From the IMG/VR virus record IMGVR_UViG_3300029852_000006: a stretch of 10,824 bases of DNA. The stretch is one strand, 5' to 3'. The notes under the pieces were generated by a model, which was not told the origin of the DNA, made no database searches, and worked only from the letters and a program-made list of their open reading frames with translations. This DNA is from a virus. Its lineage: Duplodnaviria; Heunggongvirae; Uroviricota; Caudoviricetes. The position numbers and the translations under genes are program-made. Of this stretch, positions 1 to 10,824 are shown piece after piece; position 1 is the first letter of the stretch; each line of letters starts with the position of its first letter.

Positions 1-97
1 GCTGCAAACAACCGCTTTCTTGTCCAGTTCTGGCTGATCCGGCGCTGATAAAATCACGCTCTTTCTTTTTTTCGTTAAAGGGTTCTTCCAGGCTCGT
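1..97. repeat. Exact direct repeat, copy 1 (at least 97 bp, cut by window edge); copy 2 is 716-812
   Basis: gctgcaaacaaccgc...ttccaggctcgt is identical base for base at 1-97 and 716-812; the copies diverge immediately afterwards (ata vs ctc). Confidence 0.97.
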
Positions 98-247
98 ATA
101 ACTGTAAAATCGTAAATCGTAAAACGGCGAATACTTTGCGTACATCAGCATGTAAACCGGCAGTAACTCCGACACGTCCTTGCGCAAAATCAACTCTTCC
201 GGCACCTGCATAACCTGCTTCGCTAAGTAGGAACCATTCGTATACAT
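1..247 (-). CDS. Partial CDS running off the left edge; possible phage replication protein N-terminus, apparently fused to the duplicated segment
   Basis: Not in the ORF track. Minus strand reads AAAGGAG-tgttttta-ATG(247) and stays open to the edge: MYTNGSYLAKQVMQVPEELILRKDVSELLPVYMLMYAKYSPFYDLRFYSYTSLEEPFNEKKKERDFISAG... A replication role is only inferred from the iteron-like repeats upstream. Confidence 0.6.
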   Translation of the reverse strand, partial: MYTNGSYLAKQVMQVPEELILRKDVSELLPVYMLMYAKYSPFYDLRFYSYTSLEEPFNEKKKERDFISAGSARTGQESGCLQ

Positions 248-268
248 TAAAAACACTCCTTTGCCGCA

Positions 269-320
269 TTAAAAAACGGCTCGAAAATAATCATTCAATT
301 CTTAAAAAACGGCTCGAAAA
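269..320. repeat. Two 19-bp direct repeats TTAAAAAACGGCTCGAAAA (iteron/operator-like)
   Basis: Copies at 269-287 and 302-320, 33 bp apart (about 3 helical turns), immediately upstream of the RBS of the CDS starting at 247. Confidence 0.8.
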
Positions 321-609
321 ACGCATTTTGGAAAACGATGTTCAGAAACGATGCAAAATCCGCAGTCCAATTCGTTTTTGAACAACGAAAAACCTGGGGT
401 AAAACCAACATTCACTTACGCTTAATAAGAAAAACCTTAATAAAGAAATATAGGTGGTACTTTTGCTCGGCGTTTGGCCCTCCGGGAATTCGTATCCGCC
501 GACCATTTCGCTTGTTCTGCGTGCATCCCAAGCTCAACCGTACCCCTTTAACCCTGTGTGGGCGCATGGGTTCTGGTGGGATCGTTCCTTGTTCTTTTCG
601 TTCCTGGTT

Positions 610-855
610 TTATACAATCGCCCAGGCCGTAACGTGTCGGTTCAAAAATAGTCCCAGGTCATAGCGCTGTTCGTTTAGGTCAAGCCATTGGTGTATTCCT
701 CTGGTTTTTTGACCCGCTGCAAACAACCGCTTTCTTGTCCAGTTCTGGCTGATCCGGCGCTGATAAAATCACGCTCTTTCTTTTTTTCGTTAAAGGGTTC
801 TTCCAGGCTCGTCTCTCAGCGCTTTTAATGCATCCTGCTGGTTTATGTATCGCAT
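610..855 (-). pseudogene. Disrupted small phage gene (MRYINQQDALKALRDEP...)
   Basis: AAGGAG RBS then ATG at 855; stop TAA at 790-792 soon after entering the duplicated segment. Protein-like pieces continue downstream (AWKNPLTKKRKSVILSAPDQPELDKKAVVCSGS in another frame; GIHQWLDLNEQRYDLGLFLNRHVTAWAIV ending at 610). Confidence 0.55.
716..812. repeat. Exact direct repeat, copy 2 of 1-97
   Basis: Direct comparison, offset 715 bp. Confidence 0.97.
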
Positions 856-932
856 GTCGTATCTCCTTGTGTCGTGGCTCATAGCGCGTCCCTGCGCGTC
901 TCAGGCCATGTTATACCGTGCGGTGTCGCAGG

Positions 933-1178
933 TTATGAATAGATCGCTGGTTCCGGCATTACTGGTTCCTTAAAACAACCAAGCCCAAAATCTCCCGGCC
1001 AATATTCGCCCTGCAGCCATTTGTTCTGGTCCTGAATAATCTCGTCCAGGTTGTCAGGATCTTTCACCAGGTTCATTGGCATCAGCAGCGGCAGGTACCC
1101 GCCTTCGTCATCCATGACAATAAACAGGTTGGCCAGATCGTCCGCCGTTGCGCTTTGTAACTTTTCAAGCCTTGTCAT
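933..1178 (-). CDS. Hypothetical phage protein (81 aa)
   Basis: AAGGAGGTG RBS upstream; overlaps the end of the previous gene; MTRLEKLQSATADDLA N-terminus typical of small phage proteins. Confidence 0.8.
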   Translation of the reverse strand: MTRLEKLQSATADDLANLFIVMDDEGGYLPLLMPMNLVKDPDNLDEIIQDQNKWLQGEYWPGDFGLGCFKEPVMPEPAIYS

Positions 1179-1467
1179 ATGCTTTATCCACCTCCTTAGC
1201 CTGCCGTACAGGCGTTTCCAGCTCGTATCTTAGCTGGGCTGAATAATTTGTTTCTGCGATCAAAGGCTCGTCATAGGGGCTTGCAGGGCCATGTCCGCCA
1301 ATGGCATTGACTTTAACATCGGCTTCCTCAAACATTTTTGTCCACATGTCATATGCCAGCATCAGCCTGATTGCATCCACAACCTCATCCAGTGTTTTCT
1401 CTCCACGCAGATACAGATTTGATATCTCCATAAGATCTCTGTATCGTTTATTTGATATGCCCTTCAT
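1165..1467 (-). CDS. Hypothetical phage protein (100 aa)
   Basis: AGGAGG RBS; overlapping operon arrangement. Confidence 0.8.
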   Translation of the reverse strand: MKGISNKRYRDLMEISNLYLRGEKTLDEVVDAIRLMLAYDMWTKMFEEADVKVNAIGGHGPASPYDEPLIAETNYSAQLRYELETPVRQAKEVDKAYDKA

Positions 1468-1717
1468 TACAAAATCCCTCCTTTGTTGTTGGGCAATCGT
1501 GCAGCATGCAGTAGTATAAATCTGGGCGTATAATGGAGTTCACCACCTCGTCACAATCCTCACACCGCACATATTTTGTCATGGTGGGTGCCGCATCAAT
1601 GGCCTCCAAAACCCGCTGTACCCCATCCAGATAAGCCTGCCATTCGGCCTCTGAATACTTCGGGTCGCGCTCAATGCAGTACGCCTCAAACTCCTCCGCA
1701 TCAATCAGTCGTGCCAT
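1448..1717 (-). CDS. Hypothetical phage protein, MARLIDA-type N-terminus with C-terminal Cys-rich (VRCEDC...C...FC) putative Zn-binding motif
   Basis: GAGGTG RBS; sequence pattern common among Clostridia phage small proteins. Confidence 0.82.
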   Translation of the reverse strand: MARLIDAEEFEAYCIERDPKYSEAEWQAYLDGVQRVLEAIDAAPTMTKYVRCEDCDEVVNSIIRPDLYYCMLHDCPTTKEGFCNEGHIK

Positions 1718-1729
1718 AAAAAATTTTTT

Positions 1730-1936
1730 TCACCTCATTTCGTTTTTATTGTTCACTGAATTTTTACATGTGAACTTTTTGTAACATTTGTTGGCAATGT
1801 GTTTTGCTATTGTTATTATCTTCCACATGCTAAAAATCAACAGCGTACAGTTAATCCCTAATGCCAACAGCATCAGCGGTCCCCATATGTAGATCATCAG
1901 TATAGCGTCCACTGTAGATTCCCACGCCTCGTTCAT
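1730..1936 (-). CDS. Small membrane protein (68 aa)
   Basis: GGAGG RBS; ATGA overlap with the upstream gene; long hydrophobic stretch AILMIYIWGPLMLLALGINCTLLIFSMW. Confidence 0.7.
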   Translation of the reverse strand: MNEAWESTVDAILMIYIWGPLMLLALGINCTLLIFSMWKIITIAKHIANKCYKKFTCKNSVNNKNEMR

Positions 1937-2379
1937 ATGCTGCCTCCGGTACCCAGGTCCCGCATCATCTCGTCGGTCAGGTAGTACACCGTGCTGGTAT
2001 ACCGATCTTCGAACGATTCATTGTCGTATGTGGTGCGGTCGTAAAAGTCGGCCTTGTAGCTATTATCTTCATCAGAATATTTTATGGTGACGTAATCTAC
2101 ATCCTCGGTTTCTTCTTTTATGCTCCCATCATCCTGTATCACGCCGCAGTGCAGGTATGTGTCAGCGCCGCAAATGCCGCCATACCGGTTTGTATACGGT
2201 CGCGTTTCAAGGAATGCGTAGGAGATTTTGTGTGTGGTATATACAGTAGTTGTGTCTACAGCCTTTGGCGCTTTAGCTTCTAAGTCAATGCCTAAGTGTA
2301 CAGCAGCTCCAGCAGCCAATACCGCAGTGGCCACAGCGCAAGTATAAGCTATAGCACTGGCGATTTTTAACTTTGACAT
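1933..2379 (-). CDS. Membrane-anchored or exported hypothetical protein (148 aa)
   Basis: AAGGAG RBS; basic N-terminus and hydrophobic helix, followed by an acidic soluble domain. Confidence 0.82.
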   Translation of the reverse strand: MSKLKIASAIAYTCAVATAVLAAGAAVHLGIDLEAKAPKAVDTTTVYTTHKISYAFLETRPYTNRYGGICGADTYLHCGVIQDDGSIKEETEDVDYVTIKYSDEDNSYKADFYDRTTYDNESFEDRYTSTVYYLTDEMMRDLGTGGSI

Positions 2380-2393
2380 AAAGTTTCTCCTTA

Positions 2394-2588
2394 TTAGTTG
2401 CAGTCTAGAATCTCGAAACTGTCAAGCAGAGTACCGAACGAATTCTCCCAGTCCTTATAGTTTTCGGGTGTAACATCTGTTACTGGGTTAAGCACAATCC
2501 AGTCATGTAGTTGCCGCATCTCGTCAAGCAATAATTGCAGGTTACTGGCAATTTCTTTCTTGCGGGTTTCAAATTCTTCATTGGTCAT
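2394..2588 (-). CDS. Hypothetical protein (64 aa, acidic)
   Basis: AGGAGG RBS; TAATG stop/start overlap with the upstream gene. Confidence 0.78.
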   Translation of the reverse strand: MTNEEFETRKKEIASNLQLLLDEMRQLHDWIVLNPVTDVTPENYKDWENSFGTLLDSFEILDCN

Positions 2589-2995
2589 TAGTGTATTCCT
2601 CCTAGATCTGGGAAGTATTTGCGGCGCTTTTCATAGTTAATACAGGTAATTTCGGCTTTATCACGCAACCCGCTTATATCGCAACGAACAAAAAACTTGC
2701 CATAGTTTTTGCAGTGTTTGCAGTATAAACATAAGCTGGACGTGTAGTCTTCAGGCCATTCTGTAAATAGCGTGCAATGGGCAGGTTGTTCTATCGGGTT
2801 CTCTTCTAGTTCGCAGACAATCCGGCTATCAGTCAAAATCATCCGACAGTAACAGCAATTCTTGCATGTAGTTTTTTCTGCCTGTTCTTTAGCTGTCTCA
2901 GCTTTGCGTTCCTGCTGTACTCTCAGCCAGCCATAGGCGCACACACTAGCCAAAGCGCAAATCTTTATACCCGTATAAATTGTTTCAACCAGCAT
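2588..2995 (-). CDS. Membrane-anchored Cys-rich protein with two CxxCxxC...C...C repeats (135 aa)
   Basis: Start reassigned to ATG at 2995 (GAGGA upstream; overlaps the antirepressor stop). N-terminal hydrophobic segment; CKNCCYC...C...C and CLYCKHC...C...C. Confidence 0.75.
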   Translation of the reverse strand: MLVETIYTGIKICALASVCAYGWLRVQQERKAETAKEQAEKTTCKNCCYCRMILTDSRIVCELEENPIEQPAHCTLFTEWPEDYTSSLCLYCKHCKNYGKFFVRCDISGLRDKAEITCINYEKRRKYFPDLGGIH

Positions 2996-3782
2996 CGGCC
3001 ATGTCCTCAGTATCGTCCGACATACCAATCAGTCCTTCGGCTTCCATCAGCAGCCGGAACGTCTCGCGTCCCTTGGGTGTGATCAGGGTCTGGGTTCCGG
3101 CATGCCCGTTGCCACGGTTCACAAACTCCTTGATATCAAATAGCCCATCGTTGCGCTCTGCATAAGCCTTGAGTTTTCCCTGTGTATCACGGTACAGGTA
3201 CTTTTTGTCTAGTAGGAACTGAACCAGCACAGTTTGTTTGATATGTAATTCGCTGGCAAAGGTTCTGAAGTTGGTCAGCAGGTTCCGATCGATCACGGCA
3301 TCGAAATACTGTGCTTTGCCCGACATTTCAGCGTTCTCGCTTTCCAACTGTTTGTTCGCAGCAGCCAATGCGGCGCTTTTCTCCTGTTCAGCTTTTAATT
3401 GCTGGCACAGCTGAATCATCATATCTGGGTTCAGGATAGCCGCCTGTAAAGTTTCTGGCGTCATATACGCGCCATGCTTGCGGATGGTAGGCAACACTTC
3501 AGCCGTAACCCATTTTCGGAACGGTTTAGCTTCAGGTTTATCGCTGCGCAGGATGACGTTGTATAAACCAGATTCGTTGATGCAGGTCATTTCTTGTGCG
3601 CCGCCAAGGGTGTCCACTCTAATCGGCGCCCTTTCGTCTGCGTCCAATCTATCTGCCACATCACGATATTTTGCGATTCCTAGTGCTTTACATACATCTT
3701 TCAATACAAACCACGGTTCGCCATTCATCTCCGCTGTGCGAACATCGTTGTTTCCGTATTTGAATACCTGCAAATTTTCCAT
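2985..3782 (-). CDS. Phage antirepressor, Bro-N plus KilAC (ANT) domains
   Basis: Bro-N motifs (NGEPWFVLKDVC; INESGLYNVILRSDKPEAKPFRKWVTAEVLPTIRKHGAY), a coiled coil, and KilAC motifs (KAQYFDAV; QTLITPKGRETF). AAGGAG RBS. Confidence 0.95.
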   Translation of the reverse strand: MENLQVFKYGNNDVRTAEMNGEPWFVLKDVCKALGIAKYRDVADRLDADERAPIRVDTLGGAQEMTCINESGLYNVILRSDKPEAKPFRKWVTAEVLPTIRKHGAYMTPETLQAAILNPDMMIQLCQQLKAEQEKSAALAAANKQLESENAEMSGKAQYFDAVIDRNLLTNFRTFASELHIKQTVLVQFLLDKKYLYRDTQGKLKAYAERNDGLFDIKEFVNRGNGHAGTQTLITPKGRETFRLLMEAEGLIGMSDDTEDMADAG

Positions 3783-3900
3783 AAAAATCTCCTTGTAAAA
3801 ATACTTGGGTTATTTGTCATTGACCCCATTATTCAAAATCAAGTTTACCTACTGGCTTTCAGCTACCCCGCCATAATTCAATCGTCATGCTGCGCCTCTT

Positions 3901-4113
3901 TTATTCTGGCAACGGCCGGTATTTATTCATATCGTAGTAACCGCTCATAGCGTTCATGTCGTGCAGCATCTCGCTTACTACCTCGTTTCGGTCAAGGCCA
4001 TTGCGGTCTGCATAATCTACCATGTCTTCAAACATTACGGCGATTGTATGGGTGTAATCCTTAATGTGTTCCGTCTGTGGCTGTACGGAATATCTAAAGC
4101 ATGTTTGTTCCAT
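3901..4113 (-). CDS. Hypothetical protein (70 aa)
   Basis: GGAG RBS; co-oriented in the operon. Confidence 0.72.
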   Translation of the reverse strand: MEQTCFRYSVQPQTEHIKDYTHTIAVMFEDMVDYADRNGLDRNEVVSEMLHDMNAMSGYYDMNKYRPLPE

Positions 4114-4138
4114 TGTTAAAAATCTCCAAAGTTATTAT

Positions 4139-4537
4139 TCAAGAATGAGGATTAGTAGCAGCCATAGCGCTCGGTTCCATATGGTCGCCAAAATAAAATT
4201 TATGTACGCCCTTGGCCCCTACCCAGTGGTCAAAACTTTCATCAAAGCTGTCATTATGTACTGCAGCCGGCACCTGAATAATACAGGGCACTTTCTGCGC
4301 CACCATATCGTCTTTGCACCAGCCGCTGTTGCAGGTCCCGCTGCAGGGTTCCAGTACCAGGTCGTCAAACGGGAACATCATATCGCAATAGCCTTTGATA
4401 TATTCGTCATAAACCCGTTCTGCGTTGTGTTCATACGGCGTATCATTCCAGTCGTCGCCCCACCATTCCGCCAGGTCATCATCACCCAGGTAGAACCGTA
4501 CCAGGTTGCCCTTGCGTTCGAAGTCAATAATTTTCAT
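4139..4537 (-). CDS. Hypothetical phage protein (132 aa; WWGDDWNDTPYEHNA motif)
   Basis: GGAGG RBS; ATGA overlap with the RNA-ligase-like gene. Confidence 0.85.
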   Translation of the reverse strand: MKIIDFERKGNLVRFYLGDDDLAEWWGDDWNDTPYEHNAERVYDEYIKGYCDMMFPFDDLVLEPCSGTCNSGWCKDDMVAQKVPCIIQVPAAVHNDSFDESFDHWVGAKGVHKFYFGDHMEPSAMAATNPHS

Positions 4538-5229
4538 GCCCGCGTTTCCTCCATCTTGGTCATATCAGCCGGCAGTTCGTGCCTGCTGTACACGGCCGCA
4601 ACCCGCTGCACCCACTCGCACGGGTCAGGATTATTTGCCCCAAACTCCGCGTTCAGCTCGTCTTGCGTCACCGGCCACTTAAAGCCAAAGTCTTTGCGCT
4701 TGATTTTGCACAGCGGCGCTCCTTCATGCCAGAACACGATGCCCTCCATGGCGGCCAACTCCAACCCGCGCCGGATTCCCTCAAAGCTTGGGTTCGGGAT
4801 GTCAATACTGATCGTGCCATGCCGCACCAGCACGTCCTTGTCCAGCCCGTAGGGATTCTTCTGGAAGTGCGGTCCAATCGCCTCATAGGTTGCATCCGGC
4901 AGGCCATCCCAGCTGTTGTTTCGTGCCGCCACAAACCATTTGTCCGCGGGGTTATCTGCCGCCACTTTCACCCAGTGGGGCCAGTGGCCAGTTACCGGGT
5001 CTGGCTCGTCACACGGGATCGCGCCCTCCGGCACTGCCCTGCCTAGCTTGGCATCAAAGCGCTTGTAGAATCCGCCGTTAATAATCGCGCAGCAGGCACC
5101 GTCAAGCTTCAATGTGGCAATGCTCTCGTCCGTTAGCGCCGCCTCACAGCCCGGCATAATCTCGTCACGGATTCCGGTAATCTTGTGGCCACTGAACTCG
5201 CGCTTATATAAGGTTGGAATTTTCTTCAT
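4534..5229 (-). CDS. ATP-dependent RNA-ligase-like nucleotidyltransferase (DUF5565 / RLIG1-C12orf29-like)
   Basis: Motif I KLDG (ATLKLDGACC), motif III-like YEAIG, motif IV EGIV and motif V KIK; no C-terminal OB domain; GGAGG RBS. Family assignment is from recognition, not a search. Confidence 0.8.
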   Translation of the reverse strand: MKKIPTLYKREFSGHKITGIRDEIMPGCEAALTDESIATLKLDGACCAIINGGFYKRFDAKLGRAVPEGAIPCDEPDPVTGHWPHWVKVAADNPADKWFVAARNNSWDGLPDATYEAIGPHFQKNPYGLDKDVLVRHGTISIDIPNPSFEGIRRGLELAAMEGIVFWHEGAPLCKIKRKDFGFKWPVTQDELNAEFGANNPDPCEWVQRVAAVYSRHELPADMTKMEETRA

Positions 5230-5260
5230 TGGTAAAAACCTCCAAAACTTCGTTAATCAT

Positions 5261-5470
5261 TTAAGTGTCAATCTTAATGTTGCGCATAACAATATCGGCA
5301 ACATGTGTGCCCGTCAATGCGCACAGGCAGGCGTAACGGCCAATCCATTCATTGAACTCTACGTTCTCGTTAAAGGTGATTTGTACATAGTTGGTAGAAT
5401 GGCCATGACTTTTCGCCCATGTATCCGGCGTGCCATTGTCGCACTCCAAGCAAACGCGCTGGCGGTCCAT
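5261..5470 (-). pseudogene. Probable 3' fragment of a gene lacking its own RBS
   Basis: ATG at 5470 has no RBS; the ORF overlaps 5370-5666 by 101 bp in another frame and ends just before the ligase RBS. Confidence 0.45.
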
Positions 5471-5666
5471 AGGGGATCTGATTGTCCACTACTTTGGTAA
5501 TTATGAATGTATCGCCCTCGCAGGCCAAATATTGGTGTATGCCCGCCCGATGTGTTTTGGTGATTCGTACCTTGTCACCCGGTTTTGCCAAACAATACCC
5601 CATGTAGTCTTTAACGGAGCCATTGATGGTGCTTGTGTTGTGGGTTTCTGTGGTTTGATTTTCCAT
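5370..5666 (-). CDS. Hypothetical protein (KPGDKVRI beta-barrel-like N-terminus), probably truncated near 5470 with an out-of-frame tail
   Basis: AAGGAGG RBS; plausible sequence up to QIPYG, then reads through the 5261-5470 ORF in another frame. Confidence 0.6.
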   Translation of the reverse strand: MENQTTETHNTSTINGSVKDYMGYCLAKPGDKVRITKTHRAGIHQYLACEGDTFIITKVVDNQIPYGPPARLLGVRQWHAGYMGEKSWPFYQLCTNHL

Positions 5667-5757
5667 AAATTATTTGCCTCCTTCATTTGCGAAAACTTGT
5701 ATTTAATAAAGGTAAAAAAGTGGGTTCTTGCCAGGCACCCAAATTTAATGGGCATCG

Positions 5758-6726
5758 TTATATAGTAGCCAACGGCGGCACTCCCAACACTGTATCTACT
5801 GCCATTGCCGTTGCATCAATCTGCTCCTGACTCAAGCCAATGTAGCGCATCGTAATGCTCTGGCTGCTGTGGTGGAACTTGTTTTGCAGCGTTTCCATCA
5901 CCTGGCCAGCCGGCAGTCCGGCCTCTGTCATGGCGTGGTTTGCAGCATAGCCATAGGTTTTGCGCAGGCTGTGGGTACTAATATGCTCTTTAATGCCGCA
6001 CTCTTTTGCCGCTTGGTTTAAGATTCGCCACACCTGGGTTTCGTCCAGCGGCTGCGGCACTCCCTTGGGGCTGCGCATACTCTGGAACAATGGCCAGCCC
6101 GGCTTCAGCACATTCATGGTTCGACCCCGCATCTCTTCAATCAGGGTGGTAATCGCGCCTGCTGCCAGCGGGGTAATCAGGTCATTGGTGCGCTTGCCGG
6201 TCTTTTCATTGATGATAATTACGCGGTGGCGCGGGCAGTTGTGCTCACAATCCCACACATCATCCACGGTAAGGCGTAAAAGATCACCCACACGCAGGCC
6301 CAGCGTCACACCACATATAAATAAGGTATAGTTCCGCTGCCTGTTATACGGGCGTCCCTGGGTATGCAGGTAGGTGGCTATGGCGTTAAAGTCCTCGTGG
6401 CTGCGGATCGGCTCTGCCGGCGTTGGTTTTGCCACACCATTGGTTTTTACCAGGCTCAGTTTGGGTTGTGCATAGCGGGCGGCACGGGCTTTCTTACTGC
6501 GGCTCCGCTGGCGCGGCTGTGGTGTTTCGCGTACCAGCTTATAACCCATGGCGGATGCCAGCTGTTCCATCAGGGCGTTGTGGCCGTCAGTATCGGCGCT
6601 TGCCTGCATCATTGCCATCAGTAAGCTTGCAGCACCTTGTATGTCCAACCCACCTTTGGCCTCTGTGGCTTCCTGCATAGTAACTGTGCGGGGAATAAAG
6701 TGAGCTACGCTGTTTCTTTTTTTCAT
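5758..6726 (-). CDS. Tyrosine recombinase / phage integrase family protein
   Basis: Catalytic set R (LGLRVGD), K (NEKTGK), HxxR (THSLRKT), H (FHHSS), Y (TMRYIG). About 100-aa N-terminal extension with a basic tract instead of an obvious core-binding domain. Confidence 0.95.
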   Translation of the reverse strand: MKKRNSVAHFIPRTVTMQEATEAKGGLDIQGAASLLMAMMQASADTDGHNALMEQLASAMGYKLVRETPQPRQRSRSKKARAARYAQPKLSLVKTNGVAKPTPAEPIRSHEDFNAIATYLHTQGRPYNRQRNYTLFICGVTLGLRVGDLLRLTVDDVWDCEHNCPRHRVIIINEKTGKRTNDLITPLAAGAITTLIEEMRGRTMNVLKPGWPLFQSMRSPKGVPQPLDETQVWRILNQAAKECGIKEHISTHSLRKTYGYAANHAMTEAGLPAGQVMETLQNKFHHSSQSITMRYIGLSQEQIDATAMAVDTVLGVPPLATI

Positions 6727-6752
6727 AGTGGGCTTCCTTCCTGTGTGGTGTG

Positions 6753-6782
6753 TCCTGCGGAGCTTTATCCTACGGAGCTTTA
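6753..6782. repeat. Tandem 15-bp repeat TCCTRCGGAGCTTTA x2 in the recombinase 5' UTR
   Basis: 6753-6767 and 6768-6782, one mismatch. Confidence 0.85.
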
Positions 6783-6794
6783 TCTTATGGTTCT

Positions 6795-6824
6795 ATTATA
6801 GCGCTGCTAATTACAAGAAGTCAA
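6795..6824 (-). promoter_or_regulatory. sigmaA/sigma70 promoter for the leftward operon
   Basis: Minus strand TTGACT (6824-6819), 18-bp spacer, TATAAT (6800-6795), with an upstream T-tract; about 70 bp before the recombinase ATG. Confidence 0.8.
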
Positions 6825-7226
6825 CAGTGGCAAAAAAATAAATTTCAGGAGAAAGCGTAACACAGGCTCCGCCTGTAGGGGCGGGAGTTAGCTGCGCTTG
6901 AGGTTATTTAGGTTCTACCTGTAGGGGGGACGAGAGATTTCAGGTCGCGCCTGACCATGTTACGGTGCCGTTATACTCCTGCGGGAGTACCCACTCAAGG
7001 GGACCCACCCAAAGGGACCCGATTGGTGTTGTAATGGAAACTACCCCCCACCACCTGCGGCAGCGGAATCTCAATTCGCCTCCGTAGGGTGCCTTCCTTT
7101 ATATATATGGCACGCTAGAGGCCAAAACAGCACTCACAGAGCCTGCAGCCGTCTTATAGTGGTGCCTATTGCCAGGATTTGCCATGGAATTGCCGGGATT
7201 TAACCTCCGGTGGGGCCAATGTTGGG

Positions 7227-7357
7227 GCGTTTCGGGGTTGTAAAGCGGCGTTTCGGATTGCTCCGAGGCGTTTTCGAGCGGAAATTATGCGTTTTTTAGC
7301 GTTTTGGCGCTGTTTTTGTGCGTTTTAGTGACCAAATCGTGCGTTTTTATGGCGTTT
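7227..7357 (+). repeat. Helically phased GCGTTT array
   Basis: GCGTTT starts at 7227, 7248, 7268, 7289, 7299, 7320, 7341 and 7352; spacings 21, 20, 21, 10, 21, 21, 11. Confidence 0.85.
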
Positions 7358-7940
7358 TTGGGTAAAAAAATAAGGCCCCAAAGGAGCCTAGAAAGCGGAT
7401 TGTTATGCGGTTTTCTCCGAGAAAGGGAACGATTAAGGAAACAGGGGTTTAGAGGGCGGAAAGTGGAGGAAAGGAGGGACTTGGAGAAAGGAGGAGAAGA
7501 GGTGAGGAGGTGGAAGAGGGAGAAGTGACGTAGATACGCTGGTTTGTGTTTTGAGAGCCGGGAGTGAGATGGGATAACTGACCCGTTTTCCACGCTTTTA
7601 CGTTATTTTTTCTTTTTAACATACCCCCCTATGCAAACTATTGAAGGTGGTTTGCAAGTAGTGGATTTTTAGCGGTATAGCGCTGTTTTATGGCCTTCTA
7701 ACCTGCCGATTTTTGGCGCTTTTCTTGCTTTACAGAGGGTATACCAGGCGCTGTTTTATAGTCCCGTTTATAGTACTATATACCGTGCCGTGCCGTCGGG
7801 TCAGCTGACCTATACTATATAGCATATAATATTTATACCCCGCTATATCTTTGATTTTTGCCGCCTTCTATTTGCAGCGCCGCACCGCACTTTATTTATA
7901 TACTTTTGTTTCATATATTTATAATTTTATTGCAAGTATC

Positions 7941-7969
7941 TTGCTTCGGGGCAAAGAGCTGCTTATTAT
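7941..7969 (+). promoter_or_regulatory. Candidate sigmaA promoter for the sigma-factor-like gene
   Basis: TTGCTT (7941-7946), 17-bp spacer, TATTAT (7964-7969); AT-rich upstream. Confidence 0.5.
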
Positions 7970-8058
7970 ATATGTGTGGGCCGCGCCGTGCGGCCTATAT
8001 GCCACATACCCCGAAGCACACAAAAAACAATACACACAAAAAAATGGAGGCACAAAAA

Positions 8059-8895
8059 ATGTTGAACGAAAAAAAGAGTGACAAAAATCAAAATGTAATT
8101 TTACACTTTGAGTTTTCCGCGCCGGCGCAAAAGTGGAAACTTGCAGATAGTATCACTCCAATATACCGCGCGGCTATTGGAGCCGCCGCCGCCGCCGCAA
8201 AAGTCGCCTATGATAAACAGTATAGCGATACCCTTCGGGACCTATATCAAGCTATTAACAGATATGCCACTAGTGGAATATGGCCCGATAACAGTACGGC
8301 CGCCGCTGATTTAATCCAAACTATTGCCTTGCACTATGTTAACCTTGCAGCCGCCGCAAAACAGCCGCTTGATAATTGGGTACAAGGCGGGGATAGTAAC
8401 TTTACTGTTATACGTATATATAAAAAGAGAAGCTCAAAAGAGCTTGTACTATTGCAAGGCCCCCGCGCTGTTTTGTCGTACGGTATTAACGCGGCAAACA
8501 AATGGATTAACAGTCAACGCGCGGCGCGTATAACCGGCCGTGTTACCTATATAGATAGTACCGGCAAAACATGCACCAAAACAGTACCACTTGAAAGTGT
8601 AGAAAAGTTAACCGAAGGCAATAATGACGCAATACAGGGTAAAGGTACCGGATTAACAGAGCCGCGTTATAGTAACCCCGATACAATTCAATCACGCGCG
8701 CTGTTTTGGGAAGATATCGGTTATATTCTGCGTGATATTAAACGGGGTCAGGATATATGCTATTATACCGCCGCTGGATATACGCAGCAAGAAATTTCAA
8801 AATTATTAGATTGGAGTCAATCAAAAGTTTCAAAAACCCTTGCGACATGCCGTAAAGCTCTGTTAAATAATGGCTTTACACCTTCCACCTTCTAA
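8059..8895 (+). CDS. Phage sigma-factor-like protein (sigma70 region 4 helix-turn-helix), 278 aa
   Basis: GGAGG (8046-8050) places the start at ATG 8059 rather than 7858. C-terminus GYTQQEISKLLDWSQSKVSKTLATCRKAL fits a region 4.2 HTH; DLIQTIAL and AANKWINSQR resemble region 2. Confidence 0.75.
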   Translation: MLNEKKSDKNQNVILHFEFSAPAQKWKLADSITPIYRAAIGAAAAAAKVAYDKQYSDTLRDLYQAINRYATSGIWPDNSTAAADLIQTIALHYVNLAAAAKQPLDNWVQGGDSNFTVIRIYKKRSSKELVLLQGPRAVLSYGINAANKWINSQRAARITGRVTYIDSTGKTCTKTVPLESVEKLTEGNNDAIQGKGTGLTEPRYSNPDTIQSRALFWEDIGYILRDIKRGQDICYYTAAGYTQQEISKLLDWSQSKVSKTLATCRKALLNNGFTPSTF

Positions 8896-8914
8896 TACTC
8901 CATAATACCCCGCT

Positions 8915-8965
8915 ATACCCCGTTATGTTATCCCGAAGCTGGATAGTATAACGGGGTATTTTTTT
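8915..8965 (+). terminator. Intrinsic terminator of the sigma-like gene
   Basis: 19-bp stem ATACCCCGTTATGTTATCC / GGATAGTATAACGGGGTAT (two G-U pairs), 7-nt loop, then a T run to 8965. Confidence 0.88.
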
Positions 8966-9023
8966 GTTATGTTTTAATTGCGGATTATTATTTTAGAATT
9001 TTCTAAAAATTTTTTGAAAAGTT

Positions 9024-9054
9024 GGAATAATACCCCTGTTTTTTTTACGTTATA
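9024..9054 (+). promoter_or_regulatory. Candidate alternative-sigma promoter (GGAAT...CGTTATA)
   Basis: GGAATA 9024-9029 and CGTTATA 9048-9054 lie after the terminator and AT tract and directly before a GC-rich hairpin; ECF-like in appearance only. Confidence 0.35.
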
Positions 9055-9118
9055 GGTGTAAGCACTTACACAGCGCGGCGCGATACACAGCGCGGCGCGG
9101 TACACAGCGCTTACACCT
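9054..9118 (+). repeat. 10-bp inverted repeat enclosing a 17-bp tandem repeat
   Basis: AGGTGTAAGC (9054-9063) / GCTTACACCT (9109-9118); TACACAGCGCGGCGCGR at 9067 and 9084, partial copy at 9101. Confidence 0.9.
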
Positions 9119-9604
9119 TCCCACGCGGTCTAGTTCTGACCTAAAAATAAACAGTACATTTTGCTAAAAATGCGGGGCCTGTTATCCTAGTGAAAATGGC
9201 AGGGCGAACAAAAAACCGATTGGCTATTCGCAAGTTCGGCTTGAACGAAGCATAAATCGGGCTGAAGTCGAAAACTAGGTAAAGTTTGGGAAAGCTATGC
9301 CCTGGAAACTGTTACTTCAGACCTCCCCATGCGTTTGATGAACCTGATTCTGCAAACGGATTCTAAAGCGACTGGCATTTACACTGGCAATATCTCCAAT
9401 GTTATCAGTGTGCCTTTTTGTCCTATCTCCGATGGGGCATTGACTGCTTAAAACCGTTGGCACCGCAAAACCCCGCCGTGCAAATGAAGCGGATTCAATC
9501 ACACAAGGAGTATAAACTTGACTCGGAAATCGAATTCCGCCCCGCAAGGGGTTATTCATAAAACCGAAACAGACCGCCTTTTCGCAAGAAAGGGCGGTTT
9601 TGTC
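9055..9604 (+). ncRNA. Candidate large structured ncRNA (~550 nt), family not recognised
   Basis: No credible ORF on +. About ten nested or crossing helices plus GCAA tetraloops (see findings). 3' end predicted from the hammerhead cut; 5' end is a guess. Confidence 0.6.
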
Positions 9605-9660
9605 GTGTAAGGACTGGCTCTTATACCTGATGAGGGAAAGCATCCCCCACGGAATTGCCA
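9564..9660 (+). ncRNA. Hammerhead ribozyme, type II; predicted cleavage after C9604
   Basis: CC-GAAA (9564-9569); stem III ACAGACCGCCTTTTC-GCAA-GAAAGGGCGGTTTTGT (one bulged U); GUC triplet 9602-9604; stem I GTGTAAG/CTTATAC (9605-9611/9620-9626); CTGATGA 9627-9633; GG 9634-9635 closes a 2-bp stem II; loop I TGGC (9615-9618) can pair with GCCA (9657-9660). Confidence 0.88.
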
Positions 9661-9679
9661 AAATGAAAGGAATTTGACT

Positions 9680-10531
9680 ATGAAAACCGAACTGAAAACC
9701 ACCGATATGGCCGAACTGAAAACCCTGATTGCCACCGCTGAAAACGAAATTAAGCTGAAAACCGTGGCATATAAGGACCTTCTGGCCGCCGATGACGCAA
9801 CCCAAAAGGATCTCGCAACCGCTGAAACGGCATTGACCAACGTGATTGACGAGTACAACGAACTGAAGAAGAACGAAATTTACCTGACCTGCTATCAGGC
9901 AGAATCCCCCATGCTGGCCGCCTGCAAGTATGGCGAAATGACCAAAAAGGTGCTGAAGAAAAAACAGAATGAAAACGGCACCGTAACCATCAGTGTCGAT
10001 GACCGCAAGGCCCGCAATGCAATCGACCTGGTTGACTTTGAGCATTGCAACCCCGAAAAGGGCACTTTGGCCGTCAATGGCCAGTGGCCCTTCTATCTTG
10101 AATCCTGGCTGAAAAGCCTGGCTCTGAACCTTGGCACCGAAATTGAACTTGATGCCAAAGCACAGAATGAACTCGCCGCAAAATATAAGGATGCTGACGG
10201 CGAATTCGCAAACCTGTCCCGCAAATCGTGCAGCATGAAGAGCATGGTTCGTGACTTGCAAGCTATCGTTGATTGCATCGTGTTCATTGATTACGTTCCC
10301 AAAGAGGAACCGACCGATGAATCCGATTCCAAAAAGCCGGTAAAACCGGCCAAAAAGCTGAACGCTTTGAAGGTCACTTCCAAGGATATCAACTACATCA
10401 AAAACCGCATGACCAAGGCGGGCAAAACCGCTTTGGCAATCCGAATGGCAAGCCCGAAGGAAATGCGAATCATTGTTGGCAACGTCATGTACCACCTGAC
10501 CACTGGCAAGCCGTACACGATTGAAGCGTAA
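9680..10531 (+). CDS. Hypothetical protein (283 aa), N-terminal coiled coil, Lys-rich
   Basis: AAAGGA RBS 9666-9671, ATG 9680; strongly biased codon usage (AAC, ACC, CTG, GAA) suggests high expression. Confidence 0.9.
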   Translation: MKTELKTTDMAELKTLIATAENEIKLKTVAYKDLLAADDATQKDLATAETALTNVIDEYNELKKNEIYLTCYQAESPMLAACKYGEMTKKVLKKKQNENGTVTISVDDRKARNAIDLVDFEHCNPEKGTLAVNGQWPFYLESWLKSLALNLGTEIELDAKAQNELAAKYKDADGEFANLSRKSCSMKSMVRDLQAIVDCIVFIDYVPKEEPTDESDSKKPVKPAKKLNALKVTSKDINYIKNRMTKAGKTALAIRMASPKEMRIIVGNVMYHLTTGKPYTIEA

Positions 10532-10542
10532 AGCGTAACCCC

Positions 10543-10571
10543 AACCGCTGGCAGACCGGTTAAAGTCTGCC
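10543..10571 (+). other. H-type RNA pseudoknot in the 3' UTR
   Basis: S1 AACCG (10543-47) / CGGTT (10557-61); S2 GGCAGAC (10550-56) / GTCTGCC (10565-71); loops of 2, 0 and 3 nt. Confidence 0.7.
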
Positions 10572-10660
10572 CTTGTTAATGCAGCCCAAAAGGGAAATGA
10601 ATTGAAAAAATGAATTTCCTTCTGGATGGTCACAAGCCCATAAAAATGCAGAGTGGCAAG
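10572..10660 (+). ncRNA. Twister ribozyme, type P1 with P3; predicted cleavage between U10577 and A10578
   Basis: P1 CTTG/CAAG; U-AA site; P2 TGCA/TGCA (10580-83/10647-50); GC 10584-85 pairs with GC 10636-37; P3 CCAAAAGGGAAAT...ATTTCCTTCTGG; P4 ATG/CAT around loop GTCACAAGCC; AAAAA linker; GA then GTGG pairing with TCAC. Matches the twister pattern UAAUGCAGC...GGUyACAAGCCC...GCAGAGU. Confidence 0.92.
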
Positions 10661-10771
10661 CCGCCCGTTGTTGATTCTTTTGCGAATAGGTAGTAAAATG
10701 AAATTACATAGGGTTTGCCGTTTCGCAAGCCCAATTCCCTCGCAAAATTCAAAACGCAAAGGAGTTTTACA

Positions 10772-10824
10772 ATGGACCCAACTTTTGAATTCGATTTTGA
10801 AAACGTTGATCTCGGCCCTGACGC
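10772..10824 (+). CDS. Partial CDS (MDPTFEFDFENVDLGPD...), runs off the right edge
   Basis: AAAGGAG 10758-10764, then ATG 10772; open to the edge. Confidence 0.7.
   Translation, partial: MDPTFEFDFENVDLGPD

Follow-up and report, generated by a model that had tools for sequence, protein, structure and literature searches.

Which RNA is made from the long gene-free stretch in front of a conserved gene of a large gut phage, and does this RNA act on its own or as part of the message behind it? The question is raised by positions 9055-9604 of the viral DNA IMGVR_UViG_3300029852_000006, a stretch of 10,824 nucleotides which was analysed as a whole and is called the window in the following. A preliminary description had seen in this part a large non-coding RNA with several pseudoknots, whose 3' end is made by a hammerhead ribozyme. 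The positions of all features are collected in Table 1.

The locus and its relatives

The window originates from an uncultured large gut phage whose relatives in IMG/VR are contigs of 83-152 kb, including a 143-kb phage record (G001) rated 99% complete. Human-gut, pig-gut and wastewater assemblies all contain the same sequence. GenBank phages gave no match, whether by DNA or by protein, and the species genomes revealed no relative of gene X, the gene that follows the stretch. Four matches to the hammerhead-tail pattern in species genomes were discarded, being unrelated, apparently coding sequence that looks like chance, and pattern scans of IMG/VR returned lineage A contigs and contig 160741 (= L013) only.

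The leader set of lineage A comprises 38 copies including the window, corresponding to 17 distinct sequences, and the lineages B (L028-L032), C (L047-L051) and D (L044) were defined by their relatives of gene X. Within lineage A, gene X is 98-100% identical, compared to 40-43% towards lineages B-D; two further relatives, P0005 and P0006, displayed 53-55% identity. Common to all four lineages is the order of a promoter-like motif, CA-rich repeats, 450-650 nt free of ORFs, a hairpin with a U-rich run, the hammerhead and gene X. Among the IMG/VR relatives, the leader shows 91-99.6% identity, while the upstream protein drops to 77%; since these contigs also share 98-100% identity in gene X, leader identity alone shows merely a young conserved block starting from about position 9120. 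In one related contig, leader and gene X are absent at this position, save for a piece of 49 nt.

The upstream gene of 345 aa reveals at its C-terminus a resemblance to sigma-70 region 4 (TIGR02937, 28.3 bits, under the cut-off of 42.9), and it is closed by a terminator-like hairpin which probably separates the leader's transcription unit from it. Between this gene and gene X lie 784 bases (8896-9679), and the region was rightly described as non-coding, with no + strand ORF of more than 47 aa found in it and no convincing small ORF in the leader on the ORF scan. A 40-aa ORF at 9329-9451 was rejected as coding; it has no ribosome-binding site, and a hand count among the relatives gave three synonymous versus four non-synonymous changes. 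ARAGORN detected neither a tRNA nor a tmRNA. The Rfam scan of the whole window yielded no family at its gathering score, and a scan of 8850-9750 at E<=10 gave nothing credible; the preliminary description had not recognised the family, and no Rfam family matches the leader.

The stretch had also been placed behind a sigma-like gene and a promoter, and it does follow both the gene with the sub-threshold sigma-70 match and a conserved promoter-like motif. This motif occurs once in the window (0.01 expected) and in the 143-kb record as one clear copy together with one doubtful match. It precedes the leader in lineages A, B and C, and in lineage D with its TTATATAGGTG part only; in lineages B and C there are three copies in tandem, about 110-135 nt apart. 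The 5' end of the transcript is predicted at about 9055-9062. Directly there, a tandem repeat with a period of 17 nt (96% matches in TRF) forms a hairpin closed by the arms GGTGTAAGC (9055-63) and GCTTACACC (9109-17). The copy number of this repeat differs between close relatives, and CA-rich repeats downstream of the promoter are present in all four lineages.

Table 1. Features of the locus, with pi from one alignment of 20 distinct sequences.
Feature	Position	Strand	Details or basis	pi
Upstream gene, sigma-like	7858-8895		345 aa	
Terminator-like hairpin and T-run closing the sigma-like gene	8915-8959	+	19-pair stem, then TTTTTTTGTT	
Promoter-like motif TGGAATAAT-N18-TTATAGGTGTAA	9023-9062	+	conservation across lineages	0.008
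5' hairpin from 17-nt tandem repeat	9055-9117	+	repeat 9067-9110, 2.6 copies	
Leader core, ORF-free, local hairpins	9118-9560	+	ORF scan, Rfam, pi, MFE z	
Leader, 5' part	9117-9260			0.016
Hairpin GGTC/GACC	9127-9141	+	arms 9127-30/9138-41	
Pseudoknot of the preliminary description, CAGGGC 9200-05 / GCCCTG 9299-9304	9200-9304	+	contradicted	
Hypervariable patch	9261-9322			0.087
Best-supported domain, CTGAAGT 9262-68 / ACTTCAG 9314-20	9262-9320	+	encloses GNRA-capped hairpin 9283-87/9292-96	
Leader, 3' part	9323-9560			0.012
Hairpin ACACTGGCAATAT / ATGTTATCAGTGT	9381-9411	+	present in every predicted fold	
Helices before the hammerhead	9489-9551	+	GCGGA 9489-93 / TCCGC 9536-40; CCCC-GCAA-GGGG hairpin 9540-51; U-rich run 9552-59	
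Type II hammerhead (predicted)	9564-9660	+	comparison of four lineages	0.011
Hammerhead stem II	9564-65 / 9634-35		CC / GG; GAA 9566-68 (GAAA 9566-69)	
Hammerhead stem III	9569-9603			
Hammerhead stem I	9605-11 / 9620-26			
Hammerhead core	9627-33		CUGAUGA	
Hammerhead pseudoknot	9615-18 / 9657-60		loop I UGGC with GCCA	
Shine-Dalgarno-like AAAGGAA and gene X	9666-10531	+	AAAGGAA 9666-72; ATG 9680, stop 10531, 283 aa; ORF call	0.042 (third codon positions)
Twister-P1-like ribozyme candidate, directly 3' of gene X	10573-10659	+	52.7 bits, E 3.4e-11	

Putative ribozymes on both sides of gene X

The sequence before gene X reads, in all four lineages, CC-GAAAC, hairpin, GUC or GUA, hairpin, CUGAUGA-GG, which we interpret as a type II hammerhead with predicted cleavage after C9604. 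All 12 distinct variants from the four lineages can be parsed in this way, with a conserved core, closed stems I and III and an open stem II of two pairs; the cleavage triplet is GUC in lineages A, B and C and GUA in lineage D. Of the junction-proximal cells, 99.2% are paired, and compensatory changes were seen at five of 11 pairs (17 cells), compared to 0-2 in slid controls. Covariation extends to the pseudoknot formed by loop I with the 3' tail, which appears as TGGC/GCCA in lineages A and D, TAGGCT/AGCCTA in B and ATGGGC/GCCCAT in C, an assignment made partly by eye. A pseudoknot of this kind is described as common in type II hammerheads in PMC3088659. With the four-lineage comparison, the compensatory stems and the covarying pseudoknot, a 3' end generated at 9604 by a hammerhead, as had been claimed, holds as a prediction. 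A hairpin at 9575-9600 that was considered as a terminator is in fact stem III of this hammerhead. In lineage B, the core is CCGAUGA, with a C at core position 4, which might lower cleavage.

The Rfam model Hammerhead_II (RF02276) found the same register with 19.2 bits and an E value of 0.072 on 146 bases (gathering score 37), and remained unmatched in the larger Rfam scans. Probably, this low score is due to the long stem III and an insertion of about 20 nt before the pseudoknot strand. Shared with the Rfam family are the CUGAUGA...GAAA core, the closed stems I and III, the open two-pair stem II, the GUC or GUA site and a pseudoknot of 4-7 bp that joins loop I with the 3' tail. In contrast to it, stem III is long, having about 10-11 pairs, and in lineages A, C and D the pseudoknot strand is separated from stem II by an insertion of about 20 nt that contains a GGGA...UCCC hairpin; relative to the Rfam consensus, the strand is displaced in these three lineages by about 20 nt in the 3' direction.

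Gene X itself revealed no match to Pfam, PHROG, NCBIfam or PDB profiles, a protein atlas gave nothing usable, and its AlphaFold model, with a mean pLDDT of 57.9, is too poor for a fold search. Directly behind it, lineages A and D carry twister-P1-like candidates, the one of lineage D reaching 64.6 bits and both staying under the gathering score of 67.2 (RF03160); the candidate of lineage A is the only one in the 143-kb phage. At the same position, lineages B and C show Pistol matches of 66.5 and 50.9 bits, above the gathering score of 34.5. Judging by these matches, gene X appears to be bracketed in every lineage by the hammerhead and a second self-cleaving ribozyme, twister-like in A and D and pistol in B and C. 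Since the class of the 3' ribozyme is swapped at one position between sister lineages, cleavage itself is indicated as the selected function.

Expression data were available as assembled contigs of public runs, a source unable to reveal RNA ends or strand. A contig of 250 nt from a wastewater library labelled RNA-Seq spans 9356-9605, its end lying one base beyond the predicted cut, and a metatranscriptome contig with a depth of 2.3 spans 9400-9561. Both contigs are of low depth and may come from DNA, so that their ends at 9605 and 9561 are weak hints at most. Neither the parts left uncovered nor the depths of the contigs are informative.

Constraint and pairing within the leader

All complementary segments listed in the preliminary description are present exactly where it had put them. 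Their number is what any sequence of this composition would give: positions 9055-9604 contain 46 perfect complementary 6-mer pairs versus 42.7 +/- 8.5 in 300 dinucleotide shuffles, 12 7-mers versus 10.7 and three 8-mers versus 2.9, and for the core 9117-9560 alone the count is 25 6-mer pairs versus 26.1. The ornate fold with its multiple pseudoknots is thus at chance level, and the folding energy of the core points in the same direction. Although 9055-9604 as a whole folds better than shuffled sequences (MFE z-score -4.06), this value is mostly due to two hairpins, the 5' repeat at 9055-9117 and hammerhead stem III at 9569-9603; the core 9117-9560 alone gave a z-score of -1.38, with nine of 100 shuffles folding equally well or better, and the equivalent stretch in a sister lineage gave -1.70. 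Shuffling alignment columns resulted in z-scores of -3.75 on the + strand versus -1.71 on the - strand for lineage A, and of -3.17 versus -1.71 for lineages B/C; dinucleotides are not preserved by this procedure, which inflates the scores, and they are therefore used solely as a sign of strand asymmetry. The lesson is that a gene-free stretch in a phage genome invites an ornate fold, and that chance provides any sequence of 550 nt with such a list of helices.

The leader is nevertheless constrained. It is about three times less variable than the third codon positions of the adjacent gene X in the same genomes (Table 1), and when lineage B is compared with lineage C, 0.186 of the leader sites are different, versus 0.363 of the third positions of gene X. 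Within a lineage, the leader is under purifying selection, and its constraint is about equal to that of the ribozyme, with the exception of the hypervariable patch. Such selection exceeds what a disposable spacer would need, which makes a function of the leader's own possible. By eye, neither an enrichment of CsrA-type GGA nor a boxA-like signal was seen.

The visible maintenance of pairing is located in the hypervariable patch. The helix 9262-68/9314-20 carries two compensatory pairs among the 17 distinct relatives: 9265/9317 is AU in eight, GU in five and GC in four sequences, and 9267/9315 is GC in 13 and AU in four. In the enclosed hairpin, the pair 9284/9295 is GC in 13 and CG in four of the 17, and the cap is GGGA, GAAA or AGAA. 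The haplotype of this domain is also present in a pig-gut contig. Most of the changes in lineage A occur in the same four sequences (L034, L019, L022 and L043) and may therefore trace to a single event. A further compensatory change, from G-C to A-U, was seen in one of the 17 sequences in the hairpin 9127-9141 (columns 126/139).

As to the two pseudoknots that had been proposed, the first (9200-05/9299-9304) is contradicted by the alignment, its 3' arm varying without any response in the 5' arm: the 3' arm is changed in eight and in five of the 17 sequences and has a gap in three, while the 5' arm is invariant, which amounts to 13 unpaired cells, three gaps, 86.9% paired cells and zero compensation. 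The second (9262-68/9314-20) is, with its two compensatory pairs, well founded as a helix; it is unproven as a pseudoknot, since this would require the helix 9186-91/9274-79, for which we found no covariation and one disruptive change in the 17 sequences. None of the remaining nine listed helices revealed a compensatory change in these sequences. Four of them are invariant, three have single-sided changes that keep the pairing (one of these with one unpaired cell) and three have single unpaired cells, a variation which holds nothing decisive either way. The hairpin 9381-9411 forms 12 of 13 pairs, with one mismatch common to all 17 sequences as well as a G-U change and an A-C break, and showed no compensatory change among them; in the helices at 9489-9551, 98.8% of the cells are paired and the changes are single-sided only. 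The long-range helices 9157-64/9480-86, 9172-77/9471-76 and 9325-30/9432-37 are invariant in the 17 sequences, and since these closing helices never vary, the alignment is silent on them. The variable positions 9478-79 lie in a bulge of the preliminary model, which mildly favours that model over the alternative of RNAalifold.

A similar picture was obtained for lineages B/C, in whose consensus fold 15 of 214 pairs have compensatory changes versus 1-3 in slid controls. Four of these are located in hammerhead stem I, the other 11 in helices spanning fewer than 65 columns, and no long-range helix contains any. In lineages A and B/C alike, all covariation of the leader is confined to local hairpins. 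In both groups, the leader consists of local hairpins strung together under constraint, several with GNRA caps, and lacks a conserved global architecture.

Between the lineages, the profiles of the leader core searched with nhmmer found nothing in other lineages at E<=100 in both directions, and blastn, shared k-mers and nhmmer starting from lineage A aligned only the ends, i.e., the promoter and repeat on one side and the hammerhead on the other. The leader cores of A, B/C and D seem to have no detectable sequence similarity. Although the sequences are unrelated, a leader length of 450-650 nt is kept in the four lineages. An assignment to the class of ROOL and GOLLD, which the preliminary description had suggested from the size, finds no support here, as neither family was among the matches at E<=10 in 8850-9750 and the cores are unalignable between lineages.

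Interpretation and comparison with known systems

We consider it somewhat more probable than all other readings together, at roughly 55%, that positions 9055-9604 are the 5' leader of a phage transcript that starts at a phage-specific promoter motif, and that this leader, which a type II hammerhead severs after C9604, has a mainly cis role. One transcript would run from the promoter through leader, hammerhead and gene X up to the 3' ribozyme, with self-cleavage at two places, after C9604 and at the twister-like element. The message of gene X would be freed with a fixed 5'-OH end and the stem I hairpin coming first, whichever copy of the promoter had fired, and a leader fragment of about 545-550 nt with hairpins at both ends (9055-9117 and 9569-9603) would be released. 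As a promoter-proximal, nuclease-resistant buffer and folding context, the leader would serve mainly in cis and then be discarded by the ribozyme, rather than being a globally folded machine that acts in trans. This explanation leaves the kept length of the leader across four lineages unaccounted for.

That length, together with the selection on the leader, keeps alive the reading of the preliminary description, according to which the RNA of about 550 nt, once released, acts in trans as a separate molecule with a global fold and belongs to a new ncRNA family of ROOL/GOLLD size, the hammerhead being there to free it. The stretch has no ORF and no Rfam family, its pi of 0.012-0.016 is close to the 0.011 of the ribozyme, the freed fragment would be capped by a hairpin at either end, the leader contains several C-GCAA-G tetraloop hairpins, and the closing helices are 100% compatible in the 17 sequences, with the variable 9478-79 falling into their bulge. 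We judge this reading unlikely all the same, given that its helix list is at chance, that the core folds hardly better than shuffles (z-score -1.38), that one pseudoknot is contradicted and the other unproven as such, and that compensatory changes occur solely in local hairpins in A and B/C alike; the leader cores are unalignable although everything around them is kept, and the related contig mentioned above does without leader and gene X at this place, save for the 49-nt piece. Doubtful, too, is a broader view in which phage operons repeatedly begin with ribozyme-freed leaders of about 500 nt that are stable, act in trans and together form a rapidly evolving class of RNAs, whose release is kept while their sequences turn over. 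If it were true, such leaders would be made in step with the first message of the operon, with a hairpin at each end, and could, e.g., be decoys for host nucleases or RNA-sensing defences.

The end of the leader allows another reading, which resembles the late leader of phage lambda: the hairpin and U-run around 9540-9561 would end most transcripts after about 500 nt, regulated read-through would lead to gene X and the genes behind it, and the hammerhead would trim the read-through transcripts only. In favour of it are the regulator-like gene immediately upstream, a promoter motif of which the 143-kb phage has just one clear copy, and a hairpin with a T-rich run that, by eye, directly precedes the hammerhead in each of the four lineages; the metatranscriptome contig ending at 9561 would fit, as a weak hint. 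The terminator scan, however, flags this site in lineages C and D and not in A and B, the stem in the window has just 4-5 pairs and is followed by TTATTCAT, the single contig has a depth of 2.3 and may derive from DNA, and no antiterminator was identified, which makes attenuation rather improbable in our opinion. Still further down the scale, and in our estimate very improbable, stands the idea that the conservation reflects an element at the DNA level (sites of a regulator, an origin, a packaging site) or recent shared ancestry rather than an RNA function. The identity of 98-100% of gene X in the same contigs means that the whole block is young, and the copy-variable 17-nt repeats at 9067-9110 resemble protein-binding iterons. 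Against this idea, the leader has about a third of the variability of the neighbouring third codon positions; G-U intermediates and compensatory changes fit an RNA of the + strand only, and the fold-energy signal differs by strand. The solid findings are the predicted hammerhead and second ribozyme around one conserved gene. A trans action of the released leaders would make them phage RNAs of a new kind; otherwise, the locus would be a self-contained natural counterpart of engineered ribozyme insulators.

For a leader that is mainly cis-acting and discarded, the early region of phage T7 offers a parallel. It has the tandem promoters A1-A3, a leader, and RNase III sites by which gene-length mRNAs are excised; RNase III discards the leader from the early transcripts, and no function is known to have been assigned to the released leader. 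Both loci have one to three strong tandem promoters, a leader of several hundred nt, and processing sites just before and after the first gene, promoters and sites being predicted ones in the present case. Unlike in T7, the cutting is here predicted to be done by the RNA itself and not by host RNase III, and the leader is longer and constrained in sequence. In phage lambda, the order PR'-6S RNA-tR' constitutes a late leader under Q antitermination. A regulator gene upstream, a promoter, a short non-coding transcript, a hairpin with a U-run and a downstream operon are features in common with it, whereas here two of the four lineages have a weak terminator-like site or none, the site is followed by a ribozyme, and no antiterminator resembling Q was identified. 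ROOL and GOLLD RNAs keep a recognisable architecture across distant hosts. The size class (about 550 nt), the phage context, the lack of coding capacity and the GNRA-capped hairpins are shared with them, but the leader described here has no covariance-model match at E<=10 and no conserved multi-domain architecture, its cores are unrelated between sister lineages, and its covariation is found in local helices only.

Closest in kind are prophage genes flanked by ribozymes. As described by Perreault et al. in 2011 (PMC3088659), hammerheads flank single prophage genes, which suggests a processing of long phage transcripts into gene-length mRNAs. Measured against these genes, self-cleaving ribozymes around a single phage gene are the common feature, and here a putative hammerhead is combined with a twister-like or pistol ribozyme, the 3' class varying by lineage. 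A further difference from these cases is that the 5' ribozyme stands behind an ORF-free leader of 450-650 nt with a dedicated promoter motif. The locus would therewith be a further example of the known ribozyme-processed phage transcript, distinguished by a leader that is unusually long, constrained and lineage-specific.

Ribozymes around gene X

The class of the predicted ribozyme directly 3' of gene X, the 283-aa gene by whose relatedness the four lineages are delimited, differs among sister lineages, being twister-P1-like in lineages A (that of the window) and D versus Pistol in lineages B and C (see table). Another twister-P1-like match (34.7 bits, E 3.9e-7), also below the gathering score, follows gene X at a distance of about 5 kb in the lineage B phage record G002 (68009-68074).

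In lineages A, C, and D, but not in lineage B, the stretch between stem II and the pseudoknot strand of the type II hammerhead preceding gene X is lengthened by an insertion (window 9634-9658). This insertion could pair as GGGA..UCCC or, alternatively, form a second hairpin, the arms of which, namely GCAUCC/GGAAUUGC in lineage A, GGCUUCC/GGAAGAGCC in lineage C, and GCGUCC/GGAACGC in lineage D, display co-variation in the middle pairs. The 3' arm of this hairpin overlaps the pseudoknot strand, and the insertion may be a switch controlling ribozyme activity. All three distinct variants of lineage B reveal C and not U at core position 4 of the hammerhead (CCGAUGA), a change that may weaken cleavage.

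On the minus strand of the window, about 4.4 kb away from the ribozyme cassette, an ORF (4534-5229) matches phage RNA ligase (PHROG 14301, E 1.9e-48; Pfam RLIG1, E 1.3e-10); that it would be tied to the ribozyme-generated RNA ends is pure speculation.

Positions of features in the window and in loci of the other lineages
Feature	Sequence	Lineage	Position	Remark
CA-rich repeats	window	A	9067-9110	
CA-rich repeats	L028	B	1950-1990	
CA-rich repeats	L044	D	1860-1910	
Tandem promoter-like motifs	L028	B	1898-2205	
Tandem promoter-like motifs	L047	C	1420-1720	
CCGAUGA hammerhead core	L028	B	2944-2950	likewise in remaining lineage B loci
Twister-P1-like candidate	window	A	10573-10659	below Rfam gathering score
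Twister-P1-like candidate	L044	D	3318-3382	below Rfam gathering score
Pistol	L028	B	3813-3879	above Rfam gathering score
Pistol	L047	C	3314-3386	above Rfam gathering score

Variant contigs

In the related contig L013 (the same contig as L083), the sigma-like gene is cut off at residue 273 and fused to a 49-nt fragment of the leader (3791-3839; 98% identical to window 9384-9432), followed by unrelated genes. Apart from this fragment, the locus has no leader, hammerhead, or gene X; the arrangement reflects recombination or else a chimeric assembly. Within the first codons of gene X, after window position 9686, a pig-gut contig showed a 24-nt in-frame insertion consisting mostly of a repeat of neighbouring sequence.

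Promoter-like motifs and repeats

Downstream of the promoter-like motif, CA-rich repeats of the ACACAGC type were found in all four lineages, and their 17-nt unit in lineage A differs in copy number among near-identical phages. The motif itself is present in three tandem copies, spaced by about 110-135 nt, in lineages B and C, compared with a single copy in lineage A.

What the first reader, a model, noticed from the sequence alone, without database searches (positions are those of the whole stretch)
9564..10660. One phage gene bracketed by a hammerhead and a twister ribozyme: a self-excising, potentially circularisable mRNA
Seen: a complete type II hammerhead 75 nt upstream of the ATG of the 283-aa gene and a complete twister 46 nt after its stop, both on the sense strand. 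Established: both classes leave a 5'-OH and a 2',3'-cyclic phosphate, the substrate ends of RtcB ligase; this is the logic of the engineered Tornado circular-RNA system. Ribozyme clustering in gut phage-like DNA is already known, but its purpose is not. Inference: the polycistronic transcript is cut into units, releasing a 973-nt RNA (9605-10577) with RBS and full ORF. It is either a stabilised linear mRNA (5'-OH, 5' hairpin, 3' pseudoknot) or a natural circular mRNA. Weak end pairing GUAAGG (9607-12) / CCUUGU (10571-76) could juxtapose the ends.
Basis: partly seen in the sequence, partly recalled or inferred. Interest (0 to 1): 0.92.

Follow-up and report, generated by a model that had tools for sequence, protein, structure and literature searches.

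The report
Ribozyme-trimmed, knot-capped phage mRNA
A gut phage gene of unknown function lies between a hammerhead and a twister self-cutting RNA motif (relatives carry a pistol motif in place of the twister), which likely trim its message into a linear single-gene mRNA with a predicted RNA knot at each end; the layout is of a kind known since 2011 and nothing found here points to a circle.

Summary
Both ribozyme motifs are real at the stated coordinates. The type II hammerhead has a full core and a loop I/3'-tail pseudoknot that covaries over four lineages; the twister-P1 scores 52.7 bits (E 1e-9, below Rfam's cut-off) with compensatory changes. All 37 full-length orthologous loci keep the hammerhead; the 3' slot holds a twister (25), a pistol (11) or nothing recognised (1). 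The twister leaves none of its fold on the message, and there a small uncatalogued pseudoknot sits 6-7 nt before the cut; the pistol leaves its own pseudoknot, and the small one is absent. This favours a linear mRNA with shielded ends. Circularisation is unsupported: end pairing under 2% in the model and not conserved, no RtcB in 5 of 5 related phage records, the phage's own ligase is of a family that rejects these ends, no junction in four low-cover runs. The hammerhead removes a 550-nt leader, not an upstream gene. Ribozyme-flanked prophage genes are known (Perreault 2011; circles sought, not found). This scan noted such brackets, and similar post-stop pseudoknots, before on other DNA. Cleavage itself is untested.

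The parts
8059..8895 (+). Upstream gene, 278 aa from the ATG, weak C-terminal helix-turn-helix (sigma region 4-like); orthologous gene stands upstream in all lineages checked
   Evidence: Pfam hits below cut-off; blastp/tblastn 25-28% to L018, L030, L035, G003
8915..8968 (+). Terminator-like hairpin (19 pairs) with U run closing the upstream gene
   Evidence: consensus match only
9024..9060 (+). Conserved promoter-like motif GGAATA-N~20-TTATAGGTGT; one copy here and in G002, two by regex in G003 (a third, looser copy is visible)
   Evidence: promoter function inferred
9056..9604 (+). ~550-nt leader, predicted 5' product of the hammerhead; no coding signal found
   Evidence: fold z -4.06 with stem III, -2.63 without; a coding control gave -2.73; not alignable between distant lineages
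9564..9660 (+). Type II hammerhead, 2-bp stem II, loop I/3'-tail pseudoknot; predicted cut GUC^ after 9604
   Evidence: matches the type II consensus of PMC3088659
9634..9647 (+). Alternative hairpin GGGA/UCCC that would capture the stem II GG (predicted product lock or gate)
   Evidence: P 0.88 in the isolated tail; similar hairpin in L037/L035, absent in L014
9666..9671 (+). Shine-Dalgarno-like AAAGGA, 5 nt behind the pseudoknot strand
   Evidence: sequence; GGAGG/AAAGGAG/GAGGT at the same place in relatives
9680..10531 (+). 283-aa protein of unknown function (N-terminal helical hairpin predicted)
   Evidence: no Pfam/PHROG/PDB/Atlas hit; homologues 39-100%; model pLDDT 58
10543..10571 (+). 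Compact H-type pseudoknot motif (AACCG/CGGUU, GGCAGAC/GUCUGCC), widespread after phage stop codons, no Rfam family; predicted 3' cap of the message
10573..10659 (+). Twister-P1 ribozyme; predicted cut U10577^A10578
   Evidence: compensatory T1 (CAC/GUG vs CCC/GGG) and P4 (AUG/CAU vs UCG/CGA) against L030
9605..10577 (+). Predicted released RNA, 973 nt, 5'-OH and 2',3'-cyclic phosphate
   Evidence: end chemistry from PMC6765202; release itself inferred
4534..5229 (-). RLIG1-family ATP-dependent RNA ligase (KLDG motif), considered as a circularising enzyme and rejected
   Evidence: PF17720 E 1e-10, phrog_14301 E 2e-48; absent from the pistol-lineage record G003

Best explanation
A type II hammerhead 75 nt before the start codon and a twister 46 nt after the stop codon bracket one conserved phage gene, and likely cut the transcript into a linear 973-nt single-gene mRNA whose two ends are predicted to be folded into pseudoknots that would shield it from exonucleases. 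Steps: transcription likely starts about 550 nt upstream (inferred from a terminator and a conserved promoter-like motif); the hammerhead would drop this leader and leave a base-paired 5'-OH end (stem I plus loop I/tail pseudoknot) just ahead of the ribosome-binding site; the twister would cut 6 nt behind a small H-type pseudoknot, which elsewhere is followed by a U run, so the cut stands in for termination and fixes the 3' end. What selection keeps is a cut at each side and a folded end, not a particular ribozyme or end sequence. Shown: motifs, positions, conservation, class swap. Inferred: cleavage, transcript boundaries, stabilisation.
For: Hammerhead present in 37 of 37 full-length loci (four lineages; many are near-identical and at least two contigs are held twice), 3' slot twister 25, pistol 11, none recognised 1 (Rfam twister 64.6 bits in L030, pistol 66.5 and 65.9 bits over the 34.5 cut-off in L014/L018/L039; 31.1 bits in truncated L037). 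Pseudoknot strands covary: UGGC/GCCA, UAGGCU/AGCCUA, AUGGGCU/AGCCCAU. The small 3' pseudoknot is in 25 of 25 twister loci and 0 of 11 pistol loci; pistol cuts at the G-U of the P3/P2 junction (PMC6154101), so its P1, pseudoknot and P3 stay on the message. The small motif: 169 distinct contexts, TTTT within 12 nt in 100 of 169 (control 10 of 169), and when not, sometimes a cut site 6-10 nt on (6 twister of one lineage, 3 type III hammerhead, 3 tRNA); 83 of 92 follow a long open frame within 80 nt against 40 of 85 on the other strand; free S2 pairs 346 of 348, shuffle maximum 340. A sigma70-like promoter follows the twister in L030 (10 of 12) and weakly here (9 of 12), so the downstream gene may not need the cut. 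Precedent: hammerheads flanking prophage genes cleaved in vitro and in E. coli (PMC3088659); a downstream hairpin stabilises cleavage products in B. subtilis (PMC11780869).
Against: No cleavage assay, no raw RNA reads. Neither motif reaches an Rfam cut-off in the window. An alternative hairpin is predicted to out-compete the 2-bp stem II, so the hammerhead could be slow or conditional. In Firmicutes a 5'-OH ribozyme product can be degraded by RNase J1 (glmS), so cutting need not stabilise. L035 has the hammerhead but no recognised 3' ribozyme. The pseudoknot-versus-pistol contrast rests on two twister lineages and three pistol lineages, i.e. perhaps one or two swap events. S1 of the small pseudoknot was fixed by my search pattern; only its flanking pair was testable (30 of 116 Watson-Crick vs 20.9 shuffled, 2 of 1000; contexts are related). 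The host is unknown.
Confidence: 0.63

Rival explanations
1. The released unit is ligated head to tail by a host RtcB into a natural circular mRNA (Tornado-like).
For: The two cuts would give 5'-OH and 2',3'-cyclic phosphate, RtcB's substrate. The twister lineages leave a free 6-7-nt 3' tail. The host's RtcB status is unknown; RtcB is present in 10 of 14 control prokaryotes.
Against: Highest pair probability between the first and last 15 nt 0.018 here, 0.001-0.003 in L029/L014/L018, 0.12 in L030; native end duplexes are no better than swapped ones (window -4.8 vs -7.2 with the L014 end; L030 -3.4 vs -5.3); 8-55% of internal 12-mers pair as well. 5 of 26 twister loci change the tail. The 5' nucleotide is inside stem I; pistol lineages end one base after P3. 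No RtcB in 7 of 7 phage records searched, 5 of them carriers of this gene; no AAA_33 kinase in 4 of 4; RLIG1 did not ligate 5'-OH/cyclic-phosphate ends (PMC11494293). Perreault 2011 looked for circles in such arrays and found none (data not shown).
Confidence: 0.07
2. The cuts time or limit expression: they create entry points for RNases (glmS-like), and the alternative hairpin makes the hammerhead conditional, so this first early gene is expressed in a pulse.
For: glmS 5'-OH product is degraded by RNase J1. Alternative hairpin capturing stem II GG in window, L037, L035 and partly L030; U4C core in the L014 lineage, a slower variant. The hammerhead pseudoknot ends 2-11 nt before the ribosome-binding site.
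Against: Both ends of the product are predicted to be paired, unlike a decay substrate; a separate pseudoknot appears exactly where the ribozyme leaves no fold; the alternative hairpin is missing in L014.
Confidence: 0.15
3. Two independent modules: the hammerhead matures the ~550-nt leader as a non-coding RNA, the 3' ribozyme acts as a terminator substitute; the bracket is a by-product.
For: The hammerhead's 5' product is a long leader with no coding signal, folding better than shuffles in three of four lineages (z -2.6, -3.0, -1.9). G004 has pseudoknot plus hammerhead after its first early gene but no recognised ribozyme before it; L035 has only the 5' one.
Against: Leaders are not alignable between the window, L030 and L018 lineages, z is -0.07 in L018 and a coding control scores -2.7; no Rfam family in any leader, whereas the hammerhead-to-RBS geometry is conserved.
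Confidence: 0.11
4. One or both motifs are inactive remnants or chance look-alikes.
For: Below Rfam cut-offs; stem II absent from the minimum-energy fold; 4 of 18 consensus hammerheads were inactive in PMC3088659.
Against: Invariant cores with covarying stems across proteins only 40-43% identical; 0 of 100 shuffles; replacement by another ribozyme class at the same spot.
Confidence: 0.04

Closest known systems
Clustered hammerheads flanking single genes or short gene blocks in prophages (Perreault et al. 2011, PMC3088659; abstract, passages, section 8 and first part of section 11 read; supplements not read)
   Same: Sense-strand ribozymes on both sides of a phage gene; type II hammerhead with 2-bp stem II and loop I/tail pseudoknot; proposed processing into single-gene mRNAs; circles considered.
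   Different: Here two classes are mixed, and an orthologous series shows twister exchanged for pistol at a fixed gene; the 5' cut removes a long leader; a separate small pseudoknot sits before the twister cut.
Twister-P1 (Rfam RF03160) and pistol (RF02679) ribozymes near phage genes (PMC6765202, PMC6154101; passages read)
   Same: Core, P1/P2/P4, T1 and T2 present; shared gene neighbourhood with hammerheads, purpose stated as open.
   Different: Long A/U-rich P3 insert and a CAC/GUG T1 keep the score under the gathering cut-off.
Tornado engineered circular RNA system (seen only through review passages, PMC7324948 and PMC11263348)
   Same: Two ribozymes leave a 5'-OH and a cyclic phosphate on one RNA.
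   Different: Tornado adds a designed stem that holds the ends together for RtcB (recalled, not in the passages read); here each end is predicted to fold on itself and no conserved end pairing or phage RtcB was found.
glmS ribozyme in Firmicutes 5' leaders (passages in PMC6765202, PMC11780869)
   Same: Self-cleavage in a 5' leader leaving a 5'-OH mRNA.
   Different: glmS is ligand-gated and destabilises; here the new 5' end is predicted to be paired and a second ribozyme fixes the 3' end.

Membership tests
Type II hammerhead ribozyme | Core CUGANGA, GAAA, NUH cleavage triplet in type II order (stems I and III closed, stem II open) | tested here: met
Type II hammerhead ribozyme | Three stems with covariation; stem II may be 2 bp | tested here: met
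   stem I 6-9 bp in four different sequences, stem III varies, CC/GG invariant
Type II hammerhead ribozyme | Loop I / 3'-tail pseudoknot of 4 or more pairs | tested here: met
   4 bp here, 4-7 bp covarying in relatives
Type II hammerhead ribozyme | Match to Rfam Hammerhead_II (RF02276) | tested here: inconclusive
   no hit; controls also silent; the Rfam model misses all orthologues
Type II hammerhead ribozyme | Self-cleavage after the NUH triplet | not testable with these tools
   no assay; only assembled contigs available
Twister-P1 ribozyme (RF03160) | P1, P2, P4, conserved UAA / GC / loop 4 / GAG, pseudoknots T1 and T2 | tested here: met
   double compensatory changes against L030
Twister-P1 ribozyme (RF03160) | Rfam gathering score 67.2 bits | tested here: not met
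   52.7 bits, E 1.1e-9, full-length model match; L030 orthologue 64.6
Twister-P1 ribozyme (RF03160) | Self-cleavage at U^A | not testable with these tools
   site taken from PMC6154101
Ribozyme-flanked phage gene arrays (Perreault 2011) | Sense-strand ribozymes on both sides of a gene or short block in a phage genome | tested here: met
   36 of 37 full-length loci; 18 of them IMG/VR viral contigs of 83-152 kb
Ribozyme-flanked phage gene arrays (Perreault 2011) | Further ribozymes in the same early region | tested here: met
   HDV-like (36.9-38.5 bits, under cut-off 44) ~7 kb on in G001/G002; twister-P5 (47 bits, over cut-off) ~5 kb on in G003
Tornado-like circular RNA | 5'-OH and 2',3'-cyclic phosphate on one molecule | tested here: met
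   follows from ribozyme class and orientation, if both cut
Tornado-like circular RNA | End-juxtaposing stem | tested here: not met
Tornado-like circular RNA | RtcB available | tested here: inconclusive
   absent from 7 of 7 phage records; host unknown
Tornado-like circular RNA | Back-joined junction in RNA data | tested here: inconclusive
   no joints in 4 runs, but only 16 short low-depth contig pieces, runs probably DNA

The most novel reading that the evidence does not exclude
The phage makes a natural circular mRNA: hammerhead and twister (or pistol) cut out the 973-nt unit and a host RtcB closes it, giving a long-lived, repeatedly translated message for the first early protein.
Probability: 0.07. 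Interest if true: 0.8.

Novelty: new member of a known kind. Interest (0 to 1): 0.36.

Why it matters
Why phages carry self-cleaving ribozymes between genes is stated as open (PMC6765202). This locus is a natural comparison set: one orthologous gene, a fixed hammerhead, and a 3' slot filled by twister plus a separate pseudoknot, by pistol alone, or by an unrecognised sequence. It makes a sharp, testable prediction (the cut is there to give the mRNA defined, folded ends) and ties an uncatalogued, widespread 27-nt phage pseudoknot to RNA 3' ends. If right, it is a compact self-made end-protection cassette useful for insulating genes; if a circle were found it would be a natural Tornado. As it stands the layout is of a known kind.

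Tried and rejected
RNA data: 18 runs listed, 11 RNA-labelled with shares of 0.05-0.16; 4 of them, one study, were laid: 16 contig pieces, flagged probably DNA, no joints. One X1 contig (9356-9605) stops one base past the hammerhead site and none bridges it, an X2 contig (10469-10619) bridges the twister site; contigs cannot show ends and one study is not even a weak hint, so I draw nothing from this. No further runs were laid, so RNA ends remain unexamined. End pairing as a circularisation stem: rejected. A 7-of-8 match I noticed between the 5' end and the pistol pseudoknot strand in L014/L037 was dropped: that strand is not at the pistol cut. RLIG1 ligase as closing enzyme: rejected. Protein function: no Pfam, PHROG, PDB, Atlas or GenBank phage hit; AlphaFold model poor (pLDDT 58); its best viral fold match is an uncharacterised protein at TM 0.36; the profile search found the same 14 clusters; the large representative search was still queued when I stopped, so distant relatives are unexplored. 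No relative in GTDB genomes, no whole genome held for the window, so no host. L035 3' slot: a hatchet-like look (recalled resemblance) got no Rfam support, fold z -1.2, no viral match. The 40-codon ORF 9329-9451 in the leader has no RBS and mostly amino-acid-changing differences: not treated as a gene. G004's 287-aa gene before a pseudoknot-hammerhead is not a homologue. Literature: searches listed no paper on a natural circular mRNA made by a phage ribozyme pair; one search showed no occurrence of the motif's 13-mer in the 20 of 77 papers listed. The library lacks most subscription papers (twister, pistol and Tornado originals were not read) and motif catalogues in supplements could hold the small pseudoknot. 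In one search the two partial loci L038 and L039 (5' side missing or unrelated) were left out of the count of 37.

Full report
Observation. The window is part of a phage-like sequence (integrase, antirepressor, RNA ligase) whose close relatives are IMG/VR viral contigs of 83-152 kb. The 283-aa ORF at 9680-10531 is conserved (14 clusters, 39-100% identity; same 14 by profile) and has no assigned function. Upstream lies a complete type II hammerhead: CC 9564-65, GAAA 9566-69, a long stem III, GUC 9602-04, stem I 9605-11/9620-26, CUGAUGA 9627-33, GG 9634-35, and UGGC in loop I complementary to GCCA 9657-60. Rfam does not report it, but a loose descriptor hits once in the window, once in each of two whole phage records, always here, and in 0 of 100 shuffles. 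A 2-bp stem II and a loop I/3'-tail pseudoknot are the published type II consensus (PMC3088659, passages and section 8). Downstream, twister-P1 matches 10573-10659 over the whole model at 52.7 bits, E 1.1e-9, short of the 67.2 cut-off. With the U^A site (PMC6154101) the unit is 9605-10577, 973 nt, 75 nt before ATG and 46 nt after the stop.

Relatives. Two scans gave 39 loci, 37 with the whole gene; they fall into four lineages, most are near-identical to the window, and at least two contigs are held twice. All 37 keep the hammerhead. Stems I and III differ in sequence but pair, and the pseudoknot covaries: UGGC/GCCA (window, L030), UAGGCU/AGCCUA (L014 type), AUGGGCU/AGCCCAU (L037 type), always ending just before the ribosome-binding site. 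The 3' slot holds a twister in 25, a pistol in 11 and nothing recognised in L035; partial locus L039 also has a pistol. The L030 twister differs from the window's by compensatory changes in T1 and P4. So at 40-43% protein identity the position of a cut is kept while the ribozyme class changes. Further ribozymes lie several kb downstream (HDV-like in G001/G002, twister-P5 in G003), at non-equivalent places.

What each cut leaves. The type II hammerhead leaves stem I, the tail and the pseudoknot on the message, so nucleotide 1 is predicted to be paired (0.65 in the full-length fold, which cannot model pseudoknots). A GGGA/UCCC hairpin could capture the freed stem II strand, which would hinder re-ligation or, before the cut, slow it. 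Upstream there is a 19-pair terminator-like hairpin and a conserved promoter-like motif at 9024-9060, so the 5' product is likely a ~550-nt leader, not another cistron. Twister-P1 takes its own pseudoknots downstream; what stays is 10543-10571 and a 6-nt tail. That stretch is a near-invariant motif estimated in about 430 viral contig stretches, with no Rfam family. It reads as an H-type pseudoknot; S2 pairs hold in 346 of 348 free cells (shuffle mean 336, maximum 340), the pair extending S1 in 30 of 116 against 20.9 (related contexts inflate both). It follows a long open frame in 83 of 92 cases (opposite strand 40 of 85), is followed by TTTT in 100 of 169 (control 10), and in 12 of 169 by a twister, a type III hammerhead or a tRNA whose cut lies 6-10 nt on. 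It therefore marks mRNA 3' ends, made by termination or by cutting (inference). It is present in 25 of 25 twister loci and 0 of 11 pistol loci; pistol cuts at the P3/P2 junction and so leaves its own P1, pseudoknot and P3 on the message. Two different solutions give the same result, a folded 3' end. This rests on few independent events.

Circle. The ends have the right chemistry for RtcB. Against: the GUAAGG/CCUUGU duplex is -3.3 kcal/mol against -5.5 for stem I alone; the best end-to-end pair probability is 0.018 here and 0.001-0.12 in four relatives; native end pairs are no better than swapped ones; 5 of 26 twister loci alter the tail. RtcB was absent from 7 of 7 phage records, 5 carrying this gene. 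The window encodes an RLIG1-family ligase, but human RLIG1 did not join 5'-OH/cyclic-phosphate ends (PMC11494293, passages), no AAA_33 kinase was found in 4 of 4 records, and the pistol-lineage record lacks the ligase. Contigs of four runs showed no joint but cover little and are probably DNA. A host RtcB is not excluded, so I keep 7%.

Mechanism. Most likely (0.63) the phage transcribes leader plus gene, the two ribozymes cut constitutively, and a linear single-gene mRNA with a 5'-OH paired end and a knotted 3' end results; the downstream gene may have its own promoter. Hairpins do stabilise cleavage products in B. subtilis, but a 5'-OH ribozyme product can also be RNase J1's substrate (PMC11780869, passages), hence the decay/timing rival (0.15). 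Release of the leader as the real product is possible (0.11) but the leader is not conserved between lineages. Motifs, positions and the swap are shown; cleavage, boundaries and stabilisation are inferred.

Comparison and verdict. Perreault 2011 described hammerheads flanking single prophage genes, showed cleavage, proposed single-gene mRNAs, and looked for spliced or circular products without finding them; a 2019 review calls the purpose unresolved (PMC6765202, passages). Earlier notes of this scan report the same layout, class swaps and post-stop pseudoknots on other DNA; they led me to the 2011 paper, which I read in part; I could not check whether their pseudoknot is the same motif, and none covers this phage. 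The finding is a new member of a known kind, with a useful orthologous series and an uncatalogued 3' motif. Interest 0.36.

Noticed in passing
window 10543-10571; loci L040-L160, L176-L298: Near-invariant 27-nt H-type pseudoknot motif after stop codons in phages of many samples (169 distinct contexts), mostly followed by a U run, sometimes by a hammerhead, twister or tRNA; no Rfam family.
   Followed up: partly
L035 3113-3480: The 3' ribozyme slot is filled by an unrecognised ~370-nt intergenic sequence with several hairpins; candidate for an uncatalogued ribozyme or terminator.
   Followed up: partly
window 4534-5229 (-): RLIG1/C12orf29-family RNA ligase in a gut phage, with no kinase partner found; present in G001 and G002, absent from G003.
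   Followed up: partly
G002 C1 12296-17038 (-) (L161); G003 C1 55827-60910 (-): Cluster of ubiquitin-like, E2-like, JAB-like (labels by eye and recall; only ThiF/E1 had a Pfam hit) and ThiF genes followed by a reverse transcriptase (RVT_1, E 2e-14) behind a ~400-nt intergenic stretch; conserved in both lineages. In G001/G002 an HDV-like ribozyme sits right after the ubiquitin-like gene.
   Followed up: partly
window 9024-9060; L018 8930-9210; L037 304-580: Promoter-like motif GGAATA...TTATAGGTGT, single here and repeated three times in the pistol lineages, just behind a gene with a sigma-region-4-like helix-turn-helix; found nowhere else in G002 or G003 by regex.
   Followed up: partly
window 9056-9560: Long leader with stable hairpins and a length-variable repeat hairpin at its 5' end (ACACAGCGC repeats); 93% conserved among close relatives.
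   Followed up: partly
L301 7933-8012 (G004), L255, L283: Other phages put the same small pseudoknot directly before a type III hammerhead that Rfam does not report, after an unrelated 287-aa early gene in G004.
   Followed up: partly
window 1-118 and 717-835: A direct repeat of about 110 bases (gctgcaaacaaccgc...ccaggctcgt) occurs twice near the left end of the window, seen by eye.
   Followed up: no
L001 886-1130 (-): HEARO RNA match (74.5 bits, under cut-off 83) in one relative; several IscB-like ORFs appear in G002.
   Followed up: no
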